Origin: Escherichia coli
GTDB lineage: Bacteria; Pseudomonadota; Gammaproteobacteria; Enterobacterales; Enterobacteriaceae
Length of the DNA: 64,000 nucleotides
Assembly (NCBI RefSeq): GCF_022846255.1
Contig: NZ_AP025682.1
Reading direction: 5' to 3' (one strand)
The position numbers and the translations under genes are program-made. The notes beneath the pieces were generated by a model. The model was not told the origin of the DNA. It did no database searches and saw only the letters and a list, made by a program, of their open reading frames with translations. How positions within the stretch are numbered: the first letter of the stretch is position 1; each line of letters opens with the position of its first letter. Shown piece after piece: positions 1 through 64,000 of this stretch.

Positions 1-277
1 GACCACGAAGGAGAGAGGAGTATTGCGTCATAAATGCCACCCGAGTATCCATTCAAAAAAAATACGTTATATCGCCGTATGATAAGTTCGGTGATTAATA
101 ACGCACACACAAACTTAAAGAAACCGTAAGTTGGTAAAGTTTTTAAAGTTTATGCAATATCCTGCCGCTTCGCTGCTTCTGGTGTCATTTTTTTGCCAGC
201 TGTTGCTTAAAAGTTAACTTTACTTCACCATCGGAGTCCTGTTCAGCCTGTGGCTGCCTGTCGGAAAAGGGGTGAGT

Positions 278-904
278 ATGATTACGCTGTGGGGTCGGAA
301 TAATTCAACCAACGTAAAAAAAGTATTGCTGACGCTCGAAGAACTGGAACTACCTTATGAGCAAATTCTCGCGGGCCGTGAGTTTGGGATAAATCACGAT
401 GCTGATTTTCTGGCGATGAACCCTAACGGGCTGGTGCCGTTGTTGCGTGACGACGAAAGTGATCTCATTCTTTGGGAATCAAACGCCATTGTCCGCTATC
501 TGGCGGCACAGTACGGGCAAAAACGCCTGTGGATCGACTCACCGGCACGTCGTGCGGAAGCAGAAAAATGGATGGACTGGGCAAACCAGACGCTCAGTAA
601 TGCTCATCGCGGGATCCTGATGGGATTAGTCAGAACACCACCGGAAGAGCGCGATCAGGCCGCCATTGATGCCAGTTGCAAAGAGTGCGACGCCCTGTTT
701 GCCCTGCTCGATGCGGAACTGGCAAAAGTAAAATGGTTCTCAGGCGACGAGTTTGGCGTGGGCGATATCGCTATCGCACCGTTCATCTACAATTTGTTTA
801 ACGTTGGCCTGACCTGGACACCGCGACCAAATCTGCAACGCTGGTATCAGCAACTCACTGAACGCCCCGCAGTGCGCAAAGTGGTGATGATTCCCGTTAG
901 CTAA
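278..904 (+). CDS. gstB: glutathione S-transferase GstB (208 aa)
   Basis: ORF track 272..904; internal ATG at 278 gives [16 protein letters not shown]-terminus with GGGGTGAG RBS upstream; GST fold; synteny next to yliI. Confidence 0.9.
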
Positions 905-2016
905 TTGCGTGGGCTAACTTTAAGTAATTCCCCACTGGACTCGTCGGTGAGAACGTATAAATAACCGTCGGGTCCAGTGCGAACATCACGAATTCGCTGC
1001 CCTCTGTCCGTTAAAATACGGCCATCTTCTGTCACTTTGTCGCCGTTGACGCTCATCACAATGACATCTTTATCTTTCAGCGCGCCAATAAATAATTTTT
1101 GCTGCCACTGGGGGAATTTGTCGCTGTTATAGAAGGCCATGCCGCTCACGGCGGGCGAATCTTTCCAGTAAAAAACAGGTTGCTCGGTCCCGGCGACGAT
1201 CTCCCCTTTCGCTTCCGGTATCTTAAAGCCCGAATAGTTGATTCCCCAGGTTGCCAGCGGCCAGCCGTAGTTTTTGCCTTTTTGCGGAATATTAATTTCA
1301 TCACCACCGCGCGGGCCATGTTCATTCAGCCATAGTGCATTACTCCACGGATTCATCGCCATTCCTTGCGGATTACGAATGCCATAAGACCAGATCTCGG
1401 CGCGCACACCGGATTCCTTTATAAAAGGATTATCATCCGGGATTTCTCCCAGGTCGGTCAGACGCACCAGTTTGCCCTGTAATTTATCCAGATCCTGCGC
1501 CGTCGGGCGCTGATTGTTTTCGCCCAGAGCAATAAAAAGATAACCTTTACCGTCAAATACCATCCGCCCGCCAAAATGGTTGCCGGTAGACAGTTTTGGC
1601 ATCTGACGAAAGACGGTGCGGAAGTCGGTCACTTTTGAGAGATCATCACTTAAGCGGCCATAACCCACAGCAGTTCCGGCTTTGCCATCATCGCCAACTT
1701 CGGAATAACTTAACCAGATGCGGCGCGACTGAGCAAAATCGGGCGCTAAAACCACGTCCAGCAGGCCGCCCTGCCCGTGCGCCCAAACGTCCGGCACTCC
1801 GGAAAGCGGCGCAGATAATCCTTTTCCTGCTTGCCAGTGACGCAACTCGCCGCCGCGCAGAGTGATTAACATACCGTGATTATCGGGTAAAAAGGCCAGC
1901 GCCCAGGGATGGTCGAGTTTGTCTTGCAGTACTTCGACATTTACCGTTGCAGGAGCTGCCCAGAGAGCGGAAGAAAGACAAATAAGGGGCACAAGGAAAA
2001 AGGATTGTCGATGCAT
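901..2016 (-). CDS. yliI: soluble aldose sugar dehydrogenase, PQQ-dependent beta-propeller (371 aa)
   Basis: ORF track; signal-peptide-like N-terminus [20 protein letters not shown]; length and synteny. Confidence 0.9.
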
Positions 2017-2084
2017 AACGCCTCCGGATTGACTCTGGCTTAAAGCGTAGTCAGTGGAGGAGATAACAAATTCATTTTTACAAA

Positions 2085-2122
2085 AACTTAAACATGAAGG
2101 GGGAGACGCTTTCTCCCCCTTA
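2085..2122 (-). terminator. hairpin plus T-rich tract downstream of bssR
   Basis: inverted repeat aagggggaga/tctccccctt immediately 3' of the bssR stop, followed on the minus strand by a T-rich run. Confidence 0.6.
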
Positions 2123-2126
2123 GTTT

Positions 2127-2510
2127 TCAGGCCTTCTCAAGCATGGCGTGCTTCTGCAGGCTCTGGATACTCAGCGTTAAGCTCATCAGACAATTTTCAA
2201 GCTTATCGGCGTTGACGGTAATAACAGTCGGGCAATCATGGTGCCCACTCATCAAACATACTGCGGCTGTCGCTAATGCTTCTTCAGCATGATGAAGAGC
2301 ACTCCACTCTTCCTGATCCAGATGAAGATTCAACCGCAGCGATTTGTCGTGCAGTTCGCGATTCAGTTTAAAAAAGTTATCTCGTAGATGATTGCTTTCG
2401 CTGACGGACATGTATCCTTTTGCCTTCCTCAGTTGCACGTATGCGGCGAGGTCAACGCGTGCGTCGATCAACCTGTTCAGCAGATCGATTCGCTGTCTGT
2501 CAACGAACAT
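2127..2510 (-). CDS. bssR: biofilm regulator BssR (127 aa)
   Basis: ORF track 2127..2543 trimmed to internal Met (MFVDRQRIDLL) to match the 127-aa length; synteny. Confidence 0.85.
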   Translation of the reverse strand: MFVDRQRIDLLNRLIDARVDLAAYVQLRKAKGYMSVSESNHLRDNFFKLNRELHDKSLRLNLHLDQEEWSALHHAEEALATAAVCLMSGHHDCPTVITVNADKLENCLMSLTLSIQSLQKHAMLEKA

Positions 2511-2722
2511 ACTTCGATCCTCCTCTTTCCAGCCTTGTTGCAACTAAATAGTATGGCTGTTTTTTGAGCAAAATGCTGTCCAGGATCAATTCTTCACGCC
2601 GAATTAACAAAATTTACATTTCCTTCAACTCCGCCAGCGAATGAGATTGCGATACAAATTTTATCCAGAACTCTGTAGAATCCCTGCCCTGACCTTTCCT
2701 GTAACTGAATATTTTTTAAGCT

Positions 2723-4048
2723 ATGAGCAAAGTAACTCCCCAGCCGAAAATCGGCTTTGTTTCCCTTGGCTGTCCGAAAAACCTTGTCGATTCAGAGCGT
2801 ATTCTCACCGAACTACGCACTGAAGGTTATGACGTGGTACCGAGCTATGATGATGCGGACATGGTGATCGTCAACACCTGCGGCTTTATTGACAGCGCGG
2901 TACAAGAATCACTGGAAGCCATTGGTGAAGCGTTGAATGAAAACGGCAAGGTAATTGTGACCGGTTGTCTGGGGGCAAAAGAAGATCAGATCCGCGAAGT
3001 CCACCCGAAAGTGCTGGAAATCACCGGGCCTCATAGCTATGAGCAGGTTCTGGAGCACGTTCATCACTACGTGCCAAAACCGAAACACAACCCATTCCTG
3101 AGCCTGGTGCCAGAACAAGGTGTGAAACTGACGCCGCGTCATTATGCCTATCTGAAAATTTCTGAAGGCTGTAATCACCGCTGCACCTTCTGCATTATTC
3201 CGTCTATGCGCGGCGATCTGGTGAGCCGTCCGATTGGCGAAGTGTTAAGTGAAGCGAAACGTCTGGTTGATGCGGGCGTTAAAGAAATTCTGGTGATCTC
3301 GCAGGATACTTCCGCGTATGGCGTCGATGTTAAACATCGTACTGGCTTCCACAACGGCGAGCCGGTAAAAACCAGCATGGTCAGCCTGTGCGAACAGTTA
3401 TCGAAACTGGGGATCTGGACACGTCTGCACTACGTTTACCCTTATCCGCATGTGGACGACGTCATCCCACTGATGGCAGAGGGCAAAATCCTGCCGTATC
3501 TGGACATTCCGTTGCAGCACGCCAGCCCGCGCATTCTCAAACTGATGAAACGTCCGGGTTCTGTAGATCGCCAACTGGCGCGCATCAAACAGTGGCGCAA
3601 AATCTGCCCGGAACTGACCCTACGCTCAACCTTTATTGTTGGCTTCCCTGGCGAGACGGAAGAAGATTTCCAGATGCTACTCGACTTCCTGAAAGAAGCA
3701 CGTCTGGATCGCGTTGGCTGCTTTAAATACAGCCCGGTTGAAGGTGCAGACGCCAATGCCCTGCCTGACCAGGTTCCGGAAGAAGTGAAAGAAGAACGCT
3801 GGAACCGTTTCATGCAGTTGCAGCAGCAAATTTCCGCCGAGCGCCTGCAAGAGAAAGTGGGCCGTGAAATTCTGGTGATTATCGACGAAGTGGACGAAGA
3901 AGGCGCGATTGGTCGCAGCATGGCAGATGCACCGGAAATCGACGGCGCGGTTTATCTCAATGGTGAAACCAACGTTAAGCCGGGTGATATCCTGCGAGTG
4001 AAAGTCGAGCACGCCGATGAGTACGATTTGTGGGGTAGCCGGGTTTAA
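2723..4048 (+). CDS. rimO: ribosomal protein S12 methylthiotransferase RimO (radical SAM, 441 aa)
   Basis: ORF track; radical-SAM CNHRCTFC motif and C-terminal TRAM-like region. Confidence 0.95.
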
Positions 4049-4054
4049 TTAATT

Positions 4055-4084
4055 CAGGCCGGGCAAAATCATTTGTCCGGCCTG
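4055..4084. terminator. hairpin between convergent rimO and dgcI
   Basis: inverted repeat caggccgggc ... gtccggcctg in the 46-nt gap between convergent stops; no strong T-run. Confidence 0.4.
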
Positions 4085-4094
4085 CGAATAATGA

Positions 4095-5423
4095 TTACTG
4101 CCAGCTAATCTGCGCCCTGCCGTTTTTCTTACTCTTATACAGCCGCTCATCCGCCAGCATTTTCAAACGTTCAACGGTAGTACATTCATTTGAATGCGCT
4201 ACACCGATACTGGTGCTTAAATTAATGCTTCCCACCTGGAAATGAACGATTTCTTTTAGAATCGATAGCAACTCTTCCAGCGTGCCGCCAGTATAAATCA
4301 CCGCAAATTCGTCACCTCCGAAGCGGTAAACTTTACCTTTATCTACCGGGATCTGTGATTTAAGGATTTTCACCACTTTCATCAACACTTCATCGCCCAG
4401 CAAATGACCGAAGGTGTCGTTAATGTTTTTGAATTTATCGACGTCAAACAGGCACAAATAACCGCCTTTTTCCGGCAGCGCTTTTAAATCTTCGTCAAAA
4501 GATTTTCTGCCCATCGCTTTGGTCAGATCGTCCAGGAATGCCGAGTTATACATACTGTAGAGTTTTTTGACATCGGCAGCCGAAAAGAAAAGCCCGCCAT
4601 CCAGTACGCGTTCAAAATGGTTATTAATAATGGCTTCTTTCTCCACAATACCACGATTAATCACTCTGCGTACCAGATAGAGGCAACTGGCACCCGATAT
4701 CACTGCCACCAATGCGGCAAAGAAAATAATCAATGTACATACCTGAAAATAAACGTCTTTTTTATAAGCAAATACGTACAACCCGGTCGGCAAATAGGAG
4801 AAGTGCTCCATTGCTTCCGAAACGGTGAAGATGGCGTTTTTAGCGTTATATTCATCACCGGTCACCGATTTACCGTTCTTGAACAGGGAGAACATCAGGT
4901 TCTCGCTATCCATCGCCAGCGATTTTGACAGTAAAGAAAAACGTTCCAGACCAAGCAAAAATATCAGACTACGATTGTGAGTTACCGGATAGAGGTAATA
5001 GACGAAGGTTTTACCATCAAAAGAGATAAACCCTGTATTTTTGACATGTCGATACTTAACAACCTGCATAATATCTGCACAATAATTTTTCTCGAACTCC
5101 TTTACCTGAATACATTCGTCACTGGAAATCAGATAAGGACCGACATCGTACAAATAAGAGGGTGAAACCGAGTCGGCGTAAGCTGTGCGTAAGCCAACCA
5201 ACAGCTGTTCCTCCGTAGGATTTAGCGTGTTGATGAGATCAATTGCCACACTACGCCGATATTCAGCAATATTTGCCACCGCAAAAGCAGTATCAATAAC
5301 GGACTGTTTCAGGCCATACACCCGTTCCTTTACCATTTGAGTGTAGATCCCGCAGGCAACTGCTGAAATCATGATAAAAATCAGCAGACTGACTGTAAGT
5401 ACGAATTTATTGATTCTGGACAT
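4095..5423 (-). CDS. dgcI: diguanylate cyclase (GGDEF) DgcI/YliF, membrane-anchored (442 aa)
   Basis: ORF track; N-terminal TM segment, C-terminal GGDEF domain with RFGGDEF motif. Confidence 0.9.
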
Positions 5424-5430
5424 ACGTAAA

Positions 5431-7779
5431 CTACTCTTTTACTAATTTTCCACTTTTATCCCAGGCGGAGAATGGCATGGGTTTCTGGTACAGATACCCC
5501 TGAGCCTGAACACATCCTAATTTGATTAATTCACGCGCAACGTCTTCGCTCTCTACGCCTTCCGCAATCACCGGGATCCGGTTATAGCGTGCCAGATCGA
5601 AAATAATGCGCACAATTTTTCCCGCAGTACCGAAAATATCGCCGGTAAATTGCGAATCCACCTTTATACTGTCTGGATTAATTTCATAAAAACGTTTCAG
5701 GTTTGACAAACCGGTGCCAAAGTCATCAATCGATACCCGTACCCCTTGTTTACGCAGTTGTTCAATATTGAGATAGAAATGTTCATTAATTCGCTCGATC
5801 ACGGTTTCGGTGATCTCAACACAAAGGCTGTTCGCCTTCAGGCCATTTTCTTTCATGATGGTAGTAAAACGCTCATGAAAGTGTGGTTCGTTTAACTGCC
5901 AGGGCGAAACATTAATATGCAGTAAGAAATCATCCTTCAGCGACGCACGCTGACTAAAATGTCTGAATTCACCCATCGCGGTTTTAATAATTTGATAGCC
6001 CAGCTCATTGATAAACCCGATATCTTCAGCAATGGTAATGAACTTCAGCGGTGAAATAATCCCCCGCTCCGCAGACACCCAACGGCACAACGCCTCCGCG
6101 CCCAAAATGGTGCGGGTGTTAATATCAACAATCGGTTGATAGACCAGGAATAGTTCGCCAATTTCCATTGCATGGCGAATATTACGCGCAATCCAGATAT
6201 TCTCTTCTATTTCGTTGAGTTTCGCATCATCACAGAAAATAAACTCTGAGAACATATGGTTGCGGATACTGGAAATCGCCAGTTTCAGCTTTTCTGCGTA
6301 ACTCCAGGCGTTTTCCCCCTGCAAAGGTTCACAAATAGCAGACTTATGGATGCGCAGATTGCGGTAGCCAAAACTGCTGTCAAAATCGTTTACCGTCGCT
6401 ATCTTACGGGTAAACGTCTGTACATTTTCCCGGCACAGGAGTAAATAGAGATCGGCATTAAATGTCACGATATCGCAGCATTGCGCATATTTCTCGGCAA
6501 TTCGCTGACACAATTTCCTGACGATTTTATTGCGTTCATCAACACCAAACACCGCTTCCACAGCTTCCAGACCACACAGTTTGATGATCCCCACAGCCAG
6601 ATACTGATTATTGTTGGACTCAATAATCGCCATATTTTTAATAAAACCGCTTTCCTGATCGTAAGAGATCAGCGAGAGCAATTTATTTGCCCGTTCAATT
6701 TCAGCATCTTTCATTTCCGCGATCGAATTTTTGATGCTGATAATCTCTTTCGCATCGCCTTCACGAATCTTCAGGGCCTCGATTTGATCCGTAGAGTCAG
6801 GCAAAAACGCCAGCGTATTGACCAAATCTGTCATTTCAGAAAATTGCCGACGGAACACTCGAGTGGTCATTAAATAAACCACCAGCAATACGATAATAAT
6901 GAAAGCAAACGGCAGATAAAAAAGTTTATCTGATGCGTTCAATAAATTACCACCAGGATAATAAAAATAGATTTCGAATAATGCGTTGTTTGGCACCGCT
7001 GATGTTTTTTCAATATATTCCGTATCGACAGAATCAATAATATTATAATTACCTTCGCTATTATAAATAATCAATTTTTCACGAGCGAGTTGATTCTTAG
7101 CAATGATCTCATGACCTTGCTTTAAAAATAGAACTTCATCATTAGCGCTGATGTGATCAAGATACTCGTTCAGATATCGCCAGTTTAAATCGACATGAAT
7201 TTTATCTACCGCTAACAAATCATGATCTTTGCCGTTGATGTGTAGCGTAAAAGAGATACATTTTTTACCCGGACGATCAAAGCAATTGTATGCCGGGTTC
7301 CAGCTGTTGTTAGAGTCATCTGAAGCCATCGACCACGGTCGTTTCGATGGGTTAAAATCGGCAAAAATAACCCGCCCTGACTCGTCGACAAGCGGTCCAT
7401 TTACTTGTTCCTGATGATAAACAACGATTTTATTATTCGCCCTCCGCGAAAAGAGATAATATTTATTATCATCAAGTACCAGTCCCACCGAGTCTAAAAA
7501 TGGCATCATTTCCATTTTCAGAATTACGGCGCGTTGAATCTCCTCTGTATTTTTTAATAAATACAGTGAGTCCTTTAATGTCAGGGCCGAACGTTCAATA
7601 TCTTTAAAGAAATAGCCAACGTTTTTCTGAATAAGTTCAAAGCGGCTATCGGCACGTTTTACCGCGCGTTCCGATACCAGTTGATAGTTAATGATGAAAA
7701 AAAGACCAATAAATGACAGTGCTGCCAATAAAAATAAAATTATCAGCCTTATCTTTATCTTTTCGTATAAACTCAGCAT
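5431..7779 (-). CDS. pdeI: c-di-GMP phosphodiesterase (EAL) PdeI/YliE with periplasmic sensor region (782 aa)
   Basis: ORF track; TM segments flanking a large N-terminal domain; C-terminal EAL domain; synteny with dgcI. Confidence 0.9.
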
Positions 7780-7955
7780 GTTAATACATTTAACAAAATA
7801 ACTGTCTGAACGCTGTGCCGCTGCAAAATAGTCCCTTGCTGCGGCTTTTTAACCAAATTACCCGATTCTACAAAATCAGCAGAAAGTTACAACACTTGCT
7901 TAGGGCAATAATTTCCTGTGAGGTGATTACCCTTTCAAGCAATATTCAAACGTAA

Positions 7956-8867
7956 CTATCCTTTAATTTTCGGATCCAGCGCATCGCGTAAACCATCGCC
8001 CAACAAATTGAACGCCAGTACGGTCAGAAAAATAGCCAGGGCCGGAAAAACAGCGACATGCGGCGCGATAACCATATCCGCTCGTGCCTCATTGAGCATT
8101 GCTCCCCACTCTGGTGTCGGCGGCTGCGCACCGAGGCCGAGAAATGACAGGCTGGCGGCAGAGATAATCGAGGTGCCAATGCGCATGGTGAAAAACACCA
8201 CGATAGAAGAGACGGTCCCAGGCAAGATATGACGCAACAAAATGGTCATATCGCTGGCACCAATACTGCGTGCTGACTCGATAAAGGTTTGCTGTTTCAA
8301 CACCAGCGTGTTGCCGCGCACCAGCCGGGCAAACGCGGGGATGGAAAAAATGGCGACTGCGATAATCACGTTAGCAATGCCGCTTCCCAACACCGCAACA
8401 ACAGCGATCGCCAGTAAAATACCCGGGAAGGCAAACAGCACATCGCAAATACGCATGATCAGCCGATCCCACCAGCCTTCATAATATCCAGCCAGCAAGC
8501 CCAGCAACGTCCCGATCGCCGCACCGATAAATACGGCAAACACGCCCGCCGCCAGCGAGATTTGCGCACCAACCAGGACACGGCTGAAAATGTCGCGCCC
8601 CAGTGAATCGACACCAAACCAGTGCTGCAAAGAAGGTCCGTTATTCAGATTGTCATAATCAAAATAATTTTCGGCGTCATAGGGAGCGATCCAGCGTGCA
8701 AAAATGGCCACCACAATCAATAAAATAACGAACAATGCGGCGGTCATCGCCATATGCTGACGGCGAAATCGTCGCCAGAATTCATGCCACGGTGTACGTA
8801 CCTGGTCAGGTTTGACCAGTGGCATGGCGTTTAACACCGCCTGACGTCGCCAGTTAAATAGTCGCAT
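7956..8867 (-). CDS. gsiD: glutathione ABC transporter permease GsiD (303 aa)
   Basis: ORF track; Dpp/Opp-type permease; synteny. Confidence 0.92.
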
Positions 8868-8869
8868 CC

Positions 8870-9790
8870 TTACTTGTACCTGATAGCCGGGTTAATGGCG
8901 GCGTAAAGCACATCCACCACTAAGTTGATAAGAATAAATTCCAGCGAGAAAAGCAGAATTTCCGCCTGAATCACCGGGTAATCGCGCATTTCAACGGAGT
9001 CAACGAGTAAGCGTCCAAGTCCGGGCCAGTTGAAAACTTTCTCCACCACGATGGAACCACCGAGTAAAAATCCAAACTGTAAGCCCATCATGGTCACTAC
9101 CGGGATCATCGCGTTGCGTAGCCCGTGTTTGAGGACAACCCAGGTTTCGCTCACCCCTTTCGCCCTCGCGGTACGCATATAATCTTCGCTTAAAACGTCG
9201 ACAAACGACGCGCGGGTAAAGCGCGCCATCACGGCGGCCACTGCCGCGCCGAGCGTCAGGGAGGGTAAAATGTAGTGCTGCCAACTGTCTGCTCCCACGG
9301 TAGGCAGCCAGCCCAGTTCAACGGAGAATACCTGAATTAAAAGCATCCCCAGAGCAAATGCCGGAAACGAGATCCCCGACACCGCAATGGTCATACTCAA
9401 TCGATCCGGCCAACGGTTACGCCAGACGGCGGCGATAATTCCCGCCGCCATACCAAATATCACCGCCCAGACCATACTGGTTATGGTCAGCCACAGCGTT
9501 GGCATAAAGCGGCTGGCAATCTCATCGGCAACCGGACGACGCGACACCATCGACAGGCCAAAATCCCCCTGCACAGCATTGCTGATATAGTGCCAGAACT
9601 GGTGATACAGCGGCTGATCCAACCCCAGCTGCTGACGCACCAGTTCTATAACCTGCGCATCAGCTTCGGGCCCGGCAATCAATCGCGCCGGATCGCCGGG
9701 CAGCATATGGACAAATAAAAACACCAGCACCGAGACGATAAACAGCGTCGGAATCAACCCCAGTAAGCGTTTGATAACGTAATTAAGCAT
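8870..9790 (-). CDS. gsiC: glutathione ABC transporter permease GsiC (306 aa)
   Basis: ORF track; permease; synteny. Confidence 0.92.
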
Positions 9791-9807
9791 TCCACTCCCT
9801 GCGTTGC

Positions 9808-11346
9808 TTATTGCAAATCCGCATCTTCAAAGCTGAAGCCGGTGTCTGGCATGATCCAAAAACCGGTCAGGTTTTTACTGTGTGCCGACACCAGTTTTTC
9901 TACCACCAGCGGGATCCACGGCGACTCTTGCCAGATGATATCCTGCGCCGCCTTATACAAGCGGGTCTTTTCCGCCGGATCATTAGTTTTCAGTGCCTGA
10001 GCCAGGAAGTCATCCACCTGTTTATTGCTGTAAAACGCGGTATTAAACAGCGTTGGTGGCCAGTTCTGCGAGGCAAACAGCGGCGATAGAGCCCAGTCGG
10101 CTTCGCCGGTTGAAGCCGACCAGCCAGTGTAGAACATCCGCACGCCGCTCTCTTTTTGCCCTTTACCTTCAACTTCTGCCGCCCGCTGTCCGGCATCCAT
10201 CGCAGTCACCTGGGCTTTAATCCCAACCTGCGCTAACTGCTGCTGGGTAAATTGCAGCACTTTCTGCGCGGTGCTGTGGTTATGTGACGACCACAGCGTG
10301 GTACTGAAACCGTTGGGATATCCCGCCTCTTTCAGTAATTCGCGCGCTTTCACTGGATCGTAAGGCCACGGTTTATAACTTTGCGCGTAGGCGATACTCG
10401 GCGGTACCACACCAGTAGCTGGCGTTGCATAGCCCGCGAAGGCCACTTTCACCAGCGCCGGGCGGTTAATGGCGTAATTCAGCGCCTCACGGACCTTCGG
10501 GTTATCGAACGGCTTTTGCGTCACGTTCATACTGATATAACGCTGCATAATTGACGGACTGGCCATCAACTCGATATTTTTGTTTTTCTCCAGCAGTGCG
10601 GCCTGCTCGTAGGGAATGGGGAAAGCAAACTGCGCTTCACCGGTTTGCAGCATTGCCGCGCGGGTGTTGTTATCCGCCACCGGACGCCAGGTTATGCTGT
10701 CCAGTTTGGGCAATCCTGGCTGCCAGTAACCCGCGAATTTTTTCACCTTCACAAAATCGGTCTGATTCCAGGTATCCAGTTCATACGGCCCGGTTCCCAC
10801 CGGATGAAAACCAATCTCCTTGCCATATTTTTCCAGCGCTGCCGGTGAAATCATCGCGGTCGCCGGATGGGCAAGAATATTAATAAACGCTGAGAATGGC
10901 TGTTTGAGGGTAATCTTTACCGTTGTCGGATCGATCGCTTCCGTTTTGGCAATATTCTTATACAGGTTATAGCGTTTAAGATGATTCGCCGGATCGCTGG
11001 CCCGGTCCAGATTCGCTTTCACCGCCGCTGCGTTGAAATCGGTGCCATCCTGGAATTTAATGCCTTCCCGCAATTTCACGGTGTAAGTAAGGCCGTCATC
11101 GGAAACGGTGTAACTCTCCGCCAGCACGTTTTTCAGTTTCATCTCTTTATCCAGACCGAACAGCCCCTGGTAAAACGATTTCGCTACGGCCTGAGATAAC
11201 GTGTCATTTGCGTCATACGGATCGAGCGTGGTGAAGTTCGAGCCCACCGCCACCACCACATTTTTGGCAGCGAATGCACAAGATGCCATCAACGCTGTCG
11301 CAATGCCCAGCGCCACTAACCCACTACGGTGTACAGCTCTTGCCAT
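9808..11346 (-). CDS. gsiB: glutathione-binding periplasmic protein GsiB (512 aa)
   Basis: ORF track 9808..11613 trimmed to the Met starting [26 protein letters not shown] (signal peptide); the 601-aa extension overlaps gsiA and is rejected. Confidence 0.9.
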
Positions 11347-11365
11347 TTTATTCTCCGCCTGAATG

Positions 11366-13237
11366 TTATCTACGCATGAATGCGTATTCTGATTGTGGTT
11401 GTGCGACGTAATGCCCCGGCCCGACGCATTGCAACGAGACGACTGCAACTTCTTCGCCACGCAGATGAATATTGCTGGGAAGATCGTCCGACAGCAGTAC
11501 ACGCTGCGGTCGTTGTCGGGACGGTTCAGCGACCGGAACTGCCGCCAGTAATTTACGCGTATAAGGATGCTGCGGATTTTCAAAGACCGCGCGCCGTGGA
11601 CCAATTTCAACAACTTGCCCGAGATACATCACCGCCACACGATGACTAATCCGCTCAACCACGGCCATATCGTGGGAGATAAACAGATACGCAATGCCGA
11701 AATCACGCTGGAGATCGAGCAACAAGTTGATAATCTGCCCGCGAATAGAAACATCCAGCGCCGAGACGGCTTCGTCGGCAATGATCACTTTTGGATTCAA
11801 TGCCAACGCGCGAGCAATGCAGATGCGCTGGCGCTGACCGCCGGAAAACTCATGAGGGTAACGCCAGGCATGTTCCGGTAACAGACCCACGCGCTCCAGC
11901 AACCACGCAACGCGTGCAGCCGCTTCTTTACCTGGCAATAAACCGTGTACGCGCAGCGGTTCGAGAATCGAATCACCGATGGTCTGACGTGGGTCCAGCG
12001 AAGCGTAAGGGTCCTGAAAAATAAACTGAATATCGCGGCGCAATGCCTGAAGTTTACCGGGTGACAAGGTATCGATTCGCTGACCGTTAAAGATAATTTC
12101 GCCGCCTTGCGATTCGACCAGGCGCAGCAACGCCCGCCCGGTGGTGGATTTACCGCTGCCAGACTCGCCCACCAGCGATAGCGTTTCACCAGGCCAGAGA
12201 TCAAAACTGACTTTCTCAACGGCATGCACTTCCCGCGTTACGCGATTCAACAAACCGCTGCGCAAAGGGAAACGGGTGACCAGATTACGCACCCGTAAAA
12301 CAGGTTCGCCATCCACCACCGTTTTCTGCTCGATGGGTGGCTCCTGTTTCGCTGGATGTTCAAGCGATATCAATGGGAAACGTCGGGGATAATCTAACCC
12401 TTTCATCGCACCAAGTTGCGGAACAGCAGCTAACAGCGCACGGGTATAAGGATGTTGCGGTGCATGAAAAATCTGTTCGACGCTACCCGTTTCCACCGCC
12501 TCGCCCTGATACATCACCAGTACCCGATCGGCAATCTCTGCCACCACACCCATATCGTGAGTGATAAAGATAACGCCCATCGACATCTCTTTTTGCAATA
12601 CTTTGATTAATTGCAGGATCTGCGCCTGAATAGTGACATCCAGCGCGGTGGTTGGCTCATCGGCAATCAGCACCGCCGGGCGGCATGACAGCGCCATCGC
12701 AATCATCACTCGCTGGCGCATCCCGCCAGAGAGTTGATGCGGATAACGTGAAAGAATGGTTTGTGCCTCCGGAATGCGTACCTGATCCAGCATCCGCTTC
12801 GCCTCGACCATCGCTTCTTCACGACTGGCGTTCTGATGCAGACGAATAGATTCGGCAATCTGTTCACCCACAGCAAATACCGGGTTCAGCGATGTCATCG
12901 GCTCCTGAAATATCATCGCCATATCCGCCCCGCGCACATGGCGCATTTGTGCAGCACTCTGCTCGCTAAGTTCAATTACTTCGCGACTGCGCCGCTGCAA
13001 CAGCATTTTATCGCACTGCACTAAACCGCCCGCCTGTTCCAACAGGCGCATCAATGCCAGCGCAGTCACTGACTTACCGGAGCCGGATTCGCCAACAATT
13101 GCCAGCGTCTCACCACGTTGCAGGCTAAAAGAGAGATTGCGGACCGCAGCTATTTTCTGCTGCTCCTGCATAAAGGCAATATTCAGATTTTCAACCGCCA
13201 GCACATCACCGGCATCAAGTTCATCACTGTGTGGCAA
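11366..13237 (-). CDS. gsiA: glutathione ABC transporter ATPase GsiA, two nucleotide-binding domains (623 aa), TTG start
   Basis: two Walker A motifs ([18 protein letters not shown]); start placed at the TTG encoding L of ..[10 protein letters not shown] to match the 623-aa length; overlaps the iaaA 3' end by 14 nt. Confidence 0.85.
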
Positions 13238-14189
13238 CGGTGTCCCCTCTTTCACGGTAGATACCGGTGGTTGGCGTATCGCCTGCGTAGCCCCAGGCGC
13301 GATACATTCCTTCGGTGTTAAACGGTAGCGCGACATTCCCTTCATGGTCGATAGCGATTAAGCCACCGCTACCGCCAAGCGCAGGGAGTTTTTCCATTAC
13401 TACCCGCTCGCAGGCTTCCGCGAGACTTAATCCGCCGTAATCCATTAACGCGGCGATATCATATGCCGCCAACGCGCGGATGAAGACTTCGCCCGTGCCG
13501 GTACAGGAAACCGCCACACTGGCGTTATTGGCATAGCATCCGGCCCCCACTAAGGGACTATCGCCAACTCGTCCGGGTAATTTATTGGTCATTCCGCCCG
13601 TGGACGTGGCTGCCGCCAGATTGCCGTCTAAATCCAACGCCACGGCCCCCACGGTGCCCATTTTCTGTTTTTCATCCAGTGGCGCACCGCTATGGTCGAG
13701 AACCATTGCCCCTTCCTCGCGCGCTGCCAGTAGTTGTTCATAACGCAAAGGCGTGGAGAAAATCTCCGGCGAGACGCGCTCCATGCCATGAGCAAACGCA
13801 AAATTTTCTGCCCCTTCGCCAATCATCATCACATGCGGGCTTTGCTCCATCACCAGCCGGGCGGCAAGAACCGGATTACGCAGATGACTAACGCCTGCCA
13901 CCGCACCGGCTTTCAGGGTGTTACCATCCATCACACAGGCGTCCAGTTCATGGGTTTCATCACGCGTAAAGACAGCGCCAATTCCGGCGTTAAACAGTGG
14001 ACACTCTTCCAGCAGACGCACCGCTTCCGTCACCACATCCAGCGCACTTTCGCCCGCTTCCAGCATTTTCTGCCCGGTTTCAACAATGGCAGACAGCGCC
14101 TCGATGTAGCGTAATTCCTGTTGCAGACTCATCTGCGCGCGGCTAATTGCACCTGCGCCGCCATGAATTGCAATGACTGCTTTGCCCAT
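13224..14189 (-). CDS. iaaA: isoaspartyl dipeptidase / asparaginase-like Ntn hydrolase IaaA (321 aa)
   Basis: ORF track; [16 protein letters not shown]-terminus; GTVGAVALD autoprocessing region. Confidence 0.92.
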
Positions 14190-14392
14190 AGTATTCGTCC
14201 ATTAAGGGTGGCTCGCCACTTTTGCTATAAATATCAGAATTTTTATGAATGACTCATTCAATTTTTGAATATAGAAAGATGGATATGGCATGTAAAGGCA
14301 GGAGCCAACGCTACGCCCGAGGTGGCATACAGTCTGTGGCGTTTTTCTGACATAATAGGCAAATTCGATTTTGCCTCCGCAGGAGTGTTTTC

Positions 14393-15628
14393 ATGGAATT
14401 TACCACCGGATTGATGTCGCTCGACACCGCGCTTAATGAGATGCTTTCTCGCGTTACCCCACTGACCGCCCAGGAAACGCTGCCACTGGTTCAGTGTTTT
14501 GGTCGTATTCTGGCGAGCGATGTCGTTTCGCCACTGGATGTCCCGGGGTTTGATAACTCCGCTATGGACGGCTACGCGGTGCGTTTAGCCGATATTGCCT
14601 CCGGGCAACCGCTGCCCGTTGCCGGTAAATCCTTTGCCGGTCAGCCGTACCATGGTGAATGGCCTGCGGGTACCTGCATTCGTATTATGACCGGTGCGCC
14701 GGTGCCAGAAGGCTGCGAAGCGGTGGTGATGCAGGAGCAGACTGAACAAACGGACAATGGCGTGCGTTTTACTGCTGAAGTGCGTAGCGGGCAAAATATT
14801 CGCCGTCGCGGTGAAGATATCTCTGCAGGTGCGGTTGTTTTCCCGGCGGGAACTCGCCTGACTACCGCGGAACTGCCAGTGATTGCTTCACTGGGGATTG
14901 CCGAAGTTCCGGTGATTCGTAAAGTGCGTGTAGCGCTGTTTTCTACCGGTGATGAACTCCAGTTGCCTGGTCAGCCACTGGGCGATGGCCAAATCTACGA
15001 TACCAACCGTCTCGCCGTACACCTGATGTTAGAACAGCTGGGTTGCGAGGTAATCAACTTAGGGATTATCCGCGACGATCCCCATGCCCTGCGCGCCGCA
15101 TTTATTGAAGCCGACAGCCAGGCGGATGTAGTGATCAGTTCCGGCGGTGTTTCAGTGGGTGAAGCGGATTACACCAAAACCATTCTCGAAGAGCTGGGTG
15201 AAATCGCCTTCTGGAAGCTGGCGATTAAACCGGGTAAACCGTTCGCGTTCGGTAAACTCAGCAATAGCTGGTTCTGCGGCCTGCCGGGTAATCCGGTTTC
15301 AGCAACGCTGACCTTCTATCAACTGGTACAGCCGTTACTGGCAAAATTGAGCGGCAACACCGCCAGCGGCCTGCCCGCGCGTCAGCGCGTACGCACGACA
15401 TCGCCTCTGAAGAAATCGCCAGGACGCCTTGATTTCCAGCGCGGCGTGCTGCAACGTAATGCTGACGGTGAACTGGAAGTCACCACCACCGGGCATCAGG
15501 GCTCACATATATTTAGCTCTTTTAGCCTCGGCAACTGCTTTATCGTACTGGAACGCGAGCGCGGCAATGTAGAAGCGGGCGAATGGGTGGAAGTAGAACC
15601 ATTTAACGCGTTGTTCGGAGGCCTGTAA
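14393..15628 (+). CDS. moeA: molybdopterin molybdenumtransferase MoeA (411 aa)
   Basis: ORF track; MoeA family; synteny with moeB. Confidence 0.95.
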
Positions 15629-16377
15629 TGGCAGAACTCAGCGATCAGGAGATGCTGCGCTACAACCGGCAAATCATTCTGCGCGGTTTTGATTTTGACG
15701 GTCAGGAAGCATTGAAAGATTCCCGCGTGCTGGTCGTCGGCCTTGGTGGACTCGGCTGCGCAGCTTCGCAGTATCTGGCAAGCGCCGGTGTCGGCAACCT
15801 GACGCTGCTCGACTTCGACACGGTTTCGCTCTCCAATCTGCAACGCCAGACGCTGCACAGTGATGCCACGGTCGGGCAACCAAAGGTGGAATCCGCCCGT
15901 GACGCCCTGACGCGGATCAACCCACATATCGCGATTACGCCAGTCAATGCGCTGCTTGATGACGCTGAACTTGCTGCGATGATTGCAAAACACGATCTGG
16001 TGCTCGACTGTACGGATAACGTTGCAGTACGTAATCAACTGAACGCAGGCTGTTTTGCCGCGAAGGTGCCGCTGGTTTCCGGCGCGGCAATTCGTATGGA
16101 AGGGCAAATCACGGTCTTCACTTATCAGGACGGCGAACCGTGCTATCGCTGCCTTAGCCGTTTGTTTGGCGAGAACGCGTTAACCTGCGTAGAAGCAGGC
16201 GTGATGGCACCGTTGATCGGCGTAATTGGTTCGTTGCAGGCAATGGAAGCGATCAAACTGCTGGCAGGTTATGGCAAACCAGCCAGCGGGAAAATCGTGA
16301 TGTACGATGCGATGACCTGTCAGTTTCGCGAAATGAAACTGATGCGTAATCCGGGGTGTGAGGTGTGCGGGCAGTAA
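15628..16377 (+). CDS. moeB: molybdopterin-synthase adenylyltransferase MoeB (249 aa)
   Basis: ORF track; ThiF/MoeB fold GLGGLGC, C-terminal CxxC pairs; start overlaps the moeA stop (TAATG). Confidence 0.95.
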   Translation: MAELSDQEMLRYNRQIILRGFDFDGQEALKDSRVLVVGLGGLGCAASQYLASAGVGNLTLLDFDTVSLSNLQRQTLHSDATVGQPKVESARDALTRINPHIAITPVNALLDDAELAAMIAKHDLVLDCTDNVAVRNQLNAGCFAAKVPLVSGAAIRMEGQITVFTYQDGEPCYRCLSRLFGENALTCVEAGVMAPLIGVIGSLQAMEAIKLLAGYGKPASGKIVMYDAMTCQFREMKLMRNPGCEVCGQ

Positions 16378-16439
16378 CTGCCACCTCCAGGCCAGATAAG
16401 ACGCGGCACTCCGCCACGTCATCAGCAATTTATGAGGAT

Positions 16440-16469
16440 GCAGAACGTCCGGTTAAATCGACGTTCTGC
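16440..16469. terminator. hairpin spanning the fsaA stop between convergent moeB and fsaA
   Basis: 10-bp inverted repeat gcagaacgtc ... gacgttctgc. Confidence 0.35.
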
Positions 16470-17115
16470 CAAACGCTCCCAGCCAGTCCTGTTCAAACTT
16501 CGCCACAGCGGCATCAACTGCCGGATAGCTAATCATCTGTTGTGCCACATCCAGTGGCAGAGTAATTGATTCACACCCTGCCAGTAAGCAGTCCAGCGCC
16601 TGACGCGGGGTTTTGAAACTCGCGGCTAACACTTTCGCCTGCGGCGCATGCATTTTCAATAACTGGTGTAAGTCGGTCACAGTCTGAATACCGCTACCGC
16701 CCTGAGCATCAATACGATTAACGTAAGGCGCAACATATTCCGCACCTGCCAGCGCCGACAGTAGCCCTTGTGCTGCGCCATATACCGCGGTTCCCAGCGT
16801 CGGAATCCCTTCCGCTTTTAACATCTTAATAGCTGCCAGCCCCTCAGCGGTCACCGGAACTTTCACCACGATATCCGCAATAATAGAACGCAATTTACGT
16901 GCGTCATTCACCATCCCTTCAGCAGTGGTAGCCATTACCTGGGCAAATAGACGCCCCTGACCGCCCATCGCCTCGTGAAGTTGCGGAAGCACAACCTCCA
17001 GCGGTTTTTTACCCGCAGCGATAATGCTTGGGTTAGTGGTTACACCCGCCAGCGGAAAAATACGTGACAGCGCCTTCACCGCAACAACGTCTGAAGTATC
17101 CAGATACAGTTCCAT
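16453..17115 (-). CDS. fsaA: fructose-6-phosphate aldolase 1 (220 aa)
   Basis: ORF track trimmed to [10 protein letters not shown]; transaldolase-like TIM barrel. Confidence 0.92.
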
Positions 17116-17245
17116 AACCATCCTCAAAATGTACTTTTTGTCTGAATGTAGACTATCACGGGAAAACTCTCTGAACAGTTGACGTACATCAATCTAACTT
17201 TCATTCGAAAGTATTTTAATGTTTGAACGAAACAGAGAGGCAACT

Positions 17246-18145
17246 ATGATTTTCAATATTCAACGCTACTCGACCCATGATGGCCCCGGTATCCGCACGG
17301 TCGTATTTCTTAAAGGCTGTTCGCTGGGCTGCCGCTGGTGTCAGAACCCGGAAAGCCGCGCCCGCACGCAGGATCTGCTGTATGACCCACGACTCTGTCT
17401 GGAAGGCTGTGAACTGTGCGCTAAGACCGCACCGGAAGTGATTGAGCGCGCGTTGAATGGTTTGCTTATTCATCGGGAAAAGTTAACCCCGGAGCATTTT
17501 ACGGCGCTAACCGACTGCTGCCCGACACAGGCGTTAACCGTGTGTGGTGAAGTGAAAAGCGTTGAGGAGATCATGGCAACCGTTTTGCGCGATAAACCGT
17601 TTTACGAGCGCAGCGGCGGCGGCTTAACGCTTTCTGGCGGTGAACCGTTTATGCAGCCGGAAATGGCGACGGCGCTGCTGCAAGCCAGCCACGAGGCCGG
17701 CATTCATACTGCGGTAGAAACCTGTCTGCATGTGCCGTGGAAATATATCGCCCCTTCTCTGCCCTATATCGATCTGTTTCTTGCCGATTTAAAACACGTT
17801 GCCGACGCGCCGTTTAAACAGTGGACCGACGGTAACGCCGCCAGGGTGCTGGATAACCTGAAAAAACTCGCCGCAGCCGGCAAAAAAATCATTATCCGCG
17901 TGCCACTGATTCAAGGCTTTAATGCCGACGAAACTTCTGTGAAAGCCATTACCGATTTTGCCGCCGACGAGCTGCACGTTAGCGAAATTCATTTTCTGCC
18001 CTACCACACACTGGGCATCAACAAATATCACTTACTTAATCTGCCCTATGACGCCCCGGAAAAACCGCTTGATGCGCCAGAACTGCTCGACTTTGCCCAG
18101 CAGTATGCCTGCCAGAAAGGGTTAACCGCGACCTTACGAGGATAA
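17246..18145 (+). CDS. ybiY: glycyl-radical enzyme activating protein YbiY (radical SAM, 299 aa)
   Basis: ORF track trimmed to ATG preceded by GAGAGG RBS; CxxxCxxC motif (CSLGCRWC) plus extra ferredoxin-like Cys clusters. Confidence 0.88.
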
Positions 18146-18150
18146 CAATC

Positions 18151-20583
18151 ATGACAACACTAAAACTGGATACGCTCAGCGACCGCATTAAAGCGCACAA
18201 AAATGCGCTGGTGCATATTGTGAAACCGCCGGTCTGTACCGAACGAGCACAACACTATACCGAGATGTATCAACAACATCTCGATAAGCCAATCCCGGTA
18301 CGTCGCGCGCTGGCACTGGCGCATCACCTGGCGAATCGCACCATCTGGATCAAACATGATGAATTGATCATTGGCAACCAGGCAAGCGAAGTTCGCGCCG
18401 CGCCGATCTTCCCGGAATATACTGTCTCATGGATCGAAAAAGAGATTGATGATCTGGCAGATCGTCCCGGTGCTGGCTTTGCGGTGAGCGAAGAGAACAA
18501 ACGCGTTCTGCATGAAGTGTGCCCGTGGTGGCGCGGTCAGACCGTACAGGATCGCTGCTACGGCATGTTTACCGATGAGCAAAAAGGTCTGCTGGCGACC
18601 GGCATCATTAAAGCGGAAGGCAATATGACCTCCGGCGATGCGCACCTGGCGGTCAATTTCCCGCTGCTGCTGGAAAAAGGGCTTGATGGTCTGCGCGAGA
18701 AAGTAGCGGAACGTCGCTCGCGCATCAACCTGACGGTGCTGGAAGATTTACACGGTGAGCAATTCCTGAAAGCGATTGATATCGTGCTGGTGGCAGTCAG
18801 TGAACACATTGAACGTTTCGCTGCCCTGGCGCGTGAAATGGCCGCGACCGAAACCCGCGAAAGCCGTCGCGATGAACTGCTGACGATAGCAGAAAACTGC
18901 GATCTTATCGCCCACCAGCCGCCGCAGACTTTCTGGCAGGCGCTGCAACTATGTTACTTCATCCAGTTGATTTTGCAGATCGAATCTAACGGTCACTCGG
19001 TATCGTTTGGTCGTATGGACCAGTATCTCTACCCATACTATCGCCGCGACGTTGAACTGAACCAGACACTGGATCGCGAACACGCCATCGAGATGCTGCA
19101 TAGCTGCTGGTTGAAATTGCTGGAAGTGAACAAAATCCGCTCCGGCTCACACTCAAAAGCCTCTGCGGGAAGTCCGCTATATCAGAACGTCACCATTGGC
19201 GGGCAAAATCTGGTTGATGGTCAACCGATGGACGCGGTAAATCCACTCTCTTATGCGATCCTCGAATCTTGCGGTCGCCTGCGTTCGACTCAGCCTAACC
19301 TCAGCGTGCGTTACCATGCGGGTATGAGTAACGATTTCCTCGACGCCTGTGTGCAGGTGATCCGCTGCGGCTTCGGGATGCCGGCGTTCAACAACGATGA
19401 AATCGTCATCCCGGAATTTATTAAACTCGGTATTGAACCGCAGGACGCTTACGACTACGCAGCAATTGGTTGTATCGAAACCGCCGTCGGTGGCAAATGG
19501 GGCTATCGCTGTACCGGCATGAGCTTTATCAACTTCGCCCGCGTGATGCTGGCGGCGCTGGAAGGTGGTCGTGATGCCACCAGCGGCAAAGTGTTCCTGC
19601 CACAAGCAAAAGCGTTGTCAGCGGGTAACTTCAACAACTTCGATGAAGTAATGGACGCATGGGATACGCAAATCCGTTACTACACGCGTAAATCAATCGA
19701 AATCGAATATGTCGTCGACACCATGCTGGAAGAGAACGTACACGATATTCTCTGCTCGGCGCTGGTCGATGACTGTATTGAGCGAGCGAAAAGTATCAAG
19801 CAAGGCGGCGCGAAATATGACTGGGTTTCTGGCCTGCAGGTCGGCATTGCTAACCTCGGCAACAGCCTGGCGGCAGTGAAGAAACTGGTATTTGAACAGG
19901 GAGCGATTGGTCAGCAACAGCTGGCTGCCGCACTGGCGGATGACTTCGACGGCCTGACTCACGAGCAGCTGCGTCAGCGGCTGATTAACGGTGCGCCGAA
20001 GTACGGCAACGACGATGATACTGTCGATACGCTGCTGGCTCGCGCTTATCAGACCTATATCGACGAACTAAAACAGTACCATAACCCGCGCTATGGTCGT
20101 GGTCCGGTTGGCGGCAATTATTACGCGGGTACGTCATCTATCTCCGCTAACGTACCCTTTGGCGCGCAGACGATGGCAACGCCGGACGGACGTAAAGCGC
20201 ATACCCCGCTGGCAGAAGGCGCTAGTCCGGCCTCCGGTACTGATCATCTTGGCCCTACTGCGGTCATTGGCTCAGTGGGTAAACTGCCTACGGCCGCGAT
20301 TCTCGGCGGCGTGCTGCTCAACCAGAAACTGAATCCAGCAACGCTGGAGAACGAATCTGACAAGCAGAAACTGATGATCCTGCTGCGTACCTTCTTTGAA
20401 GTGCATAAAGGCTGGCATATTCAGTACAACATCGTTTCCCGCGAAACGCTGCTGGAAGCGAAAAAACATCCGGATCAGTACCGCGATCTGGTAGTGCGCG
20501 TCGCGGGCTATTCCGCCTTCTTCACCGCGCTCTCTCCAGACGCTCAAGACGATATCATCGCCCGTACTGAACATATGCTGTAA
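18151..20583 (+). CDS. ybiW: pyruvate formate-lyase-like glycyl radical enzyme YbiW (810 aa)
   Basis: ORF track; C-terminal glycyl radical motif RVAGYSAFF; immediately downstream of its activase. Confidence 0.92.
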   Translation: MTTLKLDTLSDRIKAHKNALVHIVKPPVCTERAQHYTEMYQQHLDKPIPVRRALALAHHLANRTIWIKHDELIIGNQASEVRAAPIFPEYTVSWIEKEIDDLADRPGAGFAVSEENKRVLHEVCPWWRGQTVQDRCYGMFTDEQKGLLATGIIKAEGNMTSGDAHLAVNFPLLLEKGLDGLREKVAERRSRINLTVLEDLHGEQFLKAIDIVLVAVSEHIERFAALAREMAATETRESRRDELLTIAENCDLIAHQPPQTFWQALQLCYFIQLILQIESNGHSVSFGRMDQYLYPYYRRDVELNQTLDREHAIEMLHSCWLKLLEVNKIRSGSHSKASAGSPLYQNVTIGGQNLVDGQPMDAVNPLSYAILESCGRLRSTQPNLSVRYHAGMSNDFLDACVQVIRCGFGMPAFNNDEIVIPEFIKLGIEPQDAYDYAAIGCIETAVGGKWGYRCTGMSFINFARVMLAALEGGRDATSGKVFLPQAKALSAGNFNNFDEVMDAWDTQIRYYTRKSIEIEYVVDTMLEENVHDILCSALVDDCIERAKSIKQGGAKYDWVSGLQVGIANLGNSLAAVKKLVFEQGAIGQQQLAAALADDFDGLTHEQLRQRLINGAPKYGNDDDTVDTLLARAYQTYIDELKQYHNPRYGRGPVGGNYYAGTSSISANVPFGAQTMATPDGRKAHTPLAEGASPASGTDHLGPTAVIGSVGKLPTAAILGGVLLNQKLNPATLENESDKQKLMILLRTFFEVHKGWHIQYNIVSRETLLEAKKHPDQYRDLVVRVAGYSAFFTALSPDAQDDIIARTEHML

Positions 20584-20728
20584 TCTTCTCAGCCCGGCGG
20601 CGGCGTCGCCGGGCTAAATCATTCACATCATCAATTTCAGCCTCGCTTTCATTCGAAATATAATTTGTGCTCTGCGTCACATTGTTATTACACTGTTACG
20701 GTTTCATTTTCGAGCCAGGAGCACACCT

Positions 20729-21544
20729 ATGAGCGTAAAAGTTATCGTCACAGACATGGACGGTACTTTTCTTAACGACGCCAAAACGTACAACCAACCA
20801 CGTTTTATGGCGCAATATCAGGAACTGAAAAAGCGCGGCATTGAGTTCGTTGTCGCCAGCGGTAATCAGTATTACCAGCTTATTTCGTTCTTTCCTGAGC
20901 TAAAGGATGAGATCTCTTTTGTCGCGGAAAACGGCGCACTGGTTTACGAACATGGCAAGCAGTTGTTCCACGGCGAACTGACCCGACATGAATCGCGGAT
21001 TGTTATTGGCGAGTTGCTAAAAGATAAGCAACTCAATTTTGTCGCCTGCGGTCTGCAAAGTGCATATGTCAGCGAAAATGCCCCCGAAGCATTCGTCGCA
21101 CTGATGGCAAAACACTACCATCGCCTGAAACCTGTAAAAGATTATCAGGAGATTGACGACGTACTGTTCAAGTTTTCGCTCAACCTGCCGGATGAACAAA
21201 TCCCGTTAGTGATCGACAAACTGCACATAGCGCTGGATGGCATTATGAAACCCGTCACCAGTGGTTTTGGCTTTATCGACTTGATTATTCCCGGTCTACA
21301 TAAAGCAAACGGTATTTCGCGGTTACTGAAACGCTGGGATCTGTCACCGCAAAATGTGGTAGCGATTGGCGACAGCGGTAACGATGCGGAGATGCTGAAA
21401 ATGGCCCGTTATTCCTTTGCGATGAGCAATGCTGCGGAAAACATTAAACAAATCGCCCGTTACGCTACCGATGATAATAATCATGAAGGCGCGCTGAATG
21501 TGATTCAGGCGGTGCTGGAAAATAAACCGCCGTTTAATCTTTGA
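20729..21544 (+). CDS. ybiV: HAD-family (Cof-type) sugar phosphatase YbiV (271 aa)
   Basis: ORF track; DMDGT HAD motif I at N-terminus, GDSGND motif near C-terminus. Confidence 0.9.
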
Positions 21545-21582
21545 TTATCGCCAATTCAGTTTATTGAGAAAGTGCATGTCAT

Positions 21583-21683
21583 TATGCCGGATACGGCGTA
21601 ACCGCCTTATTTGGCATACAAAATCATGAAAATTCAATATATTGCGATACACTGCCAGGCCTGATAAGCGTAGCGCACCAGGC
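21583..21683. repeat. BIME-1/RIP-like element: degenerate REP, IHF-like linker, REP
   Basis: gccggatacggcgtaaccgccttatttggc, then linker with tcaatatattg (IHF-like WATCAAnnnnTTR), then gcctgataagcgtagcgcaccaggc; followed by hairpin cagtagccctga...tcagggctactg at about 21709..21737. Confidence 0.75.
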
Positions 21684-21743
21684 AATCTTGCGTTTGTCAT
21701 CAGTTTCAGTAGCCCTGACCACATCAGGGCTACTGATAATAAC

Positions 21744-23336
21744 TTACTCGATCCCTTTACTACGCAGGTAATCTTCGTAATTACCGCTAAAGTCGATCAC
21801 GCGTTCCGGGGTGATTTCCAGAATACGGGTCGCCAGGGAGCTTACGAACTCACGGTCGTGTGAAACAAAGATCAGCGTGCCCTGATACAGTTCCAGCGCC
21901 ATGTTCAGCGACTCAATAGATTCCATATCCAGGTGGTTGGTCGGTTCGTCCATGATCAGAATGTTCGGCTTCTGCATCATTAACTTACCAAACAGCATCC
22001 GCCCTTTCTCCCCACCGGAAAGCACTTTCGCTGGCTTTTTGATGTCGTCCTGGCTGAACAGCAAACGACCGAGAATGCTGCGTACCGCCTGCTCGTCATC
22101 GCCTTCCTGCTTCCACTGGCTCATCCATTCGAACACGGTCAGATCATTTTCAAACTCATATTCGTGGTCCTGAGCGTAGTAACCAATGCGCGCGTTTTCA
22201 GACCATTTTACGGTGCCGCTGTCCGGTTGCAGATCGCCCACCAGCGTTTTCAGCAGCGTTGATTTACCGACGCCGTTGGTACCCAGTACCGCCAGTTTTT
22301 CACCCACTTCCAGCAGCAGGTTGAGATTTTTAAACAGTGGACCGTTATCAAACCCTTTAGTCAGACCTTCCACTTCCAGCGCGTTACGGAACAGTTTCTT
22401 ATCCTGCTCAAAACGGATGAACGGGTTCTGACGGCTGGAGGCTTTCACCTCTTCCAGTTTGATTTTATCAATCTGGCGCGCACGCGAAGTTGCCTGGCGA
22501 GATTTCGAGGCGTTGGCGCTAAAGCGGCTAACGAAAGATTGCAACTCAGCAATCTGCGCTTTCTTCTTGGCGTTATCAGCCAGCAGACGTTCACGCGCCT
22601 GAGTCGCCGCCGTCATGTACTCATCGTAGTTGCCCGGATAAACGCGCAGCTCGCCGTAATCCAGATCCGCCATGTGGGTACAAACCATGTTAAGGAAGTG
22701 ACGGTCGTGCGAGATGATGATCATGGTGCTGTCACGCTCGTTCAGCACCTGTTCCAGCCAGCGAATGGTGTCGATGTCGAGGTTGTTGGTCGGTTCGTCG
22801 AGCAGGAGAATGTCCGGATCAGCAAACAGCGCCTGAGCCAGCAGCACACGCAGCTTCCAGCCAGGAGCAACTTCACTCATCGGGCCGTAGTGCTGTTCCA
22901 CTGGAATTCCCACGCCAAGCAACAGTTCACCAGCGCGAGCTTCCGCAGAGTAACCGTCCATTTCGCCGTATTTCACTTCCAGATCGGCCACTTTATAGCC
23001 GTCTTCTTCACTCATTTCCGGCAAAGCATAGATGCGGTCACGCTCCTGCTTCACTTCCCACAACTCTTTATGCCCCATGATCACCGTATCCAGCACAGTG
23101 AACTCTTCAAAGGCAAACTGATCCTGACGCAGCTTACCAATGCGCTCGTTGGGATCGAGGGAAACGTTACCCAACGTCGGCTCTAAGTCGCCGCCGAGGA
23201 TCTTCATAAAGGTGGATTTACCACTACCGTTCGCGCCAATCAGGCCGTAACGGTTGCCGCCGCCGAATTTGACGGAAATGTTTTCAAACAACGGCTTACT
23301 GCCGAACTGCATGGTGACGTTACTGGAAACTAACAC
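21744..23336 (-). CDS. ybiT: ABC-F family ATPase YbiT, tandem ABC domains (530 aa)
   Basis: ORF track; two Walker A motifs ([18 protein letters not shown]); no TM domain. Confidence 0.92.
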
Positions 23337-23554
23337 AGGCGTATCCTGAAAAGAGATATGACAAACCGCGCATTATGCCATAAGTCTGAAAGAAGATCCT
23401 GCTCCTCGCTTAAGGTCTACACTCAAGCCAAAGGCAAAAAATGTGATTTCGTACACATCTGATTTCACTGTGAGCTGGAATGAACTTATAATGCACTTCC
23501 AATACTCTAATATTCTCAACCCAATGGCCTGCCAGGCACAAAATCTCGCTTAAC

Positions 23555-24475
23555 ATGAATATGAAATTGAAAACATTATTCGCAGCGGCCTTCGCTGTTG
23601 TCGGCTTTTGCAGTACCGCCTCTGCGGTAACTTATCCTCTGCCAACCGACGGGAGTCGCCTGGTTGGTCAGAATCAGGTGATCACCATTCCTGAAGGTAA
23701 CACTCAGCCGCTGGAGTATTTTGCCGCCGAGTACCAGATGGGACTTTCCAATATGATGGAAGCGAACCCGGGTGTGGATACCTTCCTGCCGAAAGGCGGT
23801 ACTGTACTGAACATTCCGCAGCAGCTGATCCTGCCGGATACCGTTCATGAAGGCATCGTCATTAACAGTGCAGAGATGCGTCTGTATTACTATCCGAAAG
23901 GGACCAACACCGTTATCGTGCTACCGATCGGCATTGGTCAGTTAGGCAAAGACACGCCTATCAACTGGACCACCAAAGTTGAGCGTAAAAAAGCAGGCCC
24001 GACCTGGACGCCGACCGCTAAAATGCACGCAGAGTACCGCGCTGCGGGCGAACCGCTTCCGGCGGTCGTTCCGGCTGGTCCGGATAACCCGATGGGGCTG
24101 TATGCACTCTACATCGGTCGCCTGTACGCTATCCATGGCACCAACGCCAACTTCGGTATCGGCCTGCGTGTAAGTCATGGTTGTGTGCGTCTGCGTAACG
24201 AAGACATCAAATTCCTGTTCGAGAAAGTACCGGTCGGTACCCGCGTACAGTTTATTGATGAGCCGGTAAAAGCGACCACCGAGCCAGACGGCAGCCGTTA
24301 TATTGAAGTCCATAACCCGCTGTCTACCACTGAAGCCCAGTTTGAAGGTCAGGAAATTGTGCCAATTACCCTGACGAAGAGCGTGCAGACAGTGACCGGT
24401 CAGCCAGATGTTGACCAGGTTGTTCTGGATGAAGCGATCAAAAATCGTTCCGGGATGCCGGTTCGTCTGAATTAA
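23555..24475 (+). CDS. ldtB: L,D-transpeptidase LdtB/YbiS (306 aa)
   Basis: ORF track; signal peptide; YkuD domain with SHGCVRL catalytic motif. Confidence 0.92.
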
Positions 24476-24492
24476 TCTTCAAAACGTAAAGC

Positions 24493-24520
24493 AAAGGCGG
24501 ACTCATAATCCGCCTTTTTA
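24493..24520. terminator. bidirectional rho-independent terminator between convergent ldtB and ybiR
   Basis: aggcgga-loop-tccgcct stem followed by TTTTT; A-rich on the other side. Confidence 0.7.
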
Positions 24521-24532
24521 ATTTGACAGACC

Positions 24533-25651
24533 TTATCCCGCCGGGATCATAACCAACAAAACATATCCCACCAGCGCCGCCCACAACAGCATCGGTATCG
24601 AATAAAGATGAAAACGCCACCAGATACGGCGATCGTTCGCCATCCGTAACGCAATCAAATTTGCCAGCGATCCGGGTAATAAACCAAAGCCACCTACGTT
24701 TACCGCCCATGCCAGTAATAAAGACGGTGGCACATAATTGAGCAGCAAAATGGTACTCGGCACGTTACTGATCACCTGCGATAAACCAATCGCCGTTAAC
24801 CATAATCCGGGGTCGGATAAATGACTCACGTTACTTAACACCCCCTGCAAAGCTGGCAGTTGGGTTAGTAAATGGACGTCGATAAACATCGCCATAAACA
24901 CCAGCAGCAGCGTCCAGTCCACACTGAGCACCACGCGACGCGCCAGCAGCGCAAAGCCCGCCGCCACAATCACCAGTCCCCACAGCTCTTGTTTTAACTC
25001 CAGCGCCGTCAGAAAGACGATATACAGCCCCAGACAACTCCACACCAGCCGCGGTTTCCACTCCGGCGTTTGCACCCCCGTATGGTATTGCAGCGCCTTT
25101 CCAGGGAAACAACACCAGCACAACAGCAGGAGTGTCAGCATCATTGCGCCAGCCAGCGGTGCCATTTGGGCAATAAATCCGGCAAACGAAAGACCAGAAC
25201 GTCCCCAGATAAGAATATTTTGCGGGTTGCCAATTGGCGTCAGTAGCGAACCAGCGTTGACTGCCAGCGCCTCAAAAATAATCAGCCGATTAACCGGGAT
25301 CTCACACAGTCTTTTTAGCGTGATAGTCAGCGGAACAACTATAAACAGCGCGACATCGTTGGTCAGAAAGGTAGAAAGCAGCGCTGCCGCCAGTACCATA
25401 AACATCGCCAGCCGACGCTCCGTAGCAAAACGGCGCACCATTTTGCGCCCCAGCACATCAAAATAACCGCTTAACTCGACACCTTTGGTCAGCAGCATCA
25501 GGCCGCTTAAGGTGATGATGGTGTGCCAGTCGATAGCAGCAGGCCAGGATTTCGGTGCAAAGGGAACGAAAAAACTTAATCCGATGCCAACAAGAATTAA
25601 TAACTGAAAAAAACGATCGCCTTGCAGCGTGCGTAAAAAAGGCAGGCTCAT
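24533..25651 (-). CDS. ybiR: putative anion/ion transporter YbiR (372 aa)
   Basis: ORF track; polytopic membrane protein; synteny downstream of mntR. Confidence 0.88.
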
Positions 25652-26115
25652 TTGGCACCGTGTTTCTGGGTAAACAAACGAAAGGCATCCAGCGTCTCTT
25701 CACTAACATGGTGCTCCATACCTTCCGCGTCGCGACGGGCGATTTCCGGACTGACGCCCAACACCAACAAGAAATTTTCGACTATCTGATGTCGCTCGCG
25801 GCTTTCCTGCGCCAGCTTCTCTCCTTCTGCCGTTAAAAACACGCCACGCCAGGGGATCATTTCAATCAGCCCCATGGTTGCCAGTCGCTTAAGCATTTTA
25901 GCCACCGTCGGTTGCGAAACTCCCAAACGAGCAGCCATGTCTACCTGACGAGCTTCCCCCACTTCCCTGATCAAGTCAGAAATCAGCTCAACGTAATCAT
26001 CAATAAGCTCGCGCCGATGCGCCTCTCTGACCTGGCGGAACCCTTCAACGTGCTCTTCCACGTTCACTAACTGCGTCACTTTTTTTGCTGTTGGCGTACC
26101 TGCGCGACGACTCAT
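25648..26115 (-). CDS. mntR: manganese-responsive transcriptional regulator MntR (155 aa)
   Basis: ORF track; DtxR-family HTH; overlaps ybiR start by 4 nt. Confidence 0.92.
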
Positions 26116-26226
26116 TGTGCTTCCTCATTATGGTGACGCATACCTAGCGTTCTCATTTCGTGCGCACATTGTAAACCAGAGTTGCGAAGGTACAAAAAAT
26201 TAACGTTTTAGCAATAGCTATATAAT

Positions 26227-26240
26227 ATAGCCTGTGCTAT
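26227..26240. promoter_or_regulatory. candidate MntR operator (ATAGC-N4-GCTAT palindrome) upstream of mntS
   Basis: atagcctgtgctat palindrome about 60 nt upstream of the mntS ATG in the mntR-mntS divergent region. Confidence 0.5.
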
Positions 26241-26300
26241 ATCTGTATGTAATGCAATCATCCCTCAAGGATCGACGGGATTAGCAAGTCAGGAGGTCTT

Positions 26301-26429
26301 ATGAATGAGTTCAAGAGGTGTATACGCGTGTTTAGTCATTCTCCCTTTAAAGTACGGTTAATGCTGCTCTCTATGTTGTGCGATATGGTCAACAACAAAC
26401 CGCAGCAGGATAAACCTTCCGATAAATAG
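26301..26429 (+). CDS. mntS: small protein MntS (42 aa), manganese homeostasis
   Basis: ATG preceded by AGGAGG; translation MNEFKRCIRVFSHSPFKVRLMLLSMLCDMVNNKPQQDKPSDK; not in the ORF track because it is below the length cut-off. Confidence 0.85.
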   Translation: MNEFKRCIRVFSHSPFKVRLMLLSMLCDMVNNKPQQDKPSDK

Positions 26430-26700
26430 CGGCGTCGCGGTACGCCGCTTCACTCCTGCTTTTATGCAGGCACAACGCGTTTTGGTCTGAAAAACCCCAC
26501 TTTTTGTCGGATTTGCAATCCCCTTCGCAAAAGATTTGTTCGTCGGTAGTTGACCTGAACAGCAGCTCGCTCTATCTTCTTGCAGCCCTGCGTATATTGC
26601 GGCTCGCGGATGCGGACCCCTTTCCCCTCTTCACGCACTCTTGCAGGTATTGACCCTTGACGCCAGGGTAAGCACATGGCGTTTGTTACAATAGTGGCAT

Positions 26701-28284
26701 ATGAATTTAACCCTCAAAGAATCGCTTGTTACCCGTAGCCGGGTATTTAGCCCGTGGACTGCGTTCTACTTTTTACAGTCGCTATTAATTAACCTCGGCT
26801 TAGGTTACCCCTTCAGTTTGCTCTACACCGCTGCGTTTACGGCTATTTTGCTTTTGCTATGGCGAACATTGCCTCGCGTACAAAAAGTTCTGGTCGGTAT
26901 CAGCTCGCTGGTGGCGGCTTGTTATTTCCCTTTTGCTCAGGCCTACGGCGCGCCTAACTTCAATACATTGCTGGCATTGCACTCCACCAATATGGAAGAG
27001 TCGACCGAAATCCTGACGATTTTTCCATGGTACAGCTACCTGGTCGGCATATTTATTTTTGCGCTCGGCGTAATAGCGATCAGGCGAAAAAAAGAGAGTG
27101 AAAAAGCGCGCTGGAATACCTTCGACAGCCTGTGCCTGGTATTCAGTGTGGCGACATTTTTTGTTGCTCCCGTGCAAAACCTGGCCTGGGGCGGCGTATT
27201 TAAACTGAAAGATACTGGCTATCCGGTATTTCGTTTTGCTAAGGATGTCATCGTCAATAATAACGAGGTGATTGAAGAGCAAGAACGGATGGCAAAACTT
27301 TCCGGAATGAAAGATACCTGGACGGTCACTGCCGTTAAGCCGAAGTATCAGACCTATGTGGTGGTGATCGGAGAAAGCGCGCGTCGCGATGCCCTCGGTG
27401 CCTTTGGCGGTCACTGGGACAATACCCCGTTTGCCAGCAGCGTTAACGGTTTGATATTTGCTGACTACATTGCCGCCAGTGGCTCCACGCAGAAATCGCT
27501 TGGCTTAACGCTCAATCGCGTTGTCGATGGCAAACCACAGTTTCAGGATAACTTTGTCACCCTGGCAAATCGCGCGGGCTTCCAGACCTGGTGGTTTTCC
27601 AACCAGGGTCAAATCGGCGAATACGATACCGCCATCGCCAGCATCGCCAAACGAGCAGATGAAGTGTACTTCCTGAAAGAAGGTAATTTTGAAGCAGATA
27701 AAAACACGAAAGACGAAGCGTTACTGGATATGACCGCTCAAGTGCTGGCGCAAGAGCACTCGCAACCGCAGCTGATTGTTCTACATCTGATGGGCTCGCA
27801 TCCGCAGGCCTGCGACCGGACACAAGGCAAATACGAAACCTTTGTGCAATCAAAAGAAACGTCGTGCTATCTCTATACCATGACGCAAACAGACAATTTA
27901 CTGCGCAAGCTGTACGATCAGTTACGCAACAGCGGCAGCAGCTTCTCGCTGGTTTACTTTTCCGACCACGGTCTGGCCTTTAAAGAGCGCGGCAAAGACG
28001 TGCAATACCTTGCCCATGATGATAAGTATCAGCAAAATTTCCAGGTGCCTTTTATGGTCATTTCCAGCGACGATAAAGCGCATCGGGTGATTAAAGCCCG
28101 CCGCTCGGCGAATGACTTCTTAGGCTTTTTCTCGCAGTGGACGGGAATTAAAGCGAAGGAAATAAATATCAAATACCCGTTTATTTCTGAGAAGAAAGCC
28201 GGGCCGATATACATCACCAACTTCCAGTTACAGAAGGTGGATTACAACCATCTCGGAACCGATAATTTCGACCCGAAACCTTAA
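26701..28284 (+). CDS. opgE: phosphoethanolamine transferase OpgE/YbiP (527 aa)
   Basis: ORF track; N-terminal TM helices plus sulfatase-like periplasmic domain. Confidence 0.9.
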   Translation: MNLTLKESLVTRSRVFSPWTAFYFLQSLLINLGLGYPFSLLYTAAFTAILLLLWRTLPRVQKVLVGISSLVAACYFPFAQAYGAPNFNTLLALHSTNMEESTEILTIFPWYSYLVGIFIFALGVIAIRRKKESEKARWNTFDSLCLVFSVATFFVAPVQNLAWGGVFKLKDTGYPVFRFAKDVIVNNNEVIEEQERMAKLSGMKDTWTVTAVKPKYQTYVVVIGESARRDALGAFGGHWDNTPFASSVNGLIFADYIAASGSTQKSLGLTLNRVVDGKPQFQDNFVTLANRAGFQTWWFSNQGQIGEYDTAIASIAKRADEVYFLKEGNFEADKNTKDEALLDMTAQVLAQEHSQPQLIVLHLMGSHPQACDRTQGKYETFVQSKETSCYLYTMTQTDNLLRKLYDQLRNSGSSFSLVYFSDHGLAFKERGKDVQYLAHDDKYQQNFQVPFMVISSDDKAHRVIKARRSANDFLGFFSQWTGIKAKEINIKYPFISEKKAGPIYITNFQLQKVDYNHLGTDNFDPKP

Positions 28285-28285
28285 A

Positions 28286-28318
28286 ACAAAAAAATCCGCC
28301 CCGAGAGGCGGATTTTTA
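28286..28318. terminator. bidirectional rho-independent terminator between convergent opgE and ompX
   Basis: A-run, atccgcc-loop-ggcggat stem, T-run. Confidence 0.8.
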
Positions 28319-28332
28319 TATCACCGAAGTGA

Positions 28333-28848
28333 TTAGAAGCGGTAACCAACACCGGCAATCCAGGTGCCTACGTCAACGCTACGAATACGGCTCTGCTCGT
28401 AAGAGAAGTCCAGAGCAACGTTTTCCATCGGGTTGAACTGCAAACCAGCACCGTAGGAGAAACCGTAGTCGCTGGTGTCGTGTTTGTAGGTCGGGTATTC
28501 AGTGGTCTGGAATTTACCATAACCCACACCCACTACACCGTAGATGCTTGCCCAGTCGTTAATGCGGTAAGCCGGACCAGCAGTGATGCCGTAGTACTGG
28601 TTTTTGTTGTAGTCACCAGAGCTTGCAGTACGGCTTTTCTCGGTGTAAGTGAAAGAACCGATCACACCCAGCGGGCTGTTGTCTTCTTCATAGCGGTATT
28701 TCAGGTTGAAACCGCCCATTTTGTTCATTTGGCCCTGAGCGTCGCTTTGTGCGTAACCGCCAGTTACGGTAGAAGTCGCAGCTACGGAAGTACCTGCGGT
28801 GAAAGCCAGAACTGCGGCCAGTGCTGAAAGACATGCAATTTTTTTCAT
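28333..28848 (-). CDS. ompX: outer membrane protein OmpX (171 aa)
   Basis: ORF track trimmed to MKKIACLSALAAVLAFTAGTSVA; C-terminal ...GYRF beta-barrel signature. Confidence 0.95.
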   Translation of the reverse strand: MKKIACLSALAAVLAFTAGTSVAATSTVTGGYAQSDAQGQMNKMGGFNLKYRYEEDNSPLGVIGSFTYTEKSRTASSGDYNKNQYYGITAGPAYRINDWASIYGVVGVGYGKFQTTEYPTYKHDTSDYGFSYGAGLQFNPMENVALDFSYEQSRIRSVDVGTWIAGVGYRF

Positions 28849-29200
28849 AACCACCTCAAATGTGATTCAAATAAGTCCTAAGTTTTAAATATATCAAAAA
28901 TTAATGGGAAACTCTTCGCGATTTATGATGTCTAACGGGCCATTTCATGTAACAGAACGTTTCCATACACCGCTATCCATCTAAATTTAAATCACTTTTT
29001 CAGAGAACTGCGTAAGTATTACGCATGTTTTCCCTGTCATTCATCCAGATTATTCCTAATCACCAGACTAATGATTCCATCAATCCTGGCGCATTTTAGT
29101 CAAAACGGGGGAAAATTTTTTCAACAAATGCTCAACCAGCATTGGGTATATCCAGTACACTCCACGCTTTACTTAGGTTTAGATATTTGTGGGAGAAAGG

Positions 29201-30088
29201 ATGCCTGGTTCATTACGTAAAATGCCGGTCTGGTTACCAATAGTCATATTGCTCGTTGCCATGGCGTCTATTCAGGGTGGAGCCTCGTTAGCTAAGTCAC
29301 TTTTTCCTCTGGTGGGCGCACCAGGGGTCACTGCGCTGCGTCTGGCATTAGGCACGCTGATCCTCATCGCGTTCTTTAAGCCATGGCGACTGCGCTTTGC
29401 CAAAGAGCAACGATTACCGCTGTTGTTTTACGGCGTTTCGCTGGGTGGAATGAATTATCTTTTTTATCTTTCTATTCAGACGGTACCGCTGGGTATTGCG
29501 GTGGCGCTGGAGTTCACCGGACCACTGGCGGTGGCACTGTTCTCTTCTCGTCGCCCGGTAGATTTCGTCTGGGTTGTGCTGGCGGTTCTTGGTCTGTGGT
29601 TCCTGCTACCGCTGGGGCAAGACGTTTCCCATGTCGATTTAACCGGCTGTGCGCTGGCACTGGGGGCCGGGGCTTGTTGGGCTATTTACATTTTAAGTGG
29701 GCAACGCGCAGGAGCGGAACATGGCCCTGCGACGGTGGCAATTGGTTCGTTGATTGCAGCGTTAATTTTCGTGCCAATTGGAGCGCTTCAGGCTGGTGAA
29801 GCACTCTGGCACTGGTCGGTTATTCCATTGGGTCTGGCTGTCGCTATTCTCTCGACCGCTCTGCCTTATTCGCTGGAAATGATTGCCCTCACCCGTTTGC
29901 CAACACGCACATTTGGTACGCTAATGAGCATGGAACCTGCGCTGGCTGCCGTTTCCGGGATGATTTTCCTCGGAGAAACACTGACACCCATACAGCTGCT
30001 GGCGCTCGGCGCTATCATCGCCGCTTCAATGGGTTCTACGCTGACAGTACGCAAAGAGAGCAAAATAAAAGAATTAGACATAAATTAA
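29201..30088 (+). CDS. rhtA: threonine/homoserine exporter RhtA (DMT superfamily, 295 aa)
   Basis: ORF track trimmed to MPGSLRKMPVW with GGGAGAAAGG RBS; 10-TM EamA-type. Confidence 0.9.
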   Translation: MPGSLRKMPVWLPIVILLVAMASIQGGASLAKSLFPLVGAPGVTALRLALGTLILIAFFKPWRLRFAKEQRLPLLFYGVSLGGMNYLFYLSIQTVPLGIAVALEFTGPLAVALFSSRRPVDFVWVVLAVLGLWFLLPLGQDVSHVDLTGCALALGAGACWAIYILSGQRAGAEHGPATVAIGSLIAALIFVPIGALQAGEALWHWSVIPLGLAVAILSTALPYSLEMIALTRLPTRTFGTLMSMEPALAAVSGMIFLGETLTPIQLLALGAIIAASMGSTLTVRKESKIKELDIN

Positions 30089-30213
30089 ATTTACATTTCT
30101 GCATGGTTATGCATAACCATGCAGATTTTCTCGCTACTTTTCCTCTACACCGTCTTTATATATCGAATTATGCAAAAGCATATTTATTCCGAAAATTCCT
30201 GGCGAGCAAATAA

Positions 30214-30891
<678 letters not shown>

Positions 30892-30929
30892 ATCCATCGC
30901 TGATGGTGCAGAACTTTAGTACACGATAA

Positions 30930-30965
30930 AAGCGGCTTCCTGACAGGAGGCCGTTTTGTTTTGTA
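30930..30965 (+). terminator. dps terminator hairpin plus T-tract
   Basis: ggcttcct...aggaggcc imperfect stem followed by ttttgttttg. Confidence 0.55.
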
Positions 30966-31107
30966 GCCCGCCTCAACGCACTTATTTAGTGCATCCATCT
31001 GCTATCCCCAGCTGGTTAAGTAAATTTTTTGTATCCACATCATCACACAATCGTTACATAAAGATTGTTTTTTCATCATGTTTTACGCTAAATAATCACT
31101 GTGTTGA

Positions 31108-31240
31108 GTGCACAATTTTAGCGCACCAGTTTGGTGCCCCAGAATGGTGCATCTTCAGGGTATTGCCCTATAAATCGTGCATCACGTTTTTGCCGCATCT
31201 CGAAAAATCAATGAGTTGCAAAACTGGCACGATTTTTTCA
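31108..31240 (+). promoter_or_regulatory. glnH regulatory region: NtrC-type sites and sigma54 promoter
   Basis: gcaccagtttggtgc palindrome (about 31123..31137) and overlapping tgcaccattctgggg-like half-sites; TGGCAC-N5-TTTCA at about 31225..31240, about 55 nt upstream of the glnH ATG. Confidence 0.7.
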
Positions 31241-31279
31241 TATATGTGAATGTCACGCAGGGGATCGTCCCGTGGATAG

Positions 31280-32041
<762 letters not shown>

Positions 32042-32069
32042 TAACGCTGCGCCTGTAAAGCGCACTGGC

Positions 32070-32135
32070 AGTTCCCTCTCCCCGCCGGGGAGAGGATTAG
32101 GGTGAAGGGCGCAAACCCGCTCCGGGGCCATTAAT
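32070..32135 (+). other. intercistronic GC-rich stem-loop(s) between glnH and glnP
   Basis: ccctctcccc-gcc-ggggagagg perfect 9-10 bp stem followed by a gggtgaagggcg...ccgctccggggcc segment. Confidence 0.6.
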
Positions 32136-32179
32136 TACCCTGAATTTGATTATTTACACCACGGTAACAGGAACAACAT

Positions 32180-32839
32180 ATGCAGTTTGACTGGAGTGCC
32201 ATCTGGCCTGCCATTCCGCTTCTGATTGAAGGTGCCAAAATGACCCTGTGGATTTCGGTCCTCGGTCTGGCTGGCGGTCTGGTGATCGGATTGTTGGCAG
32301 GTTTTGCACGCACCTTCGGTGGTTGGATAGCCAACCACGTCGCGCTGGTCTTTATTGAAGTGATCCGCGGCACACCTATCGTCGTCCAGGTGATGTTTAT
32401 CTATTTCGCCCTGCCGATGGCGTTTAACGATTTACGCATCGACCCGTTTACTGCGGCGGTGGTCACCATCATGATCAACTCCGGCGCGTACATTGCGGAA
32501 ATCACGCGTGGTGCGGTGCTGTCTATTCACAAAGGTTTTCGTGAAGCAGGACTGGCGCTCGGTCTTTCACGTTGGGAAACCATTCGCTACGTCATTTTAC
32601 CGCTGGCACTGCGTCGTATGCTGCCGCCGCTGGGTAACCAGTGGATCATCAGCATTAAAGACACTTCGCTGTTTATTGTTATCGGCGTGGCTGAGCTGAC
32701 CCGTCAGGGGCAAGAAATTATTGCCGGTAACTTCCGCGCCCTGGAGATCTGGAGCGCCGTGGCGGTGTTCTATCTGATTATTACCCTGGTGCTGAGCTTT
32801 ATTCTGCGTCGTCTGGAAAGAAGGATGAAAATCCTGTGA
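32180..32839 (+). CDS. glnP: glutamine ABC transporter permease GlnP (219 aa)
   Basis: ORF track; polar amino-acid permease. Confidence 0.95.
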
Positions 32840-33558
32840 TTGAATTTAAAAACGTCTCCAAGCATTTTGGTCCAACCCAGGTGCTGCACAATATCGATTT
32901 GAACATTGCTCAGGGCGAAGTCGTGGTGATTATCGGGCCGTCCGGTTCCGGTAAATCGACCCTGCTGCGCTGCATCAACAAACTGGAAGAAATCACCTCC
33001 GGCGATCTGATTGTCGATGGCCTGAAGGTTAACGATCCGAAAGTTGATGAGCGCCTGATTCGCCAGGAAGCGGGTATGGTGTTCCAGCAGTTTTACCTCT
33101 TCCCGCATCTGACGGCGCTGGAAAACGTCATGTTTGGCCCGCTACGCGTGCGTGGCGCGAATAAAGAAGAGGCGGAAAAACTGGCGCGTGAGCTGCTGGC
33201 GAAAGTCGGTCTGGCAGAGCGTGCACATCACTACCCTTCCGAACTTTCTGGTGGTCAACAGCAGCGTGTGGCGATTGCCCGCGCGCTGGCGGTGAAGCCG
33301 AAAATGATGCTGTTTGATGAACCGACTTCCGCTCTTGACCCGGAACTGCGCCATGAAGTGCTGAAGGTTATGCAGGATCTGGCTGAAGAAGGGATGACGA
33401 TGGTGATCGTGACCCACGAAATCGGTTTTGCCGAGAAAGTAGCTTCGCGCCTGATCTTTATCGACAAAGGCCGGATTGCAGAAGATGGCGATCCGCAGGT
33501 GTTGATCAAGAACCCGCCGAGCCAGCGCTTGCAGGAATTTTTGCAGCACGTCTCTTAA
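32836..33558 (+). CDS. glnQ: glutamine ABC transporter ATPase GlnQ (240 aa), GTG start overlapping glnP stop
   Basis: ORF track; GPSGSGKST Walker A, LSGGQQQR signature. Confidence 0.95.
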
Positions 33559-33565
33559 CTTCTCT

Positions 33566-33591
33566 GCCTCCCTTTCCCCCGAAAGGGAGGC
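33566..33591 (+). terminator. strong hairpin 3' of glnQ
   Basis: 11-bp stem gcctccctttc / gaaagggaggc; weak T-tract. Confidence 0.5.
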
Positions 33592-33674
33592 ACACCAGAT
33601 TCCTCTCATTTAAAATCGCCCAGCCTCCAGCATCTATACTTATCTTTTTGCTCTGTTTTCTCACTGGAGGAGTC

Positions 33675-35900
33675 ATGCGGTGGATCCTGTTCATCCTCTT
33701 CTGCCTGTTGGGCGCACCTGCCCACGCGGTATCCATACCCGGCGTTACAACCACAACGACAACGGACTCAACGACTGAACCGGCCCCGGAACCGGATATC
33801 GAACAAAAAAAAGCGGCCTATGGCGCACTGGCGGATGTGCTGGATAATGACACCTCGCGTAAAGAGTTGATCGACCAGTTGCGCACCGTCGCCGCGACGC
33901 CCCCTGCGGAACCCGTACCGAAGATCGTGCCGCCGACGCTGGTTGAAGAGCAAACCGTGCTGCAAAAGGTCACCGAAGTCAGCCGCCATTATGGTGAAGC
34001 CCTTTCCGCCCGCTTCGGGCAACTTTATCGCAATATCACCGGCTCCCCGCATAAGCCGTTTAATCCACAAACCTTCAGCAATGCGCTGACCCACTTTTCA
34101 ATGTTAGCGGTATTAGTGTTTGGTTTTTACTGGCTGATTCGTCTGTGCGCACTGCCGCTGTATCGCAAAATGGGCCAGTGGGCGCGGCAAAAAAATCGTG
34201 AGCGCAGTAACTGGTTGCAGCTTCCGGCGATGATCATCGGGGCGTTTATTATCGACCTGCTGTTACTGGCACTGACATTATTTGTCGGCCAGGTATTAAG
34301 CGACAACCTGAATGCGGGCAGTCGCACCATCGCTTTCCAACAAAGTTTGTTTCTCAACGCCTTTGCCCTGATTGAATTTTTCAAAGCCGTACTACGCCTG
34401 ATTTTTTGCCCAAACGTGGCTGAACTGCGCCCGTTCACGATTCATGACGAGACCGCCCGTTACTGGAGTCGTCGCCTGAGCTGGTTAAGCAGCCTGATTG
34501 GCTATGGTCTGATTGTGGCTGTGCCGATTATCTCTAATCAGGTGAATGTACAGATAGGTGCGCTGGCAAACGTCATCATTATGCTGTGCATGACCGTCTG
34601 GGCGTTGTACCTGATTTTTCGTAATAAAAAAGAGATCACCCAGCATTTGCTCAACTTTGCGGAGCATTCGCTGGCCTTTTTCAGCCTGTTTATCCGCGCC
34701 TTTGCGCTGGTGTGGCACTGGCTGGCAAGCGCCTATTTTATCGTGCTGTTTTTCTTTTCGTTGTTCGATCCGGGCAACAGCCTGAAATTTATGATGGGTG
34801 CAACGGTGCGCAGCCTGGCGATTATTGGTATCGCAGCATTTGTTTCCGGTATGTTTTCCCGCTGGCTGGCAAAAACCATCACCCTCTCGCCACATACTCA
34901 GCGTAACTATCCAGAACTGCAAAAACGGCTGAATGGCTGGCTTTCGGCGGCGCTGAAAACGGCGCGTATTCTGACCGTCTGCGTGGCGGTAATGTTGCTG
35001 TTGAGCGCATGGGGATTGTTCGATTTCTGGAACTGGCTGCAAAACGGCGCGGGGCAGAAAACCGTAGATATCCTGATCCGTATCGCACTCATTCTTTTCT
35101 TCTCGGCGGTTGGCTGGACGGTGCTCGCCAGTTTGATCGAAAACCGGCTGGCTTCGGATATTCATGGCCGCCCGCTACCCAGCGCCCGTACGCGAACCCT
35201 GCTGACGCTGTTCCGTAACGCGCTGGCGGTGATTATCAGTACCATCACCATCATGATTGTGTTGTCGGAAATCGGCGTCAATATCGCGCCATTGCTGGCA
35301 GGTGCCGGGGCATTAGGTCTGGCTATCTCGTTTGGTTCGCAAACGCTGGTGAAAGATATCATTACCGGAGTATTTATTCAGTTTGAAAACGGCATGAACA
35401 CTGGAGATTTGGTGACTATCGGGCCGTTGACCGGCACTGTGGAACGGATGTCGATTCGCTCCGTGGGCGTGCGCCAGGATACCGGGGCGTATCACATCAT
35501 TCCGTGGTCTTCGATAACCACCTTTGCTAACTTCGTCCGCGGTATTGGTTCGGTAGTGGCAAATTATGATGTTGATCGCCATGAAGATGCTGATAAAGCC
35601 AATCAGGCACTGAAAGATGCGGTAGCGGAATTAATGGAAAACGAAGAAATTCGCGGGCTGGTTATTGGTGAACCGAACTTTGCCGGGATTGTCGGCTTAA
35701 GCAATACCGCGTTTACACTGCGTGTTTCGTTCACCACGCTGCCACTCAAACAGTGGACGGTCCGCTTTGCCCTCGACAGCCAGGTGAAAAAACATTTCGA
35801 CCTGGCGGGTGTTCGCGCGCCGGTGCAGACTTATCAGGTGCTGCCAGCTCCGGGCGCGGCCCCGGCTGAACCGTTGCCGCCGGGGGAGCCAACGCTTTAA
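33675..35900 (+). CDS. ybiO: MscS-family mechanosensitive channel YbiO (741 aa)
   Basis: ORF track trimmed to [18 protein letters not shown] (signal peptide, GGAGGAG RBS); multiple TM helices plus MscS C-terminal domain. Confidence 0.9.
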
Positions 35901-36823
35901 CGCTGGCGATTGACAAAACGGCGGCGCTGCTCGTCGTTCATAAAGGTCCAGGCTATAAAGCGGCTCTGCTTTTGCCCCTGGGCCATCTCTTTTTTTACCA
36001 CCTTCACCGCACCTACGTCCGTCAGAGCACGATACAACGGCGGTAAGTTTTCACCACGAGATACCAGCGAGGTAAACCACATCACCTGCTTCGCGAAGCC
36101 TTTGCTCTCTTCAATCATCTTTTTGATAAAAGCGACCTCACCGCCTTCACACCACAACTCCTGTTGCTGACCACCAAAGTTCAGTGCATCGTCTTTGTTC
36201 AGCCCCAGGTTACGGCGTTTACGTTCACTACCTGCCCGTGCCGCAGCGGCGGAATCGTGGAATGGCGGGTTACACAAGGTCGCATCGTATTGCTCGTTTT
36301 TATGGATGATGCCGTTAAAAATCGCCCCACTCTCTTTTTGCCGACGCAGACGAATAGCGCGGTTAAGCCCCGGATTAGCACTGATGATCGCCTGCGCACT
36401 GCTTAACGCCTGGCTGCTGGTTTCACTACCGGTAAAACGCCAGCCATATTCATGTACGCCAATCAGCGGATAAATACAGTTCGCACCAACGCCGATATCC
36501 AGAATGCTGGCATTAGCTGGAATTGTTCCGCTTGCTTCAGCCAGTAAATCGGCAAGGTGATGAATATAATCCGCCCGGCCCGGTACTGGCGGGCAGAGAA
36601 AACCGTCCGGGATATCCCAGTTCGCTACGGCGTAAAAATGGGCCAGCAACGCCTTATTGAGCGCCTTCACCGCCAGCGGATTGGCAAAGTCTACGCTTTG
36701 CTCCCCGGTGGGTGTAAGCGTGAGGAATTGCCTGAGTTCAGGATTGACCTGACAAAGCGTGGCGAGATCGTAGCGGCTGTGATGACGGTTGCGCGGATGC
36801 AACCCCGGTTTCTGGGCGGACAT
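35897..36823 (-). CDS. rlmF: 23S rRNA m6A1618 methyltransferase RlmF (308 aa)
   Basis: ORF track trimmed to [20 protein letters not shown]; NPPF motif (LCNPPFH). Confidence 0.9.
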
Positions 36824-37098
36824 AGCATTCTCCTTTAAGCAGCGGCGTAAGATACTCGCATAACGCGACAGGGTAAATATCTGGCTGCGTTTATCATTTC
36901 TAAAAACCTTCACATGGATATGGTTTATGGCAATTCACCATAAAAATCATCATCATGCATGTCATTGATTTGTCTTATTTTGTAAAAATATATCGTTCAA
37001 AAAATAAGCGCATCTCTGTCAATTTTTTGCGTCATTTTCATCGCGCAGGCGACCTACACTTATCTGGCACTACCCGTTGTATTTATGAGGATGTCATT

Positions 37099-37359
37099 AT
37101 GAAAAAGTGCCTCACACTACTGATTGCCACCGTCCTGAGCGGAATCTCTCTCACGGCTTATGCCGCGCAACCGATGAGTAACCTGGACAGAGGTCAACTA
37201 CGGCCCGCCGGTACCGTTTCGGCAACTGGCGCATCAAACCTAAGCGATCTGGAGGATAAACTGGCAGAAAAAGCGCGCGAACAAGGCGCGAAAGGTTATG
37301 TCATTAATTCCGCAGGCGGAAATGACCAGATGTTCGGTACTGCAATCATCTACAAATAA
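37099..37359 (+). CDS. mcbA: DUF1471/YhcN-family small periplasmic protein McbA/YbiM (86 aa)
   Basis: ORF track trimmed to MKKCLTLLIATVLSGISLTAYA with GAGGA RBS; C-terminal GTAIIYK. Confidence 0.85.
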   Translation: MKKCLTLLIATVLSGISLTAYAAQPMSNLDRGQLRPAGTVSATGASNLSDLEDKLAEKAREQGAKGYVINSAGGNDQMFGTAIIYK

Positions 37360-37494
37360 CCCCACCAACGTAACTGCATTCGTCTCTGGATGCAGTTTTC
37401 GTCCGATTTGTAAGCAAAAAACATCAAATATGAACGCAATGTAAATAAATGTATTTCTTTTTCGCGCAATGGGTGATAGAAAATCGCGCCAAGT

Positions 37495-37519
37495 GATAAT
37501 GCTTATCAAAATTATTATC
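37495..37519 (+). promoter_or_regulatory. Fur box upstream of fiu
   Basis: gataatgcttatcaaaattattatc, close to GATAATGATAATCATTATC, about 105 nt upstream of the fiu ATG. Confidence 0.8.
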
Positions 37520-37623
37520 ACTTGCACGTACGCTATCACGGGATTAACAGTGGCATCGCATCCGCAGAGATGCTTTCTCGTGACAGTGAAAATTTCACCA
37601 TATAAGAAAAAGTCACCTGCAAA

Positions 37624-39906
37624 ATGGAAAACAATCGCAATTTCCCTGCCAGACAATTTCATTCGCTCACGTTCTTTGCCGGTCTTTGTATTGGTATTAC
37701 GCCTGTGGCACAGGCACTCGCTGCCGAAGGGCAAGCTAACGCGGATGACACGCTGGTTGTCGAAGCATCAACGCCTTCGCTTTATGCGCCACAACAATCT
37801 GCCGATCCGAAATTCTCGCGTCCGGTAGCGGATACTACCCGCACGATGACGGTGATTTCTGAACAAGTGATTAAAGATCAGGGTGCAACCAACCTTACCG
37901 ACGCACTCAAAAACGTCCCCGGCGTGGGTGCGTTTTTTGCGGGTGAGAACGGTAACTCCACCACTGGCGACGCCATTTATATGCGCGGTGCCGATACCTC
38001 TAACAGTATTTATATCGATGGCATTCGCGATATCGGCAGCGTCTCGCGCGACACCTTCAATACCGAGCAGGTCGAAGTAATTAAAGGGCCGTCCGGCACC
38101 GACTACGGGCGCAGCGCACCGACAGGCTCGATCAATATGATCAGCAAACAGCCGCGCAATGATTCCGGCATTGACGCCTCCGCCAGTATTGGCAGCGCCT
38201 GGTTCCGCCGCGGCACGCTGGACGTCAATCAGGTCATTGGTGATACCACTGCGGTGCGCCTGAATGTAATGGGCGAAAAAACGCACGATGCCGGACGCGA
38301 CAAAGTCAAAAATGAGCGTTACGGCGTCGCCCCTTCTGTCGCTTTTGGCCTTGGTACAGCGAATCGTTTGTATCTTAATTATCTGCATGTCACCCAGCAC
38401 AACACGCCAGACGGCGGCATTCCGACCATCGGTTTACCGGGTTATTCTGCCCCATCTGCGGGAACAGCAGCCCTGAATCATTCCGGAAAAGTTGATACTC
38501 ATAACTTTTACGGCACAGATTCCGATTACGACGATTCGACCACCGACACCGCTACCATGCGTTTTGAGCACGACATCAACGATAACACCACCATTCGCAA
38601 CACTACGCGTTGGTCGCGCGTAAAGCAGGATTACCTGATGACGGCGATTATGGGTGGAGCGTCGAATATTACCCAGCCCACCAGCGATGTGAATAGCTGG
38701 ACGTGGTCACGCACGGCGAATACCAAAGATGTGAGTAACAAAATTCTCACCAACCAGACCAACCTGACCTCGACGTTCTATACCGGCGCTATCGGTCATG
38801 ATCTCAGTACCGGCGTGGAATTTACCCGCGAAACACAGACTAACTATGGCGTTAATCCGGTGACGTTACCGGCGGTAAATATTTATCATCCTGACAGCAG
38901 CATTCATCCCGGCGGCCTGACGCGCAACGGCGCAAACGCCAATGGTCAGACGGATACCTTCGCAATTTATGCCTTCGATACGCTGCAAATCACCCGTGAT
39001 TTTGAGCTGAACGGCGGGATCCGTCTGGATAATTATCATACTGAATATGACAGTGCTACCGCCTGCGGCGGCAGCGGGCGCGGTGCCATCACCTGCCCTG
39101 CTGGCGTGGCAAAAGGTTCTCCGGTCACCACCGTCGACACCGCCAAGTCGGGCAATCTGGTGAACTGGAAAGCCGGGGCGCTGTATCACCTGACGGAAAA
39201 CGGCAATGTCTATATTAACTATGCCGTTTCCCAGCAGCCGCCGGGCGGCAACAACTTCGCCCTTGCGCAGTCTGGCAGCGGTAACAGTGCCAACCGCACC
39301 GATTTTAAACCACAAAAAGCCAACACCAGCGAGATTGGCACCAAATGGCAGGTTCTGGATAAACGCCTGCTACTTACCGCCGCGCTGTTCCGTACTGATA
39401 TTGAAAATGAAGTTGAGCAAAATGATGACGGGACTTATTCGCAATATGGTAAGAAACGTGTCGAAGGCTACGAGATATCCGTGGCCGGGAATATCACCCC
39501 CGCATGGCAGATGATTGGCGGCTATACCCAGCAAAAAGCAACTATCAAAAACGGCAAAGATGTTGCCCAGGATGGTTCCTCATCGCTGCCGTATACCCCG
39601 GAACACGCCTTCACCTTATGGAGCCAGTATCAGGCAACCGATGATATTTCTGTTGGTGCGGGCGCACGGTATATCGGCAGTATGCATAAAGTTTCAGACG
39701 GCGCGGTGGGGACGCCAGCATTTACCGAAGGTTATTGGGTCGCCGACGCCAAACTGGGGTATCGGGTTAATCGCAATCTCGACTTCCAGCTAAACGTCTA
39801 CAACCTGTTTGATACCGATTACGTCGCCTCAATCAATAAGAGCGGCTACCGTTATCACCCGGGCGAGCCAAGAACCTTCTTGCTCACAGCTAATATGCAT
39901 TTCTGA
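37624..39906 (+). CDS. fiu: TonB-dependent catecholate siderophore receptor Fiu (760 aa)
   Basis: ORF track; signal peptide, TonB box, C-terminal aromatic residue ...NMHF. Confidence 0.95.
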   Translation: MENNRNFPARQFHSLTFFAGLCIGITPVAQALAAEGQANADDTLVVEASTPSLYAPQQSADPKFSRPVADTTRTMTVISEQVIKDQGATNLTDALKNVPGVGAFFAGENGNSTTGDAIYMRGADTSNSIYIDGIRDIGSVSRDTFNTEQVEVIKGPSGTDYGRSAPTGSINMISKQPRNDSGIDASASIGSAWFRRGTLDVNQVIGDTTAVRLNVMGEKTHDAGRDKVKNERYGVAPSVAFGLGTANRLYLNYLHVTQHNTPDGGIPTIGLPGYSAPSAGTAALNHSGKVDTHNFYGTDSDYDDSTTDTATMRFEHDINDNTTIRNTTRWSRVKQDYLMTAIMGGASNITQPTSDVNSWTWSRTANTKDVSNKILTNQTNLTSTFYTGAIGHDLSTGVEFTRETQTNYGVNPVTLPAVNIYHPDSSIHPGGLTRNGANANGQTDTFAIYAFDTLQITRDFELNGGIRLDNYHTEYDSATACGGSGRGAITCPAGVAKGSPVTTVDTAKSGNLVNWKAGALYHLTENGNVYINYAVSQQPPGGNNFALAQSGSGNSANRTDFKPQKANTSEIGTKWQVLDKRLLLTAALFRTDIENEVEQNDDGTYSQYGKKRVEGYEISVAGNITPAWQMIGGYTQQKATIKNGKDVAQDGSSSLPYTPEHAFTLWSQYQATDDISVGAGARYIGSMHKVSDGAVGTPAFTEGYWVADAKLGYRVNRNLDFQLNVYNLFDTDYVASINKSGYRYHPGEPRTFLLTANMHF

Positions 39907-39956
39907 TTCAGATGTGGGGCGCAAGGCTCACTAATGTTGATGGCGAGAGCAGGACT

Positions 39957-40054
39957 GCCTGATGCGCTGCGCTTATCAGGCCTACAAGGTTGTGCAATAC
40001 ACTGAATTCACATCATTTGGTAGGCCGGATAAGGCGTTCACGCCGCATCCGGCA
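39957..40054. repeat. BIME: two inverted REP units with a roughly 34-nt linker
   Basis: gcctgatgcgctgcgcttatcaggcctac ... gtaggccggataaggcgttcacgccgcatccggca. Confidence 0.85.
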
Positions 40055-40084
40055 CCTGAGCACCATTGCCTGCTGTTAAAAATC

Positions 40085-40110
40085 GGTGTGGGGCGCAGGC
40101 CCCACTTTTT
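40085..40110 (+). terminator. hairpin plus T5 just upstream of ybiX
   Basis: gtgggg-cgcag-gcccca-c stem followed by TTTTT, 12 nt before the ybiX ATG. Confidence 0.5.
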
Positions 40111-40121
40111 GGAGAACTTGT

Positions 40122-40799
40122 ATGATGTACCACATTCCCGGCGTGTTATCGCCACAGGACGTCGCCCGTTTTCGCGAACAACTGGAACAAGCCGAATGGG
40201 TGGATGGGCGCGTCACCACCGGCGCACAAGGTGCGCAAGTTAAGAACAATCAACAAGTAGACACCCGCAGCGCCCTGTACGCCGCCCTGCAAAATGAGGT
40301 GCTGAACGCGGTTAACCAACATGCTTTGTTCTTTGCCGCGGCCTTGCCGCGTACCCTTTCCACGCCGCTGTTTAATCGCTATCAGAACAATGAAACCTAT
40401 GGTTTTCATGTGGATGGCGCAGTACGCAGCCATCCACAAAACGGCTGGATGCGCACTGACCTTTCTGCCACGCTGTTTTTAAGCGATCCAGAAAGCTACG
40501 ACGGCGGCGAACTGGTCGTTAATGACACCTTCGGGCAACATCGGGTAAAACTCCCGGCAGGCGATCTGGTGTTGTATCCCTCCAGCAGCCTGCATTGCGT
40601 GACACCCGTAACCCGCGGCGTGCGAGTGGCATCATTTATGTGGATCCAGTCGATGATCCGCGATGATAAAAAGCGCGCCATGCTGTTTGAACTGGACAAC
40701 AATATTCAGTCGCTGAAAAGCCACTACGGCGAAAGTGAAGAGATCCTGTCGCTGCTCAATCTTTATCATAATCTGCTGCGGGAATGGTCGGAGATCTGA
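40122..40799 (+). CDS. ybiX: Fe(II)/2-oxoglutarate-dependent PKHD-type hydroxylase YbiX (225 aa)
   Basis: ORF track trimmed to [12 protein letters not shown]; HxD...H iron motif (FHVDGAV ... SSLHCVT). Confidence 0.9.
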
Positions 40800-40872
40800 C
40801 GCTTGAACTGCCCGAGTTCGTCCCTATATTAGCTACACTTAACTGTACAAGCATTGATATGGGGAGGACGAT

Positions 40873-41139
40873 ATGGCATCCGGTTGGGCTAATGATGACG
40901 CCGTCAACGAACAGATCAACAGTACAATTGAAGATGCGATTGCCCGCGCTCGGGGTGAAATTCCGCGTGGCGAAAGCCTGTATGAATGTGAAGAGTGCGG
41001 AGCCCTCATCCCGCAGGCCCGTCGGGAAGCCATTCCTGGCGTGCGCTTATGCATTCATTGTCAGCAGGAGAAAGATTTACAAAAACCAGATTATACAGGA
41101 TATAATCGCAGAGGTTCGAAAGACAGCCAGTTACGTTAA
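40873..41139 (+). CDS. ybiI: DksA/TraR-family C4 zinc-finger protein YbiI (88 aa)
   Basis: ORF track; CxxC-N17-CxxC (YECEECGALI...LCIHCQQ). Confidence 0.9.
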   Translation: MASGWANDDAVNEQINSTIEDAIARARGEIPRGESLYECEECGALIPQARREAIPGVRLCIHCQQEKDLQKPDYTGYNRRGSKDSQLR

Positions 41140-41403
41140 CTACAACTGGCGGGATGTATAGCGAATATAATTTGGATTTTGCGTGGCATTCCGTGCCTTT
41201 AACGCTACCGTGACTGCCACGCGGTATAAAACAAGTTCATAAGTACAACAAATAAATGGTTTATCAGTATGTTAGATATCAATCAATTTATTTGAACAAG
41301 GCGGTCAATTCTCTTCGATTTTATCTCTCGAAAAAAAACGTGATACTCATCACATCGACGAAACAACGTCACTTATACAAAAATCACCTGCGAGAGATTA
41401 ATT

Positions 41404-41664
41404 ATGAAAACTATCAATACTGTTGTTGCTGCTATGGCTCTTTCAACTCTGTCATTTGGCGTGTTCGCGGCGGAACCGGTAACGGCATCCCAGGCACAGA
41501 ACATGAATAAAATCGGCGTGGTTTCTGCCGATGGCGCATCCACCCTCGATGCCCTGGAAGCGAAACTGGCTGAGAAAGCCGCGGCGGCCGGTGCCAGTGG
41601 ATACAGCATTACTTCCGCCACCAACAACAATAAATTAAGCGGTACTGCGGTAATTTATAAGTAA
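41404..41664 (+). CDS. ybiJ: DUF1471/YhcN-family small periplasmic protein YbiJ (86 aa)
   Basis: ORF track; signal peptide; C-terminal GTAVIYK; paralog of mcbA. Confidence 0.9.
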   Translation: MKTINTVVAAMALSTLSFGVFAAEPVTASQAQNMNKIGVVSADGASTLDALEAKLAEKAAAAGASGYSITSATNNNKLSGTAVIYK

Positions 41665-41667
41665 TTC

Positions 41668-41744
41668 GTAGGACGGATAAGGCGTTTACGCCGCATCCGG
41701 CAACAGATGCCTGATGCGACGCTACCGCGTCTTATCAGACCTAC
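41668..41744. repeat. BIME (two REP units, short linker), with a further partial REP about 20 nt downstream
   Basis: gtaggacggataaggcgtttacgccgcatccggca - acagat - gcctgatgcgacgctaccgcgtcttatcagacctac. Confidence 0.85.
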
Positions 41745-41864
41745 AAAATCCGAACCGTTGGCTGGATCAGGCGTTTACGCTACGTTCAGCACAAGTATTT
41801 CCCTGTCTGTTTGCCGACAGACGCATATGCTCTAACCCTCATTGATCCTATGTTACCCTTGTTT

Positions 41865-41892
41865 GCCCGTCCGCCACTGGACGGGCTTTTTT

Positions 41893-41894
<2 letters not shown>
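41865..41894 (+). terminator. rho-independent terminator (hairpin plus T8), overlapping the ybiC stop codon
   Basis: gcccgtcc-gccactg-gacgggc followed by tttttttt. Confidence 0.75.
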
Positions 41895-44081
<2,187 letters not shown>

Positions 44082-44108
44082 TTACGACTCCTTACCTGAC
44101 TCACATCA

Positions 44109-46259
44109 TTAACGCCGCCGACGGCGTGGGGATTTCGTTTTTTCTTTCTTTTTAACTATACCTTCAGGGACTTCCGGTTGCTCTATCGGAAATACCGGTA
44201 ATGCATCCAGTAGTCGCTTGCCATAATTTTTTGTCAGCAAGCGTTTGTCGTAGATAACCACTTCCCCCCAGCAACCGTGGCTTCGAATCAGTCGCCCAAC
44301 CTGCTGAATCAGGTTAAACGAAGCGCTCGGCAGGCTTTGCACCTCAAACGGATAGCGGTTGAGGCTTTTCAGCCATTCACCTTCGGTGATCACCACCGGG
44401 CTGTCGATGGGCGGAAAAGCGATCTTGTGGATATGCACCTGGCTGAGCAGATCGCCTTTCAGATCAAGACCTTCGGCAAAGGACTGTAAGCCCACCAGCA
44501 CGCTACGCTCACCGTTGGCAACGCGTTTGCGGTGCAGTTCAACTAAGCGATAACGTGGCTGATCGCCCTGCACCAGCAACATCAGGCGTAAATCCGTCAC
44601 ATAGTCGAGAAAGCGCTGCATCGCACGCCCGCTGGCAAACAGCACCAACATACCGAGATGTTTTTTGCTCTCCACCTGTTCACGGAAAAAGGCCGCCATT
44701 TCGGCAATGTGCTGCTCTTCGTTGTCGATGGAAGGCTCAACGCGCATCCGGGGAATAACAATTTTGCCCTGTTCACAGTGGTTAAAAGGGGAATCCAGTG
44801 CCACAAAACGGTCGCCCGCTTTCTCTTTCAGCCCACTCATCTCCTGCAAACGCGAAAAACTGTTCAGCGAACGCAAGGTTGCGGAGGTAACAATAATGTG
44901 CGGAATACTGCGCCACAGCAGCCTTTCCAGCTGATCGCTAACACGTATTCCCACGCAGTGAAACCAAAGGTGTAGCTGCCCTTCGCGCTCTTCCCGCGTC
45001 GCCCATTTGGTCACCGGCGCACCGGAAGATTGCGCCAGAGACGCCAGCCGCCAGAGTTTGCTTTGCGCCTCGAACATCCCCAATGCGCGGTTCATCTGCA
45101 AAATCAACCGATGCAGACGTACAATGTCATGGCTGCCGGTTTTCTCACTTAAATCGTTAAGAAATAACTCCGCCAGGCCACGCAGCATCTCGGTGAGTTT
45201 TGCCAGCCGCTGGCAGATCTCCAGCACTTCATCTGGCAGTTCGCCCATCGCAAAACGGTGCTCTGCCTCCTGCCCGGCAGGCATGTAGAGATTGAGAATG
45301 TTGTTTAACGAGGCGATAAGCTCATACAACTCTTCACAATGCGCATTCAAACGTTCAGGGATCGCCAGCGGCGGGATGGTCTTCGGGCGAAACTGCTCCA
45401 TGCAGGTAGCGACCAGTTTCGTGAACAAGTCCAGCTGTAGCCGATACCACGGCGCGGTGATTTCGGCGCTCATCTCCAGCGCATCCCGCGCCACATCCGG
45501 CAGGTGATGACCTTCGTCCAGCACCAGCAGTAAATTTTTCGGGTCAGGCAATACCGCTTCGCTTTCCATCGCCGCCATCACCAGCGCATGGTTTGCCACC
45601 ACCACTTCCGCTTCCTGAATTTCCCGACGAGCGACAAAAAACGGGCATTCGCGATAGTAATAACAGTTGCGGTTGAGGCAGCTGGCCTTGTCGGTACTCA
45701 AACGACGCCAGAGATCGTCATCAATGGCGATATCAGTATGATCGCGCAGACCATCCCATTTATAAGTGTCGAGATCGCCCTTCAGCTTCGCACAACGTTT
45801 TTGCTCTTCCTGATTGTTCGGCGTCAGTTCATCGTCAAGAAACGCCAGCAGATCCTGTTGCGTGGGCTCAGTGCTGGCGAGCGCTGTCAGATTACGCGGG
45901 CAAACGTAGCGCCCACGCCCAAAAGCGGCAGTGAATTTAAGATCGGGAATGATCTTTTTCAGCAGCGGTAAATCTTTGCTGTAGATCTGATCCTGCAATG
46001 CCACGTTGGCGGTACTTACCACCAGCGTTTTTTGCTCTTCGCGGGCAATGGCGATGCCGGGGATCAAATAGGAGAGCGTTTTCCCAACGCCGGTAGGGGC
46101 TTCAATCGCCAGATGCCGCCCTTCTTCTCCGGCCAGCGTTTTGGCGACGTCCGCAATCATCTGCCGCTGCGGCGCACGGGGAATAAAGTCGGGGATCTGT
46201 TCCTGAAGCGCCTTATACCAGGCGGCAATTTGCGCTTTAAGCGCGGCGGTTAATGCCAT
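44109..46259 (-). CDS. dinG: ATP-dependent DNA helicase DinG (716 aa)
   Basis: ORF track; MALTAALKAQIAAWYK N-terminus; Walker A APTGVGKT; DEGH box; Fe-S Cys cluster. Confidence 0.95.
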   Translation of the reverse strand: MALTAALKAQIAAWYKALQEQIPDFIPRAPQRQMIADVAKTLAGEEGRHLAIEAPTGVGKTLSYLIPGIAIAREEQKTLVVSTANVALQDQIYSKDLPLLKKIIPDLKFTAAFGRGRYVCPRNLTALASTEPTQQDLLAFLDDELTPNNQEEQKRCAKLKGDLDTYKWDGLRDHTDIAIDDDLWRRLSTDKASCLNRNCYYYRECPFFVARREIQEAEVVVANHALVMAAMESEAVLPDPKNLLLVLDEGHHLPDVARDALEMSAEITAPWYRLQLDLFTKLVATCMEQFRPKTIPPLAIPERLNAHCEELYELIASLNNILNLYMPAGQEAEHRFAMGELPDEVLEICQRLAKLTEMLRGLAELFLNDLSEKTGSHDIVRLHRLILQMNRALGMFEAQSKLWRLASLAQSSGAPVTKWATREEREGQLHLWFHCVGIRVSDQLERLLWRSIPHIIVTSATLRSLNSFSRLQEMSGLKEKAGDRFVALDSPFNHCEQGKIVIPRMRVEPSIDNEEQHIAEMAAFFREQVESKKHLGMLVLFASGRAMQRFLDYVTDLRLMLLVQGDQPRYRLVELHRKRVANGERSVLVGLQSFAEGLDLKGDLLSQVHIHKIAFPPIDSPVVITEGEWLKSLNRYPFEVQSLPSASFNLIQQVGRLIRSHGCWGEVVIYDKRLLTKNYGKRLLDALPVFPIEQPEVPEGIVKKKEKTKSPRRRRR

Positions 46260-46272
46260 GAGAAAACCTGAA

Positions 46273-46293
46273 ATACTGTATAAACAGCCAATA
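46273..46293. promoter_or_regulatory. LexA (SOS) box of dinG
   Basis: tactgtataaacagccaata (reverse complement tattggctgtttatacagta), CTG...CAG-type SOS-box-like, about 15 nt upstream of the dinG start. Confidence 0.75.
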
Positions 46294-46365
46294 TTGTGGC
46301 ATTTTTCGGTTTTCAGGGGTAATGGTTTTTCTGTTTCGGGAAAGCGGCTCGCAATAACCAGCAGG

Positions 46366-46563
46366 ATGATGCGTAAAGCGCTTCGCGCTAAATTCGAACA
46401 ACATGCAGAACTGCGTACACTCTTGCGGGCAACCGCGTCCGCAAAACTGGTTGAGCATACGCAAAATGATGCTTACTGGGGAGATGGCGGTAATGGTCAG
46501 GGCAAGAATCGCCTGGGGTACCTTTTAATGGCGTTGCGCGGACAATTGGCTGCGGAGAAGTAA
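46366..46563 (+). pseudogene. ybiA: 3' remnant of ybiA (DUF1768 N-glycosidase family); 5' two-thirds missing
   Basis: only the C-terminal roughly 65 codons (MMRKALRAKFEQHAEL...NDAYWGDGGNGQGKNRLGYLLMALRGQLAAEK) carry the family motif; the in-frame upstream open frame runs through the dinG LexA box and start codon. Confidence 0.7.
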
Positions 46564-46644
46564 CGCATCGGGTGGCTTGTGGGCGTTAAAACAGAGAAAT
46601 CTTTTTGCCGCGCTCGCAAATGGCTGACAAGTGCTTGTTGTGAA

Positions 46645-46746
46645 ATGCCGGATGCGGCGCGAGCGCCTTATCCGGCCTACAAAAACATGCACATTCAATA
46701 TATTGCAGAGTTCACGTAGGCCTGATAAGCGTAGCGCATCAGGCAG
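46645..46746. repeat. BIME-1/RIP-like element: REP, IHF-like linker, REP
   Basis: atgccggatgcggcgcgagcgccttatccggcctac - linker with tcaatatattg - gtaggcctgataagcgtagcgcatcaggc; followed by hairpin catgccgggcatagcccggcatg at about 46768..46789. Confidence 0.85.
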
Positions 46747-46814
46747 TTTTGTGTTTGTCATCAGTCTCATGCCGGGCATAGCCCGGCATAAAAGATTACT
46801 GCGCAGCGGCAGGT

Positions 46815-48149
46815 TTACGCGGACGGCGGCGACGTTGTTGTTCGCCTGCCGGTTTGGCATCGACGAGACGGTTTTTCTGCGGGCTTCGCGTTACCAGACT
46901 TCGCACCACTTTCCGTACGGCGTGGTTGCTGTTGACCGCGACCACCGCCCTGTCCACGACCGCCGCCACGTTGCTGGCGACCGTTCTGGATCGGTTCGGC
47001 TTTGATTGACGGGTCCGGCTCATACCCCGGAATCGCAATGCGCGGGATCTCTTTTTTCAGCAGTTTTTCGATATCACGCAGCAGTTTGTGTTCATCAACA
47101 CACACCAGCGACAATGCTTCGCCAGTTGCCGCCGCACGGCCAGTACGCCCGATACGGTGAACATAATCTTCCGGTACGTTTGGTAACTCATAGTTGACGA
47201 CGTGCGGCAACTCTTCGATATCCAGACCGCGCGCAGCGATGTCAGTTGCCACCAGTACACGAATATCGCCCGATTTAAAATCGGCCAGCGCACGAGTACG
47301 CGCACCTTGCGATTTATTACCGTGGATCGCCGCACTACGGATGCCGTCTTTATTAAGCTGTTCAGCCAGATGGTTAGCGCCATGTTTGGTACGGGTAAAC
47401 ACCAGCACCTGCTGCCAGTTCCCTTTCCCAATCATATGCGACAGCAATTCGCGTTTGCGTTTCTTATCGACAAAGTGAACGTGCTGGGTCACCTGATCAG
47501 ACGCAGTATTGCGGCGTGCCACTTCGATTTCCAGCGGGTTGTGCAACAGTTTTTCCGCCAGGGCTTTAATATCGTCAGAGAAGGTCGCGGAGAACAACAG
47601 GTTCTGGCGCTTCGCTGGCAGTTTTGTTAACACGCGACGGATATCGTGGATAAAGCCCATGTCGAGCATGCGGTCAGCTTCATCAAGGACGAGGATTTCA
47701 ACCTGATCCAGCTTCACTGCATTTTGATGTTCCAGGTCCAGCAGACGTCCCGGCGTTGCCACCAGCACATCAACGCCGCCGCGCAACTTCATCATTTGTG
47801 GGTTAATGCTGACACCGCCAAACACCACCAGCGAACGAATGTTCAGATATTTGCTGTAATCACGGACGTTTTCGCCAATCTGCGCCGCCAGTTCACGGGT
47901 CGGGGTAAGAATGAGCGCGCGTACCGGACGACGCCCTTTGGCGTGCGGCTGGCGAGTGATCAGGTGTTGCAACAACGGCAGCGTAAAGCCCGCTGTTTTG
48001 CCGGTACCGGTCTGGGCGCTGGCCATCAGGTCGCGGCCTTCCAGCACCGCAGGGATCGCCTGCTGCTGAATAGGGGTGGGTTCACGGTAACCCTGCTCGG
48101 CAACGGCGCGCAGGATATCAGGGCTTAAACCCAAAGAATCGAAAGACAT
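46815..48149 (-). CDS. rhlE: DEAD-box RNA helicase RhlE; reading frame shifted near the 3' end (444-aa ORF; expected C-terminal tail is in another frame ending at 46796)
   Basis: ORF track; [17 protein letters not shown]-terminus, [23 protein letters not shown] motifs; Arg-rich tail ...[23 protein letters not shown] is encoded out of frame in ORF 46796..47038. Confidence 0.85.
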
Positions 48150-48377
48150 AACTACTCCGAACCGCCCCGACCGTTACCGGTGTAGTTTTCAGGGAGATAC
48201 TGAAAAGGAAAATGACAAAAACCACAATGTCATGAGGGAGCGGAGTGTAGCAGTTTTTGTGACGCAGCGCATAAATTATCCCTGTGACTGGCGTAGCTAA
48301 AATTCTTAGCCATACTGGACAACTCCCCTATGGAGTCATAATCTTAATCAATCATTTGATTAAGAATGGACTGTGCG

Positions 48378-51768
<3,391 letters not shown>

Positions 51769-51776
<8 letters not shown>

Positions 51777-52902
51777 TCCGATCCTGTCCTGGCGTCGCGT
51801 GCGGGCGCTGTGCGTCAAAGAGACGCGGCAGATCGTTCGCGATCCGAGTAGCTGGCTGATTGCGGTGGTGATCCCGCTGCTACTGCTGTTTATTTTTGGT
51901 TACGGCATTAACCTCGACTCCAGCAAGCTGCGGGTCGGGATTTTACTGGAACAGCGTAGCGAAGCGGCGCTGGATTTCACCCACACCATGACCGGTTCGC
52001 CCTACATCGACGCCACCATCAGCGATAACCGTCAGGAATTGATCGCCAAAATGCAGGCGGGGAAAATTCGCGGTCTGGTGGTTATTCCCGTGGATTTCGC
52101 CGAACAGATGGAGCGCGCCAACGCCACCGCACCGATTCAGGTGATCACCGACGGCAGTGAGCCGAATACCGCTAACTTTGTGCAGGGGTATGTCGAAGGG
52201 ATCTGGCAGATCTGGCAAATGCAGCGAGCGGAGGATAACGGGCAGACTTTTGAACCGCTTATTGATGTACAAACCCGCTACTGGTTTAACCCGGCGGCGA
52301 TTAGCCAGCACTTTATTATCCCCGGTGCGGTGACCATTATCATGACGGTCATCGGCGCGATTCTCACCTCGCTGGTGGTGGCGCGAGAATGGGAACGCGG
52401 CACCATGGAGGCTCTGCTCTCTACGGAGATTACCCGCACGGAGCTGCTGCTGTGTAAGCTGATCCCTTATTACTTTCTCGGGATGCTGGCGATGTTGCTA
52501 TGTATGCTGGTGTCGGTGTTTATTCTCGGCGTGCCGTATCGCGGGTCGCTGCTGATTCTGTTTTTTATCTCCAGCCTATTTTTACTCAGTACCCTGGGGA
52601 TGGGGCTGCTGATTTCCACGATTACCCGCAACCAGTTCAACGCCGCTCAGGTGGCCCTGAACGCGGCTTTTCTGCCGTCGATTATGCTTTCCGGCTTTAT
52701 ATTTCAGATAGACAGTATGCCCGCGGTGATCCGCGCGGTGACGTACATTATTCCCGCACGTTATTTCGTCAGCACCCTGCAAAGCCTGTTCCTCGCCGGG
52801 AATATTCCAGTGGTGCTGATAGTGAACGTGCTGTTTTTGATCGCTTCGGCGGTGATGTTTATCGGCCTGACGTGGCTGAAAACCAAACGTCGGCTGGATT
52901 AG
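51769..52902 (+). CDS. ybhS: ABC-2 type permease YbhS (377 aa)
   Basis: ORF track trimmed to [11 protein letters not shown]; overlaps the ybhF end. Confidence 0.9.
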
Positions 52903-52912
52903 GGAGAAGAGC

Positions 52913-54019
52913 ATGTTTCATCGCTTATGGACGTTAATCCGCAAAGAGTTGCAGTCGCTGCTGCGCGAACCGCAAACCCGCGCAATTCTGATTTTACCCG
53001 TGCTGATTCAGGTGATCCTGTTCCCGTTCGCCGCCACGCTGGAAGTGACCAACGCCACCATCGCCATCTACGATGAAGATAACGGCGAGCACTCGGTAGA
53101 ACTTACTCAACGTTTTGCCCGCGCCAGCGCCTTTACCCATGTGCTGCTGCTGAAAAGCCCGCAGGAGATCCGCCCGACCATCGACACACAAAAGGCGTTA
53201 CTACTGGTGCGTTTCCCGGCTGACTTCTCGCGCAAACTGGATACCTTCCAGACCGCGCCGTTGCAGTTGATCCTCGACGGGCGTAACTCCAACAGTGCGC
53301 AAATTGCCGCCAACTACCTGCAACAGATCGTCAAAAATTATCAGCAGGAGCTGCTGGAAGGAAAACCGAAACCCAACAACAGCGAGCTGGTGGTACGCAA
53401 CTGGTATAACCCGAATCTCGACTACAAATGGTTTGTGGTGCCGTCGCTGATCGCCATGATCACCACTATCGGCGTAATGATCGTCACTTCACTTTCCGTC
53501 GCCCGCGAACGTGAACAAGGTACGCTCGATCAGTTGCTGGTTTCGCCCCTCACCACCTGGCAGATATTCATCGGCAAAGCCGTACCGGCATTAATTGTCG
53601 CCACCTTCCAGGCCACCATTGTGCTGGCGATTGGTATCTGGGCGTATCAAATCCCCTTCGCCGGATCGCTGGCGCTGTTCTACTTCACGATGGTGATTTA
53701 CGGTTTATCGCTGGTGGGATTCGGTCTGTTGATTTCATCACTCTGTTCAACACAACAGCAGGCGTTTATCGGCGTGTTTGTCTTTATGATGCCCGCCATT
53801 CTCCTTTCCGGTTACGTTTCGCCGGTGGAAAACATGCCAGTGTGGCTGCAAAATCTGACGTGGATTAACCCTATTCGCCACTTTACGGACATTACCAAGC
53901 AGATTTATTTGAAGGATGCGAGTCTGGATATTGTGTGGAATAGTTTGTGGCCGCTACTGGTGATAACGGCCACGACAGGGTCAGCGGCGTACGCGATGTT
54001 TAGACGTAAGGTGATGTAA
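52913..54019 (+). CDS. ybhR: ABC-2 type permease YbhR (368 aa)
   Basis: ORF track; paralogous to ybhS. Confidence 0.9.
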
Positions 54020-54391
54020 CTTCTTATCTTTCGCCAGCAAAGACACTACCGCAGGGCCGGCAAGGATTGCCAGCCCTGCAATTGCCAGCACAAAGTTGTT
54101 TTCCAGTACGCGGGACAACAGCCACAGAACAATCAGCGCTGCGCCAAAATACCAGGTCGTGGTCAGCTCTTCCAGCACGTCTGCCACCTCACGCCAGCGT
54201 TGCTCGGGGTGGCGCTGAAACACCAGCATCATCACTACCGTGACACAATACAGTGCGCATAATCCTACGCCGACGTGAACCAGAGTTTTACTCATCCAGC
54301 CCACCACCAGCAGCGCCACTACCAGTAAATGCAACATAATCTGCCAGCAACTTAGGCCAGTTGCGACACGAACACGTTGTTGCCACTTCAT
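53981..54391 (-). CDS. ybhQ: inner membrane protein YbhQ (136 aa)
   Basis: ORF track; 4 predicted TM helices; 3' end overlaps the ybhR 3' end by 39 nt on the opposite strand. Confidence 0.85.
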
Positions 54392-54523
54392 GGCTTCTCT
54401 CCTGAAGAATTTATCTCTACTTATTCAGAGTACCGAACTTTACGGAAAATTCCGTAAGACCGCACCTTTTTGTGACGCCGACTACACTATTTCAATGAGA
54501 TAAGAGGCAAAGACAGGAAAATT

Positions 54524-55285
54524 ATGCCCGATCAAACACAACAATTTTCGTTCAAGGTGCTCACCATCAATATTCACAAAGGCTTTACCGCGTTTAACCG
54601 ACGCTTCATTTTGCCGGAACTTCGCGACGCCGTGCGTACCGTCAGCGCCGATATTGTTTGCCTGCAGGAAGTGATGGGCGCGCACGAAGTTCATCCGCTG
54701 CATGTGGAAAACTGGCCCGATACCTCGCACTACGAGTTTCTCGCCGACACCATGTGGAGCGATTTCGCCTACGGTCGCAATGCCGTATACCCGGAAGGAC
54801 ATCACGGTAACGCCGTTCTTTCACGTTATCCCATTGAACATTATGAGAATCGTGATGTTTCGGTCGATGGTGCGGAAAAGCGCGGCGTGCTCTACTGCCG
54901 CATTGTGCCGCCGATGACCGGGAAAGCGATTCATGTGATGTGCGTACATCTGGGCCTGCGTGAGGCGCACCGTCAGGCGCAGCTTGCGATGCTCGCCGAA
55001 TGGGTGAATGAGCTACCGGACGGCGAACCGGTATTGGTAGCGGGTGATTTCAACGACTGGCGGCAAAAAGCTAATCATCCGTTAAAAGTGCAGGCCGGGC
55101 TGGATGAGATTTTTACCCGCGCCCACGGACGCCCGGCGCGCACGTTTCCGGTGCAATTTCCTCTACTACGTCTGGACAGGATCTACGTCAAAAATGCCAG
55201 CGCCAGCGCGCCAACCGCGTTGCCGCTGCGGACATGGCGACACCTTTCTGATCATGCCCCTTTAAGTGCGGAGATTCATTTATGA
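54524..55285 (+). CDS. ybhP: endonuclease/exonuclease/phosphatase-family protein YbhP (253 aa)
   Basis: ORF track; EEP fold motifs; first gene of the ybhP-clsB-ybhN cluster. Confidence 0.88.
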
Positions 55286-56523
55286 AATGTAGCTGGCGCG
55301 AAGGCAATAAGATCCAGTTGCTGGAAAACGGCGAGCAATATTATCCCGCGGTGTTTAAGGCGATTGGCGAGGCGCAAGAACGCATCATTCTTGAAACGTT
55401 TATCTGGTTTGAGGATGACGTCGGCAAACAGCTGCATGCGGCGCTATTGGCAGCAGCGCAACGCGGGGTAAAAGCGGAAGTCTTGCTGGATGGCTACGGT
55501 TCGCCGGATCTCAGCGATGAGTTTGTCAATGAACTGACGGCAGCTGGCGTGGTGTTCCGCTACTACGATCCCCGCCCTCGCCTTTTTGGTATGCGCACCA
55601 ATGTGTTTCGCCGGATGCATCGCAAAATTGTGGTGATCGACGCGCGTATCGCCTTTATTGGCGGGCTGAATTACTCCGTCGAGCATATGTCCAGCTACGG
55701 CCCGGAGGCCAAACAGGATTACGCGGTACGCCTCGAAGGGCCGATTGTCGAAGATATTCTCCAGTTTGAGCTGGAAAACCTGCCAGGACAAAGCGCGGCG
55801 CGACGCTGGTGGCGACGTCATCATAAAGCGGAAGAGAACCGCCAGCCGGGAGAAGCGCAGGTATTGCTGGTCTGGCGCGATAACGAAGAACATCGCGATG
55901 ATATCGAACGTCACTATCTGAAAATGCTCACTCAGGCGCGGCGGGAAGTGATTATCGCCAACGCCTACTTCTTCCCCGGCTATCGTTTTTTACACGCCTT
56001 GCGTAAAGCGGCACGGCGCGGGGTGCGGATCAAACTGATCATTCAGGGCGAACCGGATATGCCGATTGTCAGAGTCGGCGCGCGTTTGCTGTATAACTAT
56101 CTGGTTAAAGGTGGCGTTCAGGTGTTTGAGTACCGCCGCCGCCCGCTCCACGGCAAAGTGGCATTGATGGACGATCACTGGGCGACAGTAGGGTCCAGTA
56201 ATCTCGATCCGCTCAGTTTGTCACTGAATCTCGAAGCAAATGTCATCATCCACGATCGTAATTTTAACCAGACGCTGCGCGATAATCTGAACGGCATTAT
56301 CGCCGCAGATTGTCAGCAGGTCGATGAGACCATGCTGCCGAAACGCACCTGGTGGAACCTGACCAAAAGCGTGCTGGCGTTCCACTTTTTACGCCACTTC
56401 CCGGCGCTGGTGGGCTGGCTTCCGGCGCACACGCCACGTCTGGCGCAGGTTGATCCCCCCGCACAACCGACAATGGAAACGCAGGATCGGGTAGAAACTG
56501 AAAACACGGGGGTAAAACCCTGA
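55282..56523 (+). CDS. clsB: cardiolipin synthase B, phospholipase D family (413 aa)
   Basis: ORF track; two HKD motifs ([16 protein letters not shown]); ATGA overlap with ybhP. Confidence 0.92.
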
Positions 56524-57479
56524 TGAGTAAATCACACCCGCGCTGGCGCTTAGCAAAGAAGATCCTCACCTGGCTGTTTTTTATCGCGGTGATTGTGTTG
56601 CTGGTGGTCTACGCCAAAAAAGTGGACTGGGAAGAGGTCTGGAAGGTCATCCGCGACTACAATCGCGTTGCGCTGCTTAGTGCGGTCGGGCTGGTGGTCG
56701 TCAGTTATCTGATTTACGGTTGCTACGACCTGCTCGCCCGTTTCTACTGCGGTCACAAACTGGCGAAGCGCCAGGTGATGCTGGTGTCGTTTATCTGCTA
56801 CGCCTTCAACCTGACACTCAGTACCTGGGTCGGCGGCATTGGTATGCGCTATCGTTTGTACTCCCGACTGGGGTTACCGGGCAGCACTATTACGCGGATT
56901 TTTTCGCTCAGTATTACCACCAACTGGCTAGGCTATATTTTGCTAGCGGGGGTTATCTTTACCGCAGGCGTGGTGGAGTTGCCGGATCACTGGTATGTCG
57001 ATCAAACTACGCTGCGTATTCTCGGTATTGGCTTACTGATGATTATCGCGGTTTATTTGTGGTTTTGCGCTTTCGCGAAGCACCGCCATATGACCATCAA
57101 AGGGCAAAAGCTGGTGCTGCCTTCGTGGAAATTCGCCCTCGCCCAGATGCTGATTTCCAGCGTTAACTGGATGGTAATGGGAGCGATTATCTGGCTGTTA
57201 CTTGGTCAAAGCGTGAACTATTTCTTTGTACTGGGCGTGTTGCTGGTTAGTAGTATTGCTGGCGTCATCGTGCATATTCCGGCGGGAATTGGTGTGCTGG
57301 AAGCGGTGTTTATCGCGCTACTGGCTGGGGAGCATACCTCCAAAGGCACAATTATCGCCGCCCTGCTCGCTTACCGTGTGCTGTATTACTTTATCCCACT
57401 GCTGCTGGCGCTGATCTGTTACCTGTTGCTGGAAAGCCAGGCGAAGAAGCTACGGGCGAAAAATAAAGCGGCGATGTGA
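56523..57479 (+). CDS. ybhN: integral membrane protein YbhN (318 aa)
   Basis: ORF track; polytopic membrane protein; ATGA overlap with clsB. Confidence 0.88.
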   Translation: MSKSHPRWRLAKKILTWLFFIAVIVLLVVYAKKVDWEEVWKVIRDYNRVALLSAVGLVVVSYLIYGCYDLLARFYCGHKLAKRQVMLVSFICYAFNLTLSTWVGGIGMRYRLYSRLGLPGSTITRIFSLSITTNWLGYILLAGVIFTAGVVELPDHWYVDQTTLRILGIGLLMIIAVYLWFCAFAKHRHMTIKGQKLVLPSWKFALAQMLISSVNWMVMGAIIWLLLGQSVNYFFVLGVLLVSSIAGVIVHIPAGIGVLEAVFIALLAGEHTSKGTIIAALLAYRVLYYFIPLLLALICYLLLESQAKKLRAKNKAAM

Positions 57480-57514
57480 AGTATAGTTAAGTTCTTTAGT
57501 ATGTGCATTTACGG

Positions 57515-58228
57515 CTAATGAAAAAACCGCGTATGCCTTTGCCAGACAAGCGTTATAGCTATAGTGGCAAGAATCCCAAAGAAGCCGATAAAATAGTAAT
57601 AGAGTGTTAATGCACCTATAAAAGCACAACGAACTGAACTCCATAATTCTTCACTATGGCTTTTTCCTGTCAGTTCAAGGAGCTTATTTCGTCCATGCGA
57701 GATAATGCCTGACCATAAGACAATCATTAAACAACTTATTACCCAAATGGGTCGTTCACTCATTAATGTGGCATTCACGATGATTACCAGGGCCAACCCT
57801 GTCAACGTCATCATAATGATAAAACGGTGAGAACCAGGATCAAATTTAAACAATAGACCTGCCAGCATACTGATTAAAAACATCGATCCCGCAGTGCTGA
57901 ACACGACGATAATGGCAGATACAGGCGCTAAACTCGCAACGACAATCGCCACCAAAGAGATTAAAAACAAATATATTACGCCCGCGATGGCGGTATTTAT
58001 CTTGTTGATATCTTTACTTAAGCCATACATAGAAAGTAATAATAATCCTATAGCAACATACATTTGCGGTGAATCATATTTTGTTGCCGTAATTTCGAGA
58101 TACTTAGCGCCCCAGGCCAGCCCTGCGGTTGCCACCAAACCCAAAGCGGTAATGAGCCATATGCCGTTTAATATCCTGGCTTCGTGCTGAAAATCTACTT
58201 TATTGCTATTTTGCGAGTATGATTCCAT
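57515..58228 (-). CDS. ybhM: BAX-inhibitor-1/TMBIM-family membrane protein YbhM (237 aa)
   Basis: ORF track trimmed to MESYSQNSNKVDF; 7 TM helices. Confidence 0.85.
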   Translation of the reverse strand: MESYSQNSNKVDFQHEARILNGIWLITALGLVATAGLAWGAKYLEITATKYDSPQMYVAIGLLLLSMYGLSKDINKINTAIAGVIYLFLISLVAIVVASLAPVSAIIVVFSTAGSMFLISMLAGLLFKFDPGSHRFIIMMTLTGLALVIIVNATLMSERPIWVISCLMIVLWSGIISHGRNKLLELTGKSHSEELWSSVRCAFIGALTLYYYFIGFFGILATIAITLVWQRHTRFFH

Positions 58229-58432
58229 TCTTTTAGTTGTCCTTAGAAAAAACATTAATATTCACCATCAATAAATTTAAAACTACGCATACAAAATACT
58301 TTTGCATTTATGGATACAGAAAACGCTTCCACTCGTCCATAAGGCATATTTTATACCTGGTACTTGTTAAGTGTCGTTTTTAATAAGAAAAAAATCCCGA
58401 CACATGGCCGGGATATTGATGGTGAAAAAGAA

Positions 58433-59137
58433 TTAACGGCGGTTGCCGAAGATCCGCAGCAACATCAGGAACAGGTTGATGAAGTCCAGATACAAGGTTA
58501 ACGCGCCAAGAATGGAATATTTGCGCAGGTTCGACGTGTCGCGAGTATCAATCTGCTCACCCATATTTTTCAGTTTCTGGGTGTCATACGCCGTCAATCC
58601 GACAAAGACAATCACGCCGATGTAGGTGACTGCCCACATCAATGCTTCGCTTTTCAGCCAGAAGTTAACCAGCGATGCCAGCACAATGCCGATTAACGCC
58701 ATAAACAGCATATTGCCAAAGCCGCTTAGATCGCGCTTCGTGGTGTAACCGTACAGGCTCATTGCGCCGAACATCCCGGCAGTAACGACGAAAGTACTGG
58801 CGATAGAAGCAGCCGTATAGACAATGAAAATACTGGAAAGCGTAAGACCCGTCAGCGCCGAATAAAGCATAAAGAGCATCGTCGTTACACCTGCGCTCAG
58901 CTTTTGAATCATCGCTGATAACACAATAACCAATGCTAATTGCGCGATGATCAGACCGATTAAAAAGACACGGTTAGTAAACAACAGCTCCATCACGGCC
59001 GCGGAATTAGCCGCATACCAGGCAACAAATGCTGTCAGCAACAAGCCAACGGTCATCCAGCCATAGACTTGCGCCATATAAGTTTGCAAGCCAGCCCGGG
59101 GTTGTACGATTGAATCAGAACGTGGGAATCTGTCCAT
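58433..59137 (-). CDS. ybhL: BAX-inhibitor-1/TMBIM-family membrane protein YbhL (234 aa)
   Basis: ORF track; 7 TM helices; paralogous family to ybhM. Confidence 0.88.
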   Translation of the reverse strand: MDRFPRSDSIVQPRAGLQTYMAQVYGWMTVGLLLTAFVAWYAANSAAVMELLFTNRVFLIGLIIAQLALVIVLSAMIQKLSAGVTTMLFMLYSALTGLTLSSIFIVYTAASIASTFVVTAGMFGAMSLYGYTTKRDLSGFGNMLFMALIGIVLASLVNFWLKSEALMWAVTYIGVIVFVGLTAYDTQKLKNMGEQIDTRDTSNLRKYSILGALTLYLDFINLFLMLLRIFGNRR

Positions 59138-59236
59138 GACTTTCTCCTGAAGATATAAGGAATATCTTAAGGATACTGCAAAATGATGAGGCTGTGCATC
59201 GACGCAGCGTAAACGTATGTACTGAGCGGTGAAATT

Positions 59237-59263
59237 GCCGGACGCAGCGGTGCCTTATCCGGC
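59237..59263. repeat. single REP element 3' of the moa operon
   Basis: gccggacgcagcggtgccttatccggc. Confidence 0.8.
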
Positions 59264-59273
59264 TAACAATAAA

Positions 59274-59726
59274 CTACCAGCGTTTTGCCGCCTGCTGATC
59301 GCTCTCCCGAGCTTCGACCCAGCGGTCGCCTTCCGGCGTGGCTTCGCGCTTCCAGAACGGTGCGCGGGTTTTGAGATAATCCATAATAAACTGCCCGGCT
59401 TCAAACGCACTGCTGCGATGCGCACTGGTAACACCGACAAAAACAATTTCATCGCCCGGCCATAATTCACCAATGCGGTGAATTACCGTGACGCGCCCCA
59501 GCGGCCAGCGGTTACGCGCTTCATCAACGATTTCTGCCAGTGCTTTTTCTGTCATTCCCGGATAGTGTTCGAGGGTTAATGCTTTGACGCTGTCGCCCAG
59601 GTTATGGTTGCGCACCTTACCGGTAAAGGTGACTACCGCACCGTCTTCGTCACGCTCAGCCAGCCACGGGTACTCTTCTCCTACGCTGAACGGCTGCGGG
59701 CCGACAACAATTTTGGTTTCTGCCAT
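59274..59726 (-). CDS. moaE: molybdopterin synthase catalytic subunit MoaE (150 aa)
   Basis: ORF track; synteny. Confidence 0.95.
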   Translation of the reverse strand: MAETKIVVGPQPFSVGEEYPWLAERDEDGAVVTFTGKVRNHNLGDSVKALTLEHYPGMTEKALAEIVDEARNRWPLGRVTVIHRIGELWPGDEIVFVGVTSAHRSSAFEAGQFIMDYLKTRAPFWKREATPEGDRWVEARESDQQAAKRW

Positions 59727-59727
59727 C

Positions 59728-59973
59728 TTAACCTCCGGTTACCGGCGGGAAGAAAGCCACTTCGTCGCCGTCAGTCAGCGAATGGTCAAAACTCACCAGC
59801 GTCTGGTTGACAGCTGCCAGCAATTTGCCATCTTCCAGCGCCAGCGCCCAGCGATCGCTCTGCGCAGCCAGATGCTGGCGTAACGCTTCAACGGTTGGGA
59901 AATCTGCAGCCACTTCGGTTGCATCTGTTCCCACCAACTCGCGCACCTGGGCGAAAAAAAGAACGTTAATCAT
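59728..59973 (-). CDS. moaD: molybdopterin synthase sulfur-carrier subunit MoaD (81 aa)
   Basis: ORF track trimmed to [13 protein letters not shown]; C-terminal Gly-Gly. Confidence 0.92.
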
Positions 59974-60451
59974 CCGCTTCCACCTTAAAGTCACCCGACT
60001 TGCCGCCGCTCTTCGCCAGCAAACGTACCGGACCAATCACCATATCTTTTTGCACCGCTTTGCACATGTCATAAATGGTCAGCGCCGCCACGGAGGCCGC
60101 GGTTAACGCTTCCATTTCGACACCGGTTTTCCCGGTCAGGCGGCATAAGGTTTCTATACGTACCCGATTGTGCTCCGGCTCGGCCTGTAAATTGACTTCA
60201 ACTTTGCTGAGCATCAGCGGGTGACACAGCGGGATCAGATCCCAGGTGCGTTTTGCCGCCTGAATACCGGCGATACGCGCAGTGGCAAATACGTCGCCTT
60301 TGTGGTGGCGACCATCAATAATCATCGCCAGCGTCTCGCTGCGCATGGTGACAAAGGCTTCGGCGCGCGCTTCACGCACGGTTTCCGCTTTGGCGGAGAC
60401 ATCCACCATGTGCGCTTCGCCAGCGGCGTTGATATGGGTCAGTTGCGACAT
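59966..60451 (-). CDS. moaC: cyclic pyranopterin monophosphate synthase accessory protein MoaC (161 aa)
   Basis: ORF track; synteny. Confidence 0.95.
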
Positions 60452-60453
60452 AC

Positions 60454-60966
60454 TTATTTCTTCAAATGTGGATGGAAATTACACGGACGCGTACGGGCAT
60501 CCAGCTGCGGCGCAATGATATTTTCCCATGCGGTACGGCACGCTTTGGTCGAACCCGGCATGGCGAAAATCAGCGTTTTGTTAGCGACGCCCGCTACCGC
60601 ACGAGATTGCAACGTGGAAGTGCCAATCTCTTCGAACGACAACATCCGGAACACTTCACCAAAACCTTCAACTTCACGGTCGAACAACGGCAGCAGCGCT
60701 TCGGGAGCCTGATCTCCTTCCGTCAGGCCAGTACCACCCGTAATCAACACCACTTGTACATCGTCGCTGGCGATCCACGCAGATACCTGAGCGCGAATAG
60801 CGTAGCGGTTTTCTTTCACAATGGCTTTATCGACAACGTGATGGCCCGCTTCTTGCGCCGAGTCGCGCAGATAGTGACCGGAGGTATCGTCTTCTTCACC
60901 GCGACGATTAGAAACCGTAAGAATAGCAATACGGGTCGGGATAAATTCAGTGCTTACCTGACTCAT
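60454..60966 (-). CDS. moaB: MoaB, MogA-like molybdopterin-binding protein (170 aa)
   Basis: ORF track; synteny. Confidence 0.95.
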
Positions 60967-60987
60967 CTGATCTCTCCTTTTGACGTT

Positions 60988-61977
60988 TTAGCCACCAATG
61001 TACGATAAGTTTTGCGTAATACCGGTGTTATTTTGATGCAGGAAATGGGTCTGTTTTTTCTCCCGCAGCGCCGCTGAAATACGCGCTTCCAGCGCCTGTT
61101 GCTGGGTATCGTCTTCCAGCAGATCGCGCAGGTTAACGCCGCCTTCACCAAACAGGCAGAGATGGAGTTTACCAATGGAGGAAACGCGCAGGCGGTTGCA
61201 AGTGGCGCAGAAGTCTTTTTCATACGGCATGATAAGGCCAATCTCTCCGGCGTAATCCGGATGACAAAAGACTTGCGCGGGACCGTCGCTGCGTTGACGT
61301 AATTGGTGGATCCAGCCGCGACGCAGTAGCTCGTCACGCAGAACCTGACCAGAGATGTGATGCTTACGGAAGAGCTCGCTGCCCTCGCCCGTTTCCATCA
61401 ATTCGATGAAACGCAGCTGGATAGGGCGATGCTGGATCCAGTTCAGAAAGGTGTCGAGCTGATGATGATTAACATCACGCATCAGCACGGTATTGACTTT
61501 GACCTTCTCAAAACCGGCCTCAAATGCAGCATCGATTCCTGCCATGACCTGGTTGAATTTATCCTGCCCGGTAATGGCATGAAACTGGCGAGCGTCAAGG
61601 CTATCAACGCTGACGTTGATGCCAGTAAGTCCAGCATCGCGCCAGTTCGCCACATCGCGTTCCAGACGGTAACCATTGGTGGTGACCGCAATCTGGCGGA
61701 TAGCGTCGTTTTCCCGCACAGCGGCGATGATATCGGTAAAGTCGCGGCGTAAAGATGGCTCACCGCCCGTCAGACGGACTTTTTCGGTGCCAAGACTGGC
61801 GAAGGCGCGCGTAACCCGGCGAATTTCATCGACGGTAAGAAAGCCTTTATTGGTGACGCCGCTCGGTTTGTAGCCATCCGGCAGGCAGTAGGTGCAACGA
61901 AAGTTACACACATCGGTAATCGACAGGCGCAAGTAGTAAAACTTACGCGCAAATGCATCAGTCAGTTGTGAAGCCAT
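60988..61977 (-). CDS. moaA: GTP 3',8-cyclase MoaA (radical SAM, 329 aa)
   Basis: ORF track 60988..62058 trimmed to [31 protein letters not shown]; the longer ORF would read through the leader. Confidence 0.93.
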
Positions 61978-61984
61978 GTACACC

Positions 61985-62125
61985 TTTCCAGATACGGGAG
62001 GCGAAGTCATTTCTTCCTTCGCCCTGGTGGCAATCTTTACAAGCATTGTCACGGCCAAAGCACCGTATCAGTTGACCCAGGTGCAGAGGCTAGAGTGTTT
62101 AGTGGTTAAGCCGATACTAGCGTGT
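61985..62125 (-). ncRNA. Moco riboswitch (moaA 5' leader RNA)
   Basis: minus-strand sequence ...aaacactctagcctctgcacctgggtcaactgatacggtgctttggccgtgacaatgcttgtaaagattgccaccagggcgaaggaagaaatgacttcgcctcc... immediately upstream of the moaA ATG; boundaries approximate. Confidence 0.7.
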
Positions 62126-62147
62126 AAATGAGATTTTTACCATCCAC

Positions 62148-62178
62148 ACTTTCGCTATGTAATCATGTATATAGCGTC
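62148..62178. promoter_or_regulatory. candidate ModE operator in the moaA promoter region
   Basis: tcgctatgtaatcatgtatatagcg, a CGCTAT...ATAGCG palindrome. Confidence 0.55.
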
Positions 62179-62313
62179 ATGATCGTGCTATTTCGCTACA
62201 GAATAAGGGAAAATGGCGGTTTTACTTTGATATACATCATCAGGGATGCATAGCGTGCATCGTCCTTTAGAGGTAGAAGAAAATAGTTTGTATCCTCAAT
62301 ATTGGCAGGTTAA

Positions 62314-63282
<969 letters not shown>

Positions 63283-63284
63283 CA

Positions 63285-63311
63285 CGAAGCCGGAAGAATA
63301 TTCCGGCTTCG
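63285..63311. terminator. hairpin between convergent ybhK and uvrB
   Basis: 10-bp stem gaagccggaa / ttccggcttc in the 37-nt gap between the two stops. Confidence 0.5.
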
Positions 63312-63319
63312 TCATCTTG

Positions 63320-64000
63320 TCACGACGCGGCAATAAACAGCTCACGCAACTGATGCAACTGGTCACGAATTTGCGCCGCTTCTTCGAACTCCAGATTCTG
63401 CGCGTGTTGCATCATCAACCCTTCCAGTTCATGGATCTTCTGCTGTAACGCTTTAGGCGACATATCCATCGGCACATTATCCGGTTCAACAATCGGGCGC
63501 GATTTTCCTCTGCCCTTCGCTTTGGTTTTGGCAATGTTCTGCCCCAGCGCCAGGATATCGACCACTTTCTTGTTCAAGCCTTGCGGCGTAATGCCGTGTT
63601 CTTCGTTGTACTTCTGCTGTTTCTCGCGGCGACGTTCGGTTTCGCCAATCGCTTTCGCCATTGATGGGGTGATCTTATCGCCGTAGAGAATCGCTTTACC
63701 GTTAACGTTACGTGCCGCACGACCAATGGTCTGGATCAACGAACGTTCGGAACGCAGGAAGCCTTCTTTGTCAGCGTCGAGGATCGCCACCAGCGAAACT
63801 TCCGGCATATCCAGACCTTCGCGCAGTAAGTTGATCCCTACCAATACGTCGAACTCACCCAGACGCAAGTCGCGGATAATCTCCATACGTTCGACGGTGT
63901 CGATATCTGAGTGAAGATAACGCACGCGCTCACCGTGTTCTTCGAGATATTCAGTGAGATCTTCCGCCATCCGCTTGGTCAGAGTTGTAACCAGTACGCG
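63320..64000 (-). CDS. uvrB: excinuclease ABC subunit B, C-terminal part only (gene continues beyond the window end)
   Basis: ORF track fragment; helicase motif VI (QTIGRAARN) and C-terminal UvrB/UvrC interaction coiled coil. Confidence 0.9.

Follow-up and report, generated by a model that had tools for sequence, protein, structure and literature searches.

McbA and YbiJ are both ~90-aa, single-domain, signal-peptide-bearing members of the DUF1471/YhcN/BhsA-McbA family (PF07338). Subfamilies of DUF1471 are >50% identical internally and 20-47% identical to one another, and adjacent family genes, namely yjfN/yjfO and yhcN with a ycfR-like gene, have been noted already (Eletsky et al. 2014, PMC4092069). 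The yjfN-bsmA(-yjfY) cluster of E. coli likewise holds DUF1471 paralogs within 10 kb. A second described system is the pairing of a PiuA/PiuC-type TonB receptor with a PKHD hydroxylase; fiu-ybiX is a pair of the same kind, conserved far beyond the enterics, and fiu is a core gene of the Fur regulon according to the Fur pan-regulon study.

In the Escherichia coli DNA analysed here (the window, 64 kb in length), two 86-aa DUF1471 periplasmic proteins are encoded by mcbA (ybiM; 37099..37359) and ybiJ (41404..41664), on either side of fiu (37624..39906; TonB-dependent catecholate siderophore receptor), ybiX (40122..40799; PKHD-type Fe(II)/2OG hydroxylase), and ybiI (40873..41139; DksA/TraR-type C4 zinc-finger protein), all on the plus strand. 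Profile matches identify Fiu as a TonB receptor with plug, YbiX as a 2OG-Fe(II) oxygenase with PKHD_C, and YbiI as a DksA/TraR zinc finger. RefSeq gives the order mcbA, fiu, ybiX, ybiI, ybiJ on a single strand of NZ_CP065152, an E. coli chromosome with 99.9% identity to the window. The coordinates and C-terminal sequences that the initial annotation gave for mcbA and ybiJ are exactly those found, and the bracketing that it described is seen in both the window ORFs and the RefSeq annotation. Of 5426 complete E. coli genomes, 5415 carry the 6-kb block at a coverage of at least 80%; all five genes are core genes of the species and previously annotated, and the paralogy of McbA and YbiJ has been published. 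BLASTP aligns the two proteins without gaps at 40/86 identical residues (47%, E = 2e-16). Identities amount to 8/22 for the signal peptide, 32/64 for the mature part, and, highest of all, 30/53 (57%) for the PF07338 domain, so that the proposed paralogy is borne out and the similarity extends beyond the signal peptide. Pfam PF07338 scores McbA at 70.6 bits and YbiJ at 64.8 bits (cut-off 27), while McbA passes NCBIfam NF040473 at 170 bits and YbiJ passes NF007611 at 173 bits (cut-off 110 for both). The N-termini, with a K-rich n-region, a hydrophobic core, and the ends AYA-A and VFA-A, support Sec signal peptides on both proteins, as does the literature.

The order rlmF, McbA-type gene, fiu, ybiX, (ybiI), YbiJ gene, ybiB is found in Escherichia, Citrobacter, Leclercia, Silvania, Pseudocitrobacter, Raoultella/Klebsiella, and Kluyvera, the Kluyvera loci being without ybiI. 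In Pantoea, Serratia, Rouxiella, and Tatumella, fiu-ybiX is present and the DUF1471 flanks are absent, and more than 30 non-enteric proteobacterial loci hold the receptor and YbiX pair and nothing else of the block. Indeed, ybiX is always paired with a receptor gene, outside the enterics too, and among the loci compared the fiu-ybiX pairs outside core Enterobacteriaceae never have a DUF1471 neighbour. Several lineages keep the iron block though mcbA has been lost, and in Pluralibacter gergoviae the McbA and YbiJ orthologs form a direct tandem, 442 nt apart, and the iron block is absent.

The only Fur-box array of the block, which also holds its strongest match to the Fur consensus, is in the fiu promoter (37489..37525), where four matches of 13-15/19 overlap at a 6-bp phase. 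A Fur box precedes fiu-ybiX in the enteric loci examined; it is kept in 7/7 genera at 15-16/19, ~120-200 nt upstream of fiu and close to -130 in all genera but one. The Fur-1 iModulon includes fiu, ybiX, and ybiI, and excludes mcbA and ybiJ. A promoter-like site for ybiI (40803..40830, plus strand) reads TTGAAC-16-TATATT, and a constitutive sigma-S promoter has been mapped by SELEX in the spacer between ybiX and ybiI. As ybiI is a member of the Fur-1 iModulon with no Fur box to itself, a degree of read-through does take place within the block, and it may reach ybiJ. The spacer between fiu and ybiX is polymorphic, being 45 nt in some Escherichia loci versus 216 nt, and contains a REP-type repeat (40023..40101) with a sub-threshold naRNA4 match (RF02564, 48 bits); in the genome search, the query matched at a median of 38 places in each genome.

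The initial annotation had also suggested that proximity to a Fur-controlled unit may reflect shared regulation, and this part is not supported. Scanning the block with the Fur consensus gives at best 13/19 for mcbA and 12/19 for ybiJ, values at background level that reveal no Fur box, and the Fur pan-regulon study, its Fur-1 and Fur-2 iModulon tables included, mentions neither of the two. Moreover, the regions upstream of mcbA and ybiJ, and those downstream, are no more alike than shuffled controls, the observed scores being reached by 101/300, 85/300, and 262/400 shuffles. The documented regulators also differ, with McbR acting on mcbA, and YhaJ and CRP on ybiJ.

A conserved inverted repeat in the mcbA promoter region (36995..37031, plus strand), seen in the cross-genus footprint, consists of GTTCAAAAAAT (36995-37005) and CAATTTTTTGCG (37020-37031) and is a candidate regulatory element. 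It is followed by a -10-like element, CCTACACTTAT (37053..37063, plus strand), that is conserved in all genera of the footprint. The sigma-S extended -10 consensus is KCTAYRCTTAA; the mcbA element resembles it and might therefore be read by sigma-S, and no peak is reported in the spacer between rlmF and mcbA by sigma-S SELEX. McbR is described as a repressor of mcbA (Zhang et al. 2008, as cited in later papers). Past the stop codon, a hairpin with a U-run (37368..37406, plus strand; fold -15.4 kcal/mol, z = -3.6) is likely an intrinsic terminator insulating mcbA from fiu, which a simple terminator scan missed because loop and U-run lie outside its rules.

The control region of ybiJ is of a different build. 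The box for the LysR-type activator YhaJ, AATCAATTTATTTGAAC (41281..41297, plus strand), contains the sites of the published mutations C-120 and T-112/-111, which correspond to 41284 and 41292/41293. This box is the top site of the whole window, at 22 bits even with a leave-one-out matrix, and its position of about -122 is kept in all genera. Between box and start codon, a high-affinity CRP site that we found de novo, AAACGTGATACTCATCACATCG (41336..41357), proved to be a published Footprint-seq site (Kd about 1.9 nM) that CRP genomic SELEX also supports, and it is near-invariant in the cross-genus footprint. Homology of the ybiJ promoter holds across genera regardless of which gene precedes it (ybiI, ybiX, or mcbA), and hence with or without an adjacent iron block.

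Published expression data do contain one case of common behaviour. When EHEC grows on radish sprouts, ybiJ (log2 6.6) and ybiM/mcbA (log2 7.5) are specifically co-induced, and so the two genes are able to respond to one condition; this is the only shared behaviour found for them, and it is not an iron signal. One explanation of the joint induction is that both genes belong to the YhaJ regulon (quinone/aromatic stress), given that the sprouts induce ygiD and yhhW along with them and that ybiJ, ygiD, and yhhW are published direct targets of YhaJ. The left arm of the mcbA inverted repeat, read on the minus strand, is ATTTTTTGAAC, which is the right half-site of a YhaJ box; it lies at a fixed position of -104 in Escherichia, Citrobacter, Leclercia, and Silvania, where its score under the YhaJ matrix is 7-9 bits, among the top 0.006-0.02% of positions in the window, and it leaves room for a common input with ybiJ. 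However, this is a half-site only: mcbA lacks the left TCA arm, the C of which the published mutants show to be essential, and the 17 hydroquinone-induced promoters of a GFP library screen do not include that of mcbA. Since harvest of the sprouts fell in the late exponential to early stationary phase, sigma-S or relief from McbR repression could account for the induction of mcbA, and we regard common YhaJ control as improbable.

The interval between the ybiJ stop codon and its downstream sRNA is occupied by a REP element (41671..41741, plus strand; Rfam naRNA4, RF02564, 72.7 bits against a gathering score of 59.5), which is Escherichia-specific, the shorter 3'UTRs of other genera being without it. 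The sRNA, ZbiJ (asYbiE; 41792..41894, plus strand), is Hfq-associated and arises from the ybiJ 3'UTR; we placed it by transferring the K-12 coordinates 837,435-837,531 to the window via the CRP site. Antisense to its 5' part is ybiE (41767..41826, minus strand), a 19-aa small ORF annotated in RefSeq and the literature. ZbiJ folds at -28.6 kcal/mol (z = -4.3), ends in a predicted terminator (41865-41886) with eight consecutive T directly after it, and contains the core AACCCTCATT (41834-41843), conserved in 30 loci. We also observe that the conserved core AACCCUCAUU is common to the sRNAs from the ybiJ and bhsA 3'UTRs, ZbiJ and BhsB, and that mcbA is without it; in K-12, none of the seven paralogs other than ybiJ and bhsA has (U)AACCCUCAUUrA in its 3'UTR. 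Both sRNAs have been described from 3' ends of DUF1471 mRNAs (Bar et al. 2021, PMC8175672; Han and Lory 2021, PMC8545128), and the searchable passages of these papers draw no relation between the two, the common core being reported here.

RIL-seq under iron starvation recovered chimeras between ZbiJ and the fepA mRNA, which implies a possible post-transcriptional link to iron. Together with the retention of the arrangement across many genera, and with a ybiI that follows the Fur regulon without a Fur box, so that signals can cross gene borders, these chimeras might be taken to place mcbA and ybiJ with fiu-ybiX-ybiI in one functionally coupled stress/iron module, switched on together via Fur or read-through. 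Egg white is an iron-restricted medium, and a Salmonella Enteritidis ybiJ deletion survives poorly in it. At the level of transcription, however, such a module is already largely refuted by the background-level Fur matches and the silence of the pan-regulon study, and the loss of mcbA from lineages that retain the iron block, the unchanged ybiJ promoter in Pluralibacter, and the want of DUF1471 neighbours beyond core Enterobacteriaceae also count against it. We consider it very unlikely.

Where the pair came from is a separate matter. The paralogy is ancient and certainly not recent, as the two genes occupy the same two slots across genera, share 31% of third codon positions at a coding-sequence identity of 51%, and have flanks in which no homology was found. 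As for a local origin, DUF1471 genes in K-12 are clustered beyond chance: random placement of the nine genes gives at least one pair within 10 kb with P = 0.145, whereas the four pairs in two clusters observed have P = 0.00009 (pairs) and 0.007 (clusters). Each subfamily is monophyletic (bootstrap 84-94%), but McbA and YbiJ group together at only 12-37%, so that the tree does not resolve the branching order of McbA, YbiJ, and BhsA. Those three are equidistant by BLAST (72, 71, and 74 bits). The mean inter-group distance is nonetheless smallest for McbA-YbiJ (0.95 vs 1.07 and 1.14), despite the roughly twofold faster evolution of McbA (within-group distance 0.48 vs 0.25 for YbiJ). Local duplication, as the initial annotation proposed, is therefore plausible in view of the K-12 clustering, the Pluralibacter tandem, and this smallest distance, though it would certainly not be recent. 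The competing account, which we judge possible but the less probable, holds that bhsA (or yhcN) is the nearest relative of ybiJ and that mcbA entered the neighbouring slot independently. Among the K-12 paralogs YbiJ matches BhsA best, at 74 bits versus 72 bits with McbA, and when McbA and YbiJ are each ranked against the NCBIfam models, second place goes to BhsA rather than to the other flanking paralog; these cross-scores and the 3'UTR character of ybiJ and bhsA point away from an exclusive McbA-YbiJ pairing. High-affinity CRP sites at both ybiJ and yhcN, and an AQAQN motif at the mature N-terminus of YbiJ and YhcN, agree with such an account. On the other hand, mcbA and ybiJ are alike in strand and length and align without gaps, and the absence of the core from mcbA in every genus could be explained by simple loss of the 3'UTR element or by a duplication that did not include it.

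We therefore favour, with considerable confidence, the view that mcbA and ybiJ are an ancient DUF1471 pair in fixed slots between rlmF and ybiB and that the bracketing reflects genome history, and not regulatory design, as the independent transcription units of the block indicate. In core Enterobacteriaceae, the genes for these small Sec-exported periplasmic stress proteins would most probably have begun as neighbouring tandem copies; the Fur-controlled fiu-ybiX pair, to which ybiI was added later, lies between them in most genera, and the direction of the change, insertion or deletion of the iron block, is inferred. With promoter geometry read from the DNA, mcbA has a promoter (inverted repeat and sigma-S-like -10) and a probable terminator to itself and is repressed by McbR; fiu-ybiX is transcribed from a promoter overlapped by the Fur-box array; and ybiI has a separate sigma-S promoter, yet co-varies with the Fur regulon. 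YhaJ activates ybiJ via a T-N11-A box, CRP, with its high-affinity site over or just downstream of the core promoter, would presumably repress it, and the unit ends in the 3'UTR that yields ZbiJ.

Compared with the described systems, the bracketing is an old, already annotated, and ordinary arrangement and not a shared iron-regulated unit. McbA and YbiJ fit the identity ranges within and between DUF1471 subfamilies (PMC4092069) and show no difference in kind; what our comparison adds is that McbA-type genes stand upstream of fiu in many genera besides Escherichia, that the rate of evolution of McbA is about double that of YbiJ, and that their branching order with BhsA is not settled by the tree. 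The clustering of yjfN-bsmA(-yjfY) supports local duplication as a recurrent mode in the family, although yjfN and bsmA are directly adjacent whereas mcbA and ybiJ are neighbours in Pluralibacter alone, three unrelated genes intervening in most genera. Unlike other receptor and hydroxylase pairs, that of core Enterobacteriaceae alone has DUF1471 flanks and ybiI behind it.

The genes of the block, taken from open reading frames and the RefSeq annotation, are rlmF (35897-36823, minus strand), mcbA (ybiM; 37099-37359, plus), fiu (37624-39906, plus), ybiX (40122-40799, plus), ybiI (40873-41139, plus), ybiJ (41404-41664, plus), ybiE (41767-41826, minus) and hcxB (41893-42978, minus). A 6-kb query around the block is 99.9% identical to NZ_CP065152 and is covered to at least 80% in 5415 of 5426 complete E. 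coli genomes. The initial annotation described mcbA and ybiJ as two 86-aa DUF1471 paralogs bracketing fiu-ybiX-ybiI, and every detail of this holds in the reading frames, the RefSeq annotation, the protein alignment and Pfam. McbA and YbiJ align without gaps at 47% identity (E = 2e-16) and, since 30 of 53 residues are identical in the PF07338 domain compared to 8 of 22 in the signal peptide, their similarity extends beyond the signal peptide and is not an artefact of it. Both match PF07338 (YdgH_BhsA-like) over residues 34-86, the whole 55-position model, with 70.6 bits for McbA and 64.8 bits for YbiJ (cut-off 27), and each is assigned to its own NCBIfam subfamily, McbA to NF040473 (170.1 bits) and YbiJ to NF007611 (173.1 bits), both with a curated cut-off of 110. 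The N-termini of the two proteins have the basic n-region, hydrophobic core and AxA-type sites (AYA/A and VFA/A, respectively) expected of putative signal peptides; a signal sequence is also stated in the literature, and a YbiJ-msfGFP fusion is enriched in the envelope. Solved structures are matched through distant sequence similarity to 2noc and 2ma4 alone (E ~1e-4), the family fold being the mixed alpha+beta type of SrfN, YahO and YdgH, and a published AlphaFold model of YbiJ shows similarity to YdgH and RcsF. All named DUF1471 homologs that we found are from Enterobacteriaceae, which fits the restriction of the family to Enterobacterales. The genes, the family, the paralogy and Fur control at fiu have all been described before; both genes are listed in the DUF1471 family paper (Eletsky et al. 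2014, PMC4092069), and YbiJ is called a paralog of McbA in a 2025 study. Two features of the region differ among Escherichia genomes. The mechanosensitive channel gene ybiO (33648-35900) is intact here and is annotated as frameshifted in NZ_CP065152, the RefSeq genome closest to the window (locus L001, 1-901). Moreover, the fiu-ybiX spacer (39907-40121) measures 216 nt in the window and in E. whittamii, owing to a REP-type insertion seen as a sub-threshold naRNA4 match at 40023-40101, and about 45 nt in several other Escherichia genomes (compare loci L003, L005 and L006).

It had also been proposed that this arrangement may reflect regulation shared with the Fur-controlled unit, an idea that finds no support in the sequence, in the comparison across genera or in published regulon data. 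Searching the 64-kb window with a strict Fur consensus (at most 3 mismatches) gives no match. A relaxed scan yields a single strong signal in the block: four overlapping matches of 13-15/19, in phase with one another, form an array at 37489-37525 ahead of fiu. A conserved Fur box of 15-16/19 is present upstream of fiu in 7 of 7 genera scanned. In the other upstream regions the best matches reach 13/19 for mcbA, 10/19 for ybiI and 12/19 for ybiJ, all of them background (the window holds 46 sites at 13/19), and we find no Fur box at either the mcbA or the ybiJ promoter. In Klebsiella and Kluyvera, an AT-rich stretch ahead of ybiJ resembled a Fur box; this reading was rejected, as the stretch is the binding site of the LysR-type activator YhaJ and its best Fur match is 12/19. 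In the published Fur pan-regulon, the Fur-1 iModulon, a co-expression set of the Fur regulon, contains fiu, ybiX and ybiI, and the main text of that paper mentions neither mcbA nor ybiJ. A search for shared upstream motifs likewise shows mcbA and ybiJ to be similar only at the level of shuffled sequences, and the elements conserved upstream of the two genes differ. Nearness to the Fur unit is therefore no ground for annotating either mcbA or ybiJ as iron-regulated, and the bracketing is no pointer to a new regulatory unit.

Cross-genus footprinting upstream of ybiJ reveals two strongly conserved elements. The first, a TCA-N7-TGA box (T-N11-A) at 41281-41297, is the published YhaJ box, in which C-120 and T-112/-111, the essential positions, correspond to 41284 and 41292/41293; binding in EMSA, the effects of point mutants and the loss of hydroquinone induction in a yhaJ deletion have all been reported. 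Scored with a matrix derived from the four remaining YhaJ sites, this box reaches 22 bits, the top site in the 64-kb window, and it is kept at about -122 in all genera compared. The second element is a palindrome at 41336-41357 that matches 9 of 10 core positions of the CRP site TGTGA-N6-TCACA and is identical to one reported by Footprint-seq, with an in vitro Kd of ~1.9 nM; ybiJ is also a target in CRP SELEX, and we found no CRP site upstream of mcbA. From its position between YhaJ box and start codon, we infer that cAMP-CRP represses ybiJ, and the high-affinity site may explain why YbiJ-msfGFP is detectable in glucose medium only, and not in alanine, glycerol or arabinose, an observation left unexplained by its authors. 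For the paralog yhcN, too, a high-affinity CRP site has been published; it lies immediately 3' of a TATACT hexamer that resembles a -10 element. The promoter region of ybiJ stays homologous throughout the genera compared, with ybiI, ybiX (Kluyvera) or mcbA (Pluralibacter) as its upstream neighbour, which is direct evidence of autonomous control. Within the block, ybiI has a promoter-like site of its own at 40803-40830, and SELEX has placed a constitutive sigma-S promoter in the ybiX-ybiI spacer.

The same footprinting gives a different picture for mcbA, in which a conserved inverted repeat, GTTCAAAAAAT ... CAATTTTTTGCG, occupies 36995-37031 and a conserved element, CCTACACTTAT, lies at 37053-37063. 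We take the latter to resemble a sigma-S extended -10. A stable hairpin with a U-run directly follows the gene. McbR is a documented repressor of mcbA (Zhang et al. 2008, as described in papers citing it), and its binding preference is given in accessible papers only as an AT-rich 'ATATAT'; this motif is present at about 36989-36994, the preference being too vague for a site test. The two genes do respond together in one setting: EHEC transcriptomes from 11 conditions show that radish sprouts strongly and specifically induce ybiJ (log2 6.6) and mcbA (log2 7.5), although their responses diverge in the remaining conditions. Common control by YhaJ could account for this, given that the YhaJ targets ygiD and yhhW are also up on radish sprouts and that a YhaJ-type right half-site, ATTTTTTGAAC, is conserved upstream of mcbA with 7-9 bits at a fixed -104 position. 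This half-site is without the essential left arm, however, and we rejected it as a YhaJ box; nor is mcbA among the hydroquinone-induced promoters. Joint YhaJ control is thus a weak lead that we consider improbable. Alternatively, sprout induction of mcbA may proceed via stationary-phase sigma-S activity or relief of McbR repression.

We mapped the window proteins onto 80 loci from species-representative genomes, anchored on YbiX, and identified DUF1471 reading frames in them with the family HMM. The order rlmF, McbA-type gene, fiu, ybiX, ybiI, YbiJ-type gene, (hcxB), ybiB is found in Escherichia, Citrobacter, Leclercia and Silvania, as well as in Pseudocitrobacter vendiensis, Raoultella and an Enterobacter sp.; a Klebsiella MAG has the same order up to a contig end inside ybiI, and Kluyvera has it minus ybiI. 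YbiJ identity across the genera with this order is 70-85%, while the protein encoded in the position upstream of fiu has 44-73% identity, retains the McbA signature and has its highest score with the McbA model. In Leclercia this protein reaches 132.4 bits on NF040473, above the cut-off of 110; NF040473 is also the best model for the proteins of Kluyvera (86.7 bits) and the Klebsiella MAG (73.4 bits), yet both scores fall under that cut-off, and these two are taken as divergent syntenic orthologs of McbA. The lower identities, together with within-group distances of 0.48 for McbA and 0.25 for YbiJ, indicate that McbA evolves about twice as fast. Several lineages lack mcbA while keeping the iron block (loci L019, L022, L025, L028, L034 and L035), and mcbA is also absent from Salmonella (Eletsky et al. 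2014, PMC4092069). In Pantoea, Serratia, Rouxiella and Tatumella, fiu-ybiX occurs in a different context with no DUF1471 neighbours, and over 30 proteobacterial loci from outside the enterics carry a TonB receptor and a YbiX homolog alone, with no DUF1471 gene beside the pair in those examined. Because this pair alone recurs outside the core Enterobacteriaceae, receptor and hydroxylase form the conserved functional core, and the DUF1471 flanks and ybiI are specific to the core Enterobacteriaceae. As for ybiI itself, it is absent from all Kluyvera loci (L023, L027, L029, L030, L033 and L034), where the order is fiu-ybiX-ybiJ, and its product barely reaches the cut-off of the TraR subfamily of phage and conjugative plasmid zinc-finger proteins (59.8 versus 59.7 bits), suggesting that ybiI was a later addition to the block, perhaps from a mobile element. 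Separately, a 204-aa flavin-reductase-family gene (PF01613) lies between rlmF and mcbA in Raoultella, Klebsiella, Kluyvera, Pseudocitrobacter and Pluralibacter (for example at 4331-4945 in locus L031 and 6333-6947 in locus L095), and is absent from this position in Escherichia, Citrobacter and Leclercia.

The suggestion that the two genes arose by local duplication is plausible as an ancient, unproven event; a recent origin does not stand, and part of the evidence argues against an exclusive sister relationship. In favour of a local origin, four pairs among the nine K-12 DUF1471 genes lie within 10 kb in two clusters (P = 0.007 for at least two clusters under random placement), and mcbA and ybiJ share strand, length and a gapless protein alignment. 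Their mean inter-group distance is the smallest, at 0.95 versus 1.07 for YbiJ-BhsA and 1.14 for McbA-BhsA, BhsA being a further DUF1471 paralog. Against an exclusive sister pairing, pairwise scores are 72 bits for McbA-YbiJ, 71 for McbA-BhsA and 74 for YbiJ-BhsA, and the runner-up NCBIfam model for McbA and YbiJ is that of BhsA (101 and 116 bits), each other's model scoring lower (75 and 81 bits). Neighbour-joining bootstraps on 119, 32 and 29 taxa recover each subfamily as monophyletic (84-94%); support for McbA+YbiJ (12-37%), McbA+BhsA (16-24%) and YbiJ+BhsA (10-15%) comes from 63 alignment columns, too few to order the three. Whatever the order of events, the divergence of McbA and YbiJ is ancient, because 31% of third codon positions are identical and the flanks on both sides match each other no better than shuffled controls do. 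Local alignment of the flanks of mcbA, ybiJ, bhsA and yhcN gave nothing significant, the ybiJ-bhsA upstream comparison being marginal (21/400).

Further support for local duplication is provided by Pluralibacter gergoviae, in which orthologs of McbA (60% identity) and YbiJ (76%) are in direct tandem with a 442-nt spacer (L095 7001-8072, and L096) and have consecutive GenBank protein accessions. This pair sits on the shared glnHPQ-ybiO-rlmF ... ybiB-dinG backbone, from which fiu, ybiX and ybiI are absent, and so allows natural comparison of loci that have the iron block with one that does not. Either the block was inserted between tandem copies or it was cleanly deleted in Pluralibacter. The spacer has no remnant of the fiu promoter or of its conserved Fur box (best Fur match 12/19), so that a deletion scar there was rejected, and either history would fit. 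The bracketing is best read as genome history, in which two old neighbouring paralogs, each under separate control, have an iron-uptake block between them.

Another distinction between the paralogs lies in their 3'UTRs. ZbiJ (asYbiE), a verified Hfq-associated sRNA, corresponds to 41792-41894 (plus strand) in the 3'UTR of ybiJ, has a folding z of -4.3 and ends at a predicted terminator. In Escherichia, a REP element (Rfam naRNA4, 72.7 bits) is inserted between the ybiJ stop codon and the sRNA. In the window, the annotated 19-aa small ORF ybiE (41767-41826, minus strand) is antisense to the 5' part of ZbiJ, in or beside REP-derived sequence. Published interactome data connect ZbiJ with the mRNAs of rpoS and fepA, the fepA link being seen mostly under iron starvation. 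That link is the sole iron connection found for either flanking gene, and the authors of those data note that it may merely reflect fepA abundance. A core, GCUCCAACCCUCAUUGA, and the terminator are conserved 3' of ybiJ in Escherichia, Citrobacter, Leclercia, Silvania, Pseudocitrobacter, Kluyvera and Pluralibacter, and the terminator stem shows compensatory changes.

BhsB, the Hfq sRNA from the bhsA 3'UTR, carries UAACCCUCAUUAAUGCC immediately after the stop codon. Its alignment score with ZbiJ is reached by 4 of 500 shuffles, and both contain the core AACCCUCAUU, in RNA form (U)AACCCUCAUUrA. The exact 10-mer occurs once per ybiJ locus, once at bhsA and nowhere else in the ~1.3 Mb of DNA retrieved; among the nine K-12 paralog 3'UTRs the 12-mer is matched at 12/12 only for bhsA and ybiJ, the core being absent from those of mcbA and the other six genes, and mcbA 3'UTRs reach at most 10/12 in all genera. 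E. coli, Salmonella and Leclercia all retain the core in bhsA, while the remainder of that UTR has diverged (L082 9304-9403; L090-L093). In Klebsiella, the cores of ybiJ (L028 and L035) and of K. pneumoniae bhsA (L091) have both changed to similar ACCCUGU...ACCCUUGCC-type sequences; gene conversion may be responsible, or co-evolution with a target common to both. Rfam has no ZbiJ or BhsB family and returns REP-type naRNA4 matches only, and the relationship is undescribed in the searchable literature mentioning these sRNAs. The core either groups ybiJ with bhsA or implies a loss in mcbA, and it is a further argument against treating mcbA and ybiJ as a plain, recently formed pair of neighbours. 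Its sharing suggests an RNA arm that was inherited and selected. We tentatively propose, with confidence a little short of even, that ZbiJ and BhsB are a paralogous sRNA pair inherited via gene duplication, with a conserved single-stranded core and overlapping targets, and that the Klebsiella change is co-evolution with a common target. The published sRNA chimera partners include rpoS, fepA, ompC and ytfK. If this proposal is correct, the pair would couple DUF1471 envelope-stress genes to post-transcriptional control, and mcbA would be the copy without this RNA arm.

Follow-up and report, generated by a model that had tools for sequence, protein, structure and literature searches.

A three-site Fur operator array at the fiu promoter of an Escherichia coli chromosome of the CFT073/Nissle type

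The 25-bp element gataatgcttatcaaaattattatc (GATAAT-N13-ATTATC) upstream of fiu very probably belongs to the Fur operator of the fiu promoter, where Fur would block transcription initiation from a 34-bp array of three sites when iron is replete. We put the probability of this reading at about 0.93. The element was read at positions 37495-37519 of the 64-kb stretch of DNA that was analysed (the window), which agrees with the position given for it earlier. The original prediction was that this is a Fur site 5' of fiu and that fiu is repressed by iron, and on this point matrix scans, ChIP-exo data and derepression in Δfur strains agree. The reported 25-mer is the core of the array, and the functional unit is larger, extending from 37492 to 37525. 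That fiu has a Fur operator is already known from regulatory catalogues and genome-wide binding data.

The window derives from an E. coli chromosome of the CFT073/Nissle type. The element sits inside the 264-bp mcbA-fiu intergenic region, 105-129 nt 5' of the fiu ATG (37624). Since mcbA, fiu, ybiX and ybiI are all on the plus strand (Table 1), the window is oriented opposite to K-12 numbering. The 4 kb around the Fur box are 99.8-99.9% identical to many E. coli genomes in which these four genes are annotated. The intergenic region equals that of CFT073 except for three N's in the CFT073 record, and the 91 bp around the box are identical in Nissle 1917. Compared with K-12, 13 of 267 intergenic positions differ, none of them inside 37489-37523, and the 25-mer itself is the same in the window, K-12 and CFT073.

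Table 1. Features of the mcbA-fiu-ybiX-ybiI region in window coordinates. Scores are given for the intergenic/window background, and ranks refer to the whole window.
Feature	Position	Strand	Remarks
mcbA	37099-37359	+	
Conserved AT-rich block AATGTAAATAAATGTATTTCTTTTTC	37437-37462	+	about -55 to -30 from start; invariant columns in alignment A1
Alternative sigma-70 promoter, consensus-predicted	37473-37500	+	9/12 matches
Candidate extended -10, TGaTAGAAA (inferred)	37474-37482	+	7-10 nt 5' of published starts
fiu start site (C)	37489	+	from 840889; 5'UTR 135 nt
fiu start site (A)	37492	+	from 840886; 5'UTR 132 nt
Fur operator array	37492-37525		34 bp; three overlapping 19-bp sites, exactly 6 bp offset; PWM scans
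7-1-7 site	37492-37510		10.6/13.1 bits; rank 5/6
Classical site	37495-37513		12.4/15.6 bits; rank 1
7-1-7 site	37498-37516		13.3/17.2 bits; rank 2
Classical site	37501-37519		4.7/8.0 bits; outside top 12
7-1-7 site	37504-37522		12.7/16.8 bits; rank 3
Classical site	37507-37525		9.2/11.8 bits; rank 7/4
fiu, catecholate siderophore receptor (760 aa), regulated gene	37624-39906	+	
fiu-ybiX spacer	39907-40121	+	215 bp in window and CFT073, 41 bp in K-12 and KO11FL
ybiX, PKHD-type hydroxylase, downstream gene	40122-40799	+	
ybiI	40873-41139	+	

Mismatches were counted against the 19-bp Fur consensus GATAATGATAATCATTATC. Positions 37495-37513 agree with it at 15/19 positions, counted on the reverse complement of this slightly non-palindromic sequence, and positions 37501-37519 at 14/19. 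Such values are in the usual range among working Fur boxes. The box had originally been described as near-consensus. Its resemblance to a Fur site holds, but its closeness to the consensus does not: no 19-mer in the whole 64-kb window lies within 3 mismatches of it, so that near-consensus is too generous and the match is better called moderate. Read as hexamers, the 25-mer contains GATAAT (6/6), GCTTAT (4/6), CAAAAT (4/6) and TATTAT (4/6), with a perfect inverted ATTATC at its end. Fur operators are described as three or more NAT(A/T)AT hexamers in a row, or as overlapping sites with a 6-bp spacing, and the box fits this description.

Position weight matrices (PWMs) were built from 19 other Fur-regulated intergenic regions of K-12, with fiu excluded from training. 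The set comprised fepA/fes, fepD/entS, fepB/entC, fhuA, fhuE, cirA, tonB, exbB, fecA, fecI, feoA, fhuF/yjjZ, sodA, sufA, nrdH, fur, bfd, yncD/yncE and mntH. Motif discovery on these regions used a palindromic one-site-per-sequence EM procedure. When seeded with the consensus it converged on GAAAATGATAATCATTTTC, the classical register, and the unseeded run of best likelihood gave AATGATAATCATTATCATT, which is the same motif moved by 3 bp, i.e., the 7-1-7 or 'M9' register. Two further solutions, TGATTAATAATATTAATCA and TTATCATTAATAATGATAA, had a lower likelihood than these two registers and were dropped. The scan gave a positive result, as the fiu-free matrices place the box at ranks 1 to 3 of the window. 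It agrees with an information-theory scan of the genome in which the fiu cluster consisted of four walkers over 37 bp, the strongest (17.2 bits) at NC_000913.2 840877, -123 from the start codon (Chen et al., 2007; PMC2189734). This position maps to 37501 in the window, the centre of the 37492-37510 site. The individual sites are not exceptional: the best scores, 12.4 and 13.3 bits, fall below the training-site medians of 14.2 and 17.1 bits, which are themselves inflated because the same sites trained the matrices.

Such a match could in principle be a chance product of an AT-rich promoter with -10-like hexamers (GATAAT, TATTAT), Fur control being exerted elsewhere or indirectly. We therefore consider single sites and their arrangement separately, using 200 Markov-1 simulated versions of the window. 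The best single-site score was equalled in 22% (classical) and 10% (7-1-7) of the simulated windows, so that a single site is not beyond chance and is unconvincing alone. A chance origin would also suit the eight 19-mers with at most 5 mismatches found in the real window (1.1 expected) and the fact that GATAAT is predicted as a -10 hexamer as well. The arrangement, however, is beyond chance. Adding up the scores of the three sites at 6-bp spacing gives 35.5 bits (classical) and 47.1 bits (7-1-7), compared with simulation maxima of 27.0 and 38.5 bits. The array is thus the top Fur cluster in the 64 kb and scores above all of the 200 simulations; the runner-up among real clusters has 21.8 and 26.2 bits. 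Nor did the PWM scan find a further Fur-like site in the mcbA-fiu intergenic region from which Fur could act instead.

The position of the array is conserved as well, which again argues against chance. Taking one genome per species, we collected 39 full-length fiu loci of about 5.3 kb each from nine genera (Escherichia, Citrobacter, Klebsiella, Raoultella, Silvania, Pseudocitrobacter, Leclercia, Enterobacter and Pantoea). In 39/39 loci the best 7-1-7 match of the entire locus lies 5' of fiu, at a distance of 105-135 nt in 38 of them and of 197 nt in one MAG. The number of Fur sites per locus varies from one to five, and wherever there are several they keep the exact 6-bp register. In an alignment of 16 sequences (A1), the block TGATAATGcTTATCAaAATcATTATCA is the most conserved stretch of the fiu upstream region. 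Within the species, the 35-bp core 37489-37523 has at least 99% identity in 4645 of 5426 complete E. coli genomes, and the 91 bp surrounding the box reach this level in only 115 records.

Fur occupancy and Fur-dependent repression at this position come from published experiments, which we mapped to the window. Fur ChIP-exo peaks obtained under iron-replete conditions (Gao et al., 2023; PMC10164565) were placed by means of gene coordinates, with NC_017660.1 used in place of NC_016902.1. Peak P24 of MG1655 (840869-840893) corresponds to 37485-37509, peaks P32 and P33 of CFT073 to 37517-37529 and 37483-37495, and peaks P256 and P257 of KO11FL to 37485-37497 and 37519-37531. The 13-bp peak pairs enclose the predicted array almost precisely, with outer limits of 37483-37531. 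Inspection of published ChIP data, which had been suggested as a check of the box, thus revealed occupancy on it or flanking it within about 10 bp in three strains. With this, a chance match can be regarded as effectively refuted already, and we consider it extremely improbable.

The response of fiu to loss of Fur is large. In the same study, log2 fold changes (Δfur/wild-type) of 5.47 in MG1655, 10.03 in W3110 and 6.20 in CFT073 were reported, and the remaining six strains gave 8.35, 5.19, 8.04, 7.09, 6.53 and 5.83 (PMC10164565). Over the nine strains the range of 5.2-10.0 corresponds to 36- to 1000-fold derepression, and fiu is within their 36-gene core Fur regulon (PMC10164565). The upstream gene mcbA was unchanged in the MG1655 Δfur strain (0.40, not significant; PMC10164565). 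A fiu promoter-lacZ fusion was likewise repressed by Fur (Beauchene et al., 2015). As to in vitro binding at fiu, neither a footprint nor a gel shift was found in the papers covered, and the fiu entry in the table of Chen et al. (2007; PMC2189734) has neither the footprint (F) nor the gel-shift (G) flag.

Because ArcA binds in the fiu promoter region and the annotated regulators include CRP, Fur is not the sole input at fiu. A strong ArcA ChIP-seq peak is located 5' of the gene, with centres at 840921 and 840928 and heights of 14.8 and 9.9; no ArcA motif was assigned to it, and Fur and CRP are the annotated regulators (Park et al., 2013). Differences in fiu expression that depend on O2 remain without Fur, according to published data. 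One could accordingly read the element as primarily an operator for a different regulator (for example ArcA, CRP, H-NS or another Fur-family protein like Zur), with Fur in a secondary role. The ArcA centres, however, map to 37457 and 37450, about 45 bp 5' of the Fur box, and fall on a conserved block that is separate from the Fur array (37437-37462). This block carries the direct repeat TGTAAAtaaaTGTATTT (TGTAAAt/TGTATTt, 10 bp apart), of which GTAAA and GT.TT are fully conserved from Escherichia through Pantoea. The block could serve as a non-canonical ArcA site, as a UP/-35 region, or as both. The size of the Δfur effect, the agreement of the box with the Fur matrix and a 6-bp phasing that is specific to arrays of Fur sites further speak against a minor role of Fur. 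Operators of Zur, Mur and Nur are also AT-rich palindromes bound by dimers of the Fur fold. Their consensus sequences differ from that of Fur, and the ChIP and knockout data at the fiu site concern Fur itself. An operator chiefly serving another regulator is thus very unlikely, and assignment of the element to Fur is retained.

To relate the array to the promoter, we used the start sites in the supplement of Kim et al. (2012), NC_000913.2 840889 and 840886, with 5 reads each, and positioned them in the window by means of the upstream sequences listed there. They lie at the upstream edge of the array, which therefore overlaps the core promoter and start and extends from +1 to about +34, with the ChIP-exo borders at about -7 and +42. 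The candidate extended -10 fits these starts, and its T37474, G37475 and A37478 are invariant in the nine genera, from Escherichia to Pantoea. The alternative promoter would combine a -35 GTGATA (37473-78), a 16-nt spacer and a -10 GATAAT (37495-500), the latter inside the first Fur hexamer. We rank this second because no mapped start supports GATAAT and several Citrobacter species lack its A2. It is kept as an alternative since the mapped starts have few reads, obtained from cells where fiu was probably repressed; the GATAAT promoter could be used under iron starvation. Under either -10 reading, the Fur operator overlaps the core promoter.

RNA polymerase touches promoter DNA to about +20. 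Fur at +1 to +34 should therefore exclude the polymerase or stop open-complex formation. In the mechanism we propose, Fe2+-loaded Fur dimers would occupy the three overlapping 19-bp sites, which have a 6-bp offset and lie on different helix faces, and cover DNA that RNA polymerase needs, so that initiation at fiu would not occur. When iron is scarce, Fur would leave the DNA and fiu would be transcribed, the transcript presumably continuing past a weak hairpin into ybiX and in some strains also into ybiI. An Rfam search of 36900-41200 gave no match to a riboswitch or to a leader family within the fiu 5'UTR. A terminator-like hairpin in the 5'UTR, GCATC-N6-GATGC followed by a T-rich run (37558-37573), was rejected, as its stem is broken by the K-12 SNP at 37571. 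It is probably non-functional and lies in a region without conservation among the genera.

The original prediction extended iron repression, with less confidence, to ybiX. This holds in eight strains, in which log2 fold changes of 4.5-7.1 for ybiX were found upon loss of Fur; in MG1655 the values were 5.21 for ybiX and 3.04 for ybiI (PMC10164565). In K-12, ybiX is expressed at about one-fifth of the fiu level and rises 37-fold in Δfur. The fiu-ybiX spacer contains no Fur-like site in the PWM scans (best scores -0.45 and -2.9 bits) and no sigma-70-like promoter in the promoter scan, which implies that iron control of ybiX occurs via read-through from the fiu promoter. Among these eight strains, the published unit calls covered by the analysis were those of MG1655, W3110 and KO11FL, and all three include ybiX (PMC10164565).

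In the strain type of the window, the spacer is 174 bp longer than in K-12. The additional DNA is made up of a BIME (two REP elements) and, in degenerate form, a second copy of a hairpin arm, and a sub-threshold Rfam match to the REP-derived naRNA4 was found in the spacer (36900-41200 searched). The insertion is flanked by one degenerate and one intact copy of the hairpin GTGGGGCGCAGGCCCCAC. The hairpin, followed by T5, lies at 40088-40105, just 5' of the ybiX start codon, and is terminator-like. At least 555 of 5426 E. coli genomes, CFT073 and Nissle 1917 among them, have the BIME allele in full.

The Fur box might consequently repress fiu and not ybiX in this strain, the BIME and hairpin uncoupling ybiX from the fiu promoter. 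Apart from the spacer length and the hairpin, what points in this direction is that in CFT073, of the tested strains the only one with the insertion, the transcription unit was called as fiu alone and no ybiX value was given, whereas the eight other strains all have such a value (Gao et al., PMC10164565). The blank could, however, be an artefact of orthology or annotation and not a measurement. K-12 also has the hairpin before ybiX, yet its ybiX still responds strongly, so that the hairpin is an attenuator at most. Moreover, a spacer lacking a promoter-like or Fur site offers no obvious alternative promoter for ybiX. We consider uncoupling in this strain unlikely, and co-regulation of ybiX by the fiu Fur box plausible for the BIME-bearing type too. 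It is similarly doubtful that the 174-bp BIME, which about 10% of E. coli genomes carry, in general weakens or breaks the link of ybiX, and with it of ybiI, to the fiu promoter and its Fur control. If it did, the Fur box would govern a shorter operon than in K-12, and REP elements would have caused strain-specific rewiring of a core Fur unit.

The element is the same as the Fur site of K-12 fiu (Chen et al., 2007; Gao et al., 2023), with an identical 25-mer and 35-bp core at an equal position. The window differs only by flanking SNPs at 37488, 37524 and 37529-32 and by the downstream BIME insertion. Like the operators of fepA-fes, fepB-entC, fhuA, cirA, fhuF and sodA, it has AT-rich hexamers of the GATAAT type and overlapping sites with 6-bp offsets, it overlaps the core promoter or start, and it mediates repression under iron-replete conditions. 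It differs from these classical operators in that the individual fiu sites are weaker than their median, and in that the array is located at and after the mapped start instead of over the -35 and -10 elements.

That Fur represses fiu belongs to the textbook picture of iron homeostasis, and the importance of the result lies mainly in correct annotation. Fiu imports catecholate siderophores and siderophore-conjugated antibiotics, and an effect of Fur and iron control on susceptibility is already known. Modestly new, and descriptive, are the three-site phased array at +1 to +34, its conservation in nine enterobacterial genera, and the REP/BIME insertion in this strain type, which might change the coupling of ybiX to fiu.

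Other Fur-like sites occur elsewhere in the window. The near-perfect palindrome AATAAGAATTGTTCTTATT at 30213-30231, 157-175 nt 5' of dps, is the best single 7-1-7 matrix match of the whole window (15.1 bits), and a published Fur ChIP-exo peak of KO11FL maps to 30222-30234. The parts of the other strains' published peak lists that were covered contain no dps peak. Expression of dps changes only mildly in Δfur, with log2 values of -0.43, -1.72 and +1.58 in three strains. An AT-rich stretch at about 6600-8700 has many weak Fur-like matches, e.g., GATAATATTTATTATCATC at 7455-7473 (15/19). A PWM match at 48334-48352, 5' of cecR, was examined as the counterpart of the KO11FL 'ybiH' Fur peak and rejected, as the peak lies inside rhlE, 934-946 nt 5' of cecR. 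In the annotation of Nissle-type genomes, ybiU is missing between ybiV and ybiT (window about 20727-23334), so the Fur and ArcA peaks at ybiT-ybiU of K-12 have no simple counterpart here. The ybiI-ybiJ intergenic region has a weak Fur-like site (41160-41178, 7.3 bits), and ybiJ is mildly derepressed in Δfur, with log2 fold changes of 1.24 in MG1655 (PMC10164565) and 3.08 in W3110, which could equally be due to read-through.

Follow-up and report, generated by a model that had tools for sequence, protein, structure and literature searches.

The spacer between fiu and ybiX probably carries an old BIME-1 insertion bracketed by a duplicated hairpin, with the distal copy working as a leaky terminator; this is the best explanation overall. 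The direct repeat is the footprint of that old insertion, and the element and the duplicated hairpin together make up a 174-nt length polymorphism. The duplication of a terminator hairpin around an inserted BIME is confirmed as an observation, and its interpretation is supported. Coordinates (Table 1) are those of the window, the whole 64-kb stretch of Escherichia coli DNA that was analysed.

The BIME and the hairpin copies that bracket it

The fiu gene ends in a TGA codon (39904-39906). It is followed by ybiX, annotated in RefSeq as a PKHD-type Fe(II)/2-oxoglutarate hydroxylase and PiuC homologue, and relatives of YbiX adjoin fiu across Enterobacterales. The original prediction of an imperfect direct repeat bracketing a BIME between the two genes was verified, coordinates included: gatgtggggcgcaaggc lies at 39911-39927, five bases past the fiu stop codon, and ggtgtggggcgcaggcc at 40085-40101. 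The best ungapped register aligns TGTGGGGCGCAAGGCTCACT (39913-39932) with TGTGGGGCGCAGGCCCCACT (40087-40106), with 17 of 20 positions identical and a start-to-start distance of 174 nt between the two hairpin copies. Both copies contain the 11-mer TGTGGGGCGCA, which has no other exact occurrence in the window and one further place with a single mismatch. A 20-mer direct repeat matching at 17 or more positions anywhere in the 215-nt spacer arose in 3 of 2000 dinucleotide-preserving shuffles, and in 1 of 3000 shuffles the BIME flanks aligned locally with an equally good score.

The downstream copy (copy 2) is a hairpin followed by TTTTT shortly before ybiX, just as had been described. Its stem has seven pairs, six of them G-C (40088-40094 and 40099-40105, GTGGGGC and GCCCCAC), with a loop of four (GCAG) and the U tract at 40106-40110, 11 nt from the ybiX ATG. 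It folds at -15.6 kcal/mol (z = -2.64), has the sequence of the lone hairpin of BIME-free E. coli, and is the predicted active terminator and attenuator of fiu. The upstream copy (copy 1) is a relic. It carries two substitutions in the 3′ arm, folds no better than shuffles (-8.6 kcal/mol, z = -1.35), has no U tract (the next bases are AATGTTGA) and is not reported by a terminator scan. It nevertheless matches the Citrobacter-type hairpin TGTGGGGCGCAAGCCCCACT at 18 of 20 positions without gaps, terminal CACT included; the hairpin had been called partially duplicated, and the duplication stands, but the upstream copy comprises the full 20 nt. For the spacer as a whole, the minimum-energy structure is predicted to join the 5′ arm of copy 1 to the 3′ arm of copy 2.

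Four diverged filled (BIME-carrying) lineages show almost no variation in copy 1 or on the Z side of the element. Copy 2 has decayed in two of these four (-7.9 and -6.1 kcal/mol), and in Pseudocitrobacter REPs stand in place of the hairpin at fiu-ybiX. Both the decay and the Pseudocitrobacter arrangement fit the REPs assuming the role of the hairpin.

Between the copies lie 154 nt (39933-40086) with two REPs in inverted orientation. A segment of roughly 160 nt carrying the BIME had been proposed; the segment between the copies is there, refined in that the element and its flank motifs fill all 154 nt. The insert is one complete BIME-1-type element, consisting of a flank, a short Z REP, an L linker, a Y REP and a second flank. 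BIME-1 is defined by z1 and y in single copy with a long linker L (PMC3333891). Here there is one pair of inverted Y and Z REPs, imperfect palindromes beside GTAG and CTAC, separated by 34 nt and not by the short S linker of BIME-2. The insert aligns end to end, flank motifs included, with the elements at 21.6 kb and 46.7 kb of the window and with K-12 BIMEs (MAFFT), and the stretch 39933-39955 aligns with the flank after the Z REP at both window sites and in a K-12 BIME. The element belongs to a multi-copy extragenic family, and the REPs of an 801-nt query give a median of 36 matches per E. coli genome. The sole Rfam hit in the spacer was the REP-derived naRNA4, below threshold (48.1 bits against a gathering score of 59.5), with the Z REP aligned to the naRNA4 Z hairpin with deletions relative to the longer Z hairpin of the model.

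The linker contains no match to the IHF consensus WATCAANNNNTTR at one mismatch or fewer within 39986-40019. The homologous stretch ATTCAGTGTATTG on the minus strand differs from it at two positions, so the IHF-like site is degenerate; the consensus is present, as ATTCAATATATTG, in the BIME-1 elements at 21632 and 46693. An IHF consensus in the BIME-1 L linker has been described as frequent, not obligatory. The Y-side flank is the most variable part of the insert and has two E. coli subtypes, a window type (467 genomes) and an E. whittamii-like type (90 genomes). In strain BH100N, IS1397 is inserted within the Y REP at about 40040.

We rejected a reading of the non-REP parts of the insert as unique filler of separate origin, as the MAFFT alignment places them among diverged BIME-1 flank motifs. 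A BLAST search for a donor locus (distant mode, E ≤10, 5,426 E. coli genomes) found 39921-39957 and 40052-40088 at fiu-ybiX only; the Z-side flank is too diverged for BLAST at other BIMEs, and the matches are the 557 filled genomes. A truncated third REP at the right side was suggested by the D2 repeat (GAGCAGGACTGCCTGATG / GAGCACCATTGCCTGCTG) and by the GCCTGC-GCAGGC pairing of naRNA4. It is disfavoured, since the pairing is found in the window subtype only and the Y-side flank motif explains the region better.

Table 1. Features of the fiu-ybiX locus in window coordinates
Feature	Coordinates	Strand	Basis
fiu CDS (catecholate siderophore receptor, 760 aa)	37624..39906	+	ORF list; RefSeq annotation of the 99.9% identical FEX669 locus
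Copy 1, decayed duplicate of the fiu-ybiX hairpin, TGTGGGGCGCAAGGCTCACT	39913..39932	+	17/20 to copy 2; 18/20 to Citrobacter-type hairpin
174-nt block missing from about 90% of E. coli	39933..40106	+	801-nt query vs 627-nt match in the majority of genomes; filled/empty alignments
Z-side flank motif, AATGTTGATGGCGAGAGCAGGAC, reverse complement of GTyyTG..GyCATCA..	39933..39955	+	alignment with other BIME-1 flanks
Short Z-type REP, TGCCTGATGCGCTGCGCTTATCAGGCCTAC, CTAC end (39982-39985)	39956..39985	+	inverted-repeat arms I1, I3; naRNA4; other BIME-1 Z REPs
L-type tail-to-tail linker, 34 nt	39986..40019	+	34 nt between arms I1; homologous to linkers at 21.6 kb and 46.7 kb
Y-type REP, inverted, GTAGGCCGGATAAGGCGTTCACGCCGCATCCGGCA, GTAG start (40020-40023)	40020..40054	+	arms I1-I3; naRNA4 positions 1-31 near-perfect
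Y-side flank motif, TTAAAAATCGG end	40055..40086	+	aligns with ..GACAA(A)GTGC..GTTGT.TTA (then TGCCGG) flanks of other BIME-1
Copy 2, intact hairpin and U5	40087..40110	+	terminator scan; fold; identity to BIME-free E. coli hairpin
ybiX: Shine-Dalgarno GGAG 40111-40114, ATG 40122, CDS end 40799	40111..40799	+	sequence; RefSeq annotation of identical loci

Filled and empty alleles and the origin of the repeat

The block is present in 557 of 5,426 complete E. coli genomes, as counted from the insert-specific flanks at this locus only. Carriers include CFT073, UTI89, Nissle 1917, ATCC 25922, NC101 and the E. coli type strain. Because its end points fall inside the repeat, the block could equally be drawn as 39913-40086 or 39924-40097. 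The BIME-free Escherichia spacers that were read (n = 8, including K-12-type and O157) are 41 nt long with one hairpin each. Other Enterobacterales agree: all 41 REP-free fiu-ybiX spacers (24 distinct sequences, from Citrobacter, Klebsiella, Kluyvera, Leclercia, Raoultella, Pantoea, Rouxiella, Serratia, Tatumella and others) have one uninterrupted hairpin of 7-10 bp, with several pair types at each stem position. This tabulation uses per-sequence folds; RNAalifold on a MAFFT alignment of 34 spacers gave only four pairs, with the Klebsiella and Tatumella stems out of register.

A comparison with loci lacking the BIME had been proposed as the way to refute the duplication, and none of them (the 8 Escherichia and 41 other spacers) keeps both copies of the motif. 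In the Escherichia alleles read, copy 1 is tied perfectly to the insertion (4 filled, 8 empty). The repeat thus stands at both ends of the insert and is single in the empty site, as in a target duplication. Since all genera outside Escherichia have a single hairpin, the deeper ancestral state is the empty one, and the comparison reconstructs the ancestral spacer as about 41 nt with one GC-rich hairpin, a U-rich stretch and the ybiX ribosome-binding site. Within Escherichia the direction of change is ambiguous: the BIME is carried by E. whittamii, Escherichia sp. MOD1-EC7003 and two E. coli groups, and its carriers form no cluster in flank sequence.

The duplication most likely arose from a replication or template-switch event at the hairpin, not from canonical single-strand transposition by the REP-associated transposase. 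Single-strand transposition of the IS200/IS605 kind makes no target duplication. A fixed, short duplication is not common to the family, as shuffle tests on five other BIMEs (three in the window and two K-12-only elements with empty sites in the window) detected no significant flanking repeat. At the K-12-only BIMEs, near 33556 and 63308, the apparent repeats CTTAATA and TTCCG..GTCATC were not significant (568 and 2026 of 3000 shuffles, respectively), and the latter is part of the BIME-1 flank motif and not a target repeat. A local tandem duplication preceding the BIME was also rejected, the insert flanks having no significant similarity to the fiu 3′ or ybiX 5′ ends (best p = 0.21). We speculate, with considerable doubt, that BIME-1 elements may insert at native terminator hairpins through a replicative or template-switch mechanism that depends on the hairpin and duplicates it entirely, and that such an insertion would be exactly reversible. 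The REPs would then replace the decaying hairpin, and fiu-ybiX would be a recurrent landing site that acts as an on/off dial for ybiX.

Within Escherichia the BIME-carrying state could instead be the older one, with most empty E. coli alleles being secondary losses, through recombination between the copies or replacement by an empty allele, and the repeat mainly a substrate for excision and not the scar of a recent insertion. We consider this rather unlikely. In its favour, filled alleles are spread over E. whittamii, MOD1-EC7003, B2-type E. coli (467) and a second E. coli group (90); filled strain 100248 is nearer K-12 and O157 than the window, empty strain 4/1-1 is just 1.1% from the window, and each loop variant (GCAG or GAAA) is found both with and without the BIME. 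A crossover in TGTGGGGCGCA, or in GTGGGG in the whittamii type, would restore the observed empty alleles exactly. Against an older filled state are the single hairpin of every non-Escherichia genus and the divergence of E. whittamii from the window, 9.3% in fiu but 2.6% on the ybiX side. This contrast shows inter-species recombination at the locus, and the patchy distribution could therefore stem from transfer of filled alleles. No empty allele was found nested in a filled haplotype, and 4/1-1 lacks the window-type SNP at 39891. A narrower account is that only the 11-nt TGTGGGGCGCA was duplicated, or was microhomology, and that the element entered the hairpin loop; the remaining AGGCTCACT would be incoming DNA that resembles the 3′ arm by chance. 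Exact identity between the copies does end after 11 nt, cmscan weakly pairs GGCTC (39925-39929) with GAGC (39947-39950) as a decayed REP stem (E = 0.13), and the pairing of the outer arms in the predicted fold would make the insert a giant loop insertion. The account is nonetheless very unlikely, given the ungapped match of copy 1 to the Citrobacter-type hairpin through CACT and the start of the Z-side flank motif only after CACT, at 39933, which leaves 39924-39932 not explained by the element.

Selection offers another reading, which we judge quite unlikely: copy 1, the BIME and copy 2 would be an adaptive module that strengthens the terminator and shields it from ribosomes, favoured by selection in extraintestinal strains of B2 type for uncoupling ybiX from fiu. 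CFT073, UTI89, Nissle 1917, ATCC 25922 and NC101 are known extraintestinal or probiotic strains, copy 1 and the Z side are near-invariant over four diverged lineages, the CFT073 Fur regulon list lacks ybiX, and an IS insertion in the same spacer of a laboratory strain was selected under cefiderocol (bioRxiv 10.1101/2025.02.14.638246). Yet copy 1 is no more stable than its shuffles and lacks a U tract, two filled lineages have a decayed copy 2, and about half of the genomes with B2-like flanks are without the block (1,025 at ≥99% to the window, against 467 window-type filled). Reading empty against filled alleles effectively rules out a chance resemblance of two GC-rich stretches. The copies are short and GC-rich, and the 11-mer recurs once in the window with one mismatch, but shuffles seldom reached the observed scores, copy 1 tracks the insertion among the 4 filled and 8 empty alleles, and none of the 41 REP-free spacers from other genera contains it.

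Termination in K-12 and the predicted effect of the BIME

The fiu and ybiX genes are regarded as one Fur-repressed operon (PMC4676285). In BIME-free K-12, Term-seq places a 'primary' fiu 3′ end at 839219(-), between ...GTGGGGCGCAGGCCCCACTTTTT and GGAG (PMC7815308, supplementary file 1); this end is the U tract of the hairpin, in the context ...GCCCCACTTTTT followed by GGAG. Length-normalised RNA-seq of a fur deletion gives about 1860/1665 for fiu, 387/374 for ybiX and 191/179 for ybiI (PMC10164565, Dataset 3). The ybiX/fiu ratio is about 0.21 for MG1655 and 0.17 for W3110; in the same table the car and leu operons are flat. The 3′ end at the U tract and a ybiX level about 0.2 of that of fiu identify the K-12 hairpin as a leaky, 3′-end-forming intra-operon terminator. 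When Fur repression is lifted, the U tract is where most fiu transcripts end, and about one fifth reach ybiX and fewer ybiI, an efficiency estimated indirectly from the RNA ratio. The original prediction that the hairpin modulates read-through from the Fur-regulated fiu promoter into ybiX is thus borne out for the BIME-free K-12 allele by Term-seq and RNA-seq, and uniform coverage from fiu into ybiX, which had been named as its refutation, is absent from that allele. The Term-seq end could instead be a processed end that the hairpin protects, and not the point of termination. Outside E. coli the U tract is little conserved, the 8 nt that follow the stem containing 1-7 T, and its weakness or absence in many genera suggests that the conserved role may be RNA 3′-end protection as much as termination.

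In filled strains, transcripts from the fiu promoter would cross the dead copy 1 and two REP hairpins before reaching the intact copy 2. The terminator would be shifted from 7 nt to 181 nt past the fiu stop codon, beyond the reach of the terminating ribosome. REPs at other loci are partial Rho-dependent terminators and exonuclease barriers, and may act similarly here. The expected net result would be an unchanged or lower amount of ybiX per fiu transcript. As the block is flanked by a direct repeat, it could be lost exactly, through recombination between the copies or allelic replacement. We found no sigma-70-like site in 39900-40120, and a new ybiX promoter inside the insert is rejected.

An influence of the BIME on ybiX is hinted at by the CFT073 Fur list, by REP325 (discussed below) and by the decay of the hairpin. 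Fur regulon lists include ybiX in 8 of 9 strains, the exception being CFT073, a BIME carrier, in which the Fur-bound transcription unit is listed as fiu alone. The 'N/A' for ybiX in CFT073 may be no more than an outcome of the way in which transcription units were drawn over the 215-nt gap. Searching the literature for data on ybiX in CFT073, UTI89 or Nissle yielded nothing usable.

The Fiu receptor has the product of ybiX, a dioxygenase of PiuC/CciO type, as its partner. The homologous dioxygenase of Caulobacter is needed for receptor function (PMC12004947). In E. coli, where the IS insertion in this spacer was selected under cefiderocol, a cirA ybiX double deletion strongly raises the MIC (bioRxiv 10.1101/2025.02.14.638246). 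A BIME that alters ybiX per fiu transcript could thus shift the uptake of catecholates and siderophore antibiotics, with a predicted contrast between the B2-type strains CFT073, UTI89 and Nissle and K-12 or O157. Present in about one tenth of E. coli strains, the block provides a natural before/after allele pair for an intra-operon BIME insertion across thousands of genomes. The target hairpin is among the few spacer hairpins with both deep comparative support and published 3′-end mapping. Its 20-bp duplication is a concrete constraint on models of REP insertion in vivo, the mechanism of which is not established in the literature.

Comparison with known systems

The element resembles the BIME-1, RIB and RIP elements of E. 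coli, reportedly described by Gilson, Bachellier and Hofnung and by Boccard and Prentki in 1993. Shared features are inverted tail-to-tail Y and short Z REPs in single copy, a linker of about 34 nt, conserved flanks, a location where a transcription unit ends, beside a terminator hairpin, and presence that varies between strains. It differs in its degenerate IHF-like site and in its place inside an operon, between co-oriented genes. The 20-nt duplication of its target hairpin, with one copy on either side, also sets it apart from the five other BIMEs.

The REP between malE and malF is said to be an intra-operon attenuator and mRNA stabiliser (Newbury and colleagues, 1987). REP325 of the yjdM-yjdN operon, a tandem gene pair, partially terminates transcription through Rho and also stabilises mRNA (bioRxiv 10.64898/2026.03.23.713779). 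As in both of these, REP hairpins lie between co-transcribed genes at fiu-ybiX, and by analogy more upstream than downstream transcript would be expected, through partial termination and a block to 3′ exonucleases. The difference is that at fiu-ybiX a native leaky terminator predates the BIME and persists downstream of it. That terminator is like other leaky intrinsic intra-operon terminators in its 7-bp GC stem, tetraloop and U5, with a K-12 3′ end at the U tract and about 20% read-through. It is unlike the usual ones in its tight placement, with the K-12-type hairpin beginning 7 nt past the stop codon and ending 5 nt before the Shine-Dalgarno sequence.

As in the REPINs that are reportedly mobilised by RAYT / TnpA_REP (Bertels and Rainey in 2011, Ton-Hoang and colleagues in 2012), the inverted REP doublet is the presumed mobile unit. 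The fiu-ybiX insert differs in its target duplication, which IS200/IS605-like transposition does not make, and tnpA_REP is absent from seven B2 strains examined (PMC3333891). Like MITEs and IS elements, the insert is a non-coding stretch of about 150 nt, foldable as a long hairpin, with a direct target repeat at its ends. MITEs have short, exact duplications of fixed length and terminal inverted repeats matched to a transposase; the repeat here is 20 nt long, imperfect and a whole structural element, and REPs are stated to be without MITE signatures (PMC3184786). The fiu-ybiX BIME adds a fresh case to a type of event that is already known, and does not represent a novel system.

Duplicated hairpin around the BIME

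The fiu-ybiX spacer contains two copies of a motif that bracket a BIME, and the second copy forms a hairpin followed by TTTTT, as the original prediction held; sequence and coordinates are confirmed (Table). In the best register returned by a repeat finder the copies are identical at 17/20 positions and spaced 174 nt apart. The 11-mer TGTGGGGCGCA is common to both and has no other exact match in the 64-kb window. An equally good direct repeat appeared in 3 of 2000 dinucleotide shuffles of the 215-nt spacer, and the alignment score of the left against the right BIME flank was reached in 1 of 3000 shuffles. The insert also contains a second direct repeat (14/18).

Table. Features of the fiu-ybiX spacer in window coordinates
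Feature	Coordinates	Strand	Sequence or description	Source
fiu stop codon	39904-39906	+	TGA	ORF list
Upstream motif of the original prediction	39911-39927		gatgtggggcgcaaggc	read from sequence
Copy 1, fiu side	39913-39932		TGTGGGGCGCAAGGCTCACT	repeat finder
Direct repeat within insert, left	39947-39964		GAGCAGGACTGCCTGATG	
REP	39956-39985		between the copies	
REP	40020-40054		inverted relative to the other REP, 34 nt apart	
Direct repeat within insert, right	40058-40075		GAGCACCATTGCCTGCTG	
Downstream motif of the original prediction	40085-40101		ggtgtggggcgcaggcc	read from sequence
Copy 2, ybiX side	40087-40106		TGTGGGGCGCAGGCCCCACT; hairpin of 7 bp, G+C-rich, loop GCAG	repeat finder
T tract	40106-40110		TTTTT	
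ybiX Shine-Dalgarno	40111-40114		GGAG	sequence
ybiX start codon	40122		ATG	sequence

With an 801-nt query spanning the spacer, most of the query length was matched in 5,316 complete E. coli genomes; the match covers 627 nt in the majority of these, exactly 174 nt less. Alignments place a 41-nt spacer with one hairpin (...TTTCTGATTCAGATGTGGGGCGCAGGCCCCACTTTTTGGAGAA.TTGTATG) in empty alleles, those that lack the BIME (a K-12-type strain, O157, 4/1-1, VCSW7, and EC07), and two hairpins with the BIME between them in the filled alleles of the window and strain FEX669. The empty alleles read carry one hairpin copy, not both, and the comparison of filled with empty alleles supports a terminator-like hairpin duplicated around an inserted repeat. 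Filled alleles occur in 557 of 5,426 E. coli genomes, at a single locus each time; a left-junction query and two queries on non-REP parts of the insert found the same genomes. They include CFT073, UTI89, Nissle 1917, ATCC 25922, NC101, APEC IMT5155, and the type strain ATCC 11775. The insert is of the window's subtype in 467 genomes and has a different stretch adjoining the Y REP in 90. Strain BH100N (NZ_CP025703.1) has the IS3-family element IS1397 in the Y REP of the same BIME (3441-4958 of its locus, L006); its match to the window ends at 40040, in the REP loop, and IS1397 adds ~1.5 kb between fiu and ybiX. REPs are a known target of IS1397 (PMC3184786).

The insert is a BIME-1-type element by the definition quoted in PMC3333891 (z1 and y in single copy, with a long linker L that frequently has an IHF site). 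A multiple alignment combined the insert, reverse-complemented, with two K-12 BIMEs and with the REP pairs that lie at 21.6 kb and 46.7 kb of the window. The insert is homologous end to end with the other BIMEs aligned, in the order Y-side flank motif (..GACAA(A)GTGC..GTTGT.TTA|TGCCGG), Y REP, L linker, short Z REP, and Z-side flank motif (GTyyTG..GyCATCA..). Given this homology, the 174 nt comprise a complete 154-nt BIME-1 (39933-40086) and an extra 20-nt hairpin copy. The alignment overturned a first reading of the insert's outer ends, 23 nt on the Z REP side and 32 nt on the Y REP side, as unique filler. The non-REP parts have no BLAST match beyond this locus in the 5,426 E. coli genomes and no resemblance to neighbouring coding sequence. 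The IHF-like site of the insert is degenerate, with no match at <=1 mismatch; the BIME-1 elements at 21632 and 46693 have an IHF site matched at <=1 mismatch. In Rfam the only match, naRNA4 (a model derived from a REP unit), is below threshold (48.1 bits; gathering score, 59.5). Pairing of GCCTGC (40068-40073) with GCAGGC of the hairpin (40095-40100) is possible in the window subtype alone and is aligned by the naRNA4 model as a Z-REP outer stem.

Two other differences from K-12 were seen. At 21537-21584, adjoining the BIME-1 element at ~21586-21690, K-12 is ~1.46 kb longer, including ybiU (a DUF1479 protein), and the window strain has 46 nt instead. At 46362-46373, ~288 bp covering the ybiA start codon and 5′ part are missing relative to K-12, and the deletion end points have a short ATGCG microhomology in common.

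Ancestral hairpin and origin of the duplication

A scan for YbiX relatives, one genome per species, returned 80 loci, 46 of them enterobacterial, and fiu lies immediately upstream in 45 of the 46. One uninterrupted 7-10 bp hairpin lies between the fiu stop and the ybiX Shine-Dalgarno in 41/41 REP-free spacers (4 Escherichia; the rest Citrobacter, Klebsiella, Raoultella, Kluyvera, Leclercia, Silvania, Pantoea, Rouxiella, Serratia, and Tatumella), with whole-spacer fold energies of -15 to -22 kcal/mol. The 24 distinct hairpin sequences have standard pairs at all stem positions and several pair types at each (for example, GTGGGGC/GCCCCAC, GCGGGGCG/CGCCCCGC, GCCGCAG/CTGCGGC, and CCACCTG/CAGGTGG), and loops are frequently GNRA or UUCG tetraloops. 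The stretch 3′ of the stem is far less conserved than the hairpin (1-7 T in 8 nt). These spacers show that the hairpin is old and conserved in structure; above the genus level, the ancestral state lacks the BIME.

In three Pseudocitrobacter genomes (L029, L032, and L033; 2920-3000 of each locus), REP palindromes are at the site and the native hairpin is gone. The palindromes abut the Shine-Dalgarno (examples are GTAGGCCTGATAAGCGTAGCGCATCAGGCA and the perfect palindrome GCGCTGCGCTT...AAGCGCAGCGC), and REPs seem to have come to occupy this site independently. In P. faecalis, the first 15 nt (ACCGGGGCGCTGCGC) match the Klebsiella michiganensis hairpin (ACCGGGGCGGCTGCGC).

Copy 1 matches the Citrobacter-type hairpin TGTGGGGCGCAAGCCCCACT at 18/20 positions with no gap, and therefore the whole 20-nt hairpin was duplicated, not part of it as originally predicted; copy 1 acquired two 3′-arm substitutions afterwards. 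Duplication of only the 11-mer, with insertion into the hairpin loop, is less likely in view of this gapless match and of a BIME flank motif that starts only after CACT. A fixed-length transposase stagger is unlikely because no significant flank repeat was found at five other BIMEs tested (three in the window and two K-12-only with empty window sites) and REP mobility is modelled on IS200/IS605-like single-strand transposition, which leaves the target unduplicated. REPs are stated to be without MITE signatures (PMC3184786). The simplest account of the whole-hairpin duplication, which we only infer, is a replication or template-switch accident where a hairpin can form.

At two other BIME-1 elements (46750-46775 and 21690-21720), the Z-side flank motif is immediately followed by a GC-rich hairpin of the neighbouring minus-strand gene (rhlE at 46.7 kb), with no T tract between hairpin and BIME, the same arrangement as at copy 1. 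The sequences suggest a placement of BIME-1 elements at the 3′ foot of terminator hairpins. Two K-12-only REP-pair BIMEs, absent from the window strain, lie at window ~33556 (~140 nt) and ~63308 (~150 nt), both between a stop codon and a terminator-like hairpin. The adjacent hairpin at 63308 is degenerate in the K-12 allele and perfect in the window, and a Term-seq 3′ end is reported at the hairpin of the ~33556 site (845561(-); PMC7815308).

The same insertion with identical junctions is found in E. whittamii, Escherichia sp. MOD1-EC7003, and E. coli 100248, and filled alleles do not cluster by flank sequence. The fiu gene of 100248 (filled) diverges 4.7% from the window and ~3% from K-12 and O157; the empty strain 4/1-1 is 1.1% from the window. 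Each hairpin-loop variant occurs both with and without the BIME, which gives all four combinations. Given the shared junctions across species and the scattered filled alleles, the insertion event is old, and its present distribution reflects recombination, repeated loss, or both. Over 38700-41000, E. whittamii (L009) differs from the window by 9.3% in the 3′ part of fiu vs 2.6% on the ybiX side, which points to inter-species recombination with a breakpoint near the spacer. The E. whittamii YbiX is 99% identical to the window's. A crossover in the shared 5′ part of the copies would give exactly the observed empty alleles, and no direct sign of such excision was found among the alleles compared. 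In the genome set of Ton-Hoang et al. (PMC3333891), the seven without tnpA_REP are all of the B2 clade, so current transposase activity does not explain the allele in those strains.

Hairpin function and possible effect of the BIME

A 'primary' Term-seq 3′ end of fiu in MG1655 is listed at 839219(-), printed in the context ACAGCCAATATGCATTTCTGATTCAGATGTGGGGCGCAGGCCCCACTTTTTGGAGAAATTG (Adams et al., PMC7815308, supplementary file 1). Given 10 nt shown downstream, it is the last U of the U5 tract, and an independent coordinate estimate agrees within 1 nt. From its late file position we infer that the entry is from the minimal-medium sample, where fiu is derepressed. The two genes are treated as one Fur-repressed operon (PMC4676285; PMC10164565 Dataset 2). 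In fur deletion strains, RNA values for fiu, ybiX, and ybiI are 1862/1665, 387/374, and 191/179 in MG1655 and 2375/2334, 405/393, and 72/69 in W3110 (PMC10164565, Dataset 3); ybiX RNA is therefore ~0.17-0.21 of fiu RNA. The Dataset 3 values are length-normalised, as carA/carB and leuA-D are equal despite large length differences. Based on the published Term-seq end at the U tract and this RNA ratio in BIME-free K-12, the hairpin is the fiu 3′-end determinant and a leaky barrier before ybiX in the BIME-free allele. The data fit both termination and trimming back to the hairpin; the weak U tracts of other genera are in line with the latter.

A terminator scan reports copy 2, which by itself has a fold energy of -15.6 kcal/mol (z = -2.64). 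Copy 1 is not reported, folds no better than shuffles (-8.6 kcal/mol, z = -1.35), and has no T tract 3′ of it. The K-12 41-nt spacer folds at -19.3 kcal/mol (z = -3.8). The predicted minimum-energy fold of the whole 221-nt spacer joins the 5′ arm of copy 1 to the 3′ arm of copy 2, and the ancestral helix would close around the insert, a thermodynamic prediction only. In the predicted fold of a K-12-type spacer (L002, 1808-1848), UUCAGA just 3′ of the fiu stop pairs with UUUGGA, which lengthens the hairpin and brings it to -19.3 kcal/mol. In the window these are 39907-39912 and 40108-40113, and UUUGGA is the U-tract end and part of the ybiX Shine-Dalgarno. Through this pairing, translation of ybiX may depend on where fiu translation terminates; the BIME allele could form it at long range only. 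Similar stop-adjacent UCC/GGA pairings are predicted in many genera.

The intact terminator of the filled allele lies 181 nt beyond the fiu stop codon, vs 7 nt in the empty allele, so that a ribosome at the stop codon could no longer overlap the terminator 5′ arm, and two REP hairpins precede the terminator. REP325, which separates two co-transcribed genes, was recently found to serve both as a partly Rho-dependent terminator and as a stabiliser of mRNA (bioRxiv 10.64898/2026.03.23.713779). A ybiX fold change is listed in 8 of 9 Fur pan-regulon strains and is 'N/A' in CFT073, where the Fur-bound transcription unit is given as fiu alone (PMC10164565). The comparison of BIME state covers CFT073, which carries the BIME, and K-12 and the O157 genomes N8B7-2 and EDL933 (rather than Sakai itself), which are BIME-free. 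The 'N/A' may be an artefact of how transcription units were delimited, which the methods text leaves unstated (PMC10164565).

Copy 2 has decayed in two of four filled lineages (E. coli 100248, -7.9 kcal/mol; Escherichia sp. MOD1-EC7003, -6.1 kcal/mol), and all 41 REP-free spacers fold at -15 kcal/mol or more stably. The stem mismatches are in L005 1698-1736 and L011 2955-2993, the loci of these two strains. Almost no variation is seen in copy 1 or on the Z side of the BIME. A possible reason for the decay is that, with REPs in place, constraint on the native terminator relaxes. Together, the CFT073, copy 2, and Pseudocitrobacter observations fit functional overlap of REPs and the native hairpin.

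At fiu-ybiX, a conserved intra-operon terminator with experimental support carries a BIME-1 insertion that is polymorphic among strains, and duplication of the whole target hairpin is unusual. That BIMEs vary in presence between strains and that REPs affect operon polarity is already known; new are the locus itself and its distribution, the duplication of the target, and a native hairpin that has apparently decayed or been replaced.

Follow-up and report, generated by a model that had tools for sequence, protein, structure and literature searches.

The window analysed here, a stretch of 64,000 nucleotides of Escherichia coli DNA, raises the question of what became of ybiA, and of whether its loss reached the control of the neighbouring gene dinG. 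In E. coli K-12, dinG and ybiA are divergent genes whose start codons lie 119 bp apart. In the window, the ATP-dependent DNA helicase gene dinG is intact (44109..46259, minus strand, 716 amino acids), as read from the list of open reading frames and from its annotation in the 100%-identical stretch of strain ATCC 11775. Its neighbour on one side is ybiB (43119-44081, minus strand), and on the other side, beyond the ybiA site, lies rhlE (46796..48149, minus strand, with an open frame at 46815-48149). The first-pass annotation had recognized only the C-terminal ~65 codons of ybiA in this interval and had argued that a full-length gene with the same end would have to begin inside dinG.

The ybiA remnant and its junction

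Both observations were borne out. A tblastn search with K-12 YbiA as the query returned one significant match in the 64 kb, at 46351-46560 (E = 6e-33); the remaining matches had E values of at least 0.07, and no second YbiA-like sequence was found in the window. A gene of 483 nt ending at 46563 would start at 46081, within dinG. The remnant occupies 46364..46563 on the plus strand (codons 96-160 plus the stop) and aligns with residues 96-160 of the YbiA structure 2B3W (E = 2e-31). Its predicted protein is 85% identical to K-12 YbiA over the last 65 codons, and, judged from these alignments, its homology to YbiA is far above chance level. Full-length YbiA of Escherichia has 160 amino acids, which rules out the possibility, named in the first-pass annotation, that complete members in this lineage are only about 65 amino acids long.

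The remnant resembles K-12 YbiA (b0798; PDB 2B3W; PF08719, TIGR02464) in its location, divergent from dinG and upstream of rhlE, and in keeping the motifs NDAYWGDGG and GKNRLGYLLM. It differs from K-12 YbiA in lacking the start codon, the ribosome-binding region, and residues 1-95. With the ATG and the preceding 15 bp deleted, the fragment has no start codon or translation signals of its own. Profile comparisons gave the same picture of a partial domain. The remnant covers only positions 88-162 of the 163 positions of the Pfam NADAR model, short of a complete domain, and only positions 84-152 of the 153 positions of TIGR02464. The TIGR02464 scores of the 65-aa remnant (61.9 bits) and of a longer 101-aa open frame that contains it (62.4 bits) are both below the curated NCBIfam cut-off of 73.7 bits, compared with 169.5 bits for full-length K-12 YbiA.

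The active-site residues of NADAR enzymes sit in both halves of the domain, as exemplified by the P. nicotianae enzyme (E43, K50, K75, R79, and W89; E125, D130, and W133) (PMC11543638). When these residues are placed on YbiA by homology, rather than through an alignment, the remnant keeps the C-terminal VEHT...NDAYW part and has an incomplete active-site set, with everything N-terminal of residue 96 gone. As both halves of the fold contribute to the active site, the C-terminal 41% of this one domain could not be an enzyme, and neither N-glycosidase nor ADP-ribosyl-guanine hydrolase activity is expected of it. The remnant failed every sequence-based test of membership that we ran, and we classify it as a gene fragment and not as a member of the NADAR/YbiA family.

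The locus has the properties of a pseudogene, namely partial homology at a syntenic site, flanks that are conserved across the gap, and an intact gene in relatives. It is an ordinary pseudogene that RefSeq already marks in over a thousand genomes, with coordinates that correspond to 46366-46563 of the window. The PGAP note in ATCC 11775, Nissle 1917, and S87 reads 'incomplete; partial in the middle of a contig; missing N-terminus', and the product is named NADAR family/domain-containing protein.

We aligned the region with K-12 and with two other intact alleles. The alignment to K-12, which the first-pass annotation had proposed as a check, mapped both endpoints of the loss to one clean gap of 298 bp, and the flanks are conserved. 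The gap covers the 15 bp before the ybiA ATG together with nt 1-283 of the gene (483 nt in all), so that 94 codons plus one base of the 160 codons (59%) are gone. The junction lies at 46362..46367, where the exact point is ambiguous within the microhomology CAGGAT. In intact alleles, both breakpoints fall within an imperfect 12-nt direct repeat whose copies are 298 nt apart. The copies in the intact allele of strain SCPM-O-B-8794 are CGGATAATGCGT and CAGGTGATGCGT; they agree at 9 of 12 positions and match exactly over ATGCGT, and those at the K-12 breakpoints match exactly over ATGCG. The junction in the window, CAGGATGATGCGT, is a hybrid of both repeat copies.

We infer that the deletion most likely occurred by replication slippage (slipped-strand) or microhomology-mediated joining between these imperfect repeats. 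Before the event, a full-length ybiA of 160 codons would have stood divergent from dinG and would have encoded a NADAR-family N-glycosidase/guanine-ADP-ribose hydrolase. The part lost includes the N-terminal 59% of the NADAR domain with its N-terminal active-site residues, in addition to the start codon and the ribosome-binding region. Without this part, no YbiA enzyme can be made, and the surviving 65 codons would be a decaying remnant.

The dinG control region and the open frame across it

The retained part of the dinG-ybiA intergenic region (46260..46363) corresponds to 104 of the 119 bp in K-12 and differs from K-12 by two substitutions and zero indels. The first 78 nt upstream of the dinG ATG (46259) are identical to K-12. 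The LexA (SOS) box of dinG is located at 46274..46293 and is assigned to the minus strand; it reads TACTGTATAAACAGCCAATA on the plus strand. It is identical to the K-12 box and has the same position relative to the dinG ATG, with no indel between them. The box is also the exact reverse complement of the published 20-nt dinG SOS box AATATTGGCTGTTTATACAGTATTT (TATTGGCTGTTTATACAGTA; Table 4 of PMC3009722), which qualifies it as the operator. The deletion ends 70 bp past the box, on the side away from dinG. Since it stops that far beyond the box, dinG and its SOS control would be unaffected; on sequence grounds, the deletion left both the dinG start codon and the SOS control site untouched, as the first-pass annotation had stated.

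The extent of the deletion also bears on the ybiA promoter. Only 15 bp upstream of the ybiA ATG were deleted, so any promoter located more than 15 bp upstream survives, and this geometry suggests that the promoter region is largely retained. A consensus promoter/terminator scan of both strands of 46150-46850 gave zero matches and did not locate the ybiA promoter. The initiation elements that were lost for certain are the start codon and the ribosome-binding region. The earlier estimate that about two-thirds of ybiA and its promoter were missing is correct as to a large loss, which amounts to 59% rather than two-thirds, but is not supported as to the promoter.

An open frame does run through the LexA box, as had been reported. 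A mechanical ORF of 101 codons spans 46258..46563 on the plus strand; it begins with an ATG that shares bases with the dinG start codon of the opposite strand, and 36 non-homologous intergenic codons are fused in frame to the remnant. No homology to YbiA was detected in these 36 upstream codons. The length of the deletion (298 = 3 x 99 + 1) explains the fusion, as it joined the remnant to another, stop-free frame of the intergenic DNA. The 36 codons (108 bases) were equally open in 7.3% of shuffles. This openness is not significant, and an ORF of this length across the LexA box is nothing unusual and calls for no special explanation. The ORF was also considered as a signal in its own right and was rejected, being open by chance in 7% of shuffles.

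A different reading makes the remnant a new small gene that has taken on its own function. It would encode 64-65 aa from one of the two ATG codons at the junction (46366 and 46369) or 101 aa from the ATG at 46258, and would possibly be expressed from the retained ybiA promoter beside the LexA box. On sequence grounds, translation of the 64-65-aa peptide is conceivable. Several features are compatible with this. The frame of the remnant is open in every allele inspected, E. albertii included, the junction ATGs stand after AGGA, the intergenic region is mostly kept, and the dN/dS of the remnant is below 1. However, the AGGA precedes the ATGs by merely 0-2 nt, which is poor spacing, and 59% of a single-domain fold is gone, N-terminal active-site residues included. 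PGAP calls no gene there, promoter-like and terminator-like sites were absent from the consensus scan of 46150-46850, and the openness of the 36 upstream codons is at the level of chance.

The substitution pattern bears on the same question. We obtained a dN/dS of ~0.3 for the remnant versus intact alleles and of 0.15 between two intact alleles over the same codons, on the basis of only ~20 substitutions, many of which probably predate the deletion; 0.3 is below the neutral value of 1. Such values would fit a constraint that was relaxed along part of the branch. Natural variants among the deposited carriers alter the most conserved residues of the NDAYWGDGG/GKNRLGY motifs (GDGG to GDSG, YWGD to YWED (YWEDGG), and NRLGY to NRPGY or NHPGY), which argues against purifying selection on the remnant. 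We therefore consider it very improbable that the remnant, at 64-101 aa, is a DNA-damage-linked small protein with its own function expressed beside the LexA box. If it were, that function could explain why the allele crossed species and became fixed in a major pathogenic lineage.

Carriers in E. coli and E. albertii

We profiled the junction across complete E. coli genomes with an 80-bp probe centred on it, requiring a coverage of at least 80%. The junction was present in 1,119 of 5,426 genomes (about a fifth), at one place in each, and its carriers include ATCC 11775, Nissle 1917, and ATCC 25922. Positions 46100-46800 of the window are 100% identical to the type strain ATCC 11775. The RefSeq pseudogenes EAS44_RS16900 (ATCC 11775) and HW372_RS16125 (Nissle 1917) have the same junction as the window, with 100% and 99.3-99.6% identity, respectively. 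Over a 24-kb stretch there was no exact match in complete RefSeq genomes; the best was the O150:H6 strain FEX669 (99.9%). The exact 101-, 65-, and 64-aa translations have been deposited from UTI89, APEC O1, 536, SE15, IMT5155, and O25b:H4-ST131, and older GenBank names for these ORFs of 64-101 aa include 'swarming motility protein ybiA', 'N-glycosidase YbiA', and 'DUF1768'. We take the named carriers (ATCC 11775, Nissle 1917, UTI89, 536, SE15, ST131, and others) to belong to phylogroup B2. In a large E. coli lineage to which classic B2 strains belong, the allele is fixed; the B2 label derives from the named strains.

Intact ybiA is present in ~3,420 genomes (4,542 covering a 701-bp query minus the 1,119 carriers), and ~880 complete E. 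coli genomes have other content at the ybiA site. The 701-bp query includes the stretch of REP-like palindromic repeats that, read from the sequence, separates the remnant from rhlE (46641..46795), and it matched at 22 places per genome in the median, in keeping with a dispersed repeat. The REP-like palindromes are gccggatgcggcg...cgccttatccggcctac and aggcctgataagcgtagcgcatcaggc.

The ybiA remnant of the window shows no difference from that of ATCC 11775, whereas the nearby rhlE has a private deletion of 8 bp. The sequence CGCCGAGA, present in ATCC 11775 and K-12, is missing between 46860 and 46861. It is one copy of a near-tandem CGCCGAGA/CGACGAGA repeat, and its loss frameshifts the basic C-terminal tail of RhlE, giving 444 aa versus 453-454 aa ending in ...PRKPAAAQ. 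None of the 5,426 complete E. coli genomes had this deletion (best match of an 80-bp probe 90.9%, with the 8-bp gap); either it is a mutation private to this strain or the sequence is in error at this point.

The rhlE deletion indicates, in a general way, that errors in this assembly are possible, and the 5' part of ybiA might likewise exist and have been collapsed out of the assembly, a concern that the first-pass annotation had raised. But 1,119 complete genomes, each assembled independently, have the identical junction, as do three E. albertii assemblies, and PGAP already annotates the stretch as a pseudogene. We give an assembly or sequencing artefact practically no credence.

The three E. 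albertii assemblies with the identical junction (type strain NBRC 107761, GCA_003914095.1, and GCA_002937375.1) also have the same gene order. The E. albertii remnant is 98% identical to that of the window. It differs at the base just left of the junction, which is C, as in K-12, and not G, and the type strain represents another species background, with the flanking dinG and rhlE diverged by 6-7%. We compared the divergence of the window from the E. albertii type strain and from K-12 along the locus. In dinG (44800-46000), it was 6.2% from E. albertii and 2.2% from K-12, and in rhlE (46900-48149), it was 7.3% and 4.1%, respectively. In the remnant plus 77 bp downstream (46364-46640), the order was reversed, with 1.8% (5/277) from E. 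albertii and 12.0% (33/275) from K-12; the reversal between remnant and flanks was significant (Fisher p = 1e-10). A segment of ~280 bp groups the window with E. albertii, whereas the flanks group it with other E. coli. The remnants of the window and of E. albertii also share derived substitutions, including V96M, A113T, E128Q, E151A, and E154G.

This reversal of divergence implies that the deletion would have arisen once and then spread between species by recombination, with a short homologous-recombination patch carrying the allele between E. coli and E. albertii. The relative divergences favour, without proving it, transfer from E. albertii to a B2 ancestor: the segment differs from other E. 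coli alleles by 12%, which is 3-5 times the within-species divergence of the flanks and only ~2 times their interspecies divergence. No intact ybiA was found among the E. albertii assemblies examined. Some Shigella boydii strains belong to E. albertii, and a YbiA labelled 'Shigella boydii', which falls in the E. marmotae-like cluster, was considered as an E. albertii-type progenitor; it proved to be a K-12-like allele of the ordinary kind.

A junction that formed twice, through recurrent deletion at the direct repeats and without transfer between species, would also be shared, and the short direct repeat at the breakpoints could favour repeat events. Against this, the species have the entire remnant segment in common, at 1.8% compared with 12% from K-12 and with flanks showing the opposite (p = 1e-10), and the five derived substitutions listed above occur in both. 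Independent recurrence is in our judgement very unlikely.

Vertical inheritance of an ancient deletion from the common ancestor of E. albertii and E. coli, with intact ybiA re-imported later into non-B2 strains, is also improbable. The remnant does share S120, N138, Q140, and A158 with the E. marmotae, MOD1-EC7003, and SCPM alleles and not with K-12, the locus is clearly prone to replacement, and B2 is an early-branching E. coli phylogroup. However, this scenario predicts that the remnant should be at least as diverged as the flanks (6-7%). The observed divergence is 1.8%, although pseudogenes should evolve faster, and ybiA is intact in E. marmotae.

A single origin followed by recombination between species is the reading that we prefer. 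We regard it as very likely that ybiA in the window was killed by a single 298-bp deletion, that the control of dinG is unaffected, and that the allele was exchanged with E. albertii.

The two non-type E. albertii assemblies are 2.8% from the window in dinG (44800-46000), compared with 6.2% for the type strain, and one of the two is 97.7-100% identical to the window across 45100-46259. These values suggest that some E. albertii strains took part in another, larger exchange with E. coli at the locus.

The dinG-rhlE gap and the distribution of YbiA

Other Escherichia genomes have lost ybiA in different ways. In O157:H7, the type III effector gene espX2 takes the place of the entire ybiA region; in strain MLI106K1, a RelE/StbE toxin gene and a hypothetical gene, together counted as a toxin-antitoxin pair, are found there instead. 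Escherichia sp. MOD1-EC7003 shows an independent inactivation, in which a REP-like palindromic element stands in for roughly codons 14-108, between the first ~40 nt of ybiA and its last ~50 codons. These cases resemble the window in that ybiA is destroyed and the dinG promoter and LexA box are spared. They differ from it in being replacements by foreign or repeat DNA, whereas the window has a simple internal deletion with no insert. Counted from the dinG start codon, the left breakpoints are at 95/96 for the espX2 island, 99/100 for the toxin island, and 104 bp for the 298-bp deletion, i.e., those of the two islands are 4-9 bp from that of the deletion, and the dinG control region is spared in all three. 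With breakpoints clustered in this way, the dinG-rhlE gap stands out as a rearrangement hotspot.

Outside E. coli, intact YbiA with at least 90% identity was found only in E. marmotae, and, beyond these species, E. albertii, and one unclassified Escherichia, the next relatives, at ~70% identity, were from planctomycetes and myxobacteria and not from other Enterobacteriaceae; these results come from pattern- and word-limited scans. The GTDB outgroup scan used two peptide patterns, NDAYWGD and MMRKALRA, and gave no match in Salmonella, E. fergusonii, and others, which is suggestive of absence only. This sparse distribution hints that ybiA itself was horizontally acquired by Escherichia.

Our literature search found no paper on a ybiA pseudogene or on the combination of ybiA, pseudogene, and phylogroup B2. 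Given the RefSeq annotation, we consider only two points to be new, and mildly so: that E. albertii has the same pseudogene, and that breakpoints cluster at this site. The rest was already known.

It has been stated that K-12-type YbiA is 'consistently found' beside dinG (PMC11125620). This fails for ~37% of complete E. coli genomes, which are without intact ybiA at that position. The lineage that includes UTI89, 536, ST131, and Nissle 1917, with extraintestinal-pathogenic and probiotic strains, would be without YbiA, as would E. albertii. The older GenBank names on the remnant ORFs of 64-101 aa are misleading in this respect. The results obtained with K-12 YbiA on swarming, on N-glycosidase activity towards riboflavin intermediates, and on guanine de-ADP-ribosylation would not be transferable to strains with the deletion. 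The shared junction would provide a clean example of a loss-of-function allele that crosses species by homologous recombination.

Follow-up and report, generated by a model that had tools for sequence, protein, structure and literature searches.

BIME-1 copies at the 3' ends of rhlE and ybiT in Escherichia coli and the host stem-loops, often duplicated, that adjoin this repeat family

Two related regions between convergent genes

The window investigated in this study, a stretch of 64,000 nucleotides of Escherichia coli DNA, contains two intergenic regions located 25 kb apart, each of which is enclosed by a pair of convergent genes, namely the truncated ybiA (ybiA') and rhlE in one case and ybiV and ybiT in the other. 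An initial annotation had described the regions 46645-46800 and 21583-21745 as homologous and co-oriented copies of a composite module. This relationship is borne out by an alignment of the segments 46600-46830 and 21540-21780 of the window, which run in the same (+) orientation and share a mean column identity of 81% over about 250 columns. The similarity spans both REPs, the linker that separates them and the adjoining flank, and it is not restricted to the REP units. The succession of parts that had been proposed, consisting of a REP, a linker, a second REP, a conserved flank, a hairpin and a stop codon, is found in both copies, which, when viewed from the neighbouring gene on the minus strand, display the same order of stop codon, hairpin, right arm and Z1 REP. 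The single features are distributed as follows.

46616..46646, + strand: left arm of the rhlE-side BIME-1, an outer conserved motif whose outer end is eroded, 52% identical to the arm consensus TCAGATTGCTGACAAAGTGCGCTTTGTTCAT
46647..46676, + strand: Y-type REP (palindromic unit) of the rhlE-side BIME-1, matching the Y pattern with 0 mismatches and sharing 93% identity with the consensus
46677..46719, + strand: L linker of the rhlE-side BIME-1, with a predicted IHF-type core TTCAATATATTGC at 46694-46706 and GTAG at its end
46720..46744, + strand: Z1-type REP of the rhlE-side BIME-1, an exact match to GCCTGATAAGCGTAGCGCATCAGGC
46745..46769, + strand: right arm of the rhlE-side BIME-1, AGTTTTGTGTTTGTCATCAGTCTCA, 23/25 identical to the family consensus AATTTTGCGTTTGTCATCAGTCTCA
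46770..46788, no strand assigned: host 3' hairpin of rhlE, TGCCGGGC-ATA-GCCCGGCA, flush with the right arm and outside the repeat
46796-46798, - strand: stop codon of rhlE (in the K-12 frame), past the hairpin of the rhlE-side copy
21556..21585, + strand: left arm of the ybiT-side BIME-1, beginning 11 nt past the ybiV stop codon, 65% identical to the consensus
21586..21615, + strand: Y-type REP of the ybiT-side BIME-1, degenerate, with 3 mismatches
21616..21658, + strand: L linker of the ybiT-side BIME-1, with a predicted IHF-type core TTCAATATATTGC at 21633-21645 and the GTAG tag changed to CCAG
21659..21683, + strand: Z1-type REP of the ybiT-side BIME-1, with 1 mismatch
21684..21708, + strand: right arm of the ybiT-side BIME-1, AATCTTGCGTTTGTCATCAGTTTCA, 23/25 identical to the consensus
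21709..21733, no strand assigned: host 3' hairpin of ybiT, GTAGCCCTGA-CCACA-TCAGGGCTAC, a GC hairpin unrelated to the one of rhlE
21744-21746, - strand: stop codon of ybiT, past the hairpin of the ybiT-side copy

The REPs of both copies are 83-100% identical to the family consensus and their linkers 74-81%, while the number of matches to the Y pattern expected by chance in the window search equals 0. The presence of an IHF-type site in the linker, which had been part of the initial description, also stands as a prediction from sequence, in that the 13-mer TTCAATATATTGC is identical in both copies and fits the IHF consensus, WATCAANNNNTTR, with one mismatch. The conservation of the flank beyond the REPs is reflected in the right arms of the two copies, which are identical to each other at 21/25 positions, and in a 13-mer of this flank, GTTTGTCATCAGT, whose exact form is found within the window only at the rhlE and ybiT sites. 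Both observations, together with the identity of 23/25 that either arm shares with the consensus, rule out that the similarity would have arisen by chance or be confined to the REPs. In either copy, there are also signs of age-related decay, such as the replacement of GTAG by CCAG and the degenerate Y REP at ybiT and the eroded left arm at rhlE. The initial annotation had overlooked the conserved left arm of 30-31 nt upstream of the Y REP as well as a third copy on the opposite strand.

The differences in gene content that had been noticed at both loci are real and comprise the absence of ybiU, an internal deletion of 298 bp in ybiA, which has led to the loss of its start codon, and an 8-bp deletion accompanied by a frameshift in rhlE. 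Of the rearrangements that had been tentatively assigned to the repeat, this assignment is tenable for the absence of ybiU, whose right breakpoint is located at most 11 nt from the left end of the ybiT-side element, with the homology to K-12 resuming at the arm. Since ybiV directly adjoins ybiT in 1052 of the 5426 complete genomes of E. coli, this arrangement constitutes a lineage polymorphism, which is compatible with an element-adjacent deletion, although the change may have proceeded in either direction. The assignment is not tenable for the two other lesions. The junction in ybiA (46363/46364) is 252 nt away from the element and its remnant is annotated as a pseudogene in ATCC 11775 and other close relatives, and the deletion in rhlE (46860/46861) is located inside the gene, 91 nt from the element and between the short direct repeats CGCCGAGA and CGACGAGA, and was found in no full-length match among complete genomes. 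These lesions of the neighbouring pseudogenes should not be ascribed to BIME-1. The ybiT locus itself is a hot spot of polymorphism, as BIMEs are generally known to be. In O157:H7, the element has collapsed to a single REP via the repeated GCCTGAT, in E. coli HS an IS621 has inserted at the Z1 REP, and in strain 127 ybiU is present together with the ybiT hairpin of the type found in the window.

Membership in the BIME-1 family

BIME-1 is a non-coding, palindromic and MITE-like repeat of about 154 bp that is found in Escherichia and related enterobacteria. Its name reportedly originates from Gilson, Bachellier and Hofnung, whereas the same element is said to have been termed RIB, for 'reiterative ihf BIME', by Boccard and Prentki in 1993 and RIP, for 'repetitive IHF-binding palindromic element', by Oppenheim, Rudd and coworkers in the same year. 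The element has been described as one y REP that is joined to an inversely oriented z1 REP by a long and well-conserved L linker, often with an IHF site, and as occurring singly (Ton-Hoang et al., 2012, PMC3333891; Nunvar et al., 2010, PMC2817692). According to Chiapello et al. (2005, PMC1187871), it is present or absent among isolates and measures about 140 bp, a size that implies inclusion of the flanks in the unit. Binding of IHF in vitro and in vivo has been reported for the family, according to the way in which the original studies (Boccard and Prentki, 1993; Oppenheim, 1993) are cited in later work (PMC2817692, PMC3333891).

We have sampled the family in a scan covering one genome per bacterial species with a pattern that resides inside the linker and the Z1 REP only, and which renders the sample blind to the flanks. 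The scan has provided at least 120 loci, predominantly from E. albertii, E. coli-like strains and Pseudocitrobacter, as a sample and not as a full census of any genome. In a conservation profile anchored at the REPs, which includes 84-85 copies among the matches listed (from E. albertii, E. coli, Pseudocitrobacter and others), values of 55-90% extend over the 25 nt that follow Z1 on its right (AATTTTGCGTTTGTCATCAGTCTCA in the consensus) and over the 31 nt that precede Y on its left (TCAGATTGCTGACAAAGTGCGCTTTGTTCAT), beyond which the conservation abruptly drops to background. Among the matches listed, the right arm is preserved at 17/25 or more positions in 58 of 85 copies (99th percentile of the null distribution, 15/25) and the left arm at 21/31 or more in 67 of 85 (99th percentile, 17/31). 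The conserved string that had appeared to be particular to ybiT and rhlE is thus the right arm of an entire family, whose architecture consists of a 31-nt left arm, a Y REP, a 43-nt L linker with the putative IHF core TCAANNNNTTG, a Z1 REP and a 25-nt right arm, adding up to 154 nt. The outer 14 nt of both arms are inverted repeats at 12/14 positions, a value that 12 out of 5000 shuffled sequences attained, and the element's consensus folds into one long hairpin. We assume that the arms correspond to the motifs 'A' and 'B' described by Gilson and coworkers in 1991. The end of the right arm read in outward direction, CTGATGA..., is presumably also reminiscent of the outside end of IS10, which equally depends on IHF, a resemblance on which we do not base any claim.

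The relationship of both regions to this family was quantified with a profile HMM of 154 positions, which was trained on 48 BIME-1 copies that stem from other loci and species, with the window and the orthologues of its loci left out. In an nhmmer search, positions 3-153 of this model align to 46618-46768 on the rhlE side (E=2.3e-44) and positions 2-153 to 21557-21707 on the ybiT side (E=3.5e-38). As far as it can be judged from sequence, each of the defining features of BIME-1 is present at both loci, and we are confident that the two regions beside rhlE and ybiT are copies of BIME-1, a family whose members adjoin host 3' stem-loops that are often duplicated. Both regions are representatives of a well-known repeat family that has already been described, and they merit the label BIME-1/RIP and not that of a new 3'-end module. 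A search of Rfam at the gathering threshold found no family at either module, with the matches in the window being limited to a Moco riboswitch and naRNA4 (41671-41741), and the RefSeq table of MG1655 annotates no REP or RIP features in the range of 824-864 kb.

The two copies are 82.5% and 80.5% identical to the family consensus but only 70.8% to each other, which places them at rank 49-50 of 51 in their mutual similarity. Their closer proximity to the consensus than to each other identifies them as independent and rather old members of one dispersed family. K-12 carries both copies at the corresponding loci, and E. albertii that of rhlE. With an identity to the consensus of about 81-82% compared to a family median of 91%, and with one of the copies being common to E. 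albertii, we infer that both are old insertions.

Host hairpins at the ends of the element

The distribution of BIME-1 is reflected in the context of neighbouring genes. In a set of 85 copies among the matches listed, 40 are located between convergent, 24 between tandem and 2 between divergent genes. The right arm is directed towards the 3' end of a gene in 67 of 76 cases among the matches listed, which sustains the view of a modular element that is repeated at gene 3' ends, although as a property of BIME-1 copies, and which defines the orientation common to rhlE and ybiT as part of a family-wide bias. REP hairpins in 3' UTRs are known to modulate termination and to shield transcripts against 3' exonucleases. 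About 60% of REPs reside between convergent genes, where they serve as terminators or stabilisers of 3' UTRs (bioRxiv 10.64898/2026.03.23.713779). The distances between stop codon and arm cluster at 23-45 nt, which corresponds to the length of one hairpin. Where the right arm is intact (53 copies among the matches listed), a strong hairpin is found within 45 nt in 40 copies, in 36 of these 40 at offset 0, and on the left side a strong hairpin is found at offset 0 from the arm in 26 of 35 cases.

The hairpins beside both window copies are the 3' stem-loops of the host genes and not parts of the repeat, since they are located outside the point where the conservation of the family ends. Their initial description as a part of the module that would have been swapped has consequently to be abandoned in favour of host sequence, and in the alignment the hairpins of rhlE and ybiT share no common sequence. 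The rhlE hairpin is kept at its locus in K-12 and in E. albertii, where its loop is flipped, and for the ybiT hairpin a second allele that differs by 4 compensated base pairs is found in K-12 and O157. The 3' UTRs of rhlE and ybiT fold far better than shuffled sequences (z = -5.8 and -4.8, respectively). No U-tract follows either of the two hairpins on either strand, and a terminator scan of both strands in the regions 46300-47000 and 21300-22000 has not detected any terminator-like site, illustrating that these hairpins are not canonical intrinsic terminators; a promoter scan was also negative at both loci. On the mRNA strand of rhlE, a T-run is located ahead of the hairpin.

These features have to be considered in light of two other explanations for the resemblance between the loci. 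The combination of flank and hairpin could be a dedicated 3'-end regulatory module of rhlE and ybiT that is kept by selection for a role in RNA processing, sRNA binding or termination, as suggested by the equivalent orientation at both genes and the pronounced folding of both 3' UTRs. It appears very improbable, since the same flank is shared by the described majority of BIME-1 copies at unrelated loci of several species, the orientation follows the bias of the family, the two hairpins lack common sequence and the two copies are among each other's most distant relatives within the family. A recent duplication or gene conversion between both loci, which would also have caused the rearrangements in their vicinity, could account for the co-orientation of the copies, their distance of 25 kb and the fact that gene content differs from K-12 at either site. 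We regard such an event as hardly conceivable, in view of the low mutual identity of the copies relative to the 80-83% that they share with the consensus, their presence at the same loci in K-12 and, for the rhlE copy, in E. albertii, which marks them as old and independent, and the location of the lesions in ybiA and rhlE, which are not adjacent to the element. Both regions are thus best described as dispersed copies of BIME-1 that are placed next to the hairpins of their hosts.

The relationship between the element and the adjoining hairpins is illustrated in a third copy, which is located on the opposite strand between fiu and ybiX.

39932..40087 (approximate), - strand: third, diverged BIME-1 between fiu and ybiX, aligned by nhmmer at 40055-39937 (E=4.9e-33)
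39914..39931, no strand assigned: degenerate copy of the terminator hairpin of fiu, GTGGGGCGCAAGGCTCAC, which directly abuts the third copy at its right arm, as defined by the alignment of filled and empty alleles
40088..40105, no strand assigned: intact copy of the terminator hairpin of fiu, GTGGGGCGCAGGCCCCAC, with TTTTT behind it, which directly abuts the third copy at its left arm

This copy is missing in K-12 and O157, and many genomes align to the region in two pieces with about 174 nt being absent. The fiu terminator hairpin is contained once in K-12, in the form of the intact copy, and twice in the window, where it is flush with both ends of the element. We have compared such pairs of filled and empty alleles at three loci, fiu-ybiX, gloC-aspC and zapB, and in all of them the empty site consists of a single hairpin. 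At gloC-aspC, the empty allele (LF82) reads AAAAAA-GCCCGCTTTCAAGCGGGC-TTCATCGGTTTT, and the filled allele (S10) contains an identical hairpin on each side of the element. At zapB, the empty allele (F2_81) reads ATA-AGGCGCCTTGCGGCGCCT-CTG and the filled allele (L077) again shows the hairpin on each side. In these copies, the flanking hairpin is a pre-existing terminator.

The same arrangement is found throughout the family, where direct repeats of one hairpin flank 27 of 54 complete copies among the matches listed (with scores that exceed the 99th percentile obtained for permuted pairs). In 23 of these 27 cases, the repeats are flush with either arm to within 1 nt. They have a median length of 19 nt (range 9-24) and comprise at least 18 distinct hairpin sequences. 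Since the hairpin sequences are specific for their locus, the duplicated material stems from the target rather than the element. On its outer side, the left copy of the hairpin is bordered by an A-run in 17/27 cases, and the right copy by a T-run in 16/27.

The duplicated hairpins point to a duplication of an entire target hairpin upon insertion. In a tentative mechanism, for which we consider the odds to be somewhat short of even, BIME-1 would act as a MITE-like element whose integration targets precisely the foot of an intrinsic and often bidirectional terminator hairpin and duplicates the whole stem-loop of 9-24 nt (median 19). In this process, the element would insert at the foot of a hairpin that already serves as terminator, and cuts at both feet of the extruded hairpin or cruciform would probably underlie the duplication of the complete stem-loop. 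The resulting product would show the sequence A-tract, hairpin, BIME-1, hairpin and T-tract, in which the terminator is split. In the window, the hairpins of rhlE and ybiT would be the surviving halves of such arrangements, whose left-hand hairpin copies have since decayed or been deleted. A search for a duplicate of the hairpin at the two focal copies has not revealed a clear one, with at most an unconvincing half-hairpin remnant, TGCCGCGC, found to the left of the rhlE-side left arm and the left flank of the ybiT-side copy being replaced by the ybiU deletion. The insertion at a hairpin foot at rhlE and ybiT is thus extrapolated from the family. If the duplications decayed with age, the score of the hairpin repeats would be expected to rise with the identity of the arms, but both quantities correlate weakly and without statistical significance (Spearman 0.21, p=0.13). 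In 9 cases, compared to 20 with the opposite preference, the flanking pairs match better as inverted than as direct repeats, which would not be predicted by a simple target duplication, and in some of the hairpin pairs (L024, L051) the loops are reverse-complemented.

Some of these observations are shared with a different scenario, in which the flanking hairpins would not be duplications caused by insertion. The arms and the paired hairpins would instead have been maintained or generated by selection or by palindrome-driven replication errors, such as template switching and fold-back synthesis, and the 'empty' alleles would be the result of precise deletions between the repeats. In support of this scenario, the reverse-complemented loops and the inversion of loops among orthologues (of the rhlE hairpin between E. 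coli and E. albertii and between L051 and L064) constitute signatures of strand-switching. The losses of BIME-1 are reportedly termed 'excisions' in the abstract of Bachellier 1997. A precise deletion would be promoted by direct repeats as long as 19 nt, and BIME-1 was found to be present or absent among isolates, in the words of Bachellier 1997 that are quoted in a later study (PMC1187871). We nevertheless consider this scenario unlikely, given the prevalence of the direct orientation (20 versus 9), the flush location of the repeats with respect to both arms (23/27), the placement of an A-tract next to one copy and a T-tract next to the other, as if a single bidirectional terminator had been split, and the locus-specific character of the hairpins, which assigns the duplicated material to the target. 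Even if the empty alleles had been born by deletion, the duplication had to arise together with the element.

The duplication of a hairpin on insertion of BIME-1 may be new, as we have found no description of it in the accessible literature. The way in which REPs and BIMEs spread has been debated for about 40 years, and the signature at the junctions, consisting of a whole hairpin that is directly repeated at both termini without a gap, its single occurrence in empty alleles and the partitioning of A- and T-tract between the two copies, turns this debate into the testable question of which enzyme cuts both feet of a hairpin. If the proposed insertion at hairpin feet is correct, the hairpin with the U-tract would have been moved beyond an IHF-binding palindrome and each of two convergent transcripts would have to cross the entire element before reaching it. 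As a consequence of this displacement to the far side, the 3' ends of convergent mRNAs should overlap.

Relation to known mobile elements

The closest correspondence is found with the described BIME-1/RIB/RIP elements, whose Y and Z1 REPs in inverse orientation, L linker with an IHF site and single, non-tandem copies of about 140-154 bp are all matched at both loci (PMC3333891, PMC1187871, PMC2817692), and from which the focal copies differ only by their age-related decay. In its general organization, BIME-1 also resembles MITEs such as the Correia/NEMIS elements of Neisseria, which equally contain an IHF site. Both are non-coding sequences of about 150 bp with terminal inverted repeats that form one long stem-loop (PMC2229807, PMC3184786), and both share a polymorphism of filled and empty sites and a location at gene 3' ends. 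The direct repeats that are found at the level of the BIME-1 family (27/54) may correspond to the target duplications of MITEs, but the rhlE and ybiT copies show no clear duplication. Classical target duplications of MITEs encompass 2-10 bp of arbitrary sequence or short consensus, whereas the repeats surrounding BIME-1 comprise a whole stem-loop of 9-24 nt (median 19). A transposase that would match the terminal repeats of BIME-1 was not identified in this analysis.

A second group of related systems concerns the REPINs and REP doublets, which are mobilised by RAYT (TnpA-REP), a Y1 HUH transposase resembling those of IS200/IS605. As in BIME-1, two inverted REPs carrying a 5' GTAG tag are combined in a larger hairpin. 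In contrast, the single-strand transposition of the IS200/IS605 type proceeds without target duplication, and BIME-1 contains outer arms and an IHF linker as additional components. In vitro, the TnpA-REP of E. coli cuts BIMEs at CT sites that lie within iREPs and linkers (PMC3333891). On the basis of the literature, RAYT/TnpA-REP is a candidate for the transposase of BIME-1; the window itself does not contain a RAYT gene. Finally, REP dimers in other phyla have been described in association with an outer palindrome, where the dimer is located inside one palindrome whose halves flank the repeat (Di Nocera et al., 2013, PMC3733652). BIME-1 is distinguished from these REP dimers by the presence of two complete copies of a hairpin, which flank the element as direct repeats.

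Host hairpins on either side of BIME-1

The third BIME-1 copy of the window lies between fiu and ybiX, at a position where the corresponding loci of K-12 and O157 do not contain the element.

39914-40105, element on the minus strand (39932-40087): third BIME-1 with its flanking hairpins, fiu-ybiX intergenic region

In filled alleles of this region, the host terminator hairpin is found twice, once on each side of BIME-1, whereas empty alleles contain a single hairpin. The same pattern is observed at gloC-aspC and zapB, where a hairpin borders either side of the element when the locus is filled and only one is present when it is empty. This comparison included window positions 39914-40105, the K-12 locus L002 (15209-15249), the comparison loci L123, L124 and L125 and the filled zapB locus L077. 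Among the matches listed in a scan of one genome per bacterial species, a hairpin is found on both sides of the element in 27 of the 54 complete BIME-1 copies. Near-consensus enterobacterial copies were also detected in a Bacteroides MAG contig (L030) and in a 262-nt contig of Desulfosporosinus sp. OT (L031), two assemblies from unrelated phyla, both of which most likely reflect contaminating or mis-binned Escherichia-like DNA.

Variation within the hairpins

The 3' hairpin of ybiT segregates in E. coli as two alleles of equal length, CGTCACCCCGA...TCGGGGTGACG and GTAGCCCTGA...TCAGGGCTAC, as defined by comparison of window positions 21709-21733 with the loci of K-12 (L002), O157 (L128), E. coli HS (L127) and a further comparison locus (L126). 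Since the four base-pair changes that distinguish both alleles are fully compensated, their pattern argues for selection on the stem. A different kind of variation concerns the loops, which are reverse-complemented on unchanged stems, either between orthologues or between the two copies flanking an element. This is illustrated by the rhlE hairpin, with a loop ATA compared to TAT (window 46770-46788 and the E. albertii locus L008), and by the pair CAAG and CTTG, the comparison loci with inverted loops being L051 versus L064 and L024. Judged from the sequences, these changes look like inversions by strand switching in palindromes.

The rhlE and ybiA genes and other features

In rhlE, an 8-bp deletion (CGCCGAGA) at 46860/46861, located between imperfect direct repeats, shifts the frame of the C-terminus, and the open reading frame consequently ends at 46815 instead of 46796. 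The deletion was found in none of the full-length matches in a search of 5,4xx complete E. coli genomes and is either private to the window genome or a sequence error. Compared with its K-12 counterpart, ybiA lacks 298 bp (junction 46363/46364), a deletion that has removed the start codon and the first approximately 83 codons. The remnant is annotated as a NADAR-domain pseudogene in ATCC 11775, as well as in other genomes closely related to that of the window.

Elsewhere, further REPs, of BIME-2 type, are clustered in the hcxB-ybiJ intergenic region (41634-41815). Part of this cluster (41671-41741) matches the Rfam family naRNA4 above the gathering threshold, and the sRNA ZbiJ is annotated at the corresponding place in K-12. 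The stretch 59213-59293, probably a solitary REP, weakly matches the BIME-1 profile in its Y-REP portion (E=2e-4). A riboswitch was also identified:

61965-62109, minus strand: molybdenum cofactor (Moco) riboswitch, an ordinary match of 103 bits

The ybiT-side element and the absence of ybiU

Compared to K-12 (L002, 33797-35213), the window lacks ybiU as well as the terminator of ybiV at positions 21545-21555. The left terminus of the ybiT-side BIME-1 is 11 nt from the ybiV stop codon. This ybiU-less arrangement is shared by 1052 of 5426 complete E. coli genomes. In the ybiU-ybiT region of O157:H7 (L128), only a single chimeric REP is left of the ybiT element, with the two arms retained on either side, after a collapse through GCCTGAT, a repeat common to the Y and Z1 units. 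In E. coli HS (L127), the insertion at the Z1 REP is an IS621, an IS110-like insertion sequence for which REPs are known targets.

Follow-up and report, generated by a model that had tools for sequence, protein, structure and literature searches.

The 3' end of rhlE in the 64,000-nucleotide stretch of Escherichia coli DNA that we analyzed (the window) raises the question of whether the gene has changed its reading frame through a genuine mutation and, if so, what kind of RhlE its carrier still makes. The earlier note on this DNA had proposed that the DEAD-box helicase frame stops at 46815, that the frame for the native tail runs on to 46796, and that the switch between them lies near 46860-46870 and reflects the loss of a short unit. 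The open reading frame list and the translations bore out the placement of both frames, with a 444-aa product stopping at 46815, and alignment of the rhlE 3' end to that of K-12 revealed that 8 bases were missing from the window, one unit of a tandem octamer. The reference proteins carry the native tail and do not end in the 14-residue tail of the window product, which confirms that the Arg-rich tail has been replaced. We consider it about 88% probable that the source of the window is a B2-like E. coli (by phylogroup), that its 8-bp rhlE deletion is genuine and of the slippage type, and that the allele is probably a hypomorph rather than a null. The coordinates of the features are collected in Table 1.

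Table 1. Features of the rhlE locus in the window
Feature	Position	Strand	Extent or description	Source
rhlE coding sequence as now read	46815..48149	-	444 codons plus TAA stop (46815..46817)	ORF list
DEAD domain, intact	47562..48077	-	residues 25-196; E = 2.3e-50	Pfam PF00270
Helicase_C domain, intact	47133..47456	-	residues 232-339; E = 6.1e-31	Pfam PF00271
Retained Gly/Arg/Gln-rich basic C-terminal extension	46860..47024	-	residues 376-430; identical to intact protein	
New out-of-frame tail, 14 residues	46818..46859	-	codons 431-444	translation
Abandoned native frame with native TAA (46796..46798)	46796..46861	-	now outside the RhlE translation	ORF 46796..47038
Deletion junction motif CCGTCTCGTCGATGCC	46856..46871	-		alignments to intact alleles
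Sole remaining octamer unit cgtctcgt	46863..46870	-		alignments to intact alleles

Exactly 8 bases were absent from the window rhlE when it was aligned to the intact genes of ATCC 11775 (phylogroup B2 type, 453 aa) and of a K-12 derivative (454 aa). Intact relatives read CCGTCTCGT-CGTCTCGG-CGATGCC, whereas the window reads CCGTCTCGTCGATGCC, that is, CCGTCTCGT followed directly by CGATGCC; the string ccgtctcgtcgatgcc was found at window positions 46856..46871. Owing to CG microhomology, the junction can be placed anywhere within 46860..46863. Codons 427-432 of the intact B2 gene (P S R R L G) are CCG TCT CGT CGT CTC GGC, and the B2 parental array is an imperfect tandem octamer, CGTCTCGT CGTCTCGG CG, that comprises 2.25 units over 18 nt. 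The lost length equals one unit and the parental copies lie in tandem, as is characteristic of a tandem-repeat deletion. At periods 4-15, no other short tandem repeat in B2 rhlE has a perfect run of 7 nt or more. The parental repeat of K-12-type genes is more degenerate (CGTCTCGC CGCCTCGG CG). Besides the deletion, a single synonymous nucleotide change distinguishes the window rhlE from that of ATCC 11775. On the 3' side of the junction the window matches the references through the native TAA and beyond, and therefore the frame is never restored. After Arg430 the frame shifts, 14 unrelated residues are read, and translation stops 19 nt ahead of the native stop. The abandoned native frame aligned identically to the 3' end of intact rhlE.

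The window gene is recognizable as rhlE in all respects other than its end. It shares with intact RhlE the locus between cecR and dinG and the DEAD and Helicase_C domains, and the gene order cecR-rhlE-(ybiA remnant)-dinG is that of annotated relatives. The Pfam scores of both domains in the 444-aa product equal those of intact RhlE. Intact E. coli RhlE has 453 aa in the B2 type (WP_000007119.1) and 454 aa in the K-12 type (WP_000007101.1), and residues 1-430 of the window protein are identical to those of the former. Domains, orthology, and synteny thus assign the product to RhlE, and the motif that marks the C-terminal end of enterobacterial RhlE is missing, since the native last 23 residues are replaced with 14 unrelated ones.

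The earlier note had further suggested that the protein loses its basic C-terminal extension. This was only partly right. The extension comprises ~78 residues from residue 376 on, of which 55 are kept and the last 23 replaced. Its basic residues fall from 19 to 14 and its net charge from +12 to +9. Loss of the extension as a whole is too strong a description because the RGG-like stretch stays and the net charge is still +9. What is gone is the conserved terminal basic motif, R-x-RR-x-PR-K/R-P followed by 3-4 small residues, which ends all 14 of the aligned enterobacterial orthologues (E. marmotae, Salmonella, two Citrobacter, Enterobacter, Klebsiella, Raoultella, Kluyvera, Kosakonia, Cronobacter, Buttiauxella, Siccibacter, Franconibacter, and Scandinavium) and is absent from the window product.

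Among the same 14 orthologues, the central part of the extension is highly variable both in length and in its repeats. A variable number of 'KPAGE..PRR'-like units was seen there between genera (alignment A2, columns ~430-500), with such units present in Enterobacter, Kosakonia, Cronobacter, Siccibacter, and Franconibacter, while the extreme C-terminal motif stays fixed. Gain and loss of repeats appear to be the way in which the RhlE tail evolves. Three further public RhlE variants with normal cores, P0023 (545 aa), P0041 (525 aa, 43 members), and P0020 (500 aa), have tails that shift frame or read through at various positions in the extension. P0023 is E. coli-like, and, judging from their tail sequences, P0041 and P0020 presumably resemble the Salmonella orthologue. 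The variants suggest that the low-complexity DNA coding for the RhlE tail is generally indel-prone.

The 444-aa protein would most likely still be an active helicase with weakened tail function. With its core and the greater part of the disordered basic extension in place, the product probably remains a helicase, and because the conserved terminal basic motif is absent, somewhat weaker binding of RNA or of partner proteins would be expected. RhlE binds RNase E in vitro and can stand in for RhlB there, and its overexpression suppresses the cold sensitivity caused by deletion of csdA (PMC1616957). RhlE also binds RraA in vitro (PMC3814787). In Pseudomonas aeruginosa, RhlE1 and RhlE2 have disordered extensions that promote both the binding of RNA and phase separation and that also modulate unwinding (Hausmann et al. 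2024, PMC11260450). As in the truncated forms of those proteins, the basic disordered extension of the window RhlE is shortened and the catalytic core is kept. However, the P. aeruginosa truncations were engineered removals of the whole extension, and the extension sequences are unrelated, whereas the window allele is a natural mutation, known here from its sequence, that affects the last 23 of ~78 residues.

The new tail could also be destabilizing, so that the allele is effectively null, or the change could be neutral. The main alternative to a weakened RhlE is a dead pseudogene, in which the altered tail leads to degradation or misfolding and leaves the strain effectively rhlE-null; we regard this as unlikely. 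It would be in keeping with the conservation of the lost motif, with the finding that deletion of rhlE in E. coli has no noticeable effect on growth in the laboratory (PMC1616957), and with automated annotation: the frame is disrupted relative to the family model, the kind of defect for which PGAP assigns a pseudogene, and an equivalent allele in strain TW10590, a human stool isolate, is annotated by PGAP as a 'frameshifted' pseudogene. However, the catalytic core is whole, 55 of the 78 extension residues are intact, there is no secondary damage in the gene, and the new tail is short and hydrophilic. Furthermore, the core of P. aeruginosa RhlE1 (residues 1-392), which lacks the basic lysine-rich region, could still be purified (PMC11260450). 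These features favor a hypomorph over a null.

The deletion is not peculiar to the window. Deleted B2 loci fell into three haplotypes, 42-61 SNPs apart from one another over 7.3 kb, each of which was 0-3 SNPs from an intact complete genome. Haplotype A includes the window and loci L007, L008, and L009, and its intact sister is FEX669 (1-3 SNPs). Haplotype B (L004, L005, and L010) has CFIAFB20120266 as its intact sister (0 SNPs), and haplotype C (L006) has Trh52 (2 SNPs). Haplotypes A and B carry a T-form junction, in which CGTCTCGT is followed by CGATG, and haplotype C carries a G-form junction, in which CGTCTCG is followed by GCGATG. The undeleted parental sequence CGTCTCGTCGTCTCGG is present in all three intact sisters, and therefore the G-form represents a different deletion register and a separate event. 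Haplotypes A and B are identical in sequence for ~2.2 kb around the deletion, and the deletion may have been transferred between them by recombination.

A query for the B2-type junction is blind to deletions on K-12-type backgrounds, and the search was therefore repeated with the K-12-type junction. The same 8 bp were found to be lost on K-12-type backgrounds as well, which rules out the idea that the deletion is confined to the B2 background with its perfect repeat. The predicted 445-aa product, built for the query by applying the same deletion to the K-12-type protein, is on record in ~20 blocks of a public gene-position index. K-12-type junctions had the C-form in L014, L015, L016, and TW10590 and the T-form in the divergent L013. 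The TW10590 gene (NZ_CP035850.1, EXE32_RS22465) loses the same 8-bp unit at the same position and gains the same new tail as the window gene. It differs in its K-12-type background, its degenerate parental repeat, and a junction that keeps C rather than T, and to judge from these differences its deletion is an event independent of that in the window. TW10590 was the only one of 5,426 complete E. coli genomes with the K-12-type junction, and the B2-type junction was found in none of the 5,426. A discrete 8-bp indel thus separates the window from 5,425 of these 5,426 genomes, which rules out a chance pattern.

Taken by their haplotypes and junctions, the alleles indicate that there are at least four independent origins of the 8-bp deletion. 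Three B2 haplotypes, two junction registers, and the additional K-12-type backgrounds all speak for independent recurrence. A single ancestral deletion that spread by clonal descent and homologous recombination, with no recurrent hot spot, is quite improbable. The T-form junction shared by haplotypes A and B, with no distinguishing SNPs for ~2.2 kb, is what such a history would leave. However, haplotype C has the G-form register derived from the same parental sequence, the K-12-type alleles have lineage-specific SNPs no more than 60 nt from junctions of the C- or T-form, and every deleted haplotype has a near-identical intact sister. Recurrent deletion accounts for these alleles better than descent from one event.

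The deleted alleles are rare. The deleted B2-type protein was present in 56 index blocks versus 23,265 for the intact protein (0.24%), and the deleted K-12-type protein was present in 20 versus 58,908 (0.034%); the blocks are a rough proxy for frequency that is affected by clonal sampling and are not counts of genomes. The K-12-type share is about seven-fold below the B2-type share, and the two repeat units match at 7 of 8 positions in the B2 type and 6 of 8 in the K-12 type. That the deleted share is higher on the background with the better-matched repeat is in keeping with a mechanism that depends on the repeat. The dispensability of rhlE in the laboratory likewise fits an allele that arises repeatedly and persists at low frequency.

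One repeat unit would have been lost by strand misalignment, through either replication slippage or repair between the repeats. The G-form could be produced by realignment on the 7-nt perfect homology. The T/C-form could be produced by realignment of CGTCTCG(T/C)CG on CG(T/C)CTCGGCG, a pairing in which 9 of 10 positions match in B2 and 8 of 10 in the K-12 type, or alternatively by a deletion bounded by the 2-nt CG microhomology. The T/C-form is commoner than the G-form, yet simple slippage on the 7-nt homology predicts the G-form. In addition, an exact-sequence look-up of the 546-aa product expected from the reciprocal 8-bp duplication in its T-form B2 version found no record of it, which counts against a pure slippage hot spot, as this should yield gains too. 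The rhlE deletion is a textbook repeat-unit deletion by an ordinary mechanism. Slipped-strand deletion at short tandem repeats is exemplified by the frameshift hot spot in lacI, where CTGG is present three times. As in lacI, the rhlE array loses exactly one unit, independently and repeatedly. In contrast to lacI, the rhlE unit is 8 bp long and present in 2.25 imperfect copies, and a one-unit gain was not found in the look-up of the T-form B2 product.

Two other repeat-associated features were observed in rhlE. In the Gly-run at ~46961..46970 (- strand), the B2 type (RGGGRG) and the K-12 type (RGGGGRG) differ by an in-frame GGC of 3 bp; like the octamer deletion, it is a small indel that is associated with a repeat and lies in the DNA coding for the tail. 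Within the helicase core of K-12-type rhlE (locus L002), gene nucleotides 320-338 form a period-10 tandem repeat, TGGTGGTGTT TGGTGGTGT, which a SNP interrupts in the B2 allele. The period-10 repeat is a potential slippage site whose use would yield a true null.

It could be argued that the recurrent loss is adaptive, with removal of the motif tuning the interactions of RhlE with RNA, RNase E, or ribosome assembly and the octamer serving as a small contingency switch. We find this highly doubtful, and the more specific proposal that the octamer is a selected hot spot, at which motif loss alters RNA, RNase E, or condensate behavior to advantage in some hosts or conditions, is doubtful to the same degree. 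The deletion did occur independently at least four times, and some deleted clones have been sampled repeatedly; for example, nine samples share the L010 contig. However, very few sequences carry the allele (0.03-0.24% of blocks and 1 of 5,426 complete genomes), and no expanded allele was found in the look-up of the T-form B2 product. An array of only 2.25 imperfect units with a rare deleted state does not have the properties of a phase-variable contingency locus. What speaks for selected loss is recurrence itself and nothing beyond it. If selection were nevertheless involved, the deletion would be a natural separation-of-function allele that exposes the role of the extreme C-terminus of enterobacterial RhlE. 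Repeat-dependent mutation of a dispensable gene is the reading that we prefer.

A sequencing or assembly error, in which the genome is intact at rhlE and 8 bases went missing during assembly or consensus calling, has very little probability. An error would explain why no complete RefSeq genome has the B2-type junction. However, the exact 444-aa product was found on contigs in 56 index blocks, among them NCBI assemblies GCA_016857285.1, GCA_019146345.1, GCA_001285645.1, GCA_040132045.1, and GCA_005387665.1 and the Logan assemblies of SRR26985596 and ERR10124870, which are independent read sets. L007, L008, and L009 have the window's own haplotype, at 0-1 SNP from the window. That independent assemblies and read sets contain the identical allele, in three cases on the window haplotype, indicates that it is real and circulates in nature. 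Furthermore, an 8-bp loss outside a homopolymer is atypical of platform errors. The 444-aa protein had no exact match in a collection of 15 billion proteins, though it is present in the gene-position index; one possible reason is that NCBI calls the gene a pseudogene and so creates no protein record, as for TW10590.

The window is also without other suspicious indels. The closest complete genome is that of the O150:H6 strain FEX669, from which the window differs over 41.9 kb by 86 SNPs and 5 indels. Three of the five indels fall in ybiR and ybiO. The FEX669 annotation lists both genes as frameshifted, and the window has a full-length open reading frame for each (ybiR, 24533..25651, 372 aa; ybiO, 33648..35900, 750 aa). 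The extra bases of the window relative to FEX669 are at 24692, ~24902-24904, and 33805. Because the window frames are full-length there, the ybiR and ybiO frameshifts belong to FEX669 or its assembly. The fourth indel is a 1-bp difference in a T-run adjoining ompX, and the fifth is the 8-bp rhlE deletion. The indels that affect gene frames outside rhlE thus lie on the FEX669 side, which argues that the window is a clean sequence. The SNPs relative to FEX669 crowd the ends of the comparison (22096..30000 and 60000..64000), with only ~9 between 30 kb and 60 kb, a pattern that resembles patches of recombination on either side of a nearly identical core.

A programmed +1 ribosomal frameshift at the junction that restores the native tail can be set aside, for although the native tail frame is still open and is +1 relative to the new frame, this configuration arose by deletion in an otherwise single-frame gene, and by eye the junction CGU CGA UGC has no recognizable +1 shift site of the prfB type (CUU UGA).

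The region downstream of rhlE has features of its own. Between rhlE and dinG the window has only a C-terminal remnant of ybiA (46362..46559, + strand), which B2 relatives annotate as 'NADAR domain-containing protein, incomplete, missing N-terminus'. K-12-type genomes encode the full 160-aa N-glycosidase YbiA, and their rhlE-dinG spacer is ~300 bp longer. The stretch at ~46640..46790, downstream of the rhlE stop, matches many places in each E. coli genome (median 14), and a few plasmid matches occurred at query positions 344-385, roughly window 46716..46757. By eye, we take this stretch to resemble REP/BIME-type palindromic units. A terminator and promoter scan around the rhlE 3' end found nothing and gave no indication that the earlier rhlE stop interferes with any neighboring signal.

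A search of PubMed Central open-access papers and bioRxiv found no relevant paper on a frameshift or pseudogene of E. coli rhlE. In one RefSeq genome, that of TW10590, the annotation already marks the equivalent allele as a frameshifted pseudogene. The annotation of the window rhlE should indicate a frameshift at the 3' end that is due to a true mutation; the gene is neither a normal RhlE gene nor a destroyed one. As judged from the predicted protein, the effect is probably modest, and the deletion as such would hold no surprise for specialists.

[quoted passage not shown] Natural isolates that lack the conserved last motif but keep all else provide a ready-made allele for the function of that motif, with which RNA binding, the interaction with RNase E or RraA, and rescue of csdA cold sensitivity could be probed. 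For the evolution of the gene, the recurrence of the deletion is a small illustration of how repeat-mediated indels shape low-complexity DNA that codes for protein tails.
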